Assembly (NCBI GenBank): GCA_023129715.1
Contig: JAGMBO010000032.1
Span: 22,057 to 86,056, forward strand
Length of the DNA: 64,000 bases
Source: Candidatus Eiseniibacteriota bacterium
Lineage (GTDB): Bacteria > Eisenbacteria > RBG-16-71-46 > CAIMUX01 > WJJG01
Direction: 5' to 3'
Below the pieces are notes generated by a model. It had not been told where the DNA came from and did no database searches. It worked only from the letters and a program-made list of their open reading frames with translations. Of the stretch, positions 1 to 64,000 are shown piece by piece. A program made the translations under genes and the position numbers. Each line of letters starts with the position of its first letter. Position 1 is the stretch's first letter.

Positions 1-70
1 CGATCCCGATTACGACAGCTGGTACAACCGCTATCCCTATGGACTCGGTGACCTGAATCGGGATCAATAC

Positions 71-3000
71 ATGAACAACGTGGGGGCAACGCAAATCCGC
101 GCCCAGTTCCCGCAGCGCCACATCACCTACCTGCTCGGCGAGCTCGATGTGCTCAGCGCCAACCTCGATGATGCTGCCCCAGCGATGATGGAGGGGCGCC
201 ACCGGCGCGAGCGGGGACGGATCTACTACAACTATCTGATTCACAAGGGCTGGAATGCCTTTGGCGACCGACGCCAGGCGTTCATTCAGGGATCGGGGCA
301 CGACAAGGACGACATGTACAATTCGGTCTGCGGTGTCTTCGCATTGTTTGCCTACAACGAAGGGTGCCTGTTCAACCCGATCACCGTGGCTGCCGGACAG
401 ACGACCTACTTGATCCAGGATGCTCTCGACGACGCCGTCCAAGGGATGACGGTTCTCTTGGAAGATGGGACCTATACCGGGCACAGGAACAGCTCCCCGG
501 TGTATGGCAAGGCGTTGACGATCCGCTCCGAGAGCCTCGATCCGGCGAGTTGCATCATCGACTGTCAGAATGCAGGCATCGGTTTCGAATTCCACTACGG
601 CGAGGACTACGCGACAGTCCTGCGCGGTGTGACGATTCGCAATGGATACACGACGAACAATGGTGCGGGGATCCTCTGCATGGACGCCTCGCCAGCGATC
701 CGCGACTGTATCATCGAGGACTGCGACGCGGGCAGCTGGGGCGGCGGGATCGCCTGCATGTATTCAGCGTCGCCGACGATCGAGCGCTGCACGGTGCACA
801 ACAACTACGCGCTGGAGGGAGGGGGCATCTACTGCCGCGAATTTTCGCGGCCGACGATCCGGCGCACGATCATCAGCGATTCACGGTTCGGAGCCGGAAT
901 CGCCAGCGACGCGAGCTCGACCCCGGCCGAGATCTCCTGCACCGACATCCACGGCAACCTGGGTGGCGACTGGACGAGCAACATCCAGTCGTTCCAGGGT
1001 GTGTCCGGGAACATCGGGGCCGATCCGCTCTACTGCGGCGCCCCTACGGATCTCCAGCTCTGCGATGATTCACCTTGTCTGGCTGTCTCGGGGGACTGCG
1101 CCCCGCAGATGGGAGGCCTGGCGGCCGATTGCGACTCGTGCGGCAGCTACGTTTGTTGCCTCCACGGAGACTGTACGGTCCACAGTTCCTGGGCGGGATG
1201 CGACGCATTGGGAGGAATATGGCATCCGGAATGGTCGGGCTGCGATCCCAATCCCTGTCCGCCGGGCGAGGGGGCTTGCTGTCAGGCGAGTGCGGTGTGC
1301 CAGATCATGAGTGAAGCCGACTGCGCCGCTGCGTCGGGGAGCTATCAGGGGCATGATACGGCCTGCAGCCCGAATCCCTGCCCCGCGGTCTGCTGCAACG
1401 ACGGGGCGTGTGAGCTGCTGGCCGAGGCCGACTGCGTGACTCCCGGTGTCTGGTACTCGCAGTGGTCGACCTGTACGGGTGCGCCGTGTGCCCTGGCGGC
1501 CTGCTGCGTCGATACCGTCTGCACCATTCTGATCGAGCAGGAGTGCCTGGATCTGGGGGGCAGGTGGCTGTACATGCAGCCTCTCTGTACGCCCAATCCC
1601 TGCAACTCTGCGGTGTGCTGCCAGGGACAGGCCTGCAATCTTTACAGCGAGGCCGACTGCATCTCGTATGGAGGCACCTGGTTCGGCGACTTGACTACCT
1701 GTGCCGACAGTCCTTGCTGGGAGGCGGTCTGCTGCTACGACGACGAGACCTGCGATGAGACTTGGGAGATGATCTGCGACGGGGTCTGGGTCGCCGACTC
1801 GATCTTCTGTGACTCGGATCCCTGCGAGCTGGGTGTGTGCTGCTCAGGCCAGGGCTGCACGATCACGATCCGCCACGAGTGTCTGATCGCCGGCGGGACC
1901 TGGTATCCCGAGTGGGACTCGTGTGACCCGAATCCCTGCCGTCTGCGCGCCTGCTGCAACGGGGGCTACTGCGGTGTCACGCTCGAGAGTGACTGTGCGG
2001 ATTTCTGGATGGAGGGGGAAGAGACCTGTGATCCGAACCCCTGTGTGGCGGGTTGCTGCATCGTGGGCGTCTGTTCGGAGCTGACCGAGGCGGAGTGCGA
2101 GACGGCGGCCGGCATTTGGCATCCGGGATTCATTTCATGCGAGCCGAATGATCCCTGCCCGGCGGTCTGCTGTTATGGGGCCGGGTCATGTGACGTCGTC
2201 ACCGCGCAGACCTGCGCGTCGTGGGATGGGACCCGGCATCCCGAGGGGCTCTCGTGCGACCCGAATCCCTGCTTCCATATCGTTTACCCTGACACCACCG
2301 GTGGGAGACCGACCCTCCAGGCGGTGATCGAGTCGATCGCCCCACCCGGAACGAACGAGGCGATTGGACTGAAGAGCGGGGTCTTTGATGTGGCCATTCA
2401 TCAGGGGAACGAGCCGGGAGGTGTCGACTACAAGGGGCGCCAGATCACGATCCTCTCCCTGAGTGGCGATCCCGCGGATTGCGTGATCGACTGCTCCGGC
2501 GGCGTGCGGGGGTTCGCCTTTCAGTCGGGTGAAGGTTTCCTCTCGAAACTGCAGGGGGTGACGATCCGCAACGGAAACGCGCCGAATGGCGGCGGGATCT
2601 ACTGCGACGGCGCCTCGCCCTCCTTGAGCAACTGCGTCGTCCGGGAGAGCCAGGCGACGGGCAACGGTGGAGGCATGTATCTACAGAACTCGAGCTACCC
2701 GAGCATGTTCGACTGCTGGTTCCTGGACAACACGGCGGGCACGGATGGCGGTGGAGTCTACGGGGGCACGAACTCGGGGGTTTGGATGCAGGGTTGCGTG
2801 TTCGCGGGCAACACGGCGGCGAACTGCGGCGGGGGGGTGTGCAGTGGAGTCACCAGCGTGGCGTCGGAGGCGAATGGCTGCACCTTCTACGGCAATTCGG
2901 CGGCGGAAGGTGGTGGGCTCTACTTCGATCCCAGCTCGGGGAGCGCGCAGCTCCAACGGGCGCTGATCGCGATGAACGCGGGAGGCGGGGGAATCATGTG

Positions 3001-5230
3001 CTTCGGAACATCGATTCCCAGCCTGTGGTGCTGCGATATCTATGGCAATGTGGGCGGCGACTGGAATGGGTTCTTCTATTCGCAGTACGGCACGAGCGCC
3101 AACATCTGGGAACACCCCCAGTTCTGCGATCCTCCGGATGCACTGACGCTGTCGATGAATTCCCCGTGTGTCGACATGATGAGCCCCTGCGGGCAGCAGA
3201 TCGGAGCCCTAGGCATCGGATGTGGCATGGTCTCCGACGATGCTGACGATCTGTCGGCCGGTGTGCTGATCACGCATCATCCACCGGGGCTGCAGTACAC
3301 CGGTGGCACACCCAGCGGGGGCTGGGGCCAGCATTATTCCGACAACTGGCAGCTTCCAGCATGCGAAGACCAGAACCCGCGGATCGACGACGATGGCAGC
3401 ACGTGCCTGATCTGGTATGTGCTGGCAGCATGGCCGGAAGAGAAGCGTTGCTGCGGTGGCGAGTTCGGGCTCGGGCCTTACGATCCCGCGCTGTTCGGCA
3501 TTCTCGACCACGGGCCAGGCTATCCGGCAGTGACGACGCAGACGCCGACGGCCGGTTGGCCGGGCCCCGACGAGGGCGTTGCCGTCTTCTCCGGGGAGAT
3601 GGGCGCGCACTACGGCAACTACGTTCCGATCTATTGGTTTGCGGGCTACACGGGCGGCGCCGGATCGGGTCAGATTCCGCTCGTGCCGAATCCCGCGACC
3701 TCCCGCGCCGGGACCTATGGCTGTGACTCCGGGGGAGGGTTCTTCGACGCGAGCTGCCTGGGCGTCTTGGGGATCAATACCGAGGGAGTCGCGTGCTGTC
3801 CGGCGCCGCCGCCCGACCATGCGGTCTGCTGTGTGGCCGGCGACTGCATGATCACCACAGTGAGCGAATGCACGGGCCTCGGTGGTGCCTGGCACGCCGC
3901 CTGGGCCTCCTGCCTGCCCAATCCCTGCCCGGCAGTCTGTTGTATGGGGGAGGGGTGTGTTCTAGCGACCTCGGCAGAGTGCGCCGGGCTGGGAGGCACG
4001 TGGTACGAGCACGAGGCGACCTGCACGCCCAACCCCTGCCTGGAGCCCGATCACTGGGCCGATCACGACGTCGGCAACCTGCGCGTCTCGATGACCGACG
4101 CCGGGAGTGTCGGCTATCTGGACGGAACACGCAGTGCAGGGTCGGGCCTCGTCTATCCGATCGACGGGGCGAATCGTCTCTGGATCGGCGGCCTCTGGGT
4201 GTCGGGGGGCAGCGACTATGTGGCCAACCGGGACTATGGCGACGATCCGAATCAGGAGTGGACCGTGTCGCTGGATCCGCCCGGATTCGTGACGGTCACC
4301 GAGCCGGGAACCTCGCATCAGGACATCCATGCTGCCTTCACCGACTCAGCGGCGGTCGTGCCGCGTGGCTGGACTGTCGAGCAGGAATCCTGGGCCTATG
4401 CGGTCAACACGAATGCGGATGATTTCATCATCGTTCGCTATCGAGTCGAGAACGAAGGCGTGATCCCGCAGCCCGAGCTCTACGCCGGCCTCTTCCTCGA
4501 CTTGGATATCGAGGGCCCCTACTCCGATCTGGGGGGTGTCGACAGCACCCGCGATCTCGTATACATGAACGACGACTCCGCCAGGGTCTATCTCGGCATT
4601 CGCGTGCTACGCGAGTCGGGTGACCCGCCGGTGGGGAACCTGAGTCTGATTCGCAACTCCCACTTCGTCTGGCCCAACGGAGGGTACATCCTGGACGCGG
4701 ACAAGTACGCCTTTCTGAGCGGCGCCGATTCCGCCCACGTGATGACGAGCACATCGGTGTCCACCGACTACGGGGTCGTTGCCGCGGTTGGGCCGTTTCC
4801 GCTCTACCCGAGTGAAGATGAGCTGGTCTGCTTCGCGATCGTTGGGGGAGAGAGCCTGCGCGAACTCCAAGCCCACGCCGATGCGGCGCAGTTGGTGTTT
4901 GCGAGCGGCTTCGCGGAGGTCGAGGAGGAGACCGCCGAGCAGATCGCAGCGCCCAACACGCGACTGCGACCCGCGCGTCCGAATCCCTTCGGGGCCCGCA
5001 CGGCGATTCGCTTCGAGCTGTCGCAGGCGGGGCCGATCCGGCTGGCGGTCTATGATGTGGGCGGACGCTGCCTGCGTACGCTGGCCTGTGGTGAGCATCC
5101 CGCGGGCCTCTACACCGTCATCTGGGACGGGCGCGACGAGCATCGCCGGGCCGTCGCAGGAGGGGTCTATTTCCTGCACTTGACGGCCGGTGAGGTCCGC
5201 GAGAATCGCCAGGTCGTTCTGCTACGCTGA
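71..5230 (+). CDS. Giant secreted protein: two right-handed parallel beta-helix (pectate-lyase-like) regions, about 12 tandem six-Cys modules (CCxxGxC...C...GGxW...CxPNPC) and a T9SS/FlgD-Ig-like C-terminal sorting domain. Probably 5'-partial, since the frame is open from nt 2.
   Basis: Long ORF with no stop upstream in frame and no signal peptide at M71. Beta-helix signature repeats (GxxxGGGIyC..., NxxxGGGI) near aa 100-330 and 700-1000. About 38-aa Cys modules at nt 1060-2280 and 3810-4045. C-terminal 85 aa (NPFGARTAIRFEL...VYDVGGRCLRTL...WDGRDEHRRAVAGGVYFLHL) matches the T9SS type-A CTD pattern. Confidence 0.8.
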   Translation: MNNVGATQIRAQFPQRHITYLLGELDVLSANLDDAAPAMMEGRHRRERGRIYYNYLIHKGWNAFGDRRQAFIQGSGHDKDDMYNSVCGVFALFAYNEGCLFNPITVAAGQTTYLIQDALDDAVQGMTVLLEDGTYTGHRNSSPVYGKALTIRSESLDPASCIIDCQNAGIGFEFHYGEDYATVLRGVTIRNGYTTNNGAGILCMDASPAIRDCIIEDCDAGSWGGGIACMYSASPTIERCTVHNNYALEGGGIYCREFSRPTIRRTIISDSRFGAGIASDASSTPAEISCTDIHGNLGGDWTSNIQSFQGVSGNIGADPLYCGAPTDLQLCDDSPCLAVSGDCAPQMGGLAADCDSCGSYVCCLHGDCTVHSSWAGCDALGGIWHPEWSGCDPNPCPPGEGACCQASAVCQIMSEADCAAASGSYQGHDTACSPNPCPAVCCNDGACELLAEADCVTPGVWYSQWSTCTGAPCALAACCVDTVCTILIEQECLDLGGRWLYMQPLCTPNPCNSAVCCQGQACNLYSEADCISYGGTWFGDLTTCADSPCWEAVCCYDDETCDETWEMICDGVWVADSIFCDSDPCELGVCCSGQGCTITIRHECLIAGGTWYPEWDSCDPNPCRLRACCNGGYCGVTLESDCADFWMEGEETCDPNPCVAGCCIVGVCSELTEAECETAAGIWHPGFISCEPNDPCPAVCCYGAGSCDVVTAQTCASWDGTRHPEGLSCDPNPCFHIVYPDTTGGRPTLQAVIESIAPPGTNEAIGLKSGVFDVAIHQGNEPGGVDYKGRQITILSLSGDPADCVIDCSGGVRGFAFQSGEGFLSKLQGVTIRNGNAPNGGGIYCDGASPSLSNCVVRESQATGNGGGMYLQNSSYPSMFDCWFLDNTAGTDGGGVYGGTNSGVWMQGCVFAGNTAANCGGGVCSGVTSVASEANGCTFYGNSAAEGGGLYFDPSSGSAQLQRALIAMNAGGGGIMCFGTSIPSLWCCDIYGNVGGDWNGFFYSQYGTSANIWEHPQFCDPPDALTLSMNSPCVDMMSPCGQQIGALGIGCGMVSDDADDLSAGVLITHHPPGLQYTGGTPSGGWGQHYSDNWQLPACEDQNPRIDDDGSTCLIWYVLAAWPEEKRCCGGEFGLGPYDPALFGILDHGPGYPAVTTQTPTAGWPGPDEGVAVFSGEMGAHYGNYVPIYWFAGYTGGAGSGQIPLVPNPATSRAGTYGCDSGGGFFDASCLGVLGINTEGVACCPAPPPDHAVCCVAGDCMITTVSECTGLGGAWHAAWASCLPNPCPAVCCMGEGCVLATSAECAGLGGTWYEHEATCTPNPCLEPDHWADHDVGNLRVSMTDAGSVGYLDGTRSAGSGLVYPIDGANRLWIGGLWVSGGSDYVANRDYGDDPNQEWTVSLDPPGFVTVTEPGTSHQDIHAAFTDSAAVVPRGWTVEQESWAYAVNTNADDFIIVRYRVENEGVIPQPELYAGLFLDLDIEGPYSDLGGVDSTRDLVYMNDDSARVYLGIRVLRESGDPPVGNLSLIRNSHFVWPNGGYILDADKYAFLSGADSAHVMTSTSVSTDYGVVAAVGPFPLYPSEDELVCFAIVGGESLRELQAHADAAQLVFASGFAEVEEETAEQIAAPNTRLRPARPNPFGARTAIRFELSQAGPIRLAVYDVGGRCLRTLACGEHPAGLYTVIWDGRDEHRRAVAGGVYFLHLTAGEVRENRQVVLLR

Positions 5231-5271
5231 GCTGGTAAGCGACGTAGCCATATACAGTTACCGTCGAGTCC

Positions 5272-5293
5272 GACGCCCCGCCGCTGGGGCGTC
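5272..5293 (+). terminator. Perfect 8-bp GC hairpin (GACGCCCC-gccgct-GGGGCGTC) 40 nt after the giant-gene stop. No U-tract follows.
   Basis: Seen directly. In a high-GC genome a terminator lacking a U-run is uncertain. Confidence 0.25.
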
Positions 5294-5396
5294 GCGTCGC
5301 GCCGGCGCACCCTGCCTGGGCCCTCACGTCGACGGGCGGGTAGCGGGATAATGGAGTTGAGCCGGTTTCGTGGATACCGTTCCACTTGGGAGCATG

Positions 5397-6310
5397 GAGG
5401 AGTCCACGATGCCCAATAGTCACTCTCCGCATCCGCCGGAACTACGCCGGCGGTTGGTTGAGCTGGTTCGCTCCGGCCGAACTCCGGAGGAACTGGTCAG
5501 GAAGTTCGAGCCCTCTGGCCAGGCCATCCGCAGTTGAGTCCGGCAGGCCGAGCTCGATGAGGGTCGCCGGGAGGACGGCCTGACGACCCCGGAGCGCGGG
5601 GAGATCCGCAAGCTCCGTCGGGAGAACAAGGTTCTCCGTGAGGAGCGGGAGATCTAGGAAAGGCCGCGGCCTGGTTCGCCAAGCAGACCGGCTCGACTCC
5701 GTCAGAATCTTCGCGTTCATGAAAGCGCACCAGGCCATGTTCCGAATCGCCACCATGTGCCGCGTGTTGGGTGTTTCCTCCAGCGGGTATTACACGTGGC
5801 TCACCCGTTCTCCATCGATGCGGGCTCGTAGGGATGAGCACCTGCTTCGACTCATCCGGGAGATCCATTCTCCGTCGGATGGGACCTATGGCGCCGCGGA
5901 TCCACGCCGAGTTGACCGCCTAGAAGATCCATGTGGGTCCCAAGCGGGTCGCTCGTCTGATGGGTGCGGCCGGCTTGGTCGGCGTCAGTCGCCGGAAGTT
6001 CGTCACGACGACCGTGCGAGACCGCGAAGCCAAGGCGGCCCCCGATCTCGTCGAGCGGGATTTCACTCGAAGGGCCCGGACGAGCTCTGGGTGGCGGACA
6101 GAAGTGGTCCCGACATCACCTATGTCCCGACCTGGGAGGGCTTCCTCTACCTCTCCGTAGTCCGGGACGTCTGGACCCGACGGATCATCGGATGGACGAT
6201 GGCCTCCCACCTCCGGACCGAGCTCGTTCTCGAGGCTCTCGACATGGCTCTCAGACAGCGGTGTCCCATCGATGTGATCCATCACTCGGATCATGGCTGC
6301 CAGTGCACGG
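5397..6310 (+). pseudogene. Degraded IS3-family transposase (OrfA HTH plus OrfB DDE integrase fragment, multiple stops and frameshifts, 3' part lost).
   Basis: Frame-hopping translation gives PNSHSPHPPELRRRLVELVRSGRTPEELVRKFEPSGQAIRS*, VRQAELDEG...LRRENKVLREEREI*, ...FAFMKAHQAMFRIATMCRVLGVSSSGYYTWL..., ...VGPKRVARLMGAAGLVGVSRRKF... and ...WVADITYVPTWEGFLYLSVVRDVWTRRIIGWTMASHLRTELVLEALDMALRQRCPIDVIHHSDHGCQ, then diverges. At least 3 stops or frameshifts and no terminal DDE glutamate region. Confidence 0.75.
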
Positions 6311-6574
6311 CGTCGTCGCGATCATCGACCTACCCGTTGCGCGGTTCTCCGGACAGGGTGGAATCGCCAGGAGAGTGGATCCCGGGGGGATGCGATGCAT
6401 CGAACCCGACCGAGATCGTCGATCCTGCACGATCCCGTGAGGACGTTTTCCCGCGACCTCCCGTCTCGGAGCGAGTATCATGTCCCTGTCCCGAAACTCA
6501 GGGGCTCTTCAAGAACGAAAGCCCCAGACCCTCCACGGAAGCCGGGCGACTCCACTAGCGAATGGGAGGTAAAG

Positions 6575-6769
6575 GTGACGACGCAAGGGAACCACTGCCC
6601 CAAGCTGAAGCATCGCCGTTCGGATGGGCCGTTGCGCTTCTGTGTGGAGTGTGGGCAGGTGGTAAATGGGAAGATTCCCAAGAGAGTCTGTACTGAAGAG
6701 GAACATGCGAAAAGACGCCTTGCCAGATCTAGGTACTGTCCGAACTGTGGTGAACAGCTTGTCAAGTAG
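6575..6769 (+). CDS. Small zinc-ribbon protein (CxxC...CxxC, 64 aa) in a local lower-GC patch. Hypothetical, possibly carried in with the IS.
   Basis: GTG start preceded by GGAGGT. VTTQGNHCPKL...FCVECGQ...RYCPNCGEQLVK. GC content drops visibly across 6540-6800. Confidence 0.4.
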   Translation: MTTQGNHCPKLKHRRSDGPLRFCVECGQVVNGKIPKRVCTEEEHAKRRLARSRYCPNCGEQLVK

Positions 6770-6822
6770 CGCTATGGGAGGGATGTCATTCTCTGCCACG
6801 ACTTGGGTATGGGCGAGGACTC

Positions 6823-7692
6823 ATGCACAGTAGCTCCCACGATCCTGCATCCGTGGTGCCAGGCGCCAAGAACTTCACCGCTTCCGGTGACGTCACTTGC
6901 GCTCTGGTGCGCATCCACGACGCGGTTCGTCGCCGGATTCGACATCTTCCTGAGGACCATGCTTCCTCCGTTGGGACTAACCGCCGCGGTCACAGGCAAC
7001 ATCTGTTCGACCTGTCTGCGGACAAGGCTGTGCTCGAAGAGTTGCAAAGTTGCTTCACGAACGCGCTCGTACTTTCCGAGGAGTCTGAGTTACGGCATCT
7101 CGGAGAGGGTTCACCCCAATGGCGCTTCGTGATCGATCCGGTGGACGGATCGGACAACCATGCCCGCGGGCTACCTCTCTCCGCGGTAAGCATTGCGGTC
7201 CTCGACCCGGAAGGTCCCCTGGCCCTGGACCGAGTGCGCTGGGCCATGGTTGGCGGTCTCGATGAGGACCAGCCCCACGTCGCGGCCAGGGACCGCGGAT
7301 GCCAGCGGGGAGATAAGCCGGTGTCGGTATCCGGGATGAGGATCCTCCGGGACGCCTTCCTGTCGTGCGAGCTCAATCACTCTGCTCCCACGCGCCGGCT
7401 GAGCGTGGTGTTTTCTCAAGCGCGCGCAGTTCGAAGCTACGGCTGCGCTTCCCGCGCGCTGATGCTGGTCGCCTGTGGCGCCCTGGATGCGCATATCGAT
7501 GTGCGAAACCGACTGACGGCGGAGAGCTTCCTGGCGGCAGCCTTCATGGTCGAGGAAGCGGGCGGGTGTGTTCTCGACCTTGATGGAAACAACTTCCAAC
7601 ACCTGACAGACCTGCGATCGACGGTCCGGATGGTGGCAGCCGCGACTCCGGAACTCGCCCATCAAATTGCGAAGGAGATCAATGAGATCTAA
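6823..7692 (+). CDS. Inositol-monophosphatase-family phosphatase (IMPase/SuhB/CysQ fold). Candidate DIPP phosphatase of the DIP pathway.
   Basis: Motifs EESE, WFVIDPVDGSDNHARG (IMPase DPIDGT motif) and a C-terminal EEAGGCV region. ATG with GGCGAGGA upstream. Confidence 0.8.
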   Translation: MHSSSHDPASVVPGAKNFTASGDVTCALVRIHDAVRRRIRHLPEDHASSVGTNRRGHRQHLFDLSADKAVLEELQSCFTNALVLSEESELRHLGEGSPQWRFVIDPVDGSDNHARGLPLSAVSIAVLDPEGPLALDRVRWAMVGGLDEDQPHVAARDRGCQRGDKPVSVSGMRILRDAFLSCELNHSAPTRRLSVVFSQARAVRSYGCASRALMLVACGALDAHIDVRNRLTAESFLAAAFMVEEAGGCVLDLDGNNFQHLTDLRSTVRMVAAATPELAHQIAKEINEI

Positions 7693-9148
7693 TACAATTG
7701 ACAGGACCGCAGCCCCCGGCCCACTGCTCGCGCCGGTGGGAAATGCGATCGGTATAGCCGGACACGCCCAGCTCTCCCCAGCCGAACTAGCGACGGGCCC
7801 CGTAGAACTGGCAGTCATTCTCGCTGCCGGCGAAGGGAATCGTCTGGCCCGACACGGGAACGGTTCGCCCAAGCCGATCGTCTCACTACTGGGGCTGTCC
7901 TTGGGCGAAAGAACCATCCTCTCCTGCCTGGAGGCGGGTATTCAGCGGTTTCTCGTGGTCCTAGGGCACGAGAAGGAGGAAGTCCGAGCCCACTTTGAGA
8001 GGATTGCCGCGCAGCGAGGCTGTGAGATTCGCTTTGTCGAGAGCTCGAACTGGCGTCTGGGCAATGGAGCGAGTGGGCTTGCCGCCGCAGAGGCCGCCGG
8101 GGAGAGGCTTTTTCTGCTCTGCATGGTCGACCATCTGCCGCGTCCAGAACTGATCCGAGCGGTGCGGTCAGCTGCCATCAATGAAGGCGAGATTGGTCTC
8201 GGCATTGACCGTGATCGAGATCAACTCTTTGACCCGGAAGACGCTACGAAGGTCACGATTGAGCATGGCAAAGTCACGCATATAGGAAAGCAGCTTGACG
8301 AATGGGACGCAGCCGATACGGGAGTGTTCTTATGTACCCGTGCCTTGTTCAGCGACCTTGCGGCGGCAGCCTCCCGCGGCCGCCATGGGCTCTCGGACGC
8401 CGTGGCGACTCTCGCCAAACGCGGGGCCGTCCGGGCCATCGATGTCACCGGTCTCGGCTGGCTCGACGTGGACACTCCCAAGGCGTGGGATGAAGCCCGC
8501 CGACGTCTCCTCTCTGGCCTGTCGGGGAAGGGTGAGGACGGCTTTGTCTCACGATTCATCAACCGGCCGATCTCGACTCGAATCTCCGCCTGGCTCTCAT
8601 CCACTTCCATTACGCCAAACCAAATCACTGGCGCCGGCTTCCTACTAGCACTCGTCGGCGCGGCGCTCTTGGCGATGGGCGAGGCGGCACTGACGATTGC
8701 CGGAGGCCTTGTGGTGCACGCAGCCTCCATACTTGATGGCTGCGACGGGGAGATCGCGCGGCTCAAACATCGGGCCACGCGGAGGGGGGCTTGGCTGGAC
8801 ACGATCCTCGATCGCTACGCTGACGTGGCAGTAGCTGCGGCGATCACGTTCGCACATGCTCGGTCCCAAGGCGACCCGCTCGTCTGGCTCGGGGGAATGG
8901 TCGCACTCGCGGGCTTCATCTTGGCCAGCTACACGACCAAAGAGTATGTGATTCGGCACGGATATCCCTACCCCAACGATATTCTCAACCGGCTCAAGCG
9001 TCGCGACCTGCGGCTCATTGTCATTTGCGTAGCCGCGGTCGCTGGGCATCCCTATGCGGGCCTGCTTGCAGTTGGGCTGCTCAGCCACGCCTGCGTATTC
9101 GGAATCCTCGTGCGGGGCTGGAAGATCGACCCAAGAGGTGCACGGTAG
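7682..9148 (+). CDS. Bifunctional CTP:inositol-1-phosphate cytidylyltransferase / CDP-inositol:inositol-1-phosphate transferase (IPCT/DIPPS, di-myo-inositol-phosphate-phosphate synthase).
   Basis: N-terminal nucleotidyltransferase G-loop AVILAAGEGNRL. C-terminal membrane domain carries the CDP-alcohol phosphatidyltransferase motif DGCDGEIARLKHRATRRGAWLDTILDRYAD. ATG 7682 has AAGGAG 5 nt upstream; the track ORF begins at TTG 7667. Confidence 0.75.
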   Translation: MRSNTIDRTAAPGPLLAPVGNAIGIAGHAQLSPAELATGPVELAVILAAGEGNRLARHGNGSPKPIVSLLGLSLGERTILSCLEAGIQRFLVVLGHEKEEVRAHFERIAAQRGCEIRFVESSNWRLGNGASGLAAAEAAGERLFLLCMVDHLPRPELIRAVRSAAINEGEIGLGIDRDRDQLFDPEDATKVTIEHGKVTHIGKQLDEWDAADTGVFLCTRALFSDLAAAASRGRHGLSDAVATLAKRGAVRAIDVTGLGWLDVDTPKAWDEARRRLLSGLSGKGEDGFVSRFINRPISTRISAWLSSTSITPNQITGAGFLLALVGAALLAMGEAALTIAGGLVVHAASILDGCDGEIARLKHRATRRGAWLDTILDRYADVAVAAAITFAHARSQGDPLVWLGGMVALAGFILASYTTKEYVIRHGYPYPNDILNRLKRRDLRLIVICVAAVAGHPYAGLLAVGLLSHACVFGILVRGWKIDPRGAR

Positions 9149-9395
9149 TCGGCTGGCCGTCTCGGGCATGACGCTGAGGCCAATCGACGCAGGCTCCGAC
9201 TGATAGGCTACCAATAGATTCCGGTGAGCAGATCCCTGCTTCTCCGGCTGTTGGGGGCGGATTCGGCTGCCGGCAGCCTGGGCAGGATGGGGGGGGCACG
9301 CTTGCAACCCCGTGGCTGATGGGGGATTGGGGACGTTTTTCGAGCCTTCAGGCGTGCAGCGGGCCCTCTCATGCCCCCAAGATGTCCATAAATGA

Positions 9396-9401
9396 TATAA
9401 T
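9396..9401 (+). promoter_or_regulatory. Extended -10 element (TGaTATAAT) in the only AT-rich patch of the 320-nt intergenic, about 70 nt upstream of the C25 peptidase start.
   Basis: Sequence aatgatataattagg at 9391-9405. No clean -35 hexamer. Confidence 0.3.
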
Positions 9402-9471
9402 TAGGATGGTTGTGGCCGTCCGGAGGGGCGTCCGGTCGGCGCAGGGAGAAACACACCCAAGGGGGAATGTC

Positions 9472-11817
9472 ATGCAGCATACGCGCCTACTGCCGGTTGC
9501 GGTCATCGCAGCCCTCTTGCTCGCGTTCGCACTGCCGGCCTCGGGGACCGCGGCCGAGGGAGCGAACGAGGGGCTCTTGGAATACACGTTGGAGTTCTCC
9601 GAGCATGAGCTCACCTTCGAGAACGCCAAGGGCTTCGATCTGGTCTCCATGGACGAGACCACGTTTCTGAGCACGCCCGGCCATCCGATGCTGCCGGTGC
9701 GCCAGATCAAGATCGCTCTACCATCAGGCCTCGTGGCAACCGGTGTCCGTGTGCTCGCCGTGGAACGCGTCGAACTGCCCGGGCGGTTTCTGGTCTATCC
9801 TGCCCAGCCGGCACGCGCAGGCAGCGATCCCAGCGCGAAGCCCTTCGTCGATCCCATCGCAGACATCTACGCCTCCAGTGAGGTGTACCCTTCTGCAGTG
9901 GTGAGTTTCGTGCATCAGACGGACTTGGCCGGCCAGGGCATCGCCGTCCTCGACGTCACCCCGCTGCAGTACGTTCCGGTGACTGGCCGTCTCTCGATGA
10001 CGACCTCACTGACGATCGGCATCGAACATGAGACCGGCCACCTCTACGGGGACTATCTGCCCCAGAACGCCGCTCCCAAGCTGCGGGCGCGCTACGAAGA
10101 GCGCATCGCCCAGATGGTCGTCAATCCCGAGGATGTCATCGTCGCGAGCGCGCCGCTGATGCGTGGCACGCGCGGGGTCGACCCGGGACAATACGATCTC
10201 GTGATCATCACCGATCCCTATCTCGAATGGGCTTTCGAGCCGCTGGTCGAGTGGAAGACCAAGAAGGGTGTGCCGACGAAGGTCGTGACCACCAGTTGGA
10301 TCTACTACACGGGTGGCTATCCGGGGCCGGAGCAGACCGATCAGATTCGTCAGTTCGTCGAGGATGCGCATGCGACCTGGGGCGCAACCTTCTTCCTGCT
10401 CGGCGGGAACCAGTACAAGGTTCCGGTCAACTACTGGGATACCCCAACGGGGATGAATCCCCCGGTTCTGCCTGAAGACGTCTACTACGCCGACTACGAT
10501 GACGACTGGACTCTCGAGGTCAATGTGGGGCGCTGGCCGATTGGCTACAGCTCGGAGGTCACCGCCCACGTGAACAAGGTTTTGACATATGAAAAGACCC
10601 CGCCGCTGACTGATTACGCGGCCCGCCTGGGGCTCTTCGGCTTCGATCTCGATGCCTCGACGCATGGCGAGGAGTGCAAGGAGTACATCGATAGCCAGTA
10701 CATCCCCGGACACATGGATGTTGTCAAGATCTACGACAGCCATGACGGCAATCATGCCGACTCGGCGATCGTTGCGATCGACTCGGGCCTCCACCTGATC
10801 AACCACATCGATCACTGCAATACGGTCGGTTTGGGCATGGGCTCAGTGAACCATGGCTGGTCGATCACCGGCGCCGATGTCCTGAATTTCGTCAATGGGG
10901 ACCGGCAGTGCATCATCTACTCGACCGGATGCTACGTCGGCGCCTTCGACAACATTGATTGCATCTCGACCGACTTCGTCAACGAGTTCGACAACGGCGC
11001 GATCGCCTTCATCTGCAATACCCGGTATGGCTGGTTCAATCCTGGCCTGTGCACGACGCTCTCGAATCTCTGGGACCGCCGCTTCTGGGGCCAACTCTTC
11101 AACCAGGAGAAGTACACACTGGGTGAGTGTTTCTCGGACCACAAGGATGTGGTCTTTCTGACGAGCAACACACATCGGTACATCTACAAGGAGTTGACCC
11201 TCTTCGGTGATCCGGAGCTGCCACTCTGGACCGATGATCCGGCCGATCTGGTCGTCACCCATGACGCGACCATCGAGACCGGCGGGGCGACGCTTGATGT
11301 GCATGTCGAAGACAGCGGCGGCGGCGCGCTTGAAGAGGTGCGCGTGTGCCTCTGGAAGGGGGATGAGGTCTATCTCGTCGACTACACGGGGGTGACGGGG
11401 GATGTGACCTTCAATCCCAACGCGACGACCGAGGGCACGCTCTATGTGACCGCAACGGTTCACAACTACCTGCCCTACGAAGGGGAGACGGCAGTGCTCG
11501 ATCCGGCGGATGTGGCCGAGGATGCGGTGGTACCGACCGTGCTGCGGCTTCACCCCAACCGCCCCAGCCCGTTCCGGACGACAACGACGATCGCCTATGA
11601 CCTACCCGCGGAGTCGCGGGTCAGCCTGCGGATCTATGATCTGACGGGCCGAGTGATGCGCTCGCTGGTCGATGACCGGATGCAGGTGCAGGGCAGCCAC
11701 GAGGTCGTCTGGGACGGACGAGATGACGCCGGGCGACCGGTGGCATCGGGCGTCTACCTGTATCGGATGGAGAGCGACGAGCAGCAGCTGACGCGTCGGA
11801 TGTTGATGCTGCGCTGA
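9472..11817 (+). CDS. Gingipain-like cysteine peptidase (family C25) with signal peptide and T9SS-type CTD.
   Basis: Signal peptide MQHTRLLPVAVIAALLLAFALPASG. C25 catalytic His (INHIDHCNTVGLG) and Cys (IIYSTGCYVGAFD) regions. C-terminal RLHPNRPSPFRTTTTIAYDLPAESRVSLRIYDLTGRVMRSL...VWDGRDDAGRPVASGVYLYRM. RBS AAGGGGGA. Confidence 0.85.
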   Translation: MQHTRLLPVAVIAALLLAFALPASGTAAEGANEGLLEYTLEFSEHELTFENAKGFDLVSMDETTFLSTPGHPMLPVRQIKIALPSGLVATGVRVLAVERVELPGRFLVYPAQPARAGSDPSAKPFVDPIADIYASSEVYPSAVVSFVHQTDLAGQGIAVLDVTPLQYVPVTGRLSMTTSLTIGIEHETGHLYGDYLPQNAAPKLRARYEERIAQMVVNPEDVIVASAPLMRGTRGVDPGQYDLVIITDPYLEWAFEPLVEWKTKKGVPTKVVTTSWIYYTGGYPGPEQTDQIRQFVEDAHATWGATFFLLGGNQYKVPVNYWDTPTGMNPPVLPEDVYYADYDDDWTLEVNVGRWPIGYSSEVTAHVNKVLTYEKTPPLTDYAARLGLFGFDLDASTHGEECKEYIDSQYIPGHMDVVKIYDSHDGNHADSAIVAIDSGLHLINHIDHCNTVGLGMGSVNHGWSITGADVLNFVNGDRQCIIYSTGCYVGAFDNIDCISTDFVNEFDNGAIAFICNTRYGWFNPGLCTTLSNLWDRRFWGQLFNQEKYTLGECFSDHKDVVFLTSNTHRYIYKELTLFGDPELPLWTDDPADLVVTHDATIETGGATLDVHVEDSGGGALEEVRVCLWKGDEVYLVDYTGVTGDVTFNPNATTEGTLYVTATVHNYLPYEGETAVLDPADVAEDAVVPTVLRLHPNRPSPFRTTTTIAYDLPAESRVSLRIYDLTGRVMRSLVDDRMQVQGSHEVVWDGRDDAGRPVASGVYLYRMESDEQQLTRRMLMLR

Positions 11818-11876
11818 TGCGCGGGGCGGGCGCGCTGCGGCCGGCGATGATGTGCCGGCGACGTGTGCCCCCAGCC

Positions 11877-13499
11877 CTAGAAAATGACCAGCGGCACCGA
11901 CTGCTGCCCGTCCGCGGATCTCAACCGGGCGAAGTAGCAGCCCCGGGACAGTGGGCGTCCCCATCGATCCCGGCCGTCCCACGGGATGTCGAGGGGCCCA
12001 GGAGAGGCCGACAGACGCCAGTGGCGTACACACCGGCCGTTGGCATCGATGATCTCAACAGCCAGCGGTCCCGATCCGGCGACGTGCAGTTCGAGGGTCA
12101 GCCGGTCCCGCGCGGGAGAGGGGACCGCGGAAATGCGCTGCACGGTGCGTGAGGGTGCCTGCGGGATCGCGCCGGGGCCGGTGCTATAGCGGGATAGATG
12201 CACCTCGTAGTTGTCTTTGTCGCCGGCGAATTCGGTCCAGGCGACCCAGGCGGCGACGGTGGCGCGGTCACCTCGTCCCGGCACGACAATCACATCGGCG
12301 CCGACAATCGAGGGGCGGTACCCGTTCTCGCCGTCGGGGAGACTGATGACGTAGTCCTCGCTCGCGCCGCTCCAGCCCGCGACCTCGAAGAACGAGAAGT
12401 GCTGCTCCTTGCTGCCCGCGGTGTCCTCCTCCTCATCCCAAACCGCGCAAGGGCCCAACGCACCACGCACGGTGACATCGGGATTGTGGGCACTGCGCCC
12501 GCCGCCTTCGTCGTGAGAGACGGGCGTATTGACCGACTCGCCGGTCCAGGTCACCCCGAGGTCAAAGGAACTCGTGGCGTAGATCTCGTAGTGATATGGG
12601 CTGCTCGTATCGAAAGAAGCCTTGTAGACGACGTGGATGCCTTCCTCATGGGAGTAGGGCGCTGCCGCGAGGGCAAGATCGCCGATCAGGGTAGGCGGCT
12701 GGCAGATCTCCCGGTCGGCGGTCGCGCTGCTCCAGGTGAGCCCATCATCACTAGAGATGCCGACGTGGACGGTTTTCTTTCCCGAGTCCCCCGTCTCGTG
12801 CCAGACGACAAAGAGATGATCCTCGCAGGCGGTGATCTGCGGATCGAGGGCGCTGGTGCCGTCGGGGAAGCTGATCACCTGGTCACCGGTCATGCCGCTC
12901 CAGGTAGCCCCGCCGTCGGCCGAGCGCGAGTAGTGGACCTCGGCAGTCTCTCCGGAGAGCTGATGCCAGACGACATGAAAAACCCCGTCGAGATCGCAGG
13001 CGATCGAGGGAATCCCGGCATCCACTGCCGTGGCGGGGTCACTCAAGATCTGATCGGCCGTCTCGCAAGACCAGGTAGTGCCCTGATCATGCGAGACGCC
13101 GAAGTGGATCTCACGCGTGCTGATCGCATCCTCGCTCCAGACGATGATGAGCGAACCGGTCACTGGATTCATGGCCGCCGCGCACTCATCGAGCATCGCC
13201 TGGCCGTCGGGGAAGCTGATCACGCGGTCGGTGAGGGAGGAACTCCAGGTCTCGCCCTCGTCGATGGAGCGACCGTAGTGGATCTCGGCATCCCAGACGA
13301 TATCCTCGGTCCAGAATGCATGCACGGCGGAACCGTCCTCGGCGGCGACAAGTTGTACGGCGCGTGCATACTTGTCGTCGTCACAGCTGATAACCTGGTC
13401 GGCATCCTGACCCGACCAGTCGGCGGCCCGGGCCTGAATGAGCGGGGCGGCCGGTAGCCAGGCGAGGAGGACCAAGCCGAGGGGCGAGAGCGTCTTCAT
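11877..13499 (-). CDS. Secreted BNR/Asp-box repeat protein (sialidase-like beta-propeller) with T9SS-type CTD.
   Basis: Signal peptide MKTLSPLGLVLLAWLPAAPLIQARA. Five or more SxDxGxTW repeats (DEGETWSS, DQGTTWSC, DGGATWSG, DDGLTWSS, DLGVTWTG). C-terminal ...AVEIIDANGRCVRHW...WDGRDRWGRPLSRGCYFARL. RBS GGAGGTG 5 nt upstream of ATG 13499. Confidence 0.8.
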   Translation of the reverse strand: MKTLSPLGLVLLAWLPAAPLIQARAADWSGQDADQVISCDDDKYARAVQLVAAEDGSAVHAFWTEDIVWDAEIHYGRSIDEGETWSSSLTDRVISFPDGQAMLDECAAAMNPVTGSLIIVWSEDAISTREIHFGVSHDQGTTWSCETADQILSDPATAVDAGIPSIACDLDGVFHVVWHQLSGETAEVHYSRSADGGATWSGMTGDQVISFPDGTSALDPQITACEDHLFVVWHETGDSGKKTVHVGISSDDGLTWSSATADREICQPPTLIGDLALAAAPYSHEEGIHVVYKASFDTSSPYHYEIYATSSFDLGVTWTGESVNTPVSHDEGGGRSAHNPDVTVRGALGPCAVWDEEEDTAGSKEQHFSFFEVAGWSGASEDYVISLPDGENGYRPSIVGADVIVVPGRGDRATVAAWVAWTEFAGDKDNYEVHLSRYSTGPGAIPQAPSRTVQRISAVPSPARDRLTLELHVAGSGPLAVEIIDANGRCVRHWRLSASPGPLDIPWDGRDRWGRPLSRGCYFARLRSADGQQSVPLVIF

Positions 13500-13613
13500 G
13501 GGATCACCTCCATGTTCGAGGTGGGCGGATTGCATAGCGCGGCTTGCGCAAGTGCGCCGTGAGGAGGATAGGTCTTTGTGCGCCCGCCTGTCAACTTGGG
13601 AGCGCGGCGTAGC

Positions 13614-14495
13614 TCAGGCCTTGATTTTCTCCAGCACTGCCGTGGGCTTGATCCGATGGCGGGTAAGGCCGACCTCATCGGCCGAGAAGCCCTGAGCGAG
13701 TCCGAGGAGCTGGAAGAAGTAGACCGGTGGAACCTCGAAGTGCTCCTTCGTCTTTCGGTTGAGCAGAAGCTGACCGGTGTCGAATGATGAGAAGCAGGTC
13801 GGGCAGATCATCCCCATGCAATCAGCTCCGCTCTTCCTTACCGAGCGCAACACGCTAGCAGTCATATCCAGGGGAAGGTCGGGGTCGATGCACGCCTTGC
13901 CGCAGCAGAGGAAACGCTCGTCATGAGTGACCGGTTCGGCCCCAATCGCCTCGATGAGCTGATGGAGGATCTGGGGATCATCGGGGTCGTCGACCTGCAT
14001 GATCGAGGAGGGCTTCAGCAAGTGACAGCCGTAGTGCAGCGCGACACGCACGCCCGTCAGGGGGCGGGTGACGCTCTCACGCACGCGATCGATGCCGACC
14101 TTCTCGCGCAACAGGACGACGATATGGCGGACGGCAATCGAACCCTGGTATTTCCGGCCGACGCGCGCGAGGCGCCGGTTGACACGCTCGCGCAGCTGCT
14201 CATCGTTGCGCAGAAGGTGATTGGCTTCGCTCAGGGTGCCGGTGCAGCCGCTGCAGACCGTGAAGATGTCGTGGCCCGCCTCCTCGGCGAGGGCCAGATT
14301 GCGGGCCGCGAGCGTGAGCCAGGCGATCTTGTCGGCGGCCTGGAAGTAGATCGGATCGGGACAGCAGGAAAACCCCTCCAGATCGATGATCTCGACGCCC
14401 AGGTTGGGAAGCGTTCGCCGGATGGCGACTTCCATCTGCGGGTACTTGATCGGGATCAGGCAACCGGGGAAGAAGATGGCCTTGATCGGCTTCAT
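13614..14495 (-). CDS. hdrB: Heterodisulfide reductase subunit B (two CCG cysteine-rich domains).
   Basis: IFFPGCLIP...CCPDP and HYGCHLLKPS...CCGKACIDP motifs typical of HdrB. Overlaps hdrC by 4 nt. Confidence 0.85.
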   Translation of the reverse strand: MKPIKAIFFPGCLIPIKYPQMEVAIRRTLPNLGVEIIDLEGFSCCPDPIYFQAADKIAWLTLAARNLALAEEAGHDIFTVCSGCTGTLSEANHLLRNDEQLRERVNRRLARVGRKYQGSIAVRHIVVLLREKVGIDRVRESVTRPLTGVRVALHYGCHLLKPSSIMQVDDPDDPQILHQLIEAIGAEPVTHDERFLCCGKACIDPDLPLDMTASVLRSVRKSGADCMGMICPTCFSSFDTGQLLLNRKTKEHFEVPPVYFFQLLGLAQGFSADEVGLTRHRIKPTAVLEKIKA

Positions 14496-15040
14496 GATTC
14501 ACTCTCCGCGGTCGAAGAGGGCGGACTGTCTCCCGGGGGCGGATCCTCCGGGGCGAGCACAGCCCGCAATTCCCCCATGTCGATCGCCGGCAGGGGAGGC
14601 AGTCCCATGCTCTCCCGCTTGCGCTTCAGGCTGGCGATCACCGGCGCGCTGCGGCCGGTCTTGAGGATCGTCTCGTAGATGGTTTGGGCCTCCTCGGGAT
14701 GCGTGCCCTCCTCGCGGGCGAGGTTCTTCAGCGCAATAATCACCTCGACGGGCCGGACGTCCTGCGGACAGCGCTCGTAGCAGTTGTAGCAATTGGAGCA
14801 TTTCCAGATCACCGATCCGGGAGCGAGGAGGGTACCCAAGTCTCCGAGCAGGGCGGTCAACATGATCTCCCGCGGATTGAAGCTGGGGAAGAAGCGTGTC
14901 GTGGGACAGTCCCCGACACATGCCCCGCATTGGTAGCAGTAGTTGACATGATTCCCGCCCAGCACGGCGAGCAGCCGCCGCCGCTGGGCGAAATCGATAC
15001 GGATGCGCTTGTGGGGGGATGCGGCTTGTTCTGCTTCCAT
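14492..15040 (-). CDS. hdrC: Heterodisulfide reductase subunit C (2x[4Fe-4S] ferredoxin-like).
   Basis: CYQCGACVGDCP and CSNCYNCYERCP cluster motifs. ATG 15040 preceded by GAGGTG. The track ORF's upstream extension is a read-through. Confidence 0.8.
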   Translation of the reverse strand: MEAEQAASPHKRIRIDFAQRRRLLAVLGGNHVNYCYQCGACVGDCPTTRFFPSFNPREIMLTALLGDLGTLLAPGSVIWKCSNCYNCYERCPQDVRPVEVIIALKNLAREEGTHPEEAQTIYETILKTGRSAPVIASLKRKRESMGLPPLPAIDMGELRAVLAPEDPPPGDSPPSSTAESES

Positions 15041-15086
15041 GGACACCTCGTCCGCCTGGTCTCGATCGGCCGGGCCGTTCGCGCGT

Positions 15087-15230
15087 CTAGCCCTTGGCCT
15101 CTTTGGTGGGCCGGATGCTGTTGCTGCGGCAGCGGGGACAGACCCGCTCGACCGGCTCGCCATCCTTCCTGTGGACCGCGGTGAATTCCAGCCCGCAACG
15201 CAGGCACCGAAACCGCCGTTCTTCCTCCAT
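15087..15230 (-). CDS. Small FmdB-family-like zinc-ribbon protein (47 aa) embedded between hdrA and hdrC.
   Basis: MEEERRFRCLRCGLEFTAVHRKDGEPVERVCPRCRSNSIRPTKEAKG. GGGAGG RBS upstream. Not in the ORF track. Confidence 0.5.
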   Translation of the reverse strand: MEEERRFRCLRCGLEFTAVHRKDGEPVERVCPRCRSNSIRPTKEAKG

Positions 15231-15260
15231 TGTTGCTCTCCCTCCCGGGTAGGGTGCCGG

Positions 15261-17783
15261 CTAGGACTTCGCCGGGCCCGCGACAGATGCCGCCGCCCCC
15301 GCGGACGATTCCGCCCGAGCGTCCGCGGCCGCCTCGCGCTTCTTGCGGGCCGCCGCACGCATCTTCTCTTTCCGCCCTTCCCGCCGCTTGCGCTCCTCGG
15401 CGAGCACCTTGCGGGTATGGGCGATCTCCTCCGCCGTCACCTGAGCTCGCGGTTCATCGAGAACGCGCATCACCTCGGCGAATTTCTGCCCCTCGGCCGC
15501 GCTGATCCACTCGAGGTGGAGGCGCTCGGGGCGGATGCCGAGTTTCTCGAGGCGGTCCCAGGCGCGTTCGACGCGCGTGACCGTCTGCCGGTTGGCATTG
15601 ATGTAGTGGCAATCGGCGAAATGGCAGCCGGAGACGAGCACCAGGGGCGCGCCCTTCTCGAAGGCATAGAGAATCAGGTCCTCCGACACCCGCGCGCTGC
15701 ACATCGTGCGCACCAGGCGCCCATGCACCGGGAACTGCAGACGCGCGGTGCCCGCGGTGTCCCCGCCCGCGTAAGAGCACCAATTGCAGGCGAAGGTCAG
15801 GAGCTTGTCCTCGGGGTGTTCGTCGAGGATCGCATCGATTTGCGCCTTGAGCTGCTCATCGGTCGAGTGGCGCATGGTGAGCGCATCCACCGGGCATTCG
15901 GCGGCGCAGCAGCCGCATCCCGAGCAGGCCGCCTCGATGATCTCGGGCACGCCTCCCCGCTGCCAGTGAATCGCATGGAAGGGACAAACGGCAGCACACC
16001 GCCCGCAGCGGATGCAGTCGGCCTCCTCGAGCAGCGGGGTGCCCGCGTCAATGCGGATCCGGCCCGCACTGAGCAGGACCTGGACGTGAGAGGCTGCGGC
16101 GCCCGCCTGGGTTACACTGTCCTTGACGTCCTTCGGAGACTCGCAGCATCCCGCCAGGAAGATGCCCCGGGTGGGGGCGTCGACGGGCTTGAGTTTGGGA
16201 TGGGCCTCGAGGAAGAAGCCGTCACTGGTGCGGCTGAGGGTCAGCAGGCGTTGGACGGTGTTGGAGTCGAGTCGCGGTCTGACGCCCACCGAGAGCACTA
16301 CCATGTCGAGTTCGTGCTGCTCCAGCTCTCCGGCCAGCGTGTTCTCCACGCGCACCCGCAGGTTCTTCGTCTGTGGGTCTTCCTCGATCTCGCCCGGGAT
16401 CCCGCGGATGTAGCGCACGCCGGAGCTGCGGCTGCGCAGGTACAGATCCTCAAATCCCTTGCCGAACGCGCGGATGTCCATGTAGAAGACCTTCGCGTCG
16501 GTATCGGGATAGTGATCCGCGAGCAGCAGCGTGTCCTTGACCGTATTCATGCAGCAGATGTTCGAGCAGTAAGGCGAGCCATAGCGCGAGGAGCGGGAGC
16601 CGACACACTGGATGAAGCCGATGCGCCGCGGTCGCTCGCCGTCGGAGGGGCGGACGAAATGCCCGGCACTGGGGCCGCCGGCGCAGATCAGCCGTTCGAA
16701 CTCCATGCTGGTGATGACGTTGTCGTAGCGGCTGTATCCATACTCGGTGATCTCGGTCGGGTCGTAGGCCTCCATGCCGGTGGCGACGATCATCGCCCCG
16801 ACATCGACCTCGAGGATCTCATCGCGCATGTCGAAATCGATGCACTTCTGTTCACAGACCTCGAGGCACTTGCCGCAGGCAATCGGGTTGTTGCCCAGGC
16901 AGTCCTCGGGATTGATCAGGTAGGCCGAGGGGACCGCTTGAGGAAAGGGAATGTAGATCGCCTTGCGCGAGGCGAGTCCCATTTGGTACTCGTCGGGAAT
17001 GATGACCGGGCAGACCTTGGTGCACTCCGCGCAGCTATTGCACAGATCCTGCTGCACATAGCGCGCCCTGCGGCGTACCTTGACATGGAAGTTGCCCACC
17101 GCGCCCGAGACGTCGATCACTTCGCTCGAGACCAGAACCTTGATCCGGGGATGCCGACCGGCATCCATCATCTTGGGTCCCAGGATTCATATCGAGCAGT
17201 CCATGGTCGGGTAGGTCTTGTCGAGCTGGGCCATCAGCCCCCCGATCGACGGCTCCTTCTCGACCAGATAGACTTGCATGCCGCCGTCGGCGATGTCGAG
17301 CGCGGCCTGGATGCCGGCGATACCGCCCCCGATGACGAGCGCCGCCTGGGTGACATCGACCTCCGGCTCGATCTGAGGCTGAAGCTCATGAGCCCGCGCG
17401 ACCGCGCTACGCACCAGGTCCTTGGCCTTCTGGGTCGCCCCGGCGGGGTCGCCCGCGTGAACCCACGAGCAGTGCTCACGGAGATTGGCCATCTCCATGA
17501 GATAGGGGTTGAGTCCCGCCTGGGCAACGCAGGCGCGGAAGGTGAGCTCGTGCATCCGGGGCGTGCACGAGGCGACCACCACGCGCTCGAGCTTGTGCTC
17601 GCCGATTGCCTTACGGATCTCGTTCTGCCCCGGGTCGGCGCAGGTGTACTTGTTGTGCACCACACAGACGACGCCGGGCAGGGACTGGGCATACTCGGTC
17701 ACCGCCGCGGTGTCGACCGTTCCGGCGATGTTGAGACCGCAGTCGCAGATAAAGACGCCGGTCCTGGGAAAGTTGTTCTCCAT
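15261..17783 (-). CDS. hdrA: HdrA-like flavoprotein with in-frame UGA (predicted selenocysteine at 17187-17189) and a C-terminal MvhD domain (HdrA-MvhD fusion). Ends in a Lys/Arg-rich tail.
   Basis: Two track ORFs (17187..17783 and 15261..17171) are one frame joined by TGA. ...[63 protein letters not shown] aligns with the archaeal HdrA motif LDKTFPT-DCSMC-ILxPK. The C-terminus carries the MvhD signature [16 protein letters not shown]...VRTMCSARV...[12 protein letters not shown]. Confidence 0.8.
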
Positions 17784-17830
17784 CAGCTCCTCTCCGTCTT
17801 GCGGAACCCTGGTTCTCGCAACTCCTCGAT

Positions 17831-19810
17831 TCAGACCTTGGTCCCCTGATCACCCACCGACTGTCCCGCTGCGGCCGCGACCCCCGCGGCGGTTGGCGGC
17901 AAGGCGTCGGCGAGCAGATTCCACAGATCGACGATCTCGAGATCGGCCGCGGGATCTTCGGTCAGGCCTTCCTGGGCGCACCGCAGGTGAATGAAGCACC
18001 CGGGACACGCCGTTACCAGGCGCCGGCCGCCGGTGGCGACTGCCTCGGCGAGACGATCGGCCTGGAAGCGCTTCGTGGCTGCATTGCAGTTGAGCCAAGC
18101 CGTATTGCCGCAGCAGACCGCGCGCTCGCGATGATGCTCCATCTCGACGAGTTCGACACCGGCGACTTCGGTCAGCAGTTGGCGCGGGCGGTCGTAGATG
18201 CCCGAATGGCGGCCCAGCCGGCAGGGATCTTGATAGGTGACCCGGCCGTCGGCGGAATCGGTAGCCATTTCGGCGAGCTCCTCGCGCAGCGCGCCCAAGA
18301 CCAAGCTCAGGTGGGTCACCTCGCAGGCGACGTTGTGGCGGTCGAGCGCATCGCGTAGGGCCACCAGGCATTCGGGGCAGAAGGTGATCACGCGCGTCGC
18401 CCCACTGGCGCGGACTTGGTCGACGACCAGCGCCTCGAGTTCGTCGGCCTCGCGGGCGTAACCGGCGAGGCGCAGGTGGTATCCGCAACAGCGCTCATTG
18501 GCGAGCAGAGCGGGCCTGATGCCCACGTGGTTGAGCAGTTGCACGGCCGAGGACATCGTGCGGGTGAGTCCCGCCCCGGTCTCGCCGCCGAAGTAGGCGG
18601 AGAAGTAGGGGCTGCAGCCCACATAGAGCAGATCGTCCGACTTGCCGCGCTGCCCATCCGCGAGCACCTCGACCTCGAGATCCTCGCTCAGCCAGCCGAG
18701 ACGTTGCTGGCGCAACCCCGGCCGCGCCGCCATGCGGCTGATCTGCTCGAAGACCCCGCCATGGGAGCAGGGCGTGACCTCGTACCCAACCTGCTGCGTC
18801 TCGCCGCCCCAGCCGCTCGCCGCTGTGGACCCGCTGGGCTGCCGGCCATCGCCTGGCTGGCCCTCCGGCGCGGCCGGGGCCGGGTCACCGTCAGTCGCAC
18901 CGGATCGGCGGGCGACCGCCTGCGCGCGGGCACTCACGATGAACTGGCCATAGTCGACGCGCACGGGACAGACCGCCTCGCAAGCACTGCAGGTCAAGCA
19001 GGTCCAGAGAGCCGGATCGTTGGCGGGGCCGGCGGCGCCTGCGGCGAAGGTCCGGGTGATCAGACGGCGCGGGGAGAAACGCTGATAGCGGGCCACCGGA
19101 CAGACGGCGGTACAGCGCCCGCACTCCAGGCAGGCGAAGACGCGCGTGGCTTCGAGGGGCGGGGTTCCCGAGGGCGCAGGTTCGTTCCGGGCATCGCCGC
19201 CGGCGTCGTTTCCCGGCGCCAGCGGGCTGCGGCCGACGCCGCGCACCGCCTCAATGAACTCGTTCATCGTCTCGGCGAAGCGAATCCCCTCGGCGGCCGA
19301 GATCCACTCGAGGCGCAGGCGTTCCGGCTCCAGTCCGAGCAGAGCGGCAAGGGCGGAGGTCTTCTCGTACTGCTCCATGGCCCGGTAGTTGCCGAACATG
19401 TAGTGGCAATCGCCCGGATGACAGCCCGAGACCATCACACCGTCGGCCCCCTGCGCGAAGGCCCGCAAGACATGGCTTGGATGCACGCGCCCCGAGCACA
19501 TCACACGCAGCAGGCGGAAGTTGGGCTCATGCTGCAGTCGCGAGACGCCGGCCGTATCGGCACCGGCGTACGAACACCAGTTGCAGGCGAAGACGAGCAC
19601 CCGGGGATCGAAGCGCTCGCCGCCCGGCTCTTCCCCGGCGCGGGCGGCTGGACGGGATTCACCCGACTTCGCCGCCCGGCTGCGCGTGACGCCCTTGGAC
19701 GCTGCGGCCGGCGCGCGCTTTTTCGTCGTGCCACGGGGCGCGGCCGCGCCCTCCTTCGCACCTGGTGTCTTCCCACTTCCTTGCGCACGTTTCTCGGTCA
19801 TACCACCCAT
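17831..19810 (-). CDS. MvhD-HdrC-HdrB fusion (HdrD-like iron-sulfur/CCG protein with N-terminal MvhD domain and basic low-complexity N-tail).
   Basis: [18 protein letters not shown]...VMCSGRV...[11 protein letters not shown] (MvhD). [12 protein letters not shown] and [12 protein letters not shown] (2x4Fe4S). [14 protein letters not shown] and [12 protein letters not shown] (CCG domains). Start at 19810 or 19801 is uncertain. Confidence 0.75.
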
Positions 19811-19823
19811 CCTGCCGGCAGCC

Positions 19824-22800
19824 CTAATGGTCCGCCCGCTCGTGAACCTCCACGGCGAAGAGATCATCGATCATCGCGGTGATCTGATCGTCGGTGAAGT
19901 GTTGTGCGGTGATCGCGCCGGTCGGACACCAAACGGCGCAGGTGCCGCATCCCTTGCAGAGCGCCGCGTTGATGCTCGCCACCAGCGAGCCGGCAGGGTC
20001 GGTCACCAGACCCGGCGCCTGGAATTCGCAGATCGACACGCAGAGACCACATCCCCGGCAGCGGTCGGGATCGACCCGGCAGGCGGTCGGCTCGAGGAAT
20101 AGCCGGCCGGCGCCGAGCAGGGCGGCGACCCGCGCGGCTGCGGCGGAAGCCTGAATCAGCGAGTCGCGGAGATCCTTGGCCCCCTGGGCGGTGCCGCAGA
20201 GCACCACACCGTCGACGCACGTCTCGACCGGGGCCAGTTCCGGGTGGCGTTCGAGGAAGAAGCCGTCGGTGCCGCGCGGGGTCTTCAGCATCTGCTGGAC
20301 GCGACCCGCCTCTTGCGCGCGGGGCACGAGACCCACGGCCAGGACAACGAGATCCACCTCTGCGATGACCTCGCCGCGCAGCAGCGTATCCTCGGCGACG
20401 ACCTCGTGCGCCCGGCCATCGCGGCCCTGAACCACAGGGGGAGCACTGGCGTCGTAGCGGATGAAGAGCGTACCCATCTCGCGGGCCTGGCGATAGCTCT
20501 CCTCGGCGCCACAGCCGACCATGCGCATGTCGCGATAGAAGATAGTCGAGTCGATGTCATGCCCGTGGAGCTGCTGTGCCTGCTTGATCGTGGTCGGGCA
20601 GCAGATGCGGGAACACCCGGGGCAACCCGTCGCCGCGGGGCGCTCCGCGGATTCGGCCCCGTCGGTGCGCGCGGCTGCGGAGTCGGCAGGATCCCGTCGT
20701 GAGCCGACACACTGGATGAAGGCGACGCGCTCGACCCCCGCGAGGCCCTCGGTGCCCTGGGCCAGCCGGGCCTCCAGCTCCACCGAGGTGATCACGTTGC
20801 GATAGGTTCGATACCCGAACTCACCCTCCGCGGGCACATAGGGGTCGGCGCCGATGGCGACGACGATCGCGCCCGCTTCGATGTCCTCCTCATCGGGGCC
20901 TGGTTCGACGGGGGTGCGGGGGGCGGGATGCTCCCCGGCGGACTCCCGGGTAGCATCCCGGGATTCCGGCTTCCCGGAGATGGTTTCCCCGGAATCCTGC
21001 GCCGGTCCCAGCCGAACCCGGAAGTTGCCGACGAAGCCGGTCACCTGTCGGATGTCGGTGGACAGCCGCAGATCGACGCCGCTCTCCGCGACACGTGCCA
21101 GCATGCTTCCAACGGCCTCCTGCGCGTCCCGTCCGTCGGGATAGAGTGAGTGAAGATCGCGCAGCAGTCCGCCCGCAGCGGGAGCGCTCTCGATCAGGGT
21201 CACCTCGAAACCGAGGGCCTTGAGATCACTGGCGGCCTTCATTCCCGGCAAGCCGGCGCCCATGACAACCACCCGGCGGCTCACACTGACCTCGATCGGC
21301 TCGAGCGGCTCGAGGCGGCGGGCGCGCGCGACGCCCATTCGCAGCAAGTCGAGCGCCTTGGCGGTCGCCTGGCCGGGGGCGGCGGCATGGACCCAGGAGC
21401 ACTGATCGCGAACGTTGACCATCTCGAGCAAGTAGGGGTTCAGCCCCGCCTCAAGGCAGTTCTGCCGGAAGATCGGCTCGTGGGTCCGCGGCGTGCAGGC
21501 GGCCACGACGACGCGGGTGAGCTTGTGCTCCTCGATCGCATCCTGGATCGCCTGCTGCGAGCTGCTCGAGCAGGCGAAGAGCTCCTCGCCGACATGGACG
21601 ACGCTCGGGAGGTCGCGGGCGGTGGCCAGGAGCGCCGACATGTCGAGAACTCCGGCGATATTGACTCCACAATGACAGAGAAAGACGCCGATGCGTGGCG
21701 CCCCATCCTCGACGGTATCGCCGCCTGCGATGCCGTGGTCGTCCCATTCGTTGGCGGCGTGTTCCTCGACAGCCGATTCACCCGCAGCCTCCGATGGGCA
21801 CGCGGTCCCCGCCGCGGCAGGGACAGGCGGCACGCCGCCGCCCAGGGAGATCGCCGCCTCGGTCGCCGCCGCCGACCCCTGAGTCACGCAGTCGGGGATC
21901 ACCTGCGGCCCGGTTGCGCTGCCACAGACGAAGACGCCGGCCCGATTGCTGGCCATCGGCCGCTCGCCCGGGCTGGTCTGGAAGAAGCCGTGGGGAGTAG
22001 TAGTGATGCCCAGACGTGCGGCGAGCTCGGCGGTGCCGTCGGTCGGCACACCGCCGCAGGAGAGAATGACCATGTCGGCAGTGAGCCGTAGCTGCTCGCC
22101 GGTCTCGGTGTTCTCGACGGCGACCTGCAGGTCATGCGAGGCGGGGTCTTCGAGGATCTTGGCGGGCCGGCCGCGCAGGAAGTGGATCCACTCGGTGTCC
22201 CGGGCGCGCCCGTAGAACTCCTCGAAGCCCTTGCCGAAGGCGCGCACGTCGGTGTAGAGAATCGTTACCGCCTCCAGGTCGGGTTCGTGCTGTTTGAGCA
22301 GCAACCCATCCTTGATCGCGTTCATGCAGCAGAAACGCGAGCAGTAGGCGCGCCCCGCCTCACCGCGCGATCCGACGCACTGTACGTAGATCAGGTTGCG
22401 GGGAGAGCCGCCGTCGGAAGGACGGCGCACATGGCCCAGGGTGGGGCCCGAGGCGTTGAGGAGGCGCTCGAGTTCCAGGCTGGTCAGGACGTTGGGATAG
22501 ACTCCGTAGCCGTAGTTGCGCAGCACGCGCGGATCGAATTCGTCGAAGCCGGTCGCGGCGATTACCGCGCCGACCTCGAGGATCCGATCCTCCGGTGTTG
22601 CATCGAGGTCGATGGCATCGCGCGTACAGGCCTTGACGCAGAGCTTGCACTGGCGGCAGAGCTCGAAATCGATCGCATAGGCGGCGGGGACCGATTGGGG
22701 GAAGGGGCGTCCGATCGCCTTGCGCGGCCCCATCCCGGCATCGAAGCGGCTGAGCCCCTCGGCGGGACAGACCTCGGCGCAGGCGCCACAGGCGGTGCAG

Positions 22801-23126
22801 CGCGCTTCATCGACCCCCGTCGGGTGCCGGCGGATGGTGGCGCGAAAGGCCCCCGCCTCACCCTCGAGAGTGAGGAGCTCGGAACAGCGCAAGATCTCGA
22901 TCCGGGGATGCCGACCGGCATCCATCATCTTGGGACCGAGGATTCAGATCGCGCAGTCCATCGTGGGAAAGGTCTTGTCGAGCTGGGCCATCCGCCCGCC
23001 CAACGACGGCGTGCGCTCTACCAGGAAGACCTGATGCTGCGCCGTGGCCAGATCCAGGGCGGCCTGGATCCCGGCAATGCCGCCGCCGATGACGAGAACC
23101 GCCCTGTCTCGGTCGCTGCCTGCCAT
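19824..23126 (-). CDS. hdrA: Tandem-domain HdrA-like flavoprotein (HdrA2-type). N-terminal FAD module has in-frame UGA (predicted Sec at 22944-22946). Second HdrA-like module lacks the Sec/Cys motif. C-terminal 2x[4Fe-4S] ferredoxin.
   Basis: The track splits it into 22944..23126 and 19824..22928. ...[37 protein letters not shown] second CxCGxNIA domain ([15 protein letters not shown]) and a second Rossmann module ([17 protein letters not shown]) follow. C-terminus [13 protein letters not shown]...[12 protein letters not shown]. Confidence 0.8.
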
Positions 23127-23143
23127 GATCCCCCTTCCTTGTT

Positions 23144-23722
23144 TCAGATGTCCGCGGCCTTGGCCGGCCCGCCCTTGGCGGCTACCGCCTCGGCGGCGTA
23201 TTGCAACCCCTGTTCGAGGGCTGAGAGGTTGAAGTCCTCGGTCCCCGCGGGCACCGAGGTGCGCACCGCTTCGCGCAGCGCCTCGACCTCAACGAGGCCG
23301 GTACAGCCGACGAGGAAGCCGAGCATGACGATATTGGCCGCCATGCGACGGCCCATCTTCTCCGCCGTGCGCGTCGCCGGTACGGAGGCGACGAAGCTCG
23401 CCTGGGCGGGCGGTGTTCCCGCGTCGACCAGATCCTGGTCGTAGAGCAGCACGCCTCCGTCAATGAGCTCCTCCGTCCAGCTGTCGTAGCCCTCCTGCGA
23501 CATCGCCACCAGGATTTCCTGACCGCGGACGTAGGGGTAGTGGATCGGTTCGTCGGCGACGACGACCTGCGCAGCGCAGGCGCTGCCGCGGGCCTCGGGA
23601 CCATAGGACTGCACCAGGGTGGCCGACTTATGGTCGTAGACGCTGGCCGCCTTCCCGAGAACGTAACCCGCCAGGACGATTCCCTGCCCGCCGAACCCGG
23701 TGATACGGATCTCTCTTCTCAT
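23144..23722 (-). CDS. korC: 2-oxoacid:ferredoxin oxidoreductase gamma subunit.
   Basis: [22 protein letters not shown]... matches the Por/Kor gamma family signature. 17-nt gap to hdrA2. Confidence 0.8.
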
Positions 23723-23742
23723 CGCGTTTGCTCCACTCGTCG

Positions 23743-24648
23743 CTAACGTCCCCGCCGCTGCGCCAGATTGGCGCCCATCCGGTCGAGGAAGGTCGGTTTC
23801 TCGATGTCGACGAACTTGCCGACGACGATCTTCTCCTGGAAGCCGATGTCGATCTCGGCGGTATTGGCGCCGTGGCGGACTTCGCAGTTGTCGTGATAGA
23901 ACTTCATCAAGTCGGTGCCGGTGCCCAGGCGATTCTTGCGCGCATAGAGCGTCGAACAGGGGGCGATGACCTCGATGAAGGAGAATCCTCGATGGCTGAG
24001 CGCCGCGACCATCGCCTGCTTCATGCGGCGCACGTGCAGGGCGGTCCAGCGCGCGACGTAGGTGGCGCCACAGGAGGCGACCAGGTGGGGGACATTGAAG
24101 GGGTACTCGCTGTTCCCGTAAGGCGAGGTCGTGGTGCGGGCGCCGTGCGGGGTCGTCGGGGCGAGTTGCCCGCCGGTCATGCCATAGATGAAGTTGTTGA
24201 CGCAGATGATCGTGATGTCGATATTGCGCCGCGCCGCATGGATCAGATGATTGCCGCCGATCGCCACCAGATCTCCGTCACCGCTGAAGACGACCACCTT
24301 CAGCTTCGGATTCGCCAGGTGCAGCCCCGTCGCAAAGGGGATCGCCCTGCCGTGGGTCGTGTGGAAGGAGTCGAGGTTGACATAGCCGGCGACCCGTCCC
24401 GTGCAACCGATGCCGGAGACCACGGCGAATCGCTCCTCGGGGATGCCGCTCTCCTCGATCGCCTCGACGAAGCTGCTGACGCAGGTGCCGATGCCGCAGG
24501 TCGGGCACCAGATGTGCGGCAGGCGATCGCTGCGCAGCAGGCGGTCCTTGGGATGCGCATGAGCCTCGCGGACATCCGGCGCCGGCGGGGCTGCGGTGTC
24601 CGATCCGCCGGCTCCTGCACCGGCCGCTGTTGCGGCTTTCTGGTTCAT
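23743..24648 (-). CDS. korB: 2-oxoacid:ferredoxin oxidoreductase beta subunit (TPP-binding).
   Basis: WCPTCGIG...GIGCTGR...VVFSGDGDLVAIGGNHLIHAARRNIDITIICVNNFIYGMTGGQ, a TPP-binding motif. Confidence 0.85.
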   Translation of the reverse strand: MNQKAATAAGAGAGGSDTAAPPAPDVREAHAHPKDRLLRSDRLPHIWCPTCGIGTCVSSFVEAIEESGIPEERFAVVSGIGCTGRVAGYVNLDSFHTTHGRAIPFATGLHLANPKLKVVVFSGDGDLVAIGGNHLIHAARRNIDITIICVNNFIYGMTGGQLAPTTPHGARTTTSPYGNSEYPFNVPHLVASCGATYVARWTALHVRRMKQAMVAALSHRGFSFIEVIAPCSTLYARKNRLGTGTDLMKFYHDNCEVRHGANTAEIDIGFQEKIVVGKFVDIEKPTFLDRMGANLAQRRGR

Positions 24649-25802
24649 GAGCTGGCCTCCTCGATTCTGGCGAGTATCGTCTCCGGATCGTGAACCGCGC
24701 CGCCGGCATGCGGCACGTGGATCGTCCTGGCGCGTCCTGCCGCGCAGCGTTCGACCTCGTAGACCATCTGACCCAGGTTGATTTCCGGGACGACGAAGCC
24801 CTTGATCCGTGTCGCAAGCTCACGGATCACGCGCTCGGGAAACGGCCAGGCGACAATCAGGCGCAGGAGACCGACCCGCCGGCCTTGCTGGCGTGCCATC
24901 TCGACGGCCAACTGCGCGACGCGCGAGGTGATCCCGTAGCAGACGACGACGACCTCGGCCTCCGCGATACCGTCGCTCTCGTAGCGAATGATCTGCTCCG
25001 CATTCTTGCGGATCTTCTCGATCAACCGGGGCACCATCCGCTGCTGCACCGGGGCGACGACTTCCGGGTAGCCCCGCTCATCATGAGTCAATCCGGTCAC
25101 GTGAATGCGGTAGCCCTGACCGGCGGCGACCATCAGCGGGACGAGGTTCTCTTCGGGTTGATAGGGGAGGTAGTCCGCGGGCGCGGCGTCGGTGATCCGC
25201 CGTTCGATGCGGGCGATCTGATCCTCCGGCGGAATGACGACCTTCTCGGTCATGTGGCCGACGACTTCATCGCTCATCACCAAGACCGGAAGGCGGTAGG
25301 TCTCCGAGAGATTGAAGGCGTCGATGGTGAGGTCGAAACACTCCTGGGGCGAGTTGGGACAGAGGGCGATGATCTCGTAGTCGCCGTGGGATCCCCAGCG
25401 GGCCTGCATCATGTCCTGCTGGCCGACAAGCGTCGGCAGGCCGGTTGAGGGTCCCCCGCGCTGGACATTGACCAGCACGCAGGGGGTCTCGGTCATCACC
25501 CCGAGGCCGAGATTCTCCATCATCAGGCTGAAACCCGGTCCCGAGGTCGAGGTCATCGACTTGCGCCCGGCCCACGAGGCGCCCAGGATGGCGCCCATCG
25601 AGGCGATCTCGTCCTCCATCTGGATGAAGATGCCTTCGACGTCTGGCATCCGCTCCGACATCCGCTCGGCGACCTCGGTGGCGGGGGTGATCGGATAGCC
25701 GGCGAAGAAGGTACAGCCGACCGCCAAGGCTCCCTCGGCCGCGGCCACGTCGCCGTTCATGAAATGCTCGCCGGTGAGGACGGCGCCCCGAGGCTCACTC
25801 AC
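24645..25802 (-). CDS. korA: 2-oxoacid:ferredoxin oxidoreductase alpha subunit.
   Basis: LTGEHFMNGDVAAAEGALAVGCTFFAGYPITPATEV... GTG 25802 preceded by AAGGAGG. 8-nt overlap with korD. The track ORF N-terminal extension is a read-through. Confidence 0.85.
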   Translation of the reverse strand: MSEPRGAVLTGEHFMNGDVAAAEGALAVGCTFFAGYPITPATEVAERMSERMPDVEGIFIQMEDEIASMGAILGASWAGRKSMTSTSGPGFSLMMENLGLGVMTETPCVLVNVQRGGPSTGLPTLVGQQDMMQARWGSHGDYEIIALCPNSPQECFDLTIDAFNLSETYRLPVLVMSDEVVGHMTEKVVIPPEDQIARIERRITDAAPADYLPYQPEENLVPLMVAAGQGYRIHVTGLTHDERGYPEVVAPVQQRMVPRLIEKIRKNAEQIIRYESDGIAEAEVVVVCYGITSRVAQLAVEMARQQGRRVGLLRLIVAWPFPERVIRELATRIKGFVVPEINLGQMVYEVERCAAGRARTIHVPHAGGAVHDPETILARIEEASS

Positions 25803-26259
25803 GGCTGGCCTCCTTCTGGCTGCGGGACGATGCTCGCTGCGCGCCTGCCGGTGGTCCGGCGGGCGGCTCCGCGGACGACTGTGCTGCCGACTGCTCGGGG
25901 GACTGCCCGGCCGACTGCTCGGGGGACTGCCCGGCCGGTTGCTCGGCGGATTGCCCGGCCGGTTGCTCGGCGGATTGCCCGGCCGGTTGCTCGGCGCCGG
26001 GGTCGGGCACATCCTCCGAGTAGATGGCGAACTCGGGGCAAATGATCTCGCAGAGGCTGCAATTGACACAGGCGTCTTCTTTGACCGGCTCGGGATAGTG
26101 GTAGCCCTTCTTGTTGTATCTCTCCGAGATGACCAGGACGTCCCGCGGGCAGTATTCGACGCAGAACCCGCAGCCCTTGCAGCGCTCGACAATGATGTAG
26201 ATGCGCCCCCGTGGCGGCATGAACTGCTGCCGGTCCAATGGCGTTCTCCAAAAGCGCAT
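25795..26259 (-). CDS. korD: 2-oxoacid:ferredoxin oxidoreductase delta subunit (2x[4Fe-4S] ferredoxin) with an unusual C-terminal octapeptide-repeat tail (AEQPAGQS x5).
   Basis: CKGCGFCVEYCP and CVNCSLCEIICP. C-terminal tandem 24-nt DNA repeats at about 25878-25999. RBS GGAAGGG. Confidence 0.75.
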   Translation of the reverse strand: MRFWRTPLDRQQFMPPRGRIYIIVERCKGCGFCVEYCPRDVLVISERYNKKGYHYPEPVKEDACVNCSLCEIICPEFAIYSEDVPDPGAEQPAGQSAEQPAGQSAEQPAGQSPEQSAGQSPEQSAAQSSAEPPAGPPAGAQRASSRSQKEASRE

Positions 26260-26307
26260 GGGTGAGCCCTTCCGTTGCCCGTCGGGGGGCGAAGTGCATG
26301 GGGATGT

Positions 26308-26841
26308 CTAGGTGCGCAGCGACATGATCAGCAGATCGTGGTTTTTCCCCTTGGTGTCCTTCACGAAGCCTTTCAACGTGCCATCCTCCTTGAAGTCGAG
26401 CTCCTCGAAGAAATGGATCACGGCGGGTTGATCGCTCATCAAATGCACCTCGATCTTTTCGAGATCCTCGGCGATGCCGTGGGCAAGGATCTGGCGGCAG
26501 AGGAATTCGGCCAGACCAGTGCGGCGGAAGTCGGGGGCCACAATTACGCGCACCTCACCGACGTGGGAGCCGAGGCCAAAGGTGCGATGCTCAATTGAGC
26601 CCTCGGCCACAATGCGCTCGCCGGCCAGGGCGACGAGCCGTAGCACGTTCCAACGCGCGGGGGGGTTCATGCGTCGCTCGACGATGTCACGCTGGGTGAC
26701 GTCGACGCGCAGGTGGAGGCGGTCTTCCTCGGGGAGCGAGCCGAAGAACTCCAATAGGGGAAACAGGTCGTCGGAGCGCAGCGGCCGAACCGCTACCACC
26801 TTGCCGTTCCGGCACTTGAGACTTCTCGGATAGCGGACCAT
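26308..26841 (-). CDS. GNAT-family N-acetyltransferase (paralog 1).
   Basis: GNAT fold pattern with acetyl-CoA binding region (RRTGLAEFLCRQILAHG). 48 nt upstream of korD. Confidence 0.65.
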   Translation of the reverse strand: MVRYPRSLKCRNGKVVAVRPLRSDDLFPLLEFFGSLPEEDRLHLRVDVTQRDIVERRMNPPARWNVLRLVALAGERIVAEGSIEHRTFGLGSHVGEVRVIVAPDFRRTGLAEFLCRQILAHGIAEDLEKIEVHLMSDQPAVIHFFEELDFKEDGTLKGFVKDTKGKNHDLLIMSLRT

Positions 26842-26860
26842 TGCCCCCTGATGTCCCTCC

Positions 26861-27460
26861 CTAGTGTCGCTCCCGCCCGTGGCCGTCCATTGCGTGCATC
26901 ATGTCTTCCAGGCGCCGCCAGAGCTTCTTGATGTTGACCGTCATCACGGCGACGTCCTTCAGTTCGCCGTGCAGGGTGCGCACATGGTCGGGCAGGACCG
27001 CCTCCGTCTGAAATCCCAGGCTCTCGGCCATACGTACCGCCGGGCGCTGCTCTTGCACCACCATCCCAAAGAGCTTTTCCACCTTGCGGCGGGTCGCCTC
27101 CTGATAGAGCCCGCTGAACATAATCGAGCCCAGCCCGCGGCCGCGGTAGGGGCGAGCGATGATGCAGCGCAGCTCGGCGGTGTGGCGCATCCATCCGTAG
27201 CGTGGCTGGGAGAGCGTGGCGTCGGCGACGATCTCATCGCCATCCAACGCCACCAGGCGCCAGTGCTCGCGGGCGTCGGTCTTTTCCATCCGGATGCGCA
27301 CATTCTCGATCTGGGCCACGTCCGTGCGGAGGAACTGGCGGTCTTCTTCGGGGAGTGCGAGAAAGAAACGGTGGGATTGCTCAAGATCCTCCTCGCGCAT
27401 CGGGCGCAGGAGAATCTCGGTGCCGTCACGTAGTTGGACGGTCTTCGGATACGCAGCCAT
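26861..27460 (-). CDS. GNAT-family N-acetyltransferase (paralog 2, tandem to the previous).
   Basis: Alignable to paralog 1 (ILLRPMREEDLEQSHRFFLALPEEDRQFLRTDVAQ vs VAVRPLRSDDLFPLLEFFGSLPEEDRLHLRVDVTQ). RGRGLGSIMF is an acetyl-CoA motif. ATG 27460. Confidence 0.65.
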   Translation of the reverse strand: MAAYPKTVQLRDGTEILLRPMREEDLEQSHRFFLALPEEDRQFLRTDVAQIENVRIRMEKTDAREHWRLVALDGDEIVADATLSQPRYGWMRHTAELRCIIARPYRGRGLGSIMFSGLYQEATRRKVEKLFGMVVQEQRPAVRMAESLGFQTEAVLPDHVRTLHGELKDVAVMTVNIKKLWRRLEDMMHAMDGHGRERH

Positions 27461-27707
27461 GCGCGACGTCCTTTTTCCGTCGGCACGCGTTCCGTCAGGG
27501 CGACCTGACCGGCCCGGAGGCCGGCGGCCGAGAAATACATCCGTCAGGATAGCCAAACCGCAAGGGGATGTAAACCCTGGAGGTTCCGCTCGCGGATGGC
27601 TCACCGCGGGAGGCCTCCGGCGGGGGGCGCGGGGCCGACAGATCTCCCCCCCCGGCCCCGGCCGGAGTCGGGTCCCGGAGCGGGTGCCCGGGCCACGACC
27701 GAGGCGT

Positions 27708-28454
27708 CTAGCGCCCCATCGCCTCCATCGGATTGAAGGTCTTCTTCTCGTATCCCTTGGGCAGTCGGAAGACTTCCCGCGGGGCCTTCTCCTCGCGGAT
27801 CTCGATCACCTCGGTGCGCTGCTTCGTCTCCTGGCCCATGACCTGCACGGTCTGTTCCTGGAGGACAATGATGCCCTTGATCTTCTGGAAGCTGCTCATC
27901 GCGTCCTTGGTGACCGGGTTGACCGAGAAGAGAGCCTCATAGAGCTTCCAGTAGAGCTTGGGGTCGACAGAGGTGTCTTCGGTCGCCCAGGCATCCATTT
28001 GGATAGTCACGAAGTTGTTCTTCATCTCGACCTGATAGAGCCGCGCGTCCCAGGAACGGATCTCCTTCGTCTGATCCGTCGGGGTGACGGTGATCGTCGT
28101 CTGCATGGCCTGCATCATCTGCTTGAACATCTGGGCACTGGGATCGTCTTCCGGGAGGACATTGGCCAGATCGATCGGCAGCGAGAGCATGACGTAGCTC
28201 TGGTCCTCGTGGTTGATCAGGTAGAATTGCGATAGATCCAGGCGTACGAGGGCGTCGGCGCCCCCGCCGGAGACGGCCAGGCGATCCGTGGAGAGCCAAA
28301 TCGTGGACGTGTCGTCCTGGGCGGTTTGGGTCTCACCCATCGCCGAGGGCAGATCCGTGTGGACGATCTGGCGGATGAGTACATCTCCGAGAGCCGGCCC
28401 GGGCAAAAGGGCCAGAGCGATCAGCCCGAGCATTATCACGCCGAAACACCGCAT
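27708..28454 (-). CDS. Secreted hypothetical protein (signal peptide, no recognizable catalytic motifs).
   Basis: MRCFGVIMLGLIALALLPGPALG signal peptide. Strong RBS AAAGGAGGGAAG. The track ORF's long upstream extension has no RBS or signal peptide and is read-through. Confidence 0.55.
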   Translation of the reverse strand: MRCFGVIMLGLIALALLPGPALGDVLIRQIVHTDLPSAMGETQTAQDDTSTIWLSTDRLAVSGGGADALVRLDLSQFYLINHEDQSYVMLSLPIDLANVLPEDDPSAQMFKQMMQAMQTTITVTPTDQTKEIRSWDARLYQVEMKNNFVTIQMDAWATEDTSVDPKLYWKLYEALFSVNPVTKDAMSSFQKIKGIIVLQEQTVQVMGQETKQRTEVIEIREEKAPREVFRLPKGYEKKTFNPMEAMGR

Positions 28455-28522
28455 TACTTCCCTCCTTTGGGCTCTTGACTCGGCCGCGCCGTGCCGCGCC
28501 GGCTGAGTCGGTGGTATCGGTC

Positions 28523-29881
28523 TCACGCCTTGCGGGAGACGGTTTCGCCGGTGCTTGCCGGCACGGCGTGATCCGCTTGGAACGCCGCCAGTCGCTGGTC
28601 GGCGAGGTCGAACTGCGATGCGTCGACGAAGGAAACACACGCCCGCAGGCCCTCTTTCCTCAGGCTGCCAGTCGATTCCAGGGTGATCGCACTGACGCCG
28701 TAGTAGAGCATCTCCATGAGCAGCTCCTGGCCGCTGAAGCCAGGATAGGCGAAGGTGAAGTAGAACCCGTCGGCGAGCGGTTCTCCCAAGTCGTTGTCAT
28801 AGACCAACGTGAATCCGTGCCGGGTGAAGATCTCCTTGAGCGCCGCAGCTCGCCGGCCATACTCGCGGGTGGTTGCCACGAAATCGAGCTCACCCGCGTT
28901 GGCTTTGCGCATCAATCCGAACAGCCCCCACTGCGAGGACTGCGGGACGCCCGAAGTCGTGCAATAGACGCCGCCATGCACGAAGGCATGGCCGACATTC
29001 TCGGTGCCGAACTTCGCCTGCAACGCCGGCGCCTTCATCTCGAGCAGTGCCGGAGAGATCACCGCGATGCCGATGCGGGCCCCGGCAAAGCTGAAGATCT
29101 TCGAGGAAGAGACAAGTAGGAAGTAGTGATCGGTATGGCTGGCAATCGTCGGCTGATAGGGGGGGTGGCCGGGGACCGAATAGTCTTGGCGGAAATCCAT
29201 GCAGAGGTAGGCGAGATCCTCGATCGCGAGGACGTCGTAGCGCGTGCAGAGCTCGCCTAAGCCGCGCAGTTCCTCTTCCTTGAGTGTGATCCAGGCGGGG
29301 TTGTTGGGGTTCGAGTAGAGCATCCCGCCGATGCGCCCGCTGGCTAACTTCTCTTCGACAGCGGCGATCAAACGGTCTCCGCGGTGGTCGGCCAGTTCGA
29401 TCGAGTCGCTCTCGAGCCCCAGGAAACGCGTTTGGCGCATGCTCACCGGGAAGGAGGGATTGAGAAAGAGGATCGTCTCCCGGCCGGGCAACCGGTTACC
29501 GGCGATCGCCTGGGCAATGAACCCGCCCTGCATCGCTCCGACGGTGGGGATGCAACACTCCGCGGGGACCTCGATGTCGAGGAAGCTCCTCATGAAACCG
29601 GCCGCCTCGGCCTTCAGCTCGGGGATTCCATCGAACGGGGGGTATCGATTGCTCACCGCGCGGTGCTCTTCTGCCTCGCGGGCCACTTGGGGGCCGATCG
29701 GGTCGTAGGGTAGATTGGGGATCCCGAACTCCATGCGGATGTAGCGCACGCCGAGCTGCTCCTCGATCAGCCAGACGAGCCGGTTCGTCTCGCGAATCGA
29801 GAGATTGGCGGGGTCGAAGCCGGTGGCATCGAGAACCGCCTGGATTCTCGCGCGGTCGAAGGGGACGTCGCCTGGGTGCAT
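28523..29881 (-). CDS. PLP-dependent aminotransferase (class I/II fold).
   Basis: ATG 29881 preceded by GAGGAGGAGG. The 1234-aa track ORF is a run-on. Aminotransferase-like core with SSSKIFSFAGARIG (PLP-lysine region). Confidence 0.7.
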   Translation of the reverse strand: MHPGDVPFDRARIQAVLDATGFDPANLSIRETNRLVWLIEEQLGVRYIRMEFGIPNLPYDPIGPQVAREAEEHRAVSNRYPPFDGIPELKAEAAGFMRSFLDIEVPAECCIPTVGAMQGGFIAQAIAGNRLPGRETILFLNPSFPVSMRQTRFLGLESDSIELADHRGDRLIAAVEEKLASGRIGGMLYSNPNNPAWITLKEEELRGLGELCTRYDVLAIEDLAYLCMDFRQDYSVPGHPPYQPTIASHTDHYFLLVSSSKIFSFAGARIGIAVISPALLEMKAPALQAKFGTENVGHAFVHGGVYCTTSGVPQSSQWGLFGLMRKANAGELDFVATTREYGRRAAALKEIFTRHGFTLVYDNDLGEPLADGFYFTFAYPGFSGQELLMEMLYYGVSAITLESTGSLRKEGLRACVSFVDASQFDLADQRLAAFQADHAVPASTGETVSRKA

Positions 29882-30178
29882 GGGGCCTCCTCCTCGGGGC
29901 TGCCTGGGTCTCGATCCGGGTGCCGGGGGTATGCGCGGTGCTCCGCCTAGCCGGTCGAGCAAAGCAGTATAGCGCTTGTGCTTCGGGGGTGCGACTGCAA
30001 ACCCTCGATCCAGAGCTGGGGCCGGCGCTGATTCAGGCAACCTGTTGAGAAGTGGTGGGTTAGAGGAGTATGCTTCGCTTGCGCGCGCTTGGCCCCGCGA
30101 CCGGGCTACTCCCCGCGGTCCTTGGAGCCGAGAGCCGGTGGGCCGGGGCGAGGAGCGCCCGGCAGGAGGAGTCGATCC

Positions 30179-31525
30179 ATGCAGAAAACGCCCGCTCAGG
30201 GGAGACCGCGGGGGGCGAGCAGCCTGGCCCCAAGGCCGCTCATCGCCGGGGTGTCGCTCGGGGTTGCCGTCATCGTCGCAATGTCGCTCGGGGTTGCCGT
30301 CATCGCCGCGGTCTCGCTCGGGGTGGCCGTCGTCAGCGGGGCGCTTGGGCTTGCCGGCGTCTCGGGGCTGCCACCCGGCGTCGCCGTCATGACCAGGGCG
30401 GCGACGCCGGTCGCTCATGCCCAGTCTGGGAGTCCGGAGTCTTCGCCGCAACCTGTGCCTCAGGCGGCGGCCGATTCGCCGCCGCTGGGCGAGCGGGACA
30501 TCGCCCGCGTTCACGTCGTCGCCACGATCGGCCAGGGCACTGTCTTCGCGACCACCCGCTCCGAGGTCTTGGAGAACCCGATGATCCGCAAGGTCGTCTG
30601 GCTCGAGGGGCCCCGCGACCCCGCGCCGTTGCTGGTCCTGGCAGGGGAAGCCACGGCGCTGCCGGGCTTGGGCGGTGCCGTTCTCGGCATGTGCGCTGGC
30701 GAGCGCCGGGAGGTTCAGATCCCGCCGGAGGAGGCCTTCGGTCCCCGGGACTCCGCGCTGGTGCGTAGTCTGCGGCGAGCCCAGCACGTGCCGCGCGAGA
30801 TGACGATGGGGCCGCGCGAGTTCTGCGAGCGTTTCGACCGGTTCCCAACGGTTGGGGATGAGTTCCCCTTGGACGACTTCATTCGAGCCGCGATTGTTCG
30901 AGTCACCGCCCAGGAGACCGAGTTGCGGCTCGCGCCCCGCGAGCCGCTGCAGCGTGAGACACGTCTCGGGCTCACCGAGATCCGAGCAACCGATACCGAG
31001 ATCATCATCGTCGTCACCCCGCGGCTCGGTGCCGCCTGGCACGATCGCGAAGGCCGCGCGGGCCGTGTCGTTGCGGTAGGGGAGACGGCCTTCCGTGTCG
31101 ATTTCAACCATCCGCTGGCCGGGAAGACGATTACCTTCGACATCGAGGTTCTCGCGCGCGTGGCGCCCGAGAGCCTGGCGGGCATGCCCTACCCATGGCG
31201 GGACGATCATGACGCGGCCTTGCAGGATGCGCGCCGGCAGGGACGGCCGGTCTTCCTGCTGCTCTGCGCAACCTGGTGTTCCTGGACCGAGGAGCTCCTG
31301 GTTCGGACCCTGGAAGAGCCGCAGATCAAGATCTTCCGCGACCGATTCGTTTGGGTCCAGATCGAGTCTGATCTCTATCCCGAGTACCGGGATCGCTATC
31401 GACAAACGGGTTCGCCGATGATCGTGCTGATCGATCGCCATGGAGAGATCGTCTATCAGAAGCAGGGGTTCCGCGAGGCGCCCGCAGTGCGCGCCGCGCT
31501 GCTCGACTGCCTGAGAATCGAATAG
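30179..31525 (+). CDS. Membrane-anchored FKBP-type peptidyl-prolyl isomerase fused to a thioredoxin-like-fold domain. N-terminal hydrophobic segment built from three 30-bp tandem repeats (SLGVAVIxAx).
   Basis: FKBP signature VVATIGQGTVFATT...GEATALPGLGGAVLGMCAGERREVQIPPEEAFG. C-terminal ...RPVFLLLCATWCSWTEELL. RBS GGAGGAG. DNA repeats at about 30243-30340. Confidence 0.65.
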   Translation: MQKTPAQGRPRGASSLAPRPLIAGVSLGVAVIVAMSLGVAVIAAVSLGVAVVSGALGLAGVSGLPPGVAVMTRAATPVAHAQSGSPESSPQPVPQAAADSPPLGERDIARVHVVATIGQGTVFATTRSEVLENPMIRKVVWLEGPRDPAPLLVLAGEATALPGLGGAVLGMCAGERREVQIPPEEAFGPRDSALVRSLRRAQHVPREMTMGPREFCERFDRFPTVGDEFPLDDFIRAAIVRVTAQETELRLAPREPLQRETRLGLTEIRATDTEIIIVVTPRLGAAWHDREGRAGRVVAVGETAFRVDFNHPLAGKTITFDIEVLARVAPESLAGMPYPWRDDHDAALQDARRQGRPVFLLLCATWCSWTEELLVRTLEEPQIKIFRDRFVWVQIESDLYPEYRDRYRQTGSPMIVLIDRHGEIVYQKQGFREAPAVRAALLDCLRIE

Positions 31526-31599
31526 CGGGAAGTCGAGTGGCTGCGGTGCAGCCCGGCGCCTGCGCACTCTGTCGGTCGTGTTCGGATTCGGTTCCGCGG

Positions 31600-32235
31600 T
31601 CACATGTTCATCAGCGATTCGGGAAGCTCCTGAAAGAGGAACTGGAACCGCCCGATCAACAGACTGACGCGCCCCATCACCGTGTAGCCGAAGGATGCCC
31701 CGAAGCCGATCATCAGGAAGGTGATCCCGACCTGGGAGATGCGTCCCAGCACTCCGGTGTGGGGGGCGCTGAAGTAGAAGTAGATCAGGATCGAGATGAC
31801 GCCGATCAGAACGATGATCGCACCGAGAAACGCGTCCCAGGGGACGGTACCGGGTTGGGGGGGGATCGTTCCCTGCAGCTGGATCAGGATCCGCTCCTGA
31901 ATCACCGAGGGAATCAGGTAGCCCGACCAGGCGGCGACGTAGAAGGCGATCGCATACCGGCTGACCCACTGCGTGCGCCGACTCAAGCGCAGCAGAATGA
32001 GCAACCCGAGAATGCCCCCGGGGAGCAGCCAGAGATCCCCCTGCTGGAAAACGGGCACAGCGAACTTGCGGATCACCGAGGCATAGAAGTAGTTGATCAC
32101 GTAGTAGCCCGCGGAGACACCGACGAGCAAGTGCTCGGCGGCGCGATAGAAGGGATTGTCGCGATAGAGCAGCGAGAAAATCGCGATCGTCAGGACCGCT
32201 GCGACCCACATCCCGATATGATCCCATATCACCAT
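31600..32235 (-). CDS. Polytopic membrane protein, unknown function.
   Basis: Six or more hydrophobic helices. No motif recognised. Confidence 0.5.
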   Translation of the reverse strand: MVIWDHIGMWVAAVLTIAIFSLLYRDNPFYRAAEHLLVGVSAGYYVINYFYASVIRKFAVPVFQQGDLWLLPGGILGLLILLRLSRRTQWVSRYAIAFYVAAWSGYLIPSVIQERILIQLQGTIPPQPGTVPWDAFLGAIIVLIGVISILIYFYFSAPHTGVLGRISQVGITFLMIGFGASFGYTVMGRVSLLIGRFQFLFQELPESLMNM

Positions 32236-32264
32236 GGTGTTCCCCCCGCCTGGGTTCGCTGCTG

Positions 32265-33194
32265 CTAGCGCTTCACGCCGTCGCCCTGCTCGCGCTTCGC
32301 GCCGCCGTCCTGCTCACGCTCCAGCCGGCGCTGGTACCGCCGCTGAAGGACGAAACCGATATTGCCGAGGATGATGAAACAGACGATCAGCAGATGGGCC
32401 ATCGATTGCGCATCCATCCCACGCAGGCCCGCTCCTTCGGTCCCGATCAGCTTCTCGTACTCGGCGGCTCCCTTCAGCCCGCCCAGGAAGCCCGAGAGTT
32501 GGCCGGTCTGGAAGTAGGGATAGATCAATACCGCCTGGATCGCCGTATTCCCGGCGATGATCCGCTGGCCGTAGCTCCCCCCCGCGAAGATGACCCAGTA
32601 CTCGGCCAGCGCGCTTCCGGTGACCGTGGCGAGCAACTCGACCTCCGCATAGCGGTCGGCCTCCTGGAGCAGCGGGAGTTCGCTGCTCGGCGTGTGGTAG
32701 TGATCGGTGGGGAAAGTCGCCTGGATGCTCTCGCCCATCCGCAGCATGGTCGCCGAGTAGTCGGGGTTGTAGCCGAGGAAGACATAGTCGGTGCCGTGGG
32801 TCTTCCCGTACTCCGCCGCCACTTCGCCGAGGATGCGTTCGGCAATGCCGGGTCCGCCCGGGTAGTCGGTCAGGGCGATCACCTGGATATCCTTGCGGAA
32901 GGCATGCCGGAGCGTGGCGATGCTCATCGGATCGAGCTCGGCCATCAGGTCGGGCTCGTAGTCGAAGACGAAGATCATCTCGTCCCCGGGCTGCAGCCGC
33001 TCAATCTCGTCGTAGTACGCCCGGGCCTCACGCGAGGTCTTGATCGGCAGATTGAGCGGGAAGATCAGCGGCAGCGCCGTTGCCACGGCGACGGCGATGA
33101 AGATCACCCGCCGGTCGACATTGGCGAGCCAGTCGTGCAGCGGGCGCCGTGGGCGGGCGGCATCGGTCTTGGATGGCCTGGCTTCGGTCGTCAT
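32265..33194 (-). CDS. N-terminally membrane-anchored protein with periplasmic domain, unknown function.
   Basis: TM near aa 30-50 and near the C-terminus. No motif recognised. Confidence 0.5.
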   Translation of the reverse strand: MTTEARPSKTDAARPRRPLHDWLANVDRRVIFIAVAVATALPLIFPLNLPIKTSREARAYYDEIERLQPGDEMIFVFDYEPDLMAELDPMSIATLRHAFRKDIQVIALTDYPGGPGIAERILGEVAAEYGKTHGTDYVFLGYNPDYSATMLRMGESIQATFPTDHYHTPSSELPLLQEADRYAEVELLATVTGSALAEYWVIFAGGSYGQRIIAGNTAIQAVLIYPYFQTGQLSGFLGGLKGAAEYEKLIGTEGAGLRGMDAQSMAHLLIVCFIILGNIGFVLQRRYQRRLEREQDGGAKREQGDGVKR

Positions 33195-33198
33195 CGGG

Positions 33199-33816
33199 TT
33201 ACGCCCCCTTGCCCAGGTAGGTGCGCTCGATTCCGGTGATGATCTTTATCGCCGTGGCCGTCATCCCGAGGCCGACGCCGATCATCACGCCGCGTTTGGC
33301 GGCGGTATTGGGGAAGTCGAGGATCCAGGTCGAGACAGAATCGATGCCGATCAACTCTCCCAGGGAGACACGCCCGAGCATGACGATCACCCCCGCGGTG
33401 AGCAGCAAGGCGGCATGGAAGTTGCGCGCGCGGAAGGCCCGGTAGGAGGCGCTGGCGACATAGAAGGCGAGGAGTGCGAACATCGTCGCCTGCATCGGCG
33501 CCTGGACATGATCGAACATCCAGGGATAGGGCCCGCGCTCGGGCGTGAAGATCAACGCCACGGCGATCATGAAGATCAGCCCGGCGACGGTGATCACCGA
33601 GTAGCCCCAGCCCTCGGCACGGCGCTCGATCTTTTTCCAGTGATAGGTGAAGAGGCTGATCACGCCGAGGATCAGCGTGATCCCGAAGACCACTTGCTTC
33701 CAGTCGAGCACGTTGTTGTAGCGGTCCCCGATCCAGGAGCTGGGCGTGAAGTGGTGGAGCAGCATGAGCACGCCGATCAGGAAGCCGAAGACGACCGGGC
33801 CCGTTTTCTTCATCAT
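33199..33816 (-). CDS. Polytopic membrane protein, unknown function.
   Basis: ATG-ATG at 33816. The track ORF begins at TTG 33867. Five or more TM helices. Confidence 0.5.
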   Translation of the reverse strand: MMKKTGPVVFGFLIGVLMLLHHFTPSSWIGDRYNNVLDWKQVVFGITLILGVISLFTYHWKKIERRAEGWGYSVITVAGLIFMIAVALIFTPERGPYPWMFDHVQAPMQATMFALLAFYVASASYRAFRARNFHAALLLTAGVIVMLGRVSLGELIGIDSVSTWILDFPNTAAKRGVMIGVGLGMTATAIKIITGIERTYLGKGA

Positions 33817-33859
33817 CTCTCCCCGAGGGCGGTCTCCCGTAGGAACCCGCCCCCTCTCT

Positions 33860-34984
33860 CTACCCAAGCCATGAACGGATGTCGATGCCGAGGAAGGACA
33901 AGATCGTCCAGAGGATCAGAATTGCCAGGATCCCCACCTTGGCGACGTCCTGGCCCTTGAGCGCGCCGAGCAGGAGCGGCTCGCGCGAGAGGTACACACT
34001 GCCCGCGTACAACTCCTCGCCGATCAGCGTGTAGTCGCAGGCGCAGATGAAAAAGGGTAGCTGCGAGTCGGAATCGGTGCCGGCGATCTGAATCGCCCCG
34101 GTGGCGTTGCCGGTCTCTGCCAAGATCAGGCTCTCGGCGTAGAAGTGACCAATGAAGAAGTTCGCCGCCGGCCGCTCGCGCATCATCGTGCCGCAGACCG
34201 CGGCGGCATACCCGAACTGGCTCTGCGTTGTGTAGTAAATGTCATTCGGGTCGTAGAGATCGGGGCGTCCGGCCTCGGTGAAAGCCTCGCGGACGACTTC
34301 CTGCGAGACGGTCATCACGATCGGGTCGCGGTTGGGCATGATCAGGCGCGTCTCGTACGCGGCCGCCTTGCGCGCCACCTGTCCGAGGATGTTGATACTC
34401 GCCACGGTGGCGACCTCTTCCATCGGATCGAGACCGGGGGAGTAGAGAATCGGGCGGCCCATCTCGGTGGCGCGTCCGACCGCTTCGTCGACGGCCTCCA
34501 GGCCCGCGATCCGGCGGATGTAGAGATCCCGCCCCCCGCGCGCGCGGGTGATCAGGACCAGGAGCGTGATGCCGAAGAGCAGGGTGGCGACAGCGGTCGG
34601 GAAACGGGCCGGCGTGAACCAGCCGGAGACCGGCTGCAGCCAGGCGAAACGCGCATCCTCCTCCGCCTGGTCCGCGACTTCCTCGGCGAGGATCTCTGGT
34701 TCGACCAGTGCGGCGGGGTCGCTGACCGCGTCGGCCTCCTGGGCTCCGGAAACGCGAGAATCGCCGAGGGTCTCATCGCCCGGCGGCGCGAGCGCAGCTT
34801 CGCCGGTGGGATGCACGGGCGGCGACTCTGCGCTGGTCGCCTGCGCAGCTGCGGGCGCCGGGCTCATGCCGGCGCCGACCGCAACGGCCAGGATCATCCC
34901 CACGGCGAGCGCCCGCCAGGGGAGTTGGCCGGCGGCGAGCAGCGTCCGCCCGAGCCTCTCTTCAGTGAGCCACGCACTGATCAT
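33860..34984 (-). CDS. Membrane protein with Ala/Glu-rich N-terminal region and a conserved soluble domain, unknown function.
   Basis: Signal/TM segment, low-complexity acidic linker, TM, then a globular region (RDPIVMTVSQEVV...FFICACDYTLIGEELYAGS) and a C-terminal TM. ATGA overlap with the symporter gene. Confidence 0.5.
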   Translation of the reverse strand: MISAWLTEERLGRTLLAAGQLPWRALAVGMILAVAVGAGMSPAPAAAQATSAESPPVHPTGEAALAPPGDETLGDSRVSGAQEADAVSDPAALVEPEILAEEVADQAEEDARFAWLQPVSGWFTPARFPTAVATLLFGITLLVLITRARGGRDLYIRRIAGLEAVDEAVGRATEMGRPILYSPGLDPMEEVATVASINILGQVARKAAAYETRLIMPNRDPIVMTVSQEVVREAFTEAGRPDLYDPNDIYYTTQSQFGYAAAVCGTMMRERPAANFFIGHFYAESLILAETGNATGAIQIAGTDSDSQLPFFICACDYTLIGEELYAGSVYLSREPLLLGALKGQDVAKVGILAILILWTILSFLGIDIRSWLG

Positions 34985-36243
34985 TTGCGCTTACCTTCCT
35001 CTCCGGGGACCAGGCGGTCGATGACCGCTGCGCCGACCGCATCGCCCCAGACGTTGACCGTCGTGCGGAAGCGGTCGAGGAACCAATCAACCGTAAGGAT
35101 GAGCCCAATGCCCTCGAGCGGCAACCCCACGGCGCTCAGGACGATGACCATCGTCACCAATCCCGCTTCGGGAATGCCGGCGGCCCCGATGGCGGCGAGC
35201 GTGGCGGTCAAGAAGATCAGCGCCTGGGCGCCGAAGTCAAGCGGGTAGCCGAGCGCCTGGGCGATGAAGATCGCCGCGACCGCCTCGTAGAGCGCGGTGC
35301 CGTCCATGTTGATCGTCGCCCCCAGCGGGGTGACGAGCATCGTCGAGCGGCGCGAGACGCCGTTGAGTTCCTCGGCGCAACGCATCGTGATCGGCAGCGT
35401 TGCCGACGAGGAGGCGGTCGACCAAGCGGTGGTCAGCGCCTCGATCATGCCGCCGGCGTAGGGCAGGATCCGCCGGCGGGCGACGAAGCGCAGGATCAGC
35501 GGGAGGACGATCAGGCCGTGGATGCCCAAGCCGATCAGGACGGTCATGAAGTACTTGCCGATCTTCAGGATCTCGGTGGTGATCCCGCTGCCCCCGCCCG
35601 CCTCGCCGAGTCGCGAGGCGACAAGCGCGAACACGCCCAACGGAGCCATCCACATGATCAGGTGGACCATCTTCATGATCGCGGCATTGACGCCGTCGAA
35701 GAAGCGGATCACCGGGCGGCCGCGCTCGCCCAAGGTCGTCACGATGCCGCCGAAGGCCAACGAGAAGACGATCAGGGGCAAGATATCCATGCGCGCGGCG
35801 GCCGCGACGATATTGGGGCTGACCAGACTGAGGACGATGTCCTGGATGCCCTTCTGCTTGTCGGCAAACGACTCGGGAAATTGCTCGGCGCCGAGGGAGA
35901 CGCCGCCCCCGGGCTGCAGGATGTTGACCATCACGATTCCGATGAGGACGGCGATCGCGGTCGTCATCAGGTAGTAGCCGATCACCAGCCCGCCCGCCCG
36001 GCCGAGCCGGCGCACATCGCCCATCTCGGCTACCGCCATGATCATCGAGGAGACGATCAGCGGGACGATCAACATCTTGAGAGCATTGAGAAAGAGCGTG
36101 CCCACCCAGGCCCAGGCGCTCATCGGCTCACCGATCAGCCAGCCGCAGAGTCCGCCGGCGAGGATCCCGGTCAAGAGGAAGCCCAACAGTAGACGTTCCC
36201 GGCTCACCGATCGGCACCCCGCTCTTCCGTAAGACGCTCCCAC
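34981..36243 (-). CDS. Dicarboxylate/amino acid:cation (Na+/H+) symporter, DAACS family (GltP/GltT-like).
   Basis: Motifs such as IPEAGLVTMVIVL, NMDGTALYEAVAAIFIAQ and TVNVWGDAVGAAVID are typical of the glutamate/aspartate transporter fold. Confidence 0.8.
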   Translation of the reverse strand: MGASYGRAGCRSVSRERLLLGFLLTGILAGGLCGWLIGEPMSAWAWVGTLFLNALKMLIVPLIVSSMIMAVAEMGDVRRLGRAGGLVIGYYLMTTAIAVLIGIVMVNILQPGGGVSLGAEQFPESFADKQKGIQDIVLSLVSPNIVAAAARMDILPLIVFSLAFGGIVTTLGERGRPVIRFFDGVNAAIMKMVHLIMWMAPLGVFALVASRLGEAGGGSGITTEILKIGKYFMTVLIGLGIHGLIVLPLILRFVARRRILPYAGGMIEALTTAWSTASSSATLPITMRCAEELNGVSRRSTMLVTPLGATINMDGTALYEAVAAIFIAQALGYPLDFGAQALIFLTATLAAIGAAGIPEAGLVTMVIVLSAVGLPLEGIGLILTVDWFLDRFRTTVNVWGDAVGAAVIDRLVPGEEGKRK

Positions 36244-37505
36244 TGGACCGTTTCCCCGCTGGGGAGGAGATCGATGTCGAGGCGCTCCAGATCAGCGCCG
36301 GGGAAGACGCAGCAGTTGCGTCCGATCCGGCAGCGACGGGGAATGCGCGCCTCCTTGCCCAGAACGGTCAGTCCCTGATCGAGATGGGTGGGGAAGGCGT
36401 GGTTGATCGCCTCGCCCAGGGCAGCGTCTCCGAGGCGGGCCTCGGCGCCGACAATCACCTTCTTGTCTGCAACGACGTGCTCGACCAGCGCGCCCTGCTC
36501 GATGCGGGCGTCGTGCAGCAGAATCGAGTCGCGCACGACGGCGCCCTCGGCAACGACCACGCCCGGCGAGAGCACGCTACCCTCGACGGTGCCGTGGATC
36601 CGGCAGCCGCGAGCGAGAGTCGCGTGCTGGACGTGCGCGCCGGGGGCGATGAACGCCGGCGGTCGGTCGCCGGGGCCGGTGACGTTCATGTTCGTGCGCA
36701 CATTCCAGTTGGGCAAGTCGAGCGGGGAATCGGGATCGAGCAACTCCATGGTCGCATCGACATAGGCTTTGACCGTGCCGACATCTTGCCAGTAGCCGCC
36801 GAAGCGGTACATCGCCAGCTTGCCCCGGTCGAGCATTGCCGGAAAGACATGCTGGGCGAAGTCGGTCTGGTGCAGCAGGCCGCAGATTTCCTCGAGTGTG
36901 CGCACGAGGATCTCGGTGTCGAAGGCGTAGATGCCGAGAGAGATCAGGTCGCTCTGCGGCTTGTCCGGCTTCTCTTCGAATCCGGTGATCCACCCGTCGG
37001 CATCGGCGATGACCGTCCCGAACTGATGGGCGTCGGATAGGGGCACCTGTTTGACCGCCACGGTCGCCTCGGCTCCCATCTGAATGTGCTGTTCGACGAG
37101 GGCGGCGTAGTCCATGCAGTAGATGTGATCGCCCGAGAGCACCAGGGTGATCTCGGGATAGGAGCGGGCGACGTAGTCGAGGTTGCGGTAGACGGCGTCG
37201 GCGGTGCCCTGATACCAATCCGAAGCCCGGGTGCCGGTATGGGGCGGCAGGATGCGCACCTCCCGCGATCGCCCGACCAGCCCCCAGCTCTCCCCGCGGC
37301 CGAGGTGCTTCGTCAGACTGTAGGGCATGTACTGGGTGAGGATCCCGGCGCGCTCGATGCCGGAATTCATCACGTTGCTCAGGGTGAAGTCGATGATGCG
37401 ATAGATGCCGCCGAAGGGCACCGCCGGCTTGGCGCGGCGCCTGACGAGCACATTCAGGCGGCTGCCGACCCCTCCGGCGAGGATCAGCGCCAGCGCGCTA
37501 CGCAT
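36204..37505 (-). CDS. glgC: Glucose-1-phosphate adenylyltransferase (catalytic subunit).
   Basis: ILAGGVGSRLNVLVRRRAKPAVPFGGIYRIIDFTLSN. C-terminal left-handed beta-helix region. Confidence 0.85.
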   Translation of the reverse strand: MRSALALILAGGVGSRLNVLVRRRAKPAVPFGGIYRIIDFTLSNVMNSGIERAGILTQYMPYSLTKHLGRGESWGLVGRSREVRILPPHTGTRASDWYQGTADAVYRNLDYVARSYPEITLVLSGDHIYCMDYAALVEQHIQMGAEATVAVKQVPLSDAHQFGTVIADADGWITGFEEKPDKPQSDLISLGIYAFDTEILVRTLEEICGLLHQTDFAQHVFPAMLDRGKLAMYRFGGYWQDVGTVKAYVDATMELLDPDSPLDLPNWNVRTNMNVTGPGDRPPAFIAPGAHVQHATLARGCRIHGTVEGSVLSPGVVVAEGAVVRDSILLHDARIEQGALVEHVVADKKVIVGAEARLGDAALGEAINHAFPTHLDQGLTVLGKEARIPRRCRIGRNCCVFPGADLERLDIDLLPSGETVQWERLTEERGADR

Positions 37506-37638
37506 ATCGAAGCGTTGTTCCAGCCGCATGCGTTTCCCGCCCGGCGTTGCCGGTGTTGACGGGTGGTGCCGGTGTCTTGCCCGGCTCCCCGTTCACCCGG
37601 GGATCCCCGCGGCGACGCCCGCCGCTGGGAGTGCGAAC

Positions 37639-38901
37639 CTAGATCCCGGCCGGATGCTCGGTCTGCGCTGCGCCCTGGCGCAGCAGCGCCCCCGGGGGCA
37701 CGATGCCTCCCCGCGGCAGCACGGCGCCATCTTCCACCCGGGCGTTCTTGCCGACGAGCGCAATCCCGCGCTGCGAGACCGATCCAGGCGTGACAGGGCG
37801 CCCGGCCGGCTCGGCGAGGCCGGCAGTCGCACCGCGGCCGATGACCGCCCGCTTGTCGACGATCGCGGTCTGCAGATGGGCCCCCGGCATGATCACCACA
37901 CCGCTGAACAGAATGCAGGCGTCGACGACCGCTCCCCGTCCCACCTGGACCCCCGGCCCGAGCACGCTGTCGGTTACGCGCCCATCCAGCAGGCAGCCCT
38001 CGCTGATCAGCGAATTCTCGACTTGCGCCGAGGTGTGGATGATCGGTGGGATTTGACGGACGAGCGAGTTGTCGTTGTTGTTCGTCCGTACGACCCAGTC
38101 ATCGATGTCGATCTTGCCGGCCAACAGGTCCCGATGGGCTTCGTAGTAGGCGTCTACGGTGCGGGTGTAGGCCCAGTAGTCGTCGAAGATGTGTCCGTAG
38201 ACCTGATAGCGAGAGAGCATCGCCGGAATCACATCGCGGCCGAACTCGACCGAGTCGAGATCCTTCATCTCGGTGAGGATCGCTTCGAGCGGCTCCATGC
38301 TGAAGACGTAGATCGTCAAGGAGACGAGGTCCCCGGGGGGATCGGAGGGCCTTTCTTCGTAGGCGACAAGCCGCTGATCGGCATCGAGCACGCCGTAGCC
38401 GAAGCGGCGTCCCCCCTCGGGAATATGCTTGAAGGCGATCGTCAGATCCGCGTCCCGCTCGATATGCTCGAGGATCAGCTGGCGATAGTCCATCGAATAG
38501 ACATGATCGCCCGAGACGATCATCGCGATGTCGGTGTCGCGGCCGCGCAGGTAGCTGAGGTTCTGATAGACCGCGTCGGCGTTGCCCCGATACCAGTCGG
38601 TCGCCTCGGCCGCGTGGTAGGGAGGCAGGATCTTCGCACCCCGATCGAGACCGACGAAGTCCCAGCTCTCACCGACGCCGATGTGATCGATCAGCGAGGC
38701 GGGGCGGTATTGCGAGAGCACGCCGACATTGGTGATCCCGGCGCGGGCCATGTTGGAGAGGGCGAAATCGACGATGCGGAAGTGTCCGGCGAAGGGCAGG
38801 GCCGACTTGGGTCGTTCGAGCGTCAGCACAGAAAGCTCGCCGACGCGGCCGCCTGCGAGGATCATGCCCGTCGTCCGGGGAAGTTTGATCCGGGATAGCA
38901 T
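37639..38901 (-). CDS. glgD: GlgC paralog with degenerate G-loop (GlgD-like regulatory subunit of ADP-glucose pyrophosphorylase).
   Basis: MILAGGRVGELSVLTLERPKSALPFAGHFRIVDFALSN (GGRVGEL instead of GGxGSRL). About 35% identity by eye to the upstream GlgC. Confidence 0.7.
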   Translation of the reverse strand: MLSRIKLPRTTGMILAGGRVGELSVLTLERPKSALPFAGHFRIVDFALSNMARAGITNVGVLSQYRPASLIDHIGVGESWDFVGLDRGAKILPPYHAAEATDWYRGNADAVYQNLSYLRGRDTDIAMIVSGDHVYSMDYRQLILEHIERDADLTIAFKHIPEGGRRFGYGVLDADQRLVAYEERPSDPPGDLVSLTIYVFSMEPLEAILTEMKDLDSVEFGRDVIPAMLSRYQVYGHIFDDYWAYTRTVDAYYEAHRDLLAGKIDIDDWVVRTNNNDNSLVRQIPPIIHTSAQVENSLISEGCLLDGRVTDSVLGPGVQVGRGAVVDACILFSGVVIMPGAHLQTAIVDKRAVIGRGATAGLAEPAGRPVTPGSVSQRGIALVGKNARVEDGAVLPRGGIVPPGALLRQGAAQTEHPAGI

Positions 38902-39151
38902 GCCCGGGCTCGGGCCTCCTCTGACACCACCGACCCCATGTCGGCATGGCGCATCATCTTATATCACAATACTTTCCGCTTAGCGACCCATTGTCAATTG
39001 TTTCTTTGCTCGCCCGTGAGCTCCCTTGAGGGGCTGACAGAGAGTTGCCGTCCGACGCTTCCGGGCCTACACTGATTCGGGCACGCCCACTTTGAGGGTT
39101 CATCCCGTGACCTTGGGGATCGACAGAGATGAGATTGTCCTTGGGGCCCCG

Positions 39152-40741
39152 ATGAAGATCAGTTCCTTCTCGATCTGCGTTCTCCTGATCTCCCTGGCGA
39201 CCTGTACCGACGACAGCACCAAGCCCGCGACCGACAGCACGCCGCCGGCTGCGATTGATGATCTCGCGATTCAAGACAGCACCGGCAATGCGGTGACACT
39301 GACCTGGACCGCTCCCGGGGACGACGGCACCGAGGACCAGGCCGCGCGCTACGATCTGCGTTGTTCGATGAGCCTGCTGACTGAGGAGGGGTGGGACACA
39401 GCGACCGTCGCGGACTCGTCTCTCGTGCCTAGGGCTGCGGGCCTCGTGGAGACGCTGACCGTTGTGGACCTCAATGACGGCACCTGGTACTTCGGGCTGA
39501 AAGCCGCCGATGAGGTTCCGAACTGGTCGGCGATCTCGAATGTGGTCAGTACGACGTTGTTGGATACCATCCCTCCGGACCAAGTGACTGACCTGGCCGT
39601 CGTATCGGTGACGGCATCCAGCGTAGGGCTGTCTTGGACCACGCCGGGCGACGACGGCCAGATTGGCGTGGCATCCGAGTACGATTTCCGCTACGCGCTG
39701 GTTCCGATCACCGAGGAGACCTGGGACAGCGCCCTGCGGGTTCAGGATGTGCCTGTACCCAGCCCTGCCGGTACTGCGGAGTTCTCCACGGTCACGGGTT
39801 TGGAGCAAGACACCGGCTACTTTTTCGCCCTCAAGACCATCGACAATGCGGACAATGAATCGACGCTGTCGAATGTATTGAGCCATTCGACCGCGAGTCT
39901 GGAGCAGCTCACCTTCAGCCCGGCGTGCGAATCTCCGGCGTGCAGAACCGTCCTGGAGGCAGACTGGTCTCCAGACGGGCTGACCATCGCATTCTCAGCC
40001 CCATGGGAGGAGGGGTTCGTCCATGGGGAACTCTATCTGATCTCCGTAGACGGAGGATCAGCTGTGCGCCTGACTGATGAGCCGGACTACGCTCGTTTCC
40101 CCTCCTGGTCGCCTGACGGAACGCAGCTTGTCTTTGTCTCCCCCCGCGCAATCAATATCGATACGATCTGGATCATGGATGCGGTTTCGGGCGGAAGCTC
40201 TACGGCGGTGGTTTCCGGAAGTTCGTCGGAAACATTGGCGGGTTGCGTCTGGTCGCCGGACGGAAGTCGTATTGCATACAGCGTCACTGCGTGGTTCGCC
40301 CAGACCATCGTGGCTTGCGATATCTACACAATTGACCTGCAAGGCGGGAACCCGAACCTCGTCCTCCATGACACGGAGTGGATCATAGGACTGGATTGGT
40401 CTCCGGACGGGTCACAGATCGTCTTCAGCTCTGCCCGCAGAGGGAATTACGATATCTGGGTCGTCCCCGCGACTGGCGGGACACCGGTCCGTTTGACGAG
40501 CGATCCTGCCGATGATTCATCCCCGGTCTGGTCTCCCGATGGTAACCGAATCGCGTTTGCATCTCTCCGTACGGGGAATAGCGAGATCTGGCTCATGAGT
40601 TCGACGGGGGAAGATCCGACGCAGCTGACCTTCGGACCCGGGAGTGAGGATGGACCATCCTGGTCTCCCGATGGCAAGGGAATCGCATTCCGGAGCCTCC
40701 AGGATTACATCGGCGACATCTGGCTTCTGCGTTGGGATTGA
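39152..40741 (+). CDS. Lipoprotein with two fibronectin type-III domains followed by a TolB-like PD40 beta-propeller.
   Basis: Lipobox LISLATC. FN3-like segments (AVTLTWTAPGDDG..., VGLSWTTPGDDGQ...). Repeated WSPDG...IAF / DIW PD40 motifs, 7 or more. Confidence 0.75.
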   Translation: MKISSFSICVLLISLATCTDDSTKPATDSTPPAAIDDLAIQDSTGNAVTLTWTAPGDDGTEDQAARYDLRCSMSLLTEEGWDTATVADSSLVPRAAGLVETLTVVDLNDGTWYFGLKAADEVPNWSAISNVVSTTLLDTIPPDQVTDLAVVSVTASSVGLSWTTPGDDGQIGVASEYDFRYALVPITEETWDSALRVQDVPVPSPAGTAEFSTVTGLEQDTGYFFALKTIDNADNESTLSNVLSHSTASLEQLTFSPACESPACRTVLEADWSPDGLTIAFSAPWEEGFVHGELYLISVDGGSAVRLTDEPDYARFPSWSPDGTQLVFVSPRAINIDTIWIMDAVSGGSSTAVVSGSSSETLAGCVWSPDGSRIAYSVTAWFAQTIVACDIYTIDLQGGNPNLVLHDTEWIIGLDWSPDGSQIVFSSARRGNYDIWVVPATGGTPVRLTSDPADDSSPVWSPDGNRIAFASLRTGNSEIWLMSSTGEDPTQLTFGPGSEDGPSWSPDGKGIAFRSLQDYIGDIWLLRWD

Positions 40742-40861
40742 GCTGCTTTTCAGAGGGTCGCCTTGACCGCCGCGAGCTCGACACGATATAATTGCATGTG
40801 GACGGCGTCTCATGCGTGGTGCAGCCATTGCCCCATCATCCTTGGTCAAGGAGGCCTCCCC

Positions 40862-43333
40862 ATGTCCAGGCTTCTCTTCCCACCGACAGTGTTCTGCGTT
40901 CTGCTCTGTAGTGTCCTTTCCGCTCCCGCCGACGCCGGGCTGATCGACCTCTCCGGCTACCATTTCGAGACGGCCGCGGGTGAGCCGTGCCTGCCCGACG
41001 AGCTGCGGCGGGTGGCGCCTTCCGCGGGAGGCTATGGCTACTACATCGCCCAGGCCGATGGGCCGGTGACGGCGGCCTGGACACGGGCGCTGGAGGAGGC
41101 GGGAGCCGTCCTCCATGGCTATGTGCCCGAATTCGCCTACCTCGTCGGCATGGGCGATGTGGCCCGCCAACGAGTCAGCGCGCTTCCCGGGACTTTCTGG
41201 GTCGGGAACTACCATCCAGCCTACGCGATCTCGCCGGGGCTCGCCGCGCAGCGCCGGGGGCCTCGAGTCCCGGACATCGACGGCGCAGATCCGGGTGAGG
41301 GCGCCGCCCGCAGCGAGTCGGCGGCGTTCGGCGCGGAGGCTATGCTGCCGCTGCGCGTGAGAGTCTTCGGCGACTTGAACGCCGAGCAGTCGGCGGCCCT
41401 CATCGAGGCGATCGAGGCACTCGGGGCCGAGATCCTCGGGACGACCGATGATGGGTTCTCGCGACGCCTTCTGCTGCGCGCCTCTCTCGAGCGGATCGAC
41501 GAACTGGCACGGATCATCGGCGTCCGTTGGATCGAGGAGGTTCCGCAGTATGTTCTGCACAACACGACCACCTGCTGGGTCGTCCAATCGAACACGGAGG
41601 GAGCGACGCCGCTTTGGGATCGCGGACTGCACGGCGAGCAGCAGATCGTCACGATGATGGACAGCGGGCTCGACTATAACAGCTGCTGGTTTCGGGACAC
41701 CGGTGGGGCGCCCCCGGGGCCGACGCATCGCAAGGTGATCGACTATGCCGTTGCCGGCGACGGCGTGGCCTTTGATGGCTGCGAGGATGGGCACGGCACC
41801 CACGTTGCCGGCACCCTGTGTGGCGATCAATCGTTCATCAACCCAGGGAACCTCGATGCCAACGGCATGGCCTATGCCGCTTGGTTGACCGTGCAGGACA
41901 TCGGCGTCGACGACGAAGATGCCTGCACCTCGGGCGCGGTGGTGCCCCCCGCGTCCCTGGTCGAGGCCTTTGAGGAGAGCCACGCATTGGGCGCGCGGAT
42001 CCACACCAATAGCTGGGGCAGCGTCACGCATGCCTACACCGGCTACAGCGTCGATGTCGACTACGCGATGTGGACTCACCCTGATTTCCTGATCTGCTTT
42101 GCCGCCGGGAACTACGGACCACTGCTGCACAGCGTCGGCGCACCGGGGACGGCGAAGAACTGCGTTACGGTGGGGGCGTGCCTGCGGGCTCCTAGCCAGG
42201 ATAACATCGCCGCCTACTCGAGCCGAGGTCCGGCGTCGGTCACCGATACCCGCCGGAAGCCGACCGTGCTGGCGCCGGGTGGCGGAGTCGGCAACGCGAT
42301 CATCTCAGCGGACAACGACATCGGCAATCCTCCCGTGGCTACTTGTCAGACCGCTCGGAGCGGGTTCTATGGCACGTCGATGGCAACGCCGGCGGTGGCC
42401 GGCATGGCGGCTCTCGTGCGGCAGTACTTCGAGTCCGGCTTCTACCCGGGCGGCATGTACGGAGGCGACGCCCCGTTGGTCCCGAGCGCGGCTCTCGTGA
42501 AGGCGATCCTGATCGCCAGTGCGAGGGACACCGGATTCCTCAATATTCCAAACGACAACGAGGGTTGGGGACGGATCCTCGTCGATGAGGCGCTCTACTT
42601 CGCCGGCGATACGCGCGAGGTCTTCGCGGTCGACCGCTCGCCCGGCCTGCTGACCGGCCAGTCGGACGCTTTCGATATCGAGATCGAATCCCCCGCTGAG
42701 GTGCTGACGGTCACGCTTGTCTGGACCGACTATCCCGGCACTGAGGGACCGGGGGTCAAGCTGGTCAACGATCTCGACCTCCGCGTGACCGCTCCCGATG
42801 CGACCGAGTACAAGGGCAACGTTTTCAGCGGAGGATCCTCGAGCGCCGACGGTGCCTACGATCGGTTGAATGTCGAAGAGTGCGTGCGTCTCCCCAACCC
42901 CGCCCCCGGTTCCTATGAGGTCACCGTGAGCGGCTACAACGTGCCCCAGGGGCCTCAGCCCTACGCCTTGGTGGTCAACGGGGCGATCGCCGACTTCCCG
43001 CCGCTCCCGCCGGCCGGCCAGGACGATGTCGCGGTGGATCCCGCCGCGCTTGCGGCCCCCCGGGTGACCGCGCGGCCCACGCCCGCCCCCGGTTGGGTGA
43101 CGCTGCACTACACCGTGCCTGCCGGACATGCCGGGATGGTGGTCCTCGAGATCCTCGACGGGTCAGGCCGGCTCGTGCGCCGCCTCATCGAGAAGGGGCA
43201 GCGCGGGGGCACCTACACCGCCAGCTGGGATGGTCGGGATGCGCGGGGCGCCCGCGTTGCCGAGGGGGTCTACTTCGCCCGGCTCGCAGCGGGTGACCAG
43301 AAAGTCACGGGCAAGCTAGTGCTGAGCCACTAG
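40862..43333 (+). CDS. Subtilisin-like serine protease (S8 family) with signal peptide and T9SS-type CTD.
   Basis: Catalytic triad contexts VTMMDSGLD, HGTHVAGTL and GTSMATPAVAGMAALV. RBS AAGGAGG. C-terminal ...VVLEILDGSGRLVRRL...WDGRDARGARVAEGVYFARL. Confidence 0.85.
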   Translation: MSRLLFPPTVFCVLLCSVLSAPADAGLIDLSGYHFETAAGEPCLPDELRRVAPSAGGYGYYIAQADGPVTAAWTRALEEAGAVLHGYVPEFAYLVGMGDVARQRVSALPGTFWVGNYHPAYAISPGLAAQRRGPRVPDIDGADPGEGAARSESAAFGAEAMLPLRVRVFGDLNAEQSAALIEAIEALGAEILGTTDDGFSRRLLLRASLERIDELARIIGVRWIEEVPQYVLHNTTTCWVVQSNTEGATPLWDRGLHGEQQIVTMMDSGLDYNSCWFRDTGGAPPGPTHRKVIDYAVAGDGVAFDGCEDGHGTHVAGTLCGDQSFINPGNLDANGMAYAAWLTVQDIGVDDEDACTSGAVVPPASLVEAFEESHALGARIHTNSWGSVTHAYTGYSVDVDYAMWTHPDFLICFAAGNYGPLLHSVGAPGTAKNCVTVGACLRAPSQDNIAAYSSRGPASVTDTRRKPTVLAPGGGVGNAIISADNDIGNPPVATCQTARSGFYGTSMATPAVAGMAALVRQYFESGFYPGGMYGGDAPLVPSAALVKAILIASARDTGFLNIPNDNEGWGRILVDEALYFAGDTREVFAVDRSPGLLTGQSDAFDIEIESPAEVLTVTLVWTDYPGTEGPGVKLVNDLDLRVTAPDATEYKGNVFSGGSSSADGAYDRLNVEECVRLPNPAPGSYEVTVSGYNVPQGPQPYALVVNGAIADFPPLPPAGQDDVAVDPAALAAPRVTARPTPAPGWVTLHYTVPAGHAGMVVLEILDGSGRLVRRLIEKGQRGGTYTASWDGRDARGARVAEGVYFARLAAGDQKVTGKLVLSH

Positions 43334-43603
43334 TTTCCCCTCGCCGCTGAGCGCGGGCCGTGGCGTCCCTGGCCGTTCTGGGGGAACCGGATGCTCATCC
43401 CGCAACCCTCGGGCTGCGTAACCTGCGCGGCCCCTTCCCGCGTAATCTCTGCCCGGGGGGCGCACAATTGGTGCCAACCCTTCCCCCGATTCCGTGTCTG
43501 TGAGGGCACAGTAGCGGCACGGCGGGGGTGGAGAACGCACGCAGCGGAAGGCTGCGTGCTCCTCCACCTCCGGCCGCGGAAGGCCGTGAATAGCGTCCGC
43601 TTC

Positions 43604-46549
43604 CTACTGTGTCAGCAGGATCTTGGTGGTCTGATTCGTCCGCCCCGCGCGGAGCCGGGCGAAGTAGATGCCCGCCTCCAGCGCCTTGCCCTGATCATCC
43701 ACCCCGTGCCATGAGACCTCATGCGTCCCCGCTCCCAGCGGCCCATTCATGAGCGTCGCCACGCGGCGGCCGTCGATCGAGTAGATGCTCAGTTGCAGAT
43801 CCCGCGCTTCGCGCAGCTCAAAGCGAAGCGCTGTGTTGGGACTTGCCGGATTGGGGTAGCTTGCCAACCGCGCCAGGCCGAGCTGCCCCGGCAGATCGGG
43901 CGACACGCTACTGGAGTAGGTATAGGTGATCTCAAGATAGGGTCGTCCGTATTCACTATACTCGCTGGCCTTGATTCCGGTGCGCGTTGCCGAGTCGTTG
44001 ACCAGCAGCACCCCGAGATTGTCGCTGGACTGATTGGCCCACTCCTGGACGAGATCGGTGATGTCGAATTCAGGATAGTAGGCCGCATTGGGAATGAGCG
44101 AACTGTCCAGCAGCACGGGATCATGGGTCCCGCCCGGGATCGTCCACGCGATATCACCTTCCAGATCACCGCTCCGTACATTCCAGCTGGCACAGCCCTC
44201 CTGATAGGAGCCGTCGGCGGTCCCCTCTTGCCACTCCTCGGTGAGACGGTACAGGTCGAGGTACTGGCCTTCCTCCCAGGAACTCACTGTCCAGCAGTAG
44301 AAGCCGATTCTCGCCTCGACAATGATCATGCCCATGACCTCCACGGGCAGATCAAAGGCGATCGCGAAATTGCACTTCGGGTCGTTCTCTACGTAGTTAT
44401 AGAGATCTCCCCCATAGTTGTACGTAGGGTACTGCGCGTCGAGGTAGGCATCCCGGCAACCATCATAGCCATCCACGCTCTGCTTCAGGACGACGAAATA
44501 GGTCTCCTCAGCAACGTACTCGGACGTTTGATTCGAATAGTCTGAATCGCCGAAATTGTTGTGGGCCTTGACCCGATAGGCGTAGGTGTGCTCGGGTGCC
44601 AGACCGGCATCAAGGTAGTCCTCCGTATCGGCCGGAAGCGTTGCCCAGACGCCGAAGTCGCCACCATCAACGGAACGTTCGAGAATGAAGCTCTCTTCGT
44701 TGGTGCTCTGATCAGTCCACGTAAGAGAGATATCGTAGCCATTCAACTTCGAGGCCAAGTCCGTCGGCGCGGCGGGGGCGGACTGAGAAATCACCGCTGA
44801 GGCTTCATTGGATGGATTGGACTGCCCATGCGCATTCGCGGCGACTACCCGGTAGGTGTAGGTCCCGTTCGGCAGGGGACCGCCTCCCAAGTTGTCGTCG
44901 AGATAGATGGCGATATCGGGCCCGACTGTATCGTAGCTGTCGTTCCACGCCCCGCCGTCCACCTGTCGCTGGATGATGAATTCATCCTCGCTATCGGCAT
45001 TATCAATCCAAGTAAGGGTAACTGTGCCCGCGGGGGAGTCGCCTTCGGCCGCCAGATCGGAGGGCGCCGGCGGGATATCGACAATGGCCGCCGCCGCCTC
45101 ATTCGACGCTGGTGATGGTCCGAAGTCATTGTAGGCCACAATGCGGTAGGTATAGGTATCCGGCGCCAGATCAGGATCGACATAGGCGGTCGCATCCTCC
45201 GGCAGCGTATCATCGTAGGCATCATCCCACGGCCCGGTACCGACGCGGCGCTGGACGATGTAGCCATCTTCGTTACTGGCGTTGTCGACCCAGGTGAGCG
45301 AGATAGTCCGATCCTGGGAGTCGGCGATCGCCGCCAAGTCCGTCGGGGCCGCCGGCGGCTCCGCGCTGGTCATCACGGCAGTGGCGGTATTGGAAGGTGC
45401 CGAATCGCAGGGGTTGCCGGTTCCATCGTCATTGAGATGGGCCACCACCCGGTAGCTGTAGGTTCCGAGCGCAAGGCCCGCATCCACATAGGTGGTTACG
45501 TCCGGGCCGACAGTGTCGAAGCCATCGTCCCACGCACCGCCATTGACCTGCCGCTGGATGATGAAACTGTCTTCATTGGTCGCGCCCGAGTTGTCCGTCC
45601 AATTGAGGGTGATCTCCTGAGCCAGGGGATCCGCATCGGCGGTCAAGTCGGAAGGCGACTCCACGCACTGATTCCACCCCGCCAGCGTAGCCCACAGCCA
45701 CCAGGCGGCATAGCCCTTGAGGTTGCCATTCAAGTGCTGGCTATGCGCTGCGCCCGAGGGCCACCAGTCAACACCCTCATCATGCGAGCCCTGCCAGTCC
45801 AACGCCCAGTTGCGATCGCGGCTGCCATTGCCATCGCTGTCATAGGCGCAATTGTCGTTGCAGAGCAGCGGCATGTAATTGACGAGGTGATCGGGATCGT
45901 AGCTCTCGATGTCCGCGAAATCGTAGAGAATACGATCATAAGTGATGCAGTGATTGCGAATGTGCTCATTGGCCAAATTGAGTATGCTCGTCTCTCCGCC
46001 GCCGTCTAGGTGCCCCGTCATGAAGACGAAAGCCACATCGGGGTAGTCGGTGATGAGGCCTTCCATGAGGTTGAGATAGATGTCGATGTTGGCGATGCTT
46101 GTCGAGGCCTGACCACACCAAGACCAAATGATGACATTGCAGTCGGGATGACCGGCTAGGTAGTTGCGGGTTGCGACCTCCCAGGCATATCTGTCCGGGT
46201 TACCGAGATCACTGGCTCCGCTGAAGGGGGTGTCTCGCAGATCAAGCGCGCCTCCGGTACCGCCGCCATTCCACAGATACATATCGGGTGTGGCGCCATT
46301 GTTGGTCATGAACGTATCCAGCTGATCCCCCTGATTGGTACCCATGCCGGAGATGATCTGGCTGCCGTGCGATGTGTGCCCATAGGCGATGTGCAGCGTG
46401 GCCTTGGCCTGTTCAATGGCTGAGTCGGGAATTTGCCAGATGTCGGCAGTGGTGTGATCAACGATGGTCGCAGAAGAGGCCGGTGCGACTACGGCCATCG
46501 CCAAGCCAAGGACAATGATTAAAGTCTGCGCAATAGATGCTGATTGCAT
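43604..46549 (-). CDS. Large secreted protein: N-terminal putative hydrolase domain, four tandem FN3-like repeats (about 95 aa), a C-terminal beta-rich domain and a T9SS-type CTD.
   Basis: Signal peptide MQSASIAQTLIIVLGLAMAVVAPASS. Repeats ...LTWTDNSGATNEDSFIIQRQVNGGAWDDGFDTVGPDVTTYVD...YRVVA x4. C-terminal ...LQLSIYSIDGRRVATL...WHGVDDQGKALEAGIYFARL. Confidence 0.75.
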   Translation of the reverse strand: MQSASIAQTLIIVLGLAMAVVAPASSATIVDHTTADIWQIPDSAIEQAKATLHIAYGHTSHGSQIISGMGTNQGDQLDTFMTNNGATPDMYLWNGGGTGGALDLRDTPFSGASDLGNPDRYAWEVATRNYLAGHPDCNVIIWSWCGQASTSIANIDIYLNLMEGLITDYPDVAFVFMTGHLDGGGETSILNLANEHIRNHCITYDRILYDFADIESYDPDHLVNYMPLLCNDNCAYDSDGNGSRDRNWALDWQGSHDEGVDWWPSGAAHSQHLNGNLKGYAAWWLWATLAGWNQCVESPSDLTADADPLAQEITLNWTDNSGATNEDSFIIQRQVNGGAWDDGFDTVGPDVTTYVDAGLALGTYSYRVVAHLNDDGTGNPCDSAPSNTATAVMTSAEPPAAPTDLAAIADSQDRTISLTWVDNASNEDGYIVQRRVGTGPWDDAYDDTLPEDATAYVDPDLAPDTYTYRIVAYNDFGPSPASNEAAAAIVDIPPAPSDLAAEGDSPAGTVTLTWIDNADSEDEFIIQRQVDGGAWNDSYDTVGPDIAIYLDDNLGGGPLPNGTYTYRVVAANAHGQSNPSNEASAVISQSAPAAPTDLASKLNGYDISLTWTDQSTNEESFILERSVDGGDFGVWATLPADTEDYLDAGLAPEHTYAYRVKAHNNFGDSDYSNQTSEYVAEETYFVVLKQSVDGYDGCRDAYLDAQYPTYNYGGDLYNYVENDPKCNFAIAFDLPVEVMGMIIVEARIGFYCWTVSSWEEGQYLDLYRLTEEWQEGTADGSYQEGCASWNVRSGDLEGDIAWTIPGGTHDPVLLDSSLIPNAAYYPEFDITDLVQEWANQSSDNLGVLLVNDSATRTGIKASEYSEYGRPYLEITYTYSSSVSPDLPGQLGLARLASYPNPASPNTALRFELREARDLQLSIYSIDGRRVATLMNGPLGAGTHEVSWHGVDDQGKALEAGIYFARLRAGRTNQTTKILLTQ

Positions 46550-47039
46550 ATTGTCTGCCCCTTTTCATGTTTCTTGCCTGTCGGGACCCAATGATCCGGA
46601 ACTGATGCAACCGGGCAAGCTCAATGAAGTGGCCACTTGGCGTAACACAATAGCATGTTCCGGGGGACCTCTGGGGTGCGATTGCCCCCACGATGTCCGA
46701 TGGATGAGTCCCCCAGATCCTATCGGTGCGGTCTGCAATGGCGGTTCCCCTGACATTTCACTGCGCTAATCATCTCTGCGGTGGGACTGCAGGAATTCGG
46801 GGGATGTGTTTGCCCCCAAGAGCGTCGTCGAAGTAGGTGATTCCAAGACCGAGGAAGTCTGGCTGCGTTCCTCGCGGATAGTATCGGCACGAGTCGCATG
46901 CGGCTCAAGGTCCGGCACGTAAATGTGCATGATTGGTGCTGTGCGGCTACTGGCCCCGACAACTGGCGCGCCGTGCCTCGCCCGCGGCCGGGTCACAAAC
47001 TCGGTGTGCAAAAGGCGAACTGGCGTGCAGAATGGTGCG

Positions 47040-48488
47040 CTACCGCTTGCGGCCGAGGTGCAGGAACCAGAGATCGTGATGCTCGCGGTGGGGCTTCATG
47101 TCGGGCAGGCGGTTGTCGTAGTCGCGCACCATGCGCGCCAACATGCCCGAGAGCCCCAGCAGAGCGATCAGGTTGGGAAAGGCCATCAGCCCATTGAAAA
47201 TCCCGGCGATATCCCAAACCAGCTTGAGCTGGATCGTCGCCCCGACCGGGATCAACAGCACGAAGATGCAGTGATAGACATGCACCGCTCGCTTGCCGAG
47301 ATGACCAAAGAGGAAGTAGACCGAGCGGTCGCCGTAGTAGCTCCAGCCGATCATTGTCGTGAAGGCGAAGAAAACGAGCCCGAAGGAGACGAGATGGGCA
47401 CCAATCCCGGGAATCGCCGCATCGAAGGCCTCCGCCGAGAGGGCCGCCCCATCGTTGCTGCTCACTCCGAGCAGCCCACTGGTGATGATCACGAGGGCCG
47501 TGATCGTACAGATCGTGATCGTATCGATGAAAGGCCCCAGCATCGAGACCAACCCCTCGCGGACGGGCTCCTTCGTCTTGGCTGAGGCGTGGGCGATGGA
47601 GGCTGAACCAAGGCCTGCTTCATTGGAGAAAAGTCCCTTCTCCACACCGAAACGCATTGCCCGGGCGATCGTGTAACCCAAGACACCCCCGCCCACCGAG
47701 GACAAAGAGAAGGCATCTCTGAAGATCATCGCGAATGCCGCCGGAATCGCATCGATCCGCACGATGAGGATCACGATTGCCGAGAGCAAGTAGAGGACGG
47801 CCATCACCGGGACGATCTTCTCCGCCACCCGTGCGATGCGCCGCACTCCTCCGATGATCACGATCGCCACGAGAACCGCCAGGACAATGCCGATCGCCAG
47901 CTTCGAGTAGGCGACGAAGCCCACCCCGCCGATTTCGAATCCAGCGGATGTGCCGAGGAGGTTGGAAATCGGATCGGCCACGGAATTTGCTTGCACCATG
48001 TTGCCGATACCGAACGCCGCGACCGCCGTACACACCGCGAACAGCCACCCGAGCCAAGGTGCATGAAGCCCATTGCGCAAGTAGTACATCGGCCCGCCGG
48101 CGACAACCCCCTGTGCATCGATTTCGCGGAAACGCAGCGAGAGCATCGCCCCAACGCCCTTAGTGCACATGCCGAAAACAGCCGTGACCCACATCCAGAA
48201 GACCGCGCCGGGGCCCCCGGCGACCAGCCCGGTCGCCACACCGGCGATATTGCCGGTGCCGATCGTGGCCGAAAGCGCCGTCGAGAGCGCCTGTAGATGG
48301 GTTGTCTCGCCCCGGTCCTGAGGGTTGTCCCAGCGGCCGGAAATCAGTGACCAGCCATGCCGGAAGAGGCGGAACTGAATGAAGCGCAGGCGAATCGTCA
48401 GGTAGATGCCTGTGCCGACGAGCACAAACATCATGAAGTAGCCCCACACCCAGCTGTTGATCTGACTCATCAGTTCCGCGAAGCTCAT
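47040..48488 (-). CDS. agcS: Alanine/glycine:cation symporter (AGCS family).
   Basis: ALSTALSATIGTGNIAGVATGL..., the AGCS signature. RBS GGGAGGA before ATG 48488. Confidence 0.85.
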   Translation of the reverse strand: MSFAELMSQINSWVWGYFMMFVLVGTGIYLTIRLRFIQFRLFRHGWSLISGRWDNPQDRGETTHLQALSTALSATIGTGNIAGVATGLVAGGPGAVFWMWVTAVFGMCTKGVGAMLSLRFREIDAQGVVAGGPMYYLRNGLHAPWLGWLFAVCTAVAAFGIGNMVQANSVADPISNLLGTSAGFEIGGVGFVAYSKLAIGIVLAVLVAIVIIGGVRRIARVAEKIVPVMAVLYLLSAIVILIVRIDAIPAAFAMIFRDAFSLSSVGGGVLGYTIARAMRFGVEKGLFSNEAGLGSASIAHASAKTKEPVREGLVSMLGPFIDTITICTITALVIITSGLLGVSSNDGAALSAEAFDAAIPGIGAHLVSFGLVFFAFTTMIGWSYYGDRSVYFLFGHLGKRAVHVYHCIFVLLIPVGATIQLKLVWDIAGIFNGLMAFPNLIALLGLSGMLARMVRDYDNRLPDMKPHREHHDLWFLHLGRKR

Positions 48489-48694
48489 GCGATCCTCCCA
48501 GCACATTCATGGGGATTCCTCCCCGCGCGCGGCAGGCCATCTCTTGCCACGACTCCGTGCCAGCCAGCCTACACTTGCATATGCACGCATTATCTGCAGG
48601 AGGATCACTCGCGGCAACCACGAAGCGGGAAAGGGCCAATGGCAGGGTAACGCGGGTTGTCTCCAATCAGGGATCCGGGGATCGCGTTCTTGGC

Positions 48695-48786
48695 GGCCGG
48701 ATCACGTCGCGCGATGCGGCCGGATCACGTCGCGCGATGCAGCGAGATCACGTCGCGCGATGCGGCCGGATCACTTCGCGCGTTTC
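48695..48786. repeat. Four tandem copies of a 23-bp unit (GGCCGGATCACGTCGCGCGATGC, copies 3 and 4 diverged) in the agcS/mntP intergenic region. Core TCGCGCGA is palindromic.
   Basis: Seen directly. Head-to-tail with no spacers, so not a CRISPR. Confidence 0.7.
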
Positions 48787-48803
48787 GGCACAGCCCAATG
48801 GGG

Positions 48804-49361
48804 CTAGCAGAACAGATGCGCGATCAGGATGCGGATACCGATCAAGAGCAGGAGGACACCGCCGGCGATCTCCATGCGCTTGCCGAAGCGGATACTCAGG
48901 CGCGCCCCGAGCCGGATGGCGACGAAGGAGAGCCCTGCGGTGATGAGACCGATCGTCAGGCAGGGCAGCAGAATCCCGACATCGAGCATGGCGAGGCTGA
49001 GGCCGACCGCGAAGGCATCGATACTGGTGGCGACCGCCAACAGAAGCAGGGCCACACCCCGGGAGGGATCGGTGCGCAGGGAGAGATCGCCGCTGCAGCC
49101 GGCGCGGATCATCCGCACGCCCACTACAAGCAGCAGCCCGAAGGCGACCCAGTGGTCCCAGGCAGCGACCCACGCGGCAAGCCGCACGCCGAGCAGCCAG
49201 CCGAGCCATGGCATGAGGGCTTGGAAAAGAGCGAAGTGGAAGATGAGCCGGAAGATCGCCCACGGTCCGCAGGCGTACCCCGCCGCCGAGGCAGCTAGTG
49301 AAACGGCGGCCGCATCGAGGGCCAGTCCCAGCGCAATGGCAAGCAGTTCTGCGAAGGGCAT
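48804..49361 (-). CDS. mntP: Putative manganese efflux pump MntP (DUF204 family).
   Basis: Six TM helices with duplicated LALDAFAV / SIDAFAVG motifs characteristic of MntP. Confidence 0.7.
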   Translation of the reverse strand: MPFAELLAIALGLALDAAAVSLAASAAGYACGPWAIFRLIFHFALFQALMPWLGWLLGVRLAAWVAAWDHWVAFGLLLVVGVRMIRAGCSGDLSLRTDPSRGVALLLLAVATSIDAFAVGLSLAMLDVGILLPCLTIGLITAGLSFVAIRLGARLSIRFGKRMEIAGGVLLLLIGIRILIAHLFC

Positions 49362-49494
49362 GCTGATGCCATAGCAGGGGTGCGGCTTGTGGGCAAGCGG
49401 AAGCCAGGGTTTCGGGCACTTCGGAAAGCCGTGTTGAGCCCGGCCATTCAGGGCGGGCTCGTCAGGCCGTCAGCACAGCCCTGCCGGCGAACGG

Positions 49495-50961
49495 CTAGTG
49501 CTTCCTCAGACGCCGGAGAATTGACTGCACGAATCCGATGGGTCGTGGTTCGCTGCGCGGCACCGGCTTCTCGCTCCGCGGTACTCGCTTCGGTCTCGCG
49601 TCCACAGCCACACCCTGGCGCGCCGGCCGGGGCTGCTCGGCTCTCCTCACCCCTGCCGCGCTCCGCTGACGACGCCGGGGAGGACGCGTGCGGCGCTGAG
49701 CGCCCTGCTGGCCGGGGTCCCCTCGTCCCGCGCTCTCGCGCTGTGCGGGGTGGTCCTCTCGTTGGCCGTCATCCCTTGGAGAGCGTCTCGTCCCGCGCCG
49801 GGGCGAGCGCTCGCGGGAGGAGGCCGGTTGCGCCCCACGGGAAGACCGGGATCCCGGTTCTTCCAACCAGGAGAGCCTCTGCGAGATCAGGCGCTCGATC
49901 GCGGCGATGGTTCCGGAGTCCTCGGGTGTCACCAATGAAATCGCCACCCCCCGCCGCCCGGCGCGGGCGGTGCGGCCAATCCGGTGGACGTAGTCCTTCG
50001 GCGAGTAGGGCAAGTCGAAATTCACCACATGAGAGACATCGTCGACGTCGAGCCCGCGGGCGGCGATATCTGTTGCCACCAGGAGGTGGATGCGTCCCTC
50101 GCGGAAACCCTCCAGGGCGCGCACGCGCTGGTCTTGCGTGCGATCGCTGTGGATGGCAGAGGCCTTGTGACCGCGCTCCGCCAGCCTTCCCGCCAGCCGG
50201 GAAGCCCCCGACTTGGTCCGGGCGAAGACGATCGTGCGCTTCATTTCCTGCTGGCGAATCAGCCGCTCCAGCGCCGACTGCTTCTGCCCGCGGGTTGTTC
50301 GCAACAGGAACTGGTCGATCTCCGCCAGCGTCGTTGCCGGCGGAGCCACCTCGATCCGCTCTGGATTCCTCAGGATGCCCTGCGAGAATCGGCGGATCCC
50401 TTCGTCCAAGGTCGCTGAGAGAAGGATCGACTGGCGCTCGCTGGGCAAGTAGTCGACGATCTCGCGAACAGCCTTGATGAACCCCATGTCGAGCATCCGG
50501 TCGGCTTCATCCAAGACGAGTATCTGCGTGTGACGGAAGTCGATATTGCCTCGCCACACGTGATCCTTCAGGCGGCCCGGCGTCGCCACCAGGATGTCGA
50601 CCCCATGGCGCAGCATCATCTCCTGAGGACCGATGGGCACTCCGCCGTAAACAGTGGTTGCTTCCAGCTCCAAGTACTTGCCATACGCCGTCAGGCTCCG
50701 GCCGACCTGGATCGCCAGCTCGCGCGTGGGCACGAGGATCAACGCCCGGAGATTTGCCCGCGGTCCTTCCGCCAGCCGGTGAAGAATGGGAAGGGCAAAA
50801 GCCGCTGTCTTCCCGGTTCCCGTTTGCGCGCAGCAAATCAAGTCCCGGCCTTCTAGGGTCTTGGGAATCGCCCGCTCTTGAATCGGTGTCGGGTGCGGGT
50901 AACCGCTTTCCTCGATTACGCGCAGGAGCTCGTCGCGGAGCCCCAACTCTTCGAATTTCAT
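49495..50961 (-). CDS. DEAD-box ATP-dependent RNA helicase with Arg-rich C-terminal tail.
   Basis: AQTGTGKT (motif I), PTRELA, DEAD (VLDEADRMLDMGF), SAT, HRIGRTARAG. Confidence 0.9.
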   Translation of the reverse strand: MKFEELGLRDELLRVIEESGYPHPTPIQERAIPKTLEGRDLICCAQTGTGKTAAFALPILHRLAEGPRANLRALILVPTRELAIQVGRSLTAYGKYLELEATTVYGGVPIGPQEMMLRHGVDILVATPGRLKDHVWRGNIDFRHTQILVLDEADRMLDMGFIKAVREIVDYLPSERQSILLSATLDEGIRRFSQGILRNPERIEVAPPATTLAEIDQFLLRTTRGQKQSALERLIRQQEMKRTIVFARTKSGASRLAGRLAERGHKASAIHSDRTQDQRVRALEGFREGRIHLLVATDIAARGLDVDDVSHVVNFDLPYSPKDYVHRIGRTARAGRRGVAISLVTPEDSGTIAAIERLISQRLSWLEEPGSRSSRGAQPASSRERSPRRGTRRSPRDDGQREDHPAQRESAGRGDPGQQGAQRRTRPPRRRQRSAAGVRRAEQPRPARQGVAVDARPKRVPRSEKPVPRSEPRPIGFVQSILRRLRKH

Positions 50962-51411
50962 CGTACCTCTTCTTTGGGCGCAGTGGATGGGGGGCATGGC
51001 CCCAGCATTCGTGCGCGTCCCCTAGGTCTAGGTAACACCCTGCTCCAACGTGTCGAGTTCGGGGAGGAACTACGAAAGGAGGGCATTCATTGCAGCGGTG
51101 GTGGAGTCTCAGATGGCTCGGGCACCGACCATCTCTGCCAATCGCTACCTATATCATTTCTACCCAGTATCGTGCAGTTGGGAGCAAGACACCAGCGTTA
51201 TCTGCTTGGCCGCTGAGAGCGGAGCGGTCCCCGTCGAGGCCTCGCTTGCCTCAACTCGTTGTGTGTGTGTGGGTTGTGCCGGAGGCGCCGTTCCGGCCAG
51301 CATCGGGAGGCAAGGGCCGGGAGGCAAGGATCCTGCGCATGGTAGGTCTGCCTGCACGACCACTGAGACACTGCGGTGGCTTGGGCAATCACCTACGAAT
51401 CGGATGGAACT

Positions 51412-51484
51412 CAGGCGTGGAGGGACTCGAACCCCCAACCTACGGTTTTGGAGACCGTTGCTCTGCCAGTTGAGCTACACGCCT
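51412..51484 (-). tRNA. tRNA-Trp (anticodon CCA).
   Basis: Manual fold: 7-bp acceptor AGGCGTG/CACGCCT, U8, D-stem GCTC/GAGC, anticodon stem ACGGT/ACCGT with loop CUCCAAA, T-stem GGGGG/CCCTC, T-loop TTCGAGT. CCA is not encoded. Confidence 0.85.
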
Positions 51485-51781
51485 AACTCGACACCAGTTA
51501 TCGGCCGCGACAGCGACCGACTGAGGCATTACTATAGGAAAGGCTGCCACCTCCCGGCAACCACGATTTGAGCCCTCCCGGCGCCGGGTGGGGGGAAGGG
51601 GCTCGGGCAGACCCCCCGGGCGCCTGCCGACAAGCCGCCGAACGCATGTCGGCAACCCGCCGAACGCATGTCGACAGGCCGCCGGTCGTCCGGCGACGGG
51701 CCGCCGGCCGGATCAGGGGAGAGGCACCCGGTGGCGGTCGCGATCTGCGGTCGAGGTCTGCGGTCGAGATCAAGAGGTGTC

Positions 51782-53530
51782 ATGCCGCAGGAGCGATTCA
51801 GAGCCCTCGACGACTTCCGCGTCCGGGCGGTCTTGGTCTGCGGGTTTCTGGGCTTGGTGAGTGCGCTTACCTTTGACCCGAAGCTCTATGTCAGCGGGGA
51901 CAACGTCGAGTACATCCTGCTCGGCCAGCGGGTGCTCCGCGAGGGGGTCCTATGGGGCAGCCGCAAGTTCCCGCCCTTCTTCCCGCTGCTCTTGAGCCCC
52001 ATCCAGGCCTTCTGGGGAATCGCCTGGGTGCCGCAGAAGATCTTCGTCTCGCTCCTTTACGTGGCGACGGGCCCGTTGTTCCTGCGCATGGCCGAGCGGG
52101 TCCTTCCCCGGCGCCTCGCGCTCCCGGTGACGGCGCTGGCCCTGATCTCGATCCCGGTGCTCGAGTTCTCGCACTATGTGATGTCGGAGGTTCCTTATCT
52201 TCTGCTCTTCACGGCCGCCCTGGTGGCCGGAGAGCGCTTGTTCAGGGTGCCGGGGGGGCAGGTATCCTGCGCCTCCGCACGGACCCGCACGGGATCGCCG
52301 GCCGCATCGCCGGTCGCGCCGCCGTCCGCATTGCCGACCTCTCCGCAGTCCGCCGCCTCACGCTCCACCACGCGCACGGCACTCCTGCTCTTCTTTCTCT
52401 TCTCCGGCTGCGCGTTCTATACCCGCAGCGTCGGTCTCGTCCTGTCGGCGGCCCTCGTCTCCCTCGCGCTCCTCGAGCGCCGCTGGCGCTTCGCCCTGGC
52501 GGGAGTCGGACTGACCGGGGTCGTCCTGATCCCCTGGATTTTCCATACCTATTTCTCGGGACTCGGGGGGGAGACCTATCTGACGCAAGTCCTGCGCATC
52601 AATCCCTACTACCCCGAGGAGGGCTTGCTGACCCCTGCCGCGCTTTTCGATCGGGTGGCCCACAATGCCGCCCGCTACTTCACCGTCGAGATTCCCCGGC
52701 TGTTGGCGCCGCTGGCGTTCGAGAGCACATATCTGCCGCGGCCCGAGGTGCACATTGCCTGGCCCGCCTATCTGTGGGGCTTGCCGCTGCTCCTCCTGCT
52801 TGCCGGCGTGTTGCGCGGGATGGTGCGCTTGCCCTTGACGACGACGGCTCTGTTGCTCTCCTTGCTTGTTTGCCTGCTCTGGCCGCCAATCTGGACGAGC
52901 GTGCGCTTCATCATTCCGCTCGTCCCGCTGCTGATTCTCTTCTTCCTTGCCGGGATCCATGCGTCGATGGGGTGGATTGGGCCGCTCCGGCGCTGGGCCG
53001 GACTTGCCACTACAGTCTTTCTGGTCCTGCTGCTTGCCCTCGGGGGACGCAATCTCCACCTCTATGATCAGGAGACCCGCGAGTATCCCCGGCCGTGGGC
53101 CTACTACTTCGAGGCAGCCCAGTGGGCCGGGGATCACCTGCCCACCGGGAGTCTAGTCGTCGACCGCAAGGCGGCGATGTTCACGCTCGTCTCGGGTCTG
53201 CCGGCGATCAGTTTTCCCCGTGAGGAAGACCCCGATCGCATGGTTGCCCACTTCCGGGAAAGGGGTGTGCGATTCGTCCACGCCTCTTCGATTCCCTATG
53301 ACGATCTGCCCCGCTTCCTCTTCCCCACGATCCGGCAGCGTCCGGAGTACTTCGCTCCCCACTGGCGGACGGAGCAGGTATCGGGGATGATGAGCGCGAT
53401 TCTCGAGTTCGATCCTGCCGGTCGTGGGGTGGGGCTTCCGGAGCACATCCGTCGGGAACGACTCGAAGACAAGGCCGCCGGTCGCGGTCCACCCAATGGA
53501 ACAACCGGGAGCAGAGCGGCCGGACCATGA
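51782..53530 (+). CDS. Glycosyltransferase family 39 / ArnT-like polytopic membrane glycosyltransferase.
   Basis: Twelve or more TM helices, dolichyl-phosphate-mannose/ArnT-like N-terminal loop, C-terminal soluble domain. RBS AAGAGGTG. Confidence 0.65.
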   Translation: MPQERFRALDDFRVRAVLVCGFLGLVSALTFDPKLYVSGDNVEYILLGQRVLREGVLWGSRKFPPFFPLLLSPIQAFWGIAWVPQKIFVSLLYVATGPLFLRMAERVLPRRLALPVTALALISIPVLEFSHYVMSEVPYLLLFTAALVAGERLFRVPGGQVSCASARTRTGSPAASPVAPPSALPTSPQSAASRSTTRTALLLFFLFSGCAFYTRSVGLVLSAALVSLALLERRWRFALAGVGLTGVVLIPWIFHTYFSGLGGETYLTQVLRINPYYPEEGLLTPAALFDRVAHNAARYFTVEIPRLLAPLAFESTYLPRPEVHIAWPAYLWGLPLLLLLAGVLRGMVRLPLTTTALLLSLLVCLLWPPIWTSVRFIIPLVPLLILFFLAGIHASMGWIGPLRRWAGLATTVFLVLLLALGGRNLHLYDQETREYPRPWAYYFEAAQWAGDHLPTGSLVVDRKAAMFTLVSGLPAISFPREEDPDRMVAHFRERGVRFVHASSIPYDDLPRFLFPTIRQRPEYFAPHWRTEQVSGMMSAILEFDPAGRGVGLPEHIRRERLEDKAAGRGPPNGTTGSRAAGP

Positions 53531-53618
53531 CCGCTGGGACTGAATTGCGTGCGCTGCACCCGCACCACGACCTGGAACGAGGACCGCGGGAGGCGGAGCG
53601 CAGCCGAGGGAGGGTGGT

Positions 53619-54485
53619 GTGTCGCACCCGCTGGGGAAACTAGAGCAACAGATTACGCGTGCCTGGGAAGCGGCGGATGGTGCTGCACGCAGCGCTGCAC
53701 GCAGCGCCGCGCGCGAGGCGGTGGAAGAGGCGGTGCGCTCCCTCGACCAGGGCGAAGTGCGCGTGGCCGAGAAGCAAGGAGAGAGGTGGATCGTCCATGG
53801 CTGGCTTCAGATGGCGATCCTGCTCTACTTCGCTCAGCACGAGGCGGAGTTCACGGAGGCGGGCCCGCTTGCCTTTCGGGACAAGCTGCCCGTCAAGCGC
53901 GACTTGACCGCACGCCAGGTCCGGGTCGTGCCGCCCGGCACGGCGCGCTACGGCAGCTTCCTCGAGCCGGGAGTCGTGCTCATGCCGGGCTATGTCAATA
54001 TCGGGGCTTACGTTGGCGCAGGCTCCCTGATAGACACATGGGCGACGATCGGCAGCGGTGCTCAGATCGGACGCGAGGTCCACATCTCCGGCGGTGTTGG
54101 GATTGGCGGAGTTCTGGAACCCCCGCAAGCCCGGCCGGTGATTGTCGAGGACGGCGCCTTTATCGGCTCGCGTTGCATTCTCGTCGAGGGGGTCTGGGTT
54201 GGCGCCGGTGCGGTACTTGGCGCCGGTTGTGTCGTCACCGCCTCGACACCGATCATCGATGTGCGTGGCCCGCGGCCGGAGGTCGGGCGCGGGCGGGTGC
54301 CGCCTGGGTGCGTGGCGATTCCGGGCACCTGGCCGCATCGTTTCCCAGCCGGTGAGTTCAATGTACCCTGTGTCCTGATCGTGGGCGAGCGCAAGGCATC
54401 GACCGATCGCAAGACACAGCTCAACGAGATCCTGCGAGAGTTCCCCCTTGTGGGTTCGCTGGGGGATGCGCCGCGAGGGGAGTAG
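53619..54485 (+). CDS. dapD: 2,3,4,5-tetrahydropyridine-2,6-dicarboxylate N-succinyltransferase (or acetyltransferase).
   Basis: Close collinearity with E. coli DapD (...RVVPPGTARYGSFLEPGVVLMPGYVNIGAYVGAGSLIDTWATIGSGAQIGREVHISGGVGIGGVLEP...). GTG start with GGGAGGG. Confidence 0.85.
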   Translation: MSHPLGKLEQQITRAWEAADGAARSAARSAAREAVEEAVRSLDQGEVRVAEKQGERWIVHGWLQMAILLYFAQHEAEFTEAGPLAFRDKLPVKRDLTARQVRVVPPGTARYGSFLEPGVVLMPGYVNIGAYVGAGSLIDTWATIGSGAQIGREVHISGGVGIGGVLEPPQARPVIVEDGAFIGSRCILVEGVWVGAGAVLGAGCVVTASTPIIDVRGPRPEVGRGRVPPGCVAIPGTWPHRFPAGEFNVPCVLIVGERKASTDRKTQLNEILREFPLVGSLGDAPRGE

Positions 54486-57394
54486 TGGGTCGACATCCCG
54501 GCAGGCGACCGGGAGAGGCCCCGCGGATGAACATGGACACGGCAAGGAAGGCGGGCTGGAAGATGGTCAAGAAGACGCCCAAGAGCGCAGCCAGAAAGAC
54601 AGCCAGAAAGACGGCCAAGAAGGCGGTCAAGAAGGCAGTCAGGAAGACGGCCCGGAAGCCTGCCGGAAGGACGGCCAAGAAGGCTGCCAAGAGGGCTGCC
54701 AGGAAGACGACCAGGACAGTTGCCAAGAAGGTCTCCAGGAAGACGGCCAAGAAGGCAGCCGGGAAGACGACCAAGAGAGCGGCGCCGAAGCGCGCCCGCC
54801 GCACTAAGGGAGCCGCCAAGAACAGCGCCGCGCGAGCTCTCGTTGGTCGCCCGGGGGCTACGCGCAAGGCTGCCGCCCGCAAGGTCGCCATCCGCAAGGG
54901 CGGCGTGCGTAAGGAGACGCGCCCGACGAAGAAGACCGCGTCCCACGCCCATGTCGATCTCGAGCGCTTCGCCGTCGACCCGGCGGATCTGCGTTGGCGC
55001 TGCGACTTCGGCGGGTTCGGTTTCGCCTCGACCGAGGAACTGCCGACCTTCGAGGGCATCATCGGCCAGGATCGGGCGATGGATGCGATTCGCCTGGGAC
55101 TGAAGATGCGCAGCAAAGGCTACAACATTTACGTGGCCGGGTATCCCGGGACCGGCAAGATGACGACGATCCGGCACCTGCTGAAAACCGTCGAGACCGG
55201 CCGCCGGATTCCGCCCGATATCGTATACGTCAACAACTTCCGCGATTCCGACATGCCGCGGGCCCTGCTGCTTCCGGCGGGCCAGGGCTGCCGCCTGCGC
55301 GACGACATGAAGACCCTGGTCACCAACGTGCAGCGCAACATCGCGCAGATCTACGAGAGCGAAGACTACAAGGAGCGCATGAAGGCGCTGATCGAGGAGT
55401 ACAAGGAGCGGGAGAAGACCTACTTGCGCGACTTCGAGGAGCGCATCCGTAAGGAGAACTTCGCCCTCATCCAAGTGCAGCTCGGTCCCTTCTCCAAGCC
55501 CGAGATCGCCCCGATCATCGCCGGCGAGCCGGTGCAGATGGAGCGCCTCGACACCCTGACGCATCAGGGCAAGTTCGGCAAGGAAGAGTACGACCGGCTG
55601 AGAGAGAAGTACGAGGACCTGACCACCGATATGGAGAAGGCCTTCAAGGCCTCCCGGAACCTGAAGCGCGAGCTGCGTGAGGCGATGGCGAAGATCCAGA
55701 AGGAGTTCGGCTCCCCGGCGGTGACCGACTACATCAAGGATCTGAAGAGCGAGTACGACGATCCCGGGGTTCTCGAGTACCTCAAGGAAGCCCAGGAGGA
55801 GATCCTCAATAACATGGAGCGCTTCACCGACGGCGACGACGGAGAAGAGCAGAAGAAGCCACAGCAGGGCCAGCCTCAGTCGGAGGCCTTGGACGACCGC
55901 TTCCGCGACTTTTCGGTCAATGTGCTGGTCGACAACTCGGCGACCAAGGAACCGCCGATGATCATCGAGACTAGCCCCAACTACCGCAACCTCTTCGGCG
56001 CCATCGACCGCGTTGTCGACCGCTCGGGCCACTGGGTGAGCGATTTCACGCGCATCAAGGCGGGAAGTCTGATGCGGGCCAATGGCGGCACGCTGGTCAT
56101 CAACCTAATGGATGCGATCGTCGAGCCGGGGGTCTGGATCGGATTGAAGCGCACCCTGAAGCATCAGAAGATCGACATCCAGAGTTTCGACCCCTTCTAC
56201 CTCTACTCGGTCTCGGTGATCAAGCCCGAGCCGATTCCGCTCGACTTGAAGGTGGTCGTCGTCGGTGACCGGCACGCCTATCACATCCTCTACAACTACG
56301 ACGACGACTTCCGGAAGATCTTCAAGGTCAAGGCCGAGTTCGACACCGAGATGCGCTGCACCGAGGAGAATGTCCAGAAATACGTCAACTTCGCGCGCAA
56401 GATCACTAGTGAGGAGAAGCTTTTGCCCCTGGATGCCAGGGGGGTCGGAGCCCTCATCGAGCACGGCATCCGCCTCGCCGGACGCCAGAACCGCCTGACC
56501 ACGCGCTTCAGCATCATCGCCGACGTGATCCGCGAGGGTGACCTGTGGGCGCGTGAGGCGCAGGCGGCGCGCATTGGGGCCGAGCACATCCACCAGGCAG
56601 TCTCGGCGCGTGACGAGCGGGTGCGGCTAACCGAGGAGAAGCTGCAAGAGCTGATCGACGAGAACGTCATTCTGATCGACACAGAGGGGGCCGAGATCGG
56701 CCAGGTCAACGGCCTCTCGGTTCTCGATCTCGGCGACTACGCCTTCGGGCGCCCCTCGCGCATCACGGCCAAGGTCTCGCTGGGCCGCGCGGGGATCGTC
56801 AACATCGATCGCGAGGCGGAGCTCTCGGGCAAGACTCACAACAAGGGCGTACTGATCCTCACAGGCTACTTCCGCAGTCTCTTCGCCGGGGAGTTGCCCC
56901 TGGCGATCAACGCCACGATCTGCTTCGAGCAGTCCTATGGCGGGATCGACGGCGACAGCGCCTCTTCGACCGAGATGTACGCGCTGCTCTCCGCCCTCTC
57001 CGGCGTGCCCCTGCGCCAAGACATCGCGGTAACGGGAAGCATGAACCAGAACGGGATCAGCCAGCCGATCGGCGGGGTCAACGAGAAGATCGAGGGGTTC
57101 TACGAGGTCTGCAAGGCGCGCGGCCTGACCGGACGGCAGGGCGTGATGATCCCGCAGGCCAACGTTCCCGATCTGATGCTCAAGCCGGAGGTGAGCGATG
57201 CGGTGCGCGCGGGCCGGTTCCACATCTACGCGGTAGAGACGATTTCCCAAGGCATCGAGATCTTGACCGGACTTCCGGCGGGCGAGCCGGCCGCGGATGG
57301 GCGCTACCCGGAGGACTCGGTCTTTGGCCGCGTCGAGCGGGAGGTGCGGCGCTTCGCCGAGCTGAGCCGCTCCTTCAAGGTCCGGGAGGAGTAG
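54485..57394 (+). CDS. Lon-like (S16) AAA+ protease with a roughly 150-aa N-terminal histone-H1/AlgP-like lysine-rich KKAAK-repeat tail.
   Basis: N-terminus ARKTARKTAKKAVKKAVRKTARK... Walker A GYPGTGKMT. Ser-Lys dyad contexts DGDSASSTE and GGVNEKIEG. The track start is GTG 54485 (first ATG is 14 codons downstream at track coordinate 54527; both starts print 1 nt lower in the sequence because of the offset noted in the summary). Confidence 0.75.
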   Translation: MGRHPGRRPGEAPRMNMDTARKAGWKMVKKTPKSAARKTARKTAKKAVKKAVRKTARKPAGRTAKKAAKRAARKTTRTVAKKVSRKTAKKAAGKTTKRAAPKRARRTKGAAKNSAARALVGRPGATRKAAARKVAIRKGGVRKETRPTKKTASHAHVDLERFAVDPADLRWRCDFGGFGFASTEELPTFEGIIGQDRAMDAIRLGLKMRSKGYNIYVAGYPGTGKMTTIRHLLKTVETGRRIPPDIVYVNNFRDSDMPRALLLPAGQGCRLRDDMKTLVTNVQRNIAQIYESEDYKERMKALIEEYKEREKTYLRDFEERIRKENFALIQVQLGPFSKPEIAPIIAGEPVQMERLDTLTHQGKFGKEEYDRLREKYEDLTTDMEKAFKASRNLKRELREAMAKIQKEFGSPAVTDYIKDLKSEYDDPGVLEYLKEAQEEILNNMERFTDGDDGEEQKKPQQGQPQSEALDDRFRDFSVNVLVDNSATKEPPMIIETSPNYRNLFGAIDRVVDRSGHWVSDFTRIKAGSLMRANGGTLVINLMDAIVEPGVWIGLKRTLKHQKIDIQSFDPFYLYSVSVIKPEPIPLDLKVVVVGDRHAYHILYNYDDDFRKIFKVKAEFDTEMRCTEENVQKYVNFARKITSEEKLLPLDARGVGALIEHGIRLAGRQNRLTTRFSIIADVIREGDLWAREAQAARIGAEHIHQAVSARDERVRLTEEKLQELIDENVILIDTEGAEIGQVNGLSVLDLGDYAFGRPSRITAKVSLGRAGIVNIDREAELSGKTHNKGVLILTGYFRSLFAGELPLAINATICFEQSYGGIDGDSASSTEMYALLSALSGVPLRQDIAVTGSMNQNGISQPIGGVNEKIEGFYEVCKARGLTGRQGVMIPQANVPDLMLKPEVSDAVRAGRFHIYAVETISQGIEILTGLPAGEPAADGRYPEDSVFGRVEREVRRFAELSRSFKVREE

Positions 57395-57421
57395 CGCGCG
57401 GGAGCAGCCCGCGTACGACGG

Positions 57422-58450
57422 CTACGCGGGCAGCTCGTCTTTGGGAAGGGCCCGCTCGGGATCGAGGCCCCGGGCCGTGAGGGCCGCGCAGAGATCGACC
57501 GGCAGCGGGGCGGTCAGGGTCAGGGCCGTTCCATCCGTGGGGTGGCGGAAGCGCAGCTGATAGGCGTGCAGGGCCTGGCGCGGAAGCCCGAGCACGGCCT
57601 CCTCCGCGGGCGTCAGAGGCTCGTCGGCGATGAATTTCAAGAAGAAGCGCTCGCTGTGCCCGTAGACCTTGTCGCCGACGATCGGCAGACCGGCGGCCTT
57701 CAGGTGGACCCGGATCTGATGGAGCCGGCCAGTCTGGGGGCGGGCCTCGACCCATGCCCACCCGGTGCCCCGATGCAGCACACGCACTTCCGTGCGCGCT
57801 GCAAGGCCATCTTCACGCACCCCGACCGCCTTGCGGATCAGACTCCCTCGCGCGGGACCCAACGGCAGATCGATGAGGAAGCGCTCCGCGCGCGGTGAAC
57901 CGTCCACGAGTGCCAGGTAGCGCTTGTTGATCTGTCGCTCACGGAACTGCCGGGCGAGCTCGGCGGTGGCCGCGCGGCTGCGGCCGAAGAGCAGGAGCCC
58001 GCTCGTCTCGCGGTCGATGCGGTGAACGATGCGCAGCTGCGGCCATTCCGGGTGCTCGGCAAGCAGCATGTGCAGCAAGGTGTGGTGGAAGTAGCGCCCC
58101 GAGGGATGGATGGGCAGGTTGCCGCTCTTGGCGACGGCGACGAGAACGGGATCGCAGTAGAGAACCTGGTAGTTGCGATCGATCGGCGGCTCGGGCCGCT
58201 TGCGCGGGACATAGCCGATGCGATCACCGCTGCGCAGCGGCCGCGCGGGACGCACCGCCGTCTCGTTGACCGTGATGCGCCCCTCGCGGATCATGCGCCG
58301 CCACTGGGTCCGCGAACGATAGGTGAAGCGGTGGGCGAGATAGCGATCCAGACGGATGCCGACATGCACGGGGGCAACCTGAGTGCGCCCGTGACGGACC
58401 CAGCCTCGGATCGTATCGCGATGCGCCTGGTTGGGGTCGGGTGTTTTCAT
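57422..58450 (-). CDS. RluA-family 23S rRNA/tRNA pseudouridine synthase (RluD/RluC-like, S4 plus catalytic domain).
   Basis: HRIDRETSGLLLFGRS (catalytic Asp motif) and YLALVDG. Start assigned to ATG 58450; uncertain. Confidence 0.75.
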   Translation of the reverse strand: MKTPDPNQAHRDTIRGWVRHGRTQVAPVHVGIRLDRYLAHRFTYRSRTQWRRMIREGRITVNETAVRPARPLRSGDRIGYVPRKRPEPPIDRNYQVLYCDPVLVAVAKSGNLPIHPSGRYFHHTLLHMLLAEHPEWPQLRIVHRIDRETSGLLLFGRSRAATAELARQFRERQINKRYLALVDGSPRAERFLIDLPLGPARGSLIRKAVGVREDGLAARTEVRVLHRGTGWAWVEARPQTGRLHQIRVHLKAAGLPIVGDKVYGHSERFFLKFIADEPLTPAEEAVLGLPRQALHAYQLRFRHPTDGTALTLTAPLPVDLCAALTARGLDPERALPKDELPA

Positions 58451-58572
58451 CGGTGGATAGCCTACCCCCGCGGGCGGGGCCTCCGCCAGCCTCGCCTCCA
58501 TGCGCCCGCGCCGGCGGTGGCACGCCGGCTCCCGTCGTTGCCCTTCCGTGCTCGACTGCCTACACTGCGCGC

Positions 58573-59526
58573 ATGGAGACGATCACCGGGGTCGTCATCG
58601 CGGTGCGGCCGCGGTGGGTACTCGCGCGCACGTCCATGGGGGAGATTGCCTGTGATGTTCCCCGGCGATTCATGCGCGGCGTGCGTGGAGAGCGCACGCC
58701 GTTGGCCGTCGGCGACCGCGGCACGATCGAGATCGACCCCAGCGGTCGGGGGCGCGTCATCAAACGGGATCCACGGCGCACGAAAGTTGCCCGGCTTGGG
58801 TCGCGGCGTCCGCTGCGCGAACATGTCATCGCCGCCAATGTCGACCAGCTGCTTGCCCTGCAGTCGATCGCCGAGCCGGACTTCAACGCCCATGGGCTCG
58901 ACCGGCTCCTTCTGTTGGGGGAAGTGGGCGGCGTGCGCCCCGCGGTCTGTTTGAACAAGATCGACTTGAACGACCCCGCGGGCACGACCGATCGGCTCGC
59001 GCCCTATCGCCAAGCCGGATACCCCTGCTTCTGGGTCTGCGCGCTCTCCGGGGAAGGACTGGACGAACTGGCCGCCTTTCTTGCCGGTCGGGAGACCGTC
59101 CTCCTGGGGCCCAGCGGGGTCGGCAAGTCGACGCTGCTCAACCGCCTGCTGCCCGAGGCGGCCCAGCGCACGGCCGAGGTCAGCAAGGCGACCGGCCGCG
59201 GCATCCATACGACCACACGCGTCGACTACCTCGACCTCCCCGGCGGCGGCGCCGTGCTCGACACCCCCGGCATCCGCACCATCCAGCCCTTTGGCATCGC
59301 GCCCGCCGAACTGGCGGTGCACTTTCCGGAATTCCGGAAAGTGCTCGGCGAATGCCACTTCAAGGATTGCCATCATGCCGGAGAGCCGGGATGCGCGGTC
59401 GCCGCGGCAGTGGCGGCGGGGCGCATTCATCCTGCGCGTTATGAGAGCTATGGCCGCATTCTGGAAGGACTAAGGTGCGACGGGCAGACGCCCGCCGCTG
59501 CGCAGGCGCATCCCGATGGCGAATAG
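58573..59526 (+). CDS. rsgA: Ribosome small-subunit-dependent GTPase A.
   Basis: Circularly permuted GTPase: NKIDL (G4) before GPSGVGKSTLLN (G1), then DTPG. Zn-finger CHFKDCHHAGEPGCAV. Confidence 0.85.
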   Translation: METITGVVIAVRPRWVLARTSMGEIACDVPRRFMRGVRGERTPLAVGDRGTIEIDPSGRGRVIKRDPRRTKVARLGSRRPLREHVIAANVDQLLALQSIAEPDFNAHGLDRLLLLGEVGGVRPAVCLNKIDLNDPAGTTDRLAPYRQAGYPCFWVCALSGEGLDELAAFLAGRETVLLGPSGVGKSTLLNRLLPEAAQRTAEVSKATGRGIHTTTRVDYLDLPGGGAVLDTPGIRTIQPFGIAPAELAVHFPEFRKVLGECHFKDCHHAGEPGCAVAAAVAAGRIHPARYESYGRILEGLRCDGQTPAAAQAHPDGE

Positions 59527-60069
59527 CTCACCCTCTTCGGGAATCGGCTCGGGCAGGCGGGCGATCCAGGCCCGCCGGTGGCCCCAGTGCAGGGCGGTCG
59601 AGCGGTCGGCGAACCAGATGTCTCCGCGGTTGCGCCAGCGCGCGTTCATCGTGTCCTCGACAATGAAGACACCCACGCCGGGGAGCATCACGTAGTCGCC
59701 GAAATCGAAGGGTGCGCCGGGCGTGAAGGTGCGCAAGAGGTCGCGCGAGAGGGCCAGGCAGCCTTGACGGACACGCGTCATCGATGCGGTCAGAAACGGG
59801 GTGCTGTCGGTTTCTCTACGGCTGCTGGTGTAGCCGGTGACGACGATCTTGCGGAATTCCAGATTGTCCCCGTGGGCGAGGGGGAGGAAGGCTACGGGCG
59901 GTGAGGCGGGAGGCGTCTCGGTATCCGTCGCCGGGCACAGGGCCTCCGCGCCCGAGGACGCAGGCACGAGCGGGCCCCTCGCAACCAACCAGCCCACGCC
60001 GATGGCGAGCAGCGCCGCGACCAGGGGGAGTCCCACGAGGATCCCTATCGTGCGTCGGCTGATCATCAT
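59470..60069 (-). CDS. 3D-domain (MltA-like double-psi beta-barrel) cell-wall-associated protein with N-terminal membrane anchor.
   Basis: KIVVTGYTSSRRETDSTPFLTASMTRV...GDYVMLPGVGVFIVEDT, with the three conserved Asp pattern. Convergent 57-nt overlap with the rsgA 3' end. Confidence 0.65.
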   Translation of the reverse strand: MMISRRTIGILVGLPLVAALLAIGVGWLVARGPLVPASSGAEALCPATDTETPPASPPVAFLPLAHGDNLEFRKIVVTGYTSSRRETDSTPFLTASMTRVRQGCLALSRDLLRTFTPGAPFDFGDYVMLPGVGVFIVEDTMNARWRNRGDIWFADRSTALHWGHRRAWIARLPEPIPEEGELFAIGMRLRSGGRLPVAP

Positions 60070-60484
60070 TCCGATTCCTGCGTCCGTTCTCCTGCTGGGG
60101 ATCTTCGTGCGGGTTGCTGCGGCCGGCCACCTGCAACTCGCGAGCATCGCATGGTTCGCTTCACTCTGACTCATGACGTCGCGGCGCGCCCTGGCGCCCT
60201 ACGGGCGAATCATACCCAGGGAGGTTGGGGAAGGTTTCCTCCTTCACGGTCGGAACCTGCGACCGGCGCATTCACGCCGACCAAGCAGCAATGATAGCCG
60301 ATTTGGGGCCTGGAGGTCAAATCTTGATGGCGCCCGGTGGCCTATGCTCTCATGAGAAAGGAGGTTGCGGCCTGAATTGGGCTTGCGGAGGGGGAGGGCA
60401 CGCCCTAAGATCATGCGTGGTGGGTTTCCTCCTTGGCTGTACGCATCACGCAGTCCCGCAAGCACGACTGGCTCGGAAGGTCCT

Positions 60485-61384
60485 ATGTCTGATTTGCCGG
60501 CGGCCTTGGCGTTTCTCGGAGTGCAAGAGCCCTTCGAGAAAGCGTCGGTGGCTGTCCTTCCCGTTCCCTACGACCTGACGACCACCTATCAGCCGGGCGC
60601 CCGCTTCGGCCCGCGCGCGATCCTGACCGCATCTCTCGATGTCGAGCTCTTCGACGACGAACTGCGCTGGGATCCGAGTCGGGCCGGGATTCATACCCTC
60701 GATCCTCTCGAGCCGATTGCCTCTGGCCCCGAGGCGATGGTGGGACTCATCGCCGGCGCGGTTCGCGGCGTTTTCCATGCCGGCAAGTTTCCTCTGCTGC
60801 TTGGGGGCGATCACTCGATCACCATCGGTGCGCTGGCCGCCGTCCACACCGACTGGGAGAATCCCTGGATTCTGCACTTCGATGCCCACGCCGACTTGCG
60901 CGAGGAGTATCAGGGCACACCCTTCAGTCATGCCTGTGTGATGGCGCGCGCCCGCGAGTCGTTCGAGTGCATGCAGGTCGGAGTTCGGAGCTGGAGCGAG
61001 GAAGAGGACGCGGTGCTGTGGGAACGCCCCGAGCGCGTGCTGCGCGTTGCCGATGTCGAGGGGAACTTGGGAACCGCGGCGGCGCGGCTCTGTGAGGTGC
61101 TCGGGGATCCGGTCTACGTGACGGTCGATCTCGACTGCCTCGACCCGGCGATCATGCCGGCGACCGGTACGCCCGAGCCCGGGGGCCTCAGCTGGCGGGC
61201 GCTGACTTACCTGCTGCGGGTTGTTGCCGAGCAGCGGCATGTCGTCGGTTTCGATGTCACCGAACTGAGTCCGATACCGGGGCTGATTGCCCCCGACTTC
61301 CTGGCTGCGCGTCTGGCCGCGAAGATGATCGGATACGTTTTTCACCCACGTCCGGACAGGCTGAGCTCGTCAGGGGGATCGTGA
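60485..61384 (+). CDS. speB: Agmatinase / ureohydrolase (arginase family).
   Basis: GGDHSIT, HFDAHADL, DLDCLDP and SPIPGL metal-binding motifs. Confidence 0.85.
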   Translation: MSDLPAALAFLGVQEPFEKASVAVLPVPYDLTTTYQPGARFGPRAILTASLDVELFDDELRWDPSRAGIHTLDPLEPIASGPEAMVGLIAGAVRGVFHAGKFPLLLGGDHSITIGALAAVHTDWENPWILHFDAHADLREEYQGTPFSHACVMARARESFECMQVGVRSWSEEEDAVLWERPERVLRVADVEGNLGTAAARLCEVLGDPVYVTVDLDCLDPAIMPATGTPEPGGLSWRALTYLLRVVAEQRHVVGFDVTELSPIPGLIAPDFLAARLAAKMIGYVFHPRPDRLSSSGGS

Positions 61385-61950
61385 TGGTACGTACCGGAGT
61401 GGACGAGTCGTTGGGGCGACGGATTCGCAAGATCCGCCAGGAGAAGGGGCTCACCCTGCGAGCGGTGCAACAGCGCGCCCGGGTTAGTGCCACGCATGTG
61501 AGTGAGATCGAGCGGAGCAAGACCTCCCCGACAGTGGGTGTGCTCGAACGCATCGCCTCGGCGCTCAGCGTGGAGGCGTCCGTGCTGCTCGACCTGCCGC
61601 CCCGCGTGGAAGCGCTGCTGCGAACGCCCGAGACACGGCGCCGCGCCTCGCTCGCGCGGGGCGGTGCCGTGATCGAGGGACTGACCCACGGTCATGGACC
61701 GGCCGAACTGGGCGTGCACCTTGTTTCCCTGACGCCCGACTGTGTGTTCCTTACCGAGAACGCTCATGAAGGCGAGGAGTTCTGCTACGTGCTCGAAGGC
61801 ATGCTCGAGGTTCGTCTCGACGGCGTGCCCTATATCGTCCGCTCTGGTGAGGCCCTGCACTTCCGACCGCGGGCCACGCACGAGGTGCGCAACCCTACCG
61901 GGGCCCCGGTGCGTTTCATCTGGGCGGGACGGCCGCGGGCCGCGCTCTAG
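61384..61950 (+). CDS. XRE-family HTH transcriptional regulator with C-terminal cupin domain (PuuR-like).
   Basis: HTH LTLRAVQQRARVSATHVSEIERSKTSPTVGVLERIASAL plus a cupin region. Start overlaps the speB stop (TGATG). Confidence 0.75.
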   Translation: MVRTGVDESLGRRIRKIRQEKGLTLRAVQQRARVSATHVSEIERSKTSPTVGVLERIASALSVEASVLLDLPPRVEALLRTPETRRRASLARGGAVIEGLTHGHGPAELGVHLVSLTPDCVFLTENAHEGEEFCYVLEGMLEVRLDGVPYIVRSGEALHFRPRATHEVRNPTGAPVRFIWAGRPRAAL

Positions 61951-61964
61951 GGAGGAATGGGAAG

Positions 61965-62567
61965 ATGCCGACCAAGCAGGTGCTCGCCCGACGGATCCGG
62001 GAAACGCGGCTCAAGCGCAAGATGACCCTGAAACAGGTTGAGCAGCTCTCGGGGTTTTCATCCACGCACATCAGCGAAATCGAACGCGGACGGACGAGTC
62101 CCACGATTGCCGCCTTGAGTCAGATCGCGCAGGCGTTAGGGAAAGACCCCTGCTACTTCATCGAGGAGCAGGAAATGGAGGACGTGGCGCTATCGGTGTC
62201 CGATCCGGAACTCTGCGCGAAAGTAGTTCGCGGACCGCTCGAGATCCAGAGCCTCTCAGCGGGCGTCCTGACGAGTCGCCTGCGGTTCTACCGTCTCCGG
62301 ATTCGCTCGCCCTTCAAGGGGCGGCTCGACGAGATCGGCGCCGGGGATGTCTGCTTCTACATGCTCGGCGGGACGCTCCAGGTGTGGCGAGGTGCCGAAG
62401 CCTTCCGGCTCGGGGCGGGCAGCAGTCTGCATGCCCAATTCGCGCAGCCCCCGGGGCTTGAGGTCACCGGCGGAGCGGCCGAGGTCTTCATCAGTGTCGA
62501 TCCCGCCGGCCTGCCCGCGGACTCGGGCACGAGCGCCCCGCCGCGTCCGGTCGGGGAACGCAGATGA
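61965..62567 (+). CDS. Second XRE-family HTH/cupin regulator (paralog of the previous).
   Basis: MTLKQVEQLSGFSSTHISEIERGRTSPTIAALSQIAQAL. Same architecture. Confidence 0.75.
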   Translation: MPTKQVLARRIRETRLKRKMTLKQVEQLSGFSSTHISEIERGRTSPTIAALSQIAQALGKDPCYFIEEQEMEDVALSVSDPELCAKVVRGPLEIQSLSAGVLTSRLRFYRLRIRSPFKGRLDEIGAGDVCFYMLGGTLQVWRGAEAFRLGAGSSLHAQFAQPPGLEVTGGAAEVFISVDPAGLPADSGTSAPPRPVGERR

Positions 62568-62571
62568 GGGG

Positions 62572-63396
62572 TTAGTCGGGGGGCGCGGTGAGTTCCTCGC
62601 CCTTGGCTTGTTGCCACGCGGCTTCCATCACCTCGAGATCGGCCTCCTCCAGATCGGTGCCTTTCCGTTCGAGCAAGGCCTCCATGCACGCGAAGCGCTG
62701 CTGGAACTTGCGCGTCGTCTGCTTGAGGAGCCTTTCCGGGTCTTCGCCGAAATGACGTGCCAGGTTGACCAGGGTGAACAGGAGGTCGCCGATCTCCTCC
62801 CGGATTGACCGGGTGCGTTCGGCCGAGGACTTCTCGCGCAACGCGCGGCCGAACTCCCGGCGTTCCTCGTCGAGCTTCTCCACGACCTGTGCGGCGTCGG
62901 GCCAATCGAAACCGAAACCGGCGGCCTTTTCTTGAACCCGGAAGGCCTCCAGTAGGGCAGGCAACGTTGGGGCACCACTCGAGAGCGGCCCCCGCCGGTC
63001 GCCCCGCCGGCGCTTCTCGGCCCGTTTGGCCGCTTCCCAGCGCTCACCCGCCTGGGCGGGAGACGGCGCCGCCCCCGGCTCGCGGAAGACGTGCGGATGG
63101 CGGCGGATCAGTTTTGTGGAGATTCCCTCGGCGACTTCGGCAAAGGTGAAGCGCGACTCTTCCTCCGCGATCGTGATCAGGAAGACGATCAGGTAGAGCA
63201 GATCCCCGAGTTCCTCGATCAGGCGCGGGCTCTCATTCGCTGCGATTGCCTCGAGTACCTCGTGCATCTCCTCGAGCAGGTAGGGCGTCAGGCTGCGAGT
63301 CGTCTGGGCCCGATCCCAGCTGCATCCATCCGGGGCGCGCAGCTGGCGACAGAGCCGGCGCAGCCCTTCCCAGTGATCGGAAGCTTGCTCGTTCAT
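62572..63396 (-). CDS. mazG: Nucleoside triphosphate pyrophosphohydrolase MazG (tandem MazG domains).
   Basis: EEMHEVLEAI...ELGDLLYLIVF and REEIGDLLFTLVNLARHFG (EExxE...D motifs, twice). Confidence 0.85.
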   Translation of the reverse strand: MNEQASDHWEGLRRLCRQLRAPDGCSWDRAQTTRSLTPYLLEEMHEVLEAIAANESPRLIEELGDLLYLIVFLITIAEEESRFTFAEVAEGISTKLIRRHPHVFREPGAAPSPAQAGERWEAAKRAEKRRRGDRRGPLSSGAPTLPALLEAFRVQEKAAGFGFDWPDAAQVVEKLDEERREFGRALREKSSAERTRSIREEIGDLLFTLVNLARHFGEDPERLLKQTTRKFQQRFACMEALLERKGTDLEEADLEVMEAAWQQAKGEELTAPPD

Positions 63397-63499
63397 GAAA
63401 TCACGCTACCATGCGCGTATCGGCGCCAGCAAGCGGTCGCGCGCACGAGGCGTGGACGGGCTTGGGCTAGCTGGGACCTCCAAGAGAACGGCGGCAACG

Positions 63500-64000
63500 A
63501 TGGACGCGATGGAACAGCGTGGCGGTCAGGCCTCCCGGCCCGGCGAGGCGGAACTCGAACAGGCTGCCTGGGAGGCGCTCGCCCGGGCGCACGCCCCCTA
63601 CTCGCGCTTCTCGGTCGGCGCTGCCCTGGAGACCGCCGAAGGGGAGCTTGTCTCGGGCTGCAATGTCGAGAACGCCTCTCTCGGGCTCGGCATCTGCGCC
63701 GAACGCGTGGCGATCTTCGCCGCCCTGGCCCGGGGCCTGACCCCCGGCGGTCGCTTGGTCGTCGTTACGCGCACGTCCAATCCGACGCCGCCCTGCGGTG
63801 CCTGCCGTCAGGTTCTGCGCGAGATCACCCCGCAGATCGAGGTGATCTCGGTTTCCGCAGCAGGCGCCCGGCGCCGCTGGCAGGTTGCGGCCTTGTTGCC
63901 CGGTGTTTCGGCGGGCCGCGCCGACGACGCGCTCGAACCCCGGCGCCTGATCGCCAAGAAACGCGATGGCGAGCGACTGAGCGGTGCCGAGATCGAGGGC
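63500..64000 (+). CDS. cdd: Cytidine deaminase, continuing in frame with no stop into a pyrimidine-nucleoside-phosphorylase-like N-terminus (3'-partial at window end).
   Basis: CAERVAIFAA...PCGACRQVL zinc motifs. Then ...RRLIAKKRDGERLSGAEIEG, resembling thymidine/pyrimidine-nucleoside phosphorylase N-termini. Absent from the ORF track because it has no stop within the window. Confidence 0.6.
   Translation, partial: MDAMEQRGGQASRPGEAELEQAAWEALARAHAPYSRFSVGAALETAEGELVSGCNVENASLGLGICAERVAIFAALARGLTPGGRLVVVTRTSNPTPPCGACRQVLREITPQIEVISVSAAGARRRWQVAALLPGVSAGRADDALEPRRLIAKKRDGERLSGAEIEG

Follow-up and report, generated by a model that had tools for sequence, protein, structure and literature searches.

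The window analysed here, a 64-kb stretch of a Candidatus Eisenbacteria contig, carries on its + strand a lonC-type gene at 54527..57394 that most likely comprises 955 codons plus a stop. Its product consists of a polycationic N-terminal tail and a Lon-like protease core. The maximal open reading frame opens at GTG 54485, which overlaps the stop codon of dapD; counted from this first GTG, 54485..57394 (+) encodes 969 aa. A Shine–Dalgarno-like GGGAGAGG (54511..54518, +), found by reading the sequence, is located 8 nt 5' of ATG 54527, and this ATG, not GTG 54485, is likely the start codon. NCBI holds an identical 955-aa protein beginning at ATG 54527 (P0001, “AAA family ATPase [Candidatus Eisenbacteria sp.]”), which is present on 3 independently assembled contigs. 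Shine–Dalgarno-like motifs precede the first tail codon in orthologs as well (AAAGGAGGT in L003, AAGAGGAGA in L005, and GAGGGAGGA in L007).

The upstream dapD-like gene (THDPS_N_2 plus hexapeptide repeats; 53619..54485, +) is a conserved 5' neighbour of lonC that provides context only and lies outside the protease. No promoter-like or terminator-like site was found at the junction of the two genes, which are probably co-transcribed as judged from this arrangement, and neither a promoter nor a terminator was found within the lonC gene. The gene order dapD-lonC-rluD-like-rsgA is common to the ortholog loci, indicating that the compared lonC genes are orthologs.

The protease core and its Walker motifs

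By sequence and predicted structure, the gene product is clearly a LonC-subfamily Lon-like protease. A first, sequence-only reading had placed it among the Lon-like proteases outside LonA and LonB and had proposed a domain search; this search, together with sequence and fold matches to MtaLonC of Meiothermus taiwanensis, specifies LonC. The protein matched the Pfam families LonC_helical (E-value 3.4e-13), AAA_32, LonB_AAA-LID (1.5e-21), and Lon_C (1.6e-09), and its PDB sequence match to MtaLonC had an E-value of about 1e-94 to 8e-94. The AF2 model (mean pLDDT 84, and above 90 from residue about 141 on) gave full-length MtaLonC (8k8v_A) as its best structural match in Foldseek, with 806 columns and a TMt of 0.87. 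MtaLonC and TTC1975 of Thermus thermophilus (MEROPS S16.007; PDB 4fw9, 8k8v) are the closest known relatives, at an identity with MtaLonC of only about 26–28%.

The protein shares with LonC an AAA-like alpha/beta subdomain that is split by a helical-hairpin extension and followed by a lid and an S16 protease domain. The first half of the subdomain, including a conserved N-terminal motif (L..LRW.CD...GIIGQ.RA), spans 54959..55282 (+), as delimited by alignments, pLDDT, and the start of tail-less orthologs. The LonC-specific helical-hairpin extension with a beta-hairpin hook (residues about 253–460; 55283..55906, +) was located by Pfam LonC_helical, the AF2 model, and Foldseek. It is modelled as helices 253–309, strands 312–331, and a long helix 352–409, and is longer than that of MtaLonC. 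The Pfam AAA_32 region (55949..56344, +) forms the second half of the subdomain and holds the Walker B-like motif, and the AAA+ lid subdomain (LonB_AAA-LID) follows at 56426..56620 (+).

The S16 protease domain (56672..57256, +), assigned by the Lon_C match and motif alignment, contains the Ser-Lys dyad noticed in the sequence-only reading. Catalytic Ser811 (GDSAS; 56957–56959, +) and Lys854 (NEKIEG, an aligned motif; 57086–57088, +) align to S582 and K625 of MtaLonC, and both are invariant in 119/119 homologs. Ser811 is preceded by Asp, as in LonB and LonC; Asp, not Pro, at this position is a subfamily criterion (PMC9569914). CKARGLTG (residues 862–869; 57110–57133, +) matches CX3GLXG, the LonC-specific insertion that was defined as CX3GLX(G/E) after the catalytic-Lys helix (PMC3391209). 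The family columns (n = 120) contained C in 117 sequences, followed by G in 109, L in 107, and G in 111. At the second LonC-specific insertion (helix alpha5, V660–V664 of MtaLonC), LKPEVSDAVRAGRFHIYAV aligns gap-free to LRAEVLEAVRAGQFHIYAV of MtaLonC. The Asp-Ser/Lys active site, the CX3GLXG insertion, and degenerate Walker motifs are all shared with LonC, as is the absence of both a LonA N-domain and a transmembrane segment. The Pfam search gave no LON_substr_bdg match for a LonA N-terminal domain, which, together with Asp instead of Pro before the catalytic Ser, indicates that the protein is not a LonA. The highest Kyte-Doolittle hydropathy over the whole protein (19-aa window) was 1.41, indicating that neither a transmembrane segment nor a LonB-type transmembrane insertion is present.

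The earlier description of the protein as an AAA+ protease with an intact Walker A motif was overstated. The Walker A-like P-loop GYPGTGKMT (residues 205–213; 55139..55165, +), aligned to GPPSLGKHE of MtaLonC, keeps the Lys, and Met replaces the Mg-coordinating Ser/Thr. Among the family columns (n = 120), the Lys position is occupied by R in 77 and K in 43 sequences, and the next column by T in 56 and M in 32. In the alignment, the Walker B-like LVINLMD (56093–56113, +) has Asn and Leu in place of Asp and Glu. A canonical AAA+ ATPase (GxxxxGK[ST], hhhhDE) was ruled out by the Met after Lys and the lack of an acidic pair in Walker B. Compared with MtaLonC, the P-loop is nearer to the canonical form (GYPGTGKM vs. 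GPPSLGKH), whereas Walker B is more degenerate (Asn for Asp). The non-canonical Walker A and the Walker B without acidic residues suggest that ATP hydrolysis is unlikely. Characterized LonC enzymes show no ATPase activity (PMC3391209, PMC13069640), and the present protease is probably ATP-independent, judging from its motifs and the biochemistry of MtaLonC and TTC1975 (PMC3391209).

Composition, translation, and distribution of the tail

The N-terminal tail (residues 1–144; 54527..54958, +), delimited by composition, codon usage, and the AF2 model, is found in the Eisenbacteria protein and not in MtaLonC. It contains 33 Lys (23%), 21 Arg (15%), 34 Ala (24%), 17 Thr, 5 Pro (3%), and 3 Asp/Glu residues, with a net charge of +51 and a pI of 12.0, and it shifts the net charge of the protomer from -18 to +33. 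Residues 20–41 and 49–77 are predicted to be helical (pLDDT about 70), and the remainder is predicted to be disordered (pLDDT below 50). As the sequence-only reading had described, the basic repeats are encoded by imperfect tandem DNA: about 20 consecutive x-x-[KR]-[KR] tetrapeptides (residues 13–96; 54563..54814, +) correspond to imperfect 12-nt tandem repeats. The basic residues of the tail showed an autocorrelation of +0.64 at lags 4, 8, and 12 and of -0.7 at lags 2, 6, and 10. TRF detected periods of 12, 48, and 60 over 54539–54780 with 67–78% matches, and a repeat search found 13 copies in 12-nt register at 54539–54778.

The proposed likeness of the tail to histone H1 and AlgP holds for composition and the four-residue period but not for motif or family: the tail contains 0 KPAA and 3 AKKA motifs and little Pro, and the best of the curated H1-like models (NF038053 hist_H1_lk_Burk) scored only 10.2 bits (E 0.66), short of its cutoff of 80. 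The tail gave no significant Pfam match, and no curated DNA-binding family matched it. Like the tails of Pseudomonas AlgP and PhaF, it is long, Lys/Ala-rich, tetrapeptide-periodic, predicted to be disordered, encoded by tandem-repeat DNA, and appended to an unrelated functional domain, with a repeat number that varies between orthologs. In contrast, the LonC tail is N-terminal, while those of AlgP and PhaF are C-terminal; its unit is [T/A][A/V][K/R][K/R], in which every second residue pair is basic and proline is nearly absent; and it is Arg- and Thr-rich and partly predicted to be helical. Sequence and profile comparison detected no homology between the LonC tail and the AlgP/PhaF tails.

Codon usage and ortholog comparison show the tail to be part of the predicted translation product. 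The alternative, that the repeat DNA is an untranslated leader annotated in error and that translation begins downstream, is highly improbable. An in-frame GTG (Val135, GGVRKE) does lie 10 codons ahead of the core, and a run of 144 stop-free codons would arise by chance at the given base composition with p about 0.023. However, GC3 is 0.83 in the tail and 0.89 in the core, and all Lys codons in the tail are AAG (33/33), in agreement with the usage of the core. The Arg codons AGG/AGA are in excess (10/21 in the tail vs. 2/66 in the core), a pattern consistent with AAG<->AGG drift while charge is under selection. The Shine–Dalgarno-like motifs ahead of tail starts, here and in orthologs, and in-frame basic extensions in about 25 orthologs from independent assemblies also argue against a leader. 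At the tail/core boundary, where tail-less orthologs begin, there is no in-frame ATG, GTG, or TTG. The closest clade has basic tails, and the concern raised with the first description, namely that orthologs might lack the tail and the repeat might be non-coding, is not borne out.

The suggested comparison of orthologs with and without the tail placed the 27 closest orthologs together in a single clade of an NJ tree. Nearly every member of this clade has a basic N-extension, 17–144 aa long, with differing, unrelated repeat units; the sister clades begin at the core, with N-extensions of 0–5 aa. Core identity within the tailed clade falls to 61–76%. One apparently tail-less ortholog (P0003) was rejected as such, the absence being a gene-call error, whereas P0024, a close relative, is a true case of tail loss. 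This loss and the length range of 17–144 aa indicate that the tail is dispensable in some genomes. The tree shows that the tail, as read from these sequences, originated at the root of a single clade and was then kept. Its K/R balance differed with locus GC at the two extreme loci, being K-rich at 0.55 GC and R/G-rich at 0.69 GC. About 95% of the sampled family members lack a polycationic N-tail. Judging by sequence, LonC tails of a similar kind are found in no fewer than two or three unrelated lineages: a Gemmatimonadetes lineage (P0136/L047), P0155, and P0175 bear independent basic extensions at the N-terminus.

Basic low-complexity tails may grow by replication slippage under little selective constraint. 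A slippage-prone 12-nt repeat could have expanded at the gene's 5' end and been tolerated with no specific function, as the imperfect tandem array, the wide length variation among orthologs, and the tail-less close relative would allow. We consider this nearly neutral expansion unlikely. Positive charge has been kept across the clade despite the divergence of the cores and the non-homologous repeat units, K-to-R replacement preserves charge, and similar tails were gained independently in other lineages. The fast turnover of length (0–144 aa), repeat unit, and K/R ratio suggests selection on positive charge, not on sequence. Furthermore, across the roughly 150 kb of Eisenbacteria DNA that was sampled, no gene other than lonC has such an expansion. 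A six-frame scan of the 64-kb window showed no K-rich basic low-complexity stretch besides the tail, and the lonC tail is likewise the only K-rich basic stretch at each ortholog locus examined. Within the sampled genome neighbourhoods, the tail is specific to lonC.

Proposed function of the tail

We propose, with a probability of roughly 0.6, that in one Candidatus Eisenbacteria sublineage a LonC enzyme has acquired a polycationic N-tail that tethers it to a cellular polyanion. By analogy with known basic tails, the polyanion would most likely be DNA, RNA, or polyphosphate. AlgP and PhaF have KPAA tails that bind DNA, polyphosphate granules, and RNA and act as tethers (PMC9239181, PMC12818456). 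In LonA, basic residues on the ATPase domain bind DNA and polyphosphate, redirecting substrate choice (reviewed in PMC7566177). The LonC tail may be the dedicated-appendage counterpart of both the LonA basic surface patch and KPAA-tail tethering. As proposed for the LonC tail, association of LonA (E. coli Lon, mitochondrial LONP1) with DNA or polyphosphate co-localizes the protease with its substrates. LonA, however, is an ATP-dependent enzyme and binds via its folded ATPase domain, whereas in the present protein, which probably cannot hydrolyse ATP, a separate disordered appendage would bind.

The core is predicted to form a hexameric Ser-Lys protease chamber with a helical-hairpin “basket” and an AAA-like ring that is degenerate. 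Like MtaLonC, it would probably degrade or hold unfolded polypeptides without ATP hydrolysis. Each hexamer would have six tails, with a combined charge of about +300, that extend from its AAA-like face and bind polyanions non-specifically, that is, chromosomal DNA, RNA/ribosomes, or polyphosphate. Such binding would concentrate on the nucleoid or on polyphosphate granules a protease/chaperone that is ATP-independent and otherwise unregulated, and could bias it towards the proteins resident there.

The tail may instead serve substrate capture or chaperoning, with no localizing role, either as electrostatic “fishing lines” at the mouth of the basket, catching unfolded proteins that are acidic or bound to nucleic acid, or as entropic bristles that maintain the solubility of the holdase form. 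We regard this as unlikely, even though LonC has both protease and chaperone activity and the N-terminus is part of the AAA-like alpha/beta subdomain, and the substrate-recognizing helical-hairpin extensions protrude from the top face of this subdomain (PMC13069640). A sister subclade (P0068, P0074, and P0122) carries acidic, not basic, N-extensions, suggesting that client preference may be tuned at the N-terminus more generally. However, 20 of about 270 family members have short polybasic tails at the C-terminus, which is on the protease face and thus on the other side of the ring, and this position fits tethering better than pore-proximal capture.

Alternatively, the tail might bind anionic phospholipids and keep LonC, a soluble enzyme, at the inner membrane, taking over the role that the transmembrane anchor has in LonB. 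Polybasic stretches are able to bind acidic lipids. LonB and LonC are sister subfamilies, and LonB has its membrane anchor where LonC has the helical insertion (PMC3391209, PMC13069640). A membrane tether is nevertheless very unlikely, since the tail has no bilayer-inserting hydrophobic or aromatic residues except one Trp at residue 11, the protein has no transmembrane segment (maximum hydropathy 1.41), and the studied tails of similar composition bind nucleic acid or polyphosphate.

Polyanion tethering could extend further, although we consider this extension rather unlikely: the tail may make LonC a resident of a polyanion compartment, either the nucleoid or polyphosphate-DNA condensates formed in starvation, where multivalent tails would co-condense with polyphosphate or DNA into a proteolytic/holdase micro-compartment that requires no ATP. 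Such a micro-compartment would suit energy-starved cells, and N- and C-terminal polybasic appendages would then represent a convergent solution in several phyla (Eisenbacteria, Gemmatimonadota, and others).

The fusion of a polybasic tail to LonC appears to be undescribed, as the sequence-only reading had supposed for the Lon-like family; in the collection of papers searched, none described a polybasic N-tail fused to LonC. Other bacterial enzymes and regulators, Anaeromyxobacter CarD among them, reportedly carry appended H1-like lysine-rich domains. As in those proteins, a K/A-rich low-complexity domain may provide a conserved core with a DNA-binding module that is interchangeable and lineage-specific; in contrast, the partner here is a chambered protease, not a transcription factor.

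Identity of the core and its gene

Our analysis shows that the window protein is a chambered protease of the LonC type whose polycationic appendage is lineage-specific and has been maintained. Judged by published LonC criteria (PMC3391209, PMC9569914, PMC13069640), the core of this 955-aa protein is a LonC-type Lon-like protease. It contains the Pfam domains LonC_helical, AAA_32, LonB_AAA-LID, and Lon_C, and its only NCBIfam matches, LonB and Lon, were sub-threshold. The best solved relatives were entries of the type of Meiothermus taiwanensis LonC (MtaLonC) and Thermus thermophilus LonC (TTC1975) (E 8e-94), with archaeal LonB (E 3e-35) and LonA far behind. An AlphaFold2 model built from 78 homologs (mean pLDDT 84; core mostly >90) matched best to the full-length cryo-EM chain of MtaLonC, 8k8v_A, over 806 columns (TMt 0.87). 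The sequence-only reading of a Lon-like protease of neither LonA nor LonB type was thus borne out, and the domain search and the fold match assign it to LonC. The Ser-Lys dyad noted in that reading corresponds to S811/K854, which was invariant in 119 of 119 homologs; an Asp precedes the Ser. The CX3GLX(G/E) insertion of LonC is present as CKARGLTG, as are the second insertion (alpha5) and, according to Pfam and the AlphaFold2 model, the helical-hairpin extension and the beta-hairpin hook. The protein has neither the LonA N-domain nor a TM segment (maximum hydropathy 1.41), and, for want of a hydrophobic stretch, the N-terminus was rejected as a signal peptide or TM element.

The earlier description of an AAA+ protease with an intact Walker A motif proved too strong. 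The Walker A-like motif, GYPGTGKM-T, retains the Lys and has Met where Ser/Thr is expected, the Walker B-like motif, LVINLMD, has Asn and Leu at the Asp and Glu positions, and both MtaLonC and TTC1975 lack ATPase activity, the P-loop of MtaLonC binding phosphate only (PMC3391209, PMC13069640). The residual Walker B Asp of MtaLonC aligns with Asn in the window protein, and the Walker A “Lys” column is Arg in 77 of 120 homologs. The window protein is probably ATP-independent.

The ORF at 54485..57394 (+) is real. The protein read from ATG 54527 has an exact copy in NCBI under the name ‘AAA family ATPase [Candidatus Eisenbacteria sp.]’, and its presence on three contigs that were assembled independently (the sources include GCA_030629055.1 and a Logan assembly) rules out an assembly artefact. 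The best candidate start is ATG 54527 (gene 54527..57394, +) rather than GTG 54485: an SD-like GGGAGAGG lies 8 nt 5′ of the ATG, while the GTG overlaps the stop codon of dapD and its SD-like run is just 2–3 nt away. The dapD gene (tetrahydrodipicolinate N-succinyltransferase-like; 53619..54485, +) is directly 5′ of lonC. By public gene calls, the dapD–lonC gaps were 19–59 nt in the window and at the homologous loci L003, L005, L006, and L008; the exception, L007, has a gap of 288 nt by its public gene call and of ~45 nt from the proposed GTG 2758. The gene order dapD, lonC, an rluD-like pseudouridine synthase gene on the opposite strand, and rsgA is common to tailed and tail-less Eisenbacteria, indicating that the tailed and tail-less lonC genes are orthologs in a housekeeping neighbourhood. 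The dapD–lonC pair is probably a conserved operon. A promoter scan found no promoter-like sites in or around the lonC repeat and gene, terminator-like sites in or around the repeat were at or below shuffle expectation, and all Rfam matches to structured RNA there were far below gathering scores. The gene 5′ of dapD (51668–53530, +), which also adjoins dapD in L001, L002, and L007, encodes a multi-pass hydrophobic protein of 582–620 aa with no Pfam hit on record and an internal linker rich in Pro/Ser/Ala.

A translated and maintained polycationic tail

The tail comprises residues 1–144 (54527–54958; K33, R21, A34, T17, V9, G8, P5, and only 3 D/E) and has a net charge of +51 and a pI of 12.0, compared with −18 and 5.4 for the core. 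Residues 13–96 form ~20 consecutive x-x-[KR]-[KR] tetrapeptides (TARK, TAKK, AVKK, and others) with an autocorrelation of basic residues of +0.64 at lags 4, 8, and 12, and an imperfect 12-nt tandem DNA array at 54539–54780 encodes the tail repeats. AlphaFold2 predicted helices at residues 20–41 and 49–77 with medium confidence (pLDDT ~70) and low-confidence coil elsewhere. In scans admitting hits up to E 10, no Pfam or NCBIfam model matched the tail significantly (hist_H1_lk_Burk, E 0.66), and the tail contains no KPAA motif. Therefore, the proposed likeness to histone H1 and AlgP holds for composition and period and fails for homology; the same applies to PhaF, which, like AlgP, is a Pseudomonas protein with an H1-like KPAA tail.

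The tail is written in codons resembling those of the core in a window of 65% GC: GC3 is 0.83 in the tail vs 0.89 in the core, and AAG encodes each of the 33 Lys residues of the tail. AGG/AGA account for 10 of the 21 Arg codons in 54527–54958 vs 2 of 66 in the core, a skew consistent with repeated point changes between AAG (Lys) and AGG (Arg) within the repeat array. No in-frame start codon occurs at the position where tail-less orthologs begin, and the sole alternative is a GTG 10 codons 5′ of the core.

Comparison of orthologs with and without the tail, as the sequence-only reading had proposed, relied on an alignment and NJ tree of the 120 best homologs. Of these, the 27 nearest to the window protein (core identity 61–76%) form a single clade, and almost all of them carry basic N-extensions of 17–144 aa, such as those of P0017 (138 aa, +42), P0025 (99 aa, 41% Lys, +45), P0007 (97 aa, +24), P0002 (82 aa, Arg-rich, +20), and P0009 (71 aa, +29). 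Proteins of the sister Eisenbacteria clades (≤61% identity) start 0–5 residues from the core. The apparent absence of a tail in P0003 is a gene-call error: its public call is 81–96 codons late (L007:2714–3000), and upstream, after the dapD stop, lies an in-frame R/G/K-rich extension of 81–96 aa with its own SD, GAGGGAGGA, 8 nt before GTG 2758. Since gene callers can clip tails in this way, database lengths understate tail frequency; for annotation, this clipping and the label ‘AAA family ATPase’ on such proteins both deserve attention. P0024 is a genuine tail loss, with a post-dapD gap of 34 nt and an in-frame stop.

The charge of the tail is conserved and its sequence is not. Repeat units within the tailed clade include KKVT, KKKVVA, AKGKKAA, and RG-rich forms, and at the two extreme loci the tail was Lys-rich at 55% GC and Arg/Gly-rich at 69% GC. 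Compensation for a more acidic core was rejected, as cores in the tailed clade (net charge −15.6; r 0.07 within the clade) are hardly more acidic than those elsewhere (−15.4). A proteome-wide habit of basic tails was likewise not seen: six-frame scans of the 64-kb window and of ~90 kb from ortholog loci, each tail-bearing one included, revealed no K-rich basic low-complexity stretches besides the lonC tail.

Appendages across the LonC family

The LonC-like family comprised 8,299 representatives (50% clustering, E ≤1e-3). Among the best 149 of these, the median N-extension was 3 aa and only three exceeded 50 aa. A search of genome contigs with a family-alignment profile gave at least 80 loci, and the matches listed all came from phyla other than Eisenbacteria; at 79 of the listed loci, from many phyla, the maximal upstream ORF had a median of 7 aa, providing a broad tail-less control. 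At several loci (L029, L045, L065, L075, L078, and L086), a tblastn match apparently extended into the tail, but in-frame reading showed each of these to be spurious.

The Eisenbacteria clade is not alone in having basic tails. P0136 carries one of 58 aa (+27) and the Gemmatimonadetes MAG protein at L047, 72% identical to it, one of 46 aa (+13), while P0155 and P0175 have basic N-tails of 101 aa (+21) and 44 aa (+9). P0136/L047, P0155, and P0175 are each just 40–47% identical to everything else compared, a pattern that points to recurrent independent gain. A short polybasic C-tail (final 15 aa with a net charge of at least +6, as in KKVAKKSMKKKRKKR) was found in 20 of ~270 sampled LonC-like proteins, including P0017, P0089, P0092, P0096, P0124–P0127, P0136, and P0200; in P0017 and P0136, both termini bear a basic tail. 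The C-terminus of the window protein, ...SFKVREE, has no polybasic tail. In a sister Eisenbacteria subclade, P0068, P0074, and P0122 carry acidic Pro/Gly-rich N-extensions of 55–87 aa (net −4 to −13). Disordered appendages, basic and acidic alike, seem to have a hotspot at the LonC N-terminus.

Proposed role and parallels

By analogy, the tail probably binds cellular polyanions, and such binding would localise the LonC enzyme. The KPAA tail of AlgP binds DNA and is required for polyP granule spacing (PMC9239181), and that of PhaF links PHA granules with DNA and has specific mRNAs among its ligands (PMC9239181, PMC12818456); the window tail resembles these and H1 in composition and period without being homologous. 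In LonA, basic residues of the ATPase domain bind DNA and polyP, redirecting substrate choice (PMC7566177). The tail could instead act in substrate capture near the pore. However, polybasic tails occur in the family at either terminus, that is, on opposite ring faces, which by argument rather than by test favours tethering over pore-proximal capture.

The reason for DNA and polyphosphate binding by Lon proteases is still debated. The binding surface of LonA lies within the ATPase domain and is therefore hard to part from catalysis, whereas the window protein would present a separable, purely electrostatic appendage on the simplest Lon relative, without an ATPase cycle. Tethering by the tail could thus be examined with a clean, deletable handle: can polyanion tethering alone give a chambered protease substrate selectivity? 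The tail was kept through the diversification of one clade and appears to have been re-invented in other lineages; this clade-wide retention and recurrent gain add interest, which the generic nature of polybasic tails tempers. LonC reviews name no such N-terminal element (PMC9569914, PMC13069640), and, in agreement with the earlier suggestion that the architecture is undescribed, we found no account of a LonC–polybasic tail fusion in the searchable literature. LonC and H1-like tails are each already known; what is new, as far as that literature goes, is their fusion, which would add to the bacterial enzymes with H1-like tails as localisation modules.

A homology search with the tail only, against 5.8 billion proteins, yielded a single match, P0121, an unrelated protein of 237 aa (E 3e-4); composition-bias correction drops all other matches, so that a tail search cannot serve as a census of fusion partners. 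The first ~90 residues of P0121, from a Logan contig, consist of AKKAAKKAPRAAAKK-type repeats followed by a C-terminal region without a Pfam domain, a further case of such tails joined to different partners.
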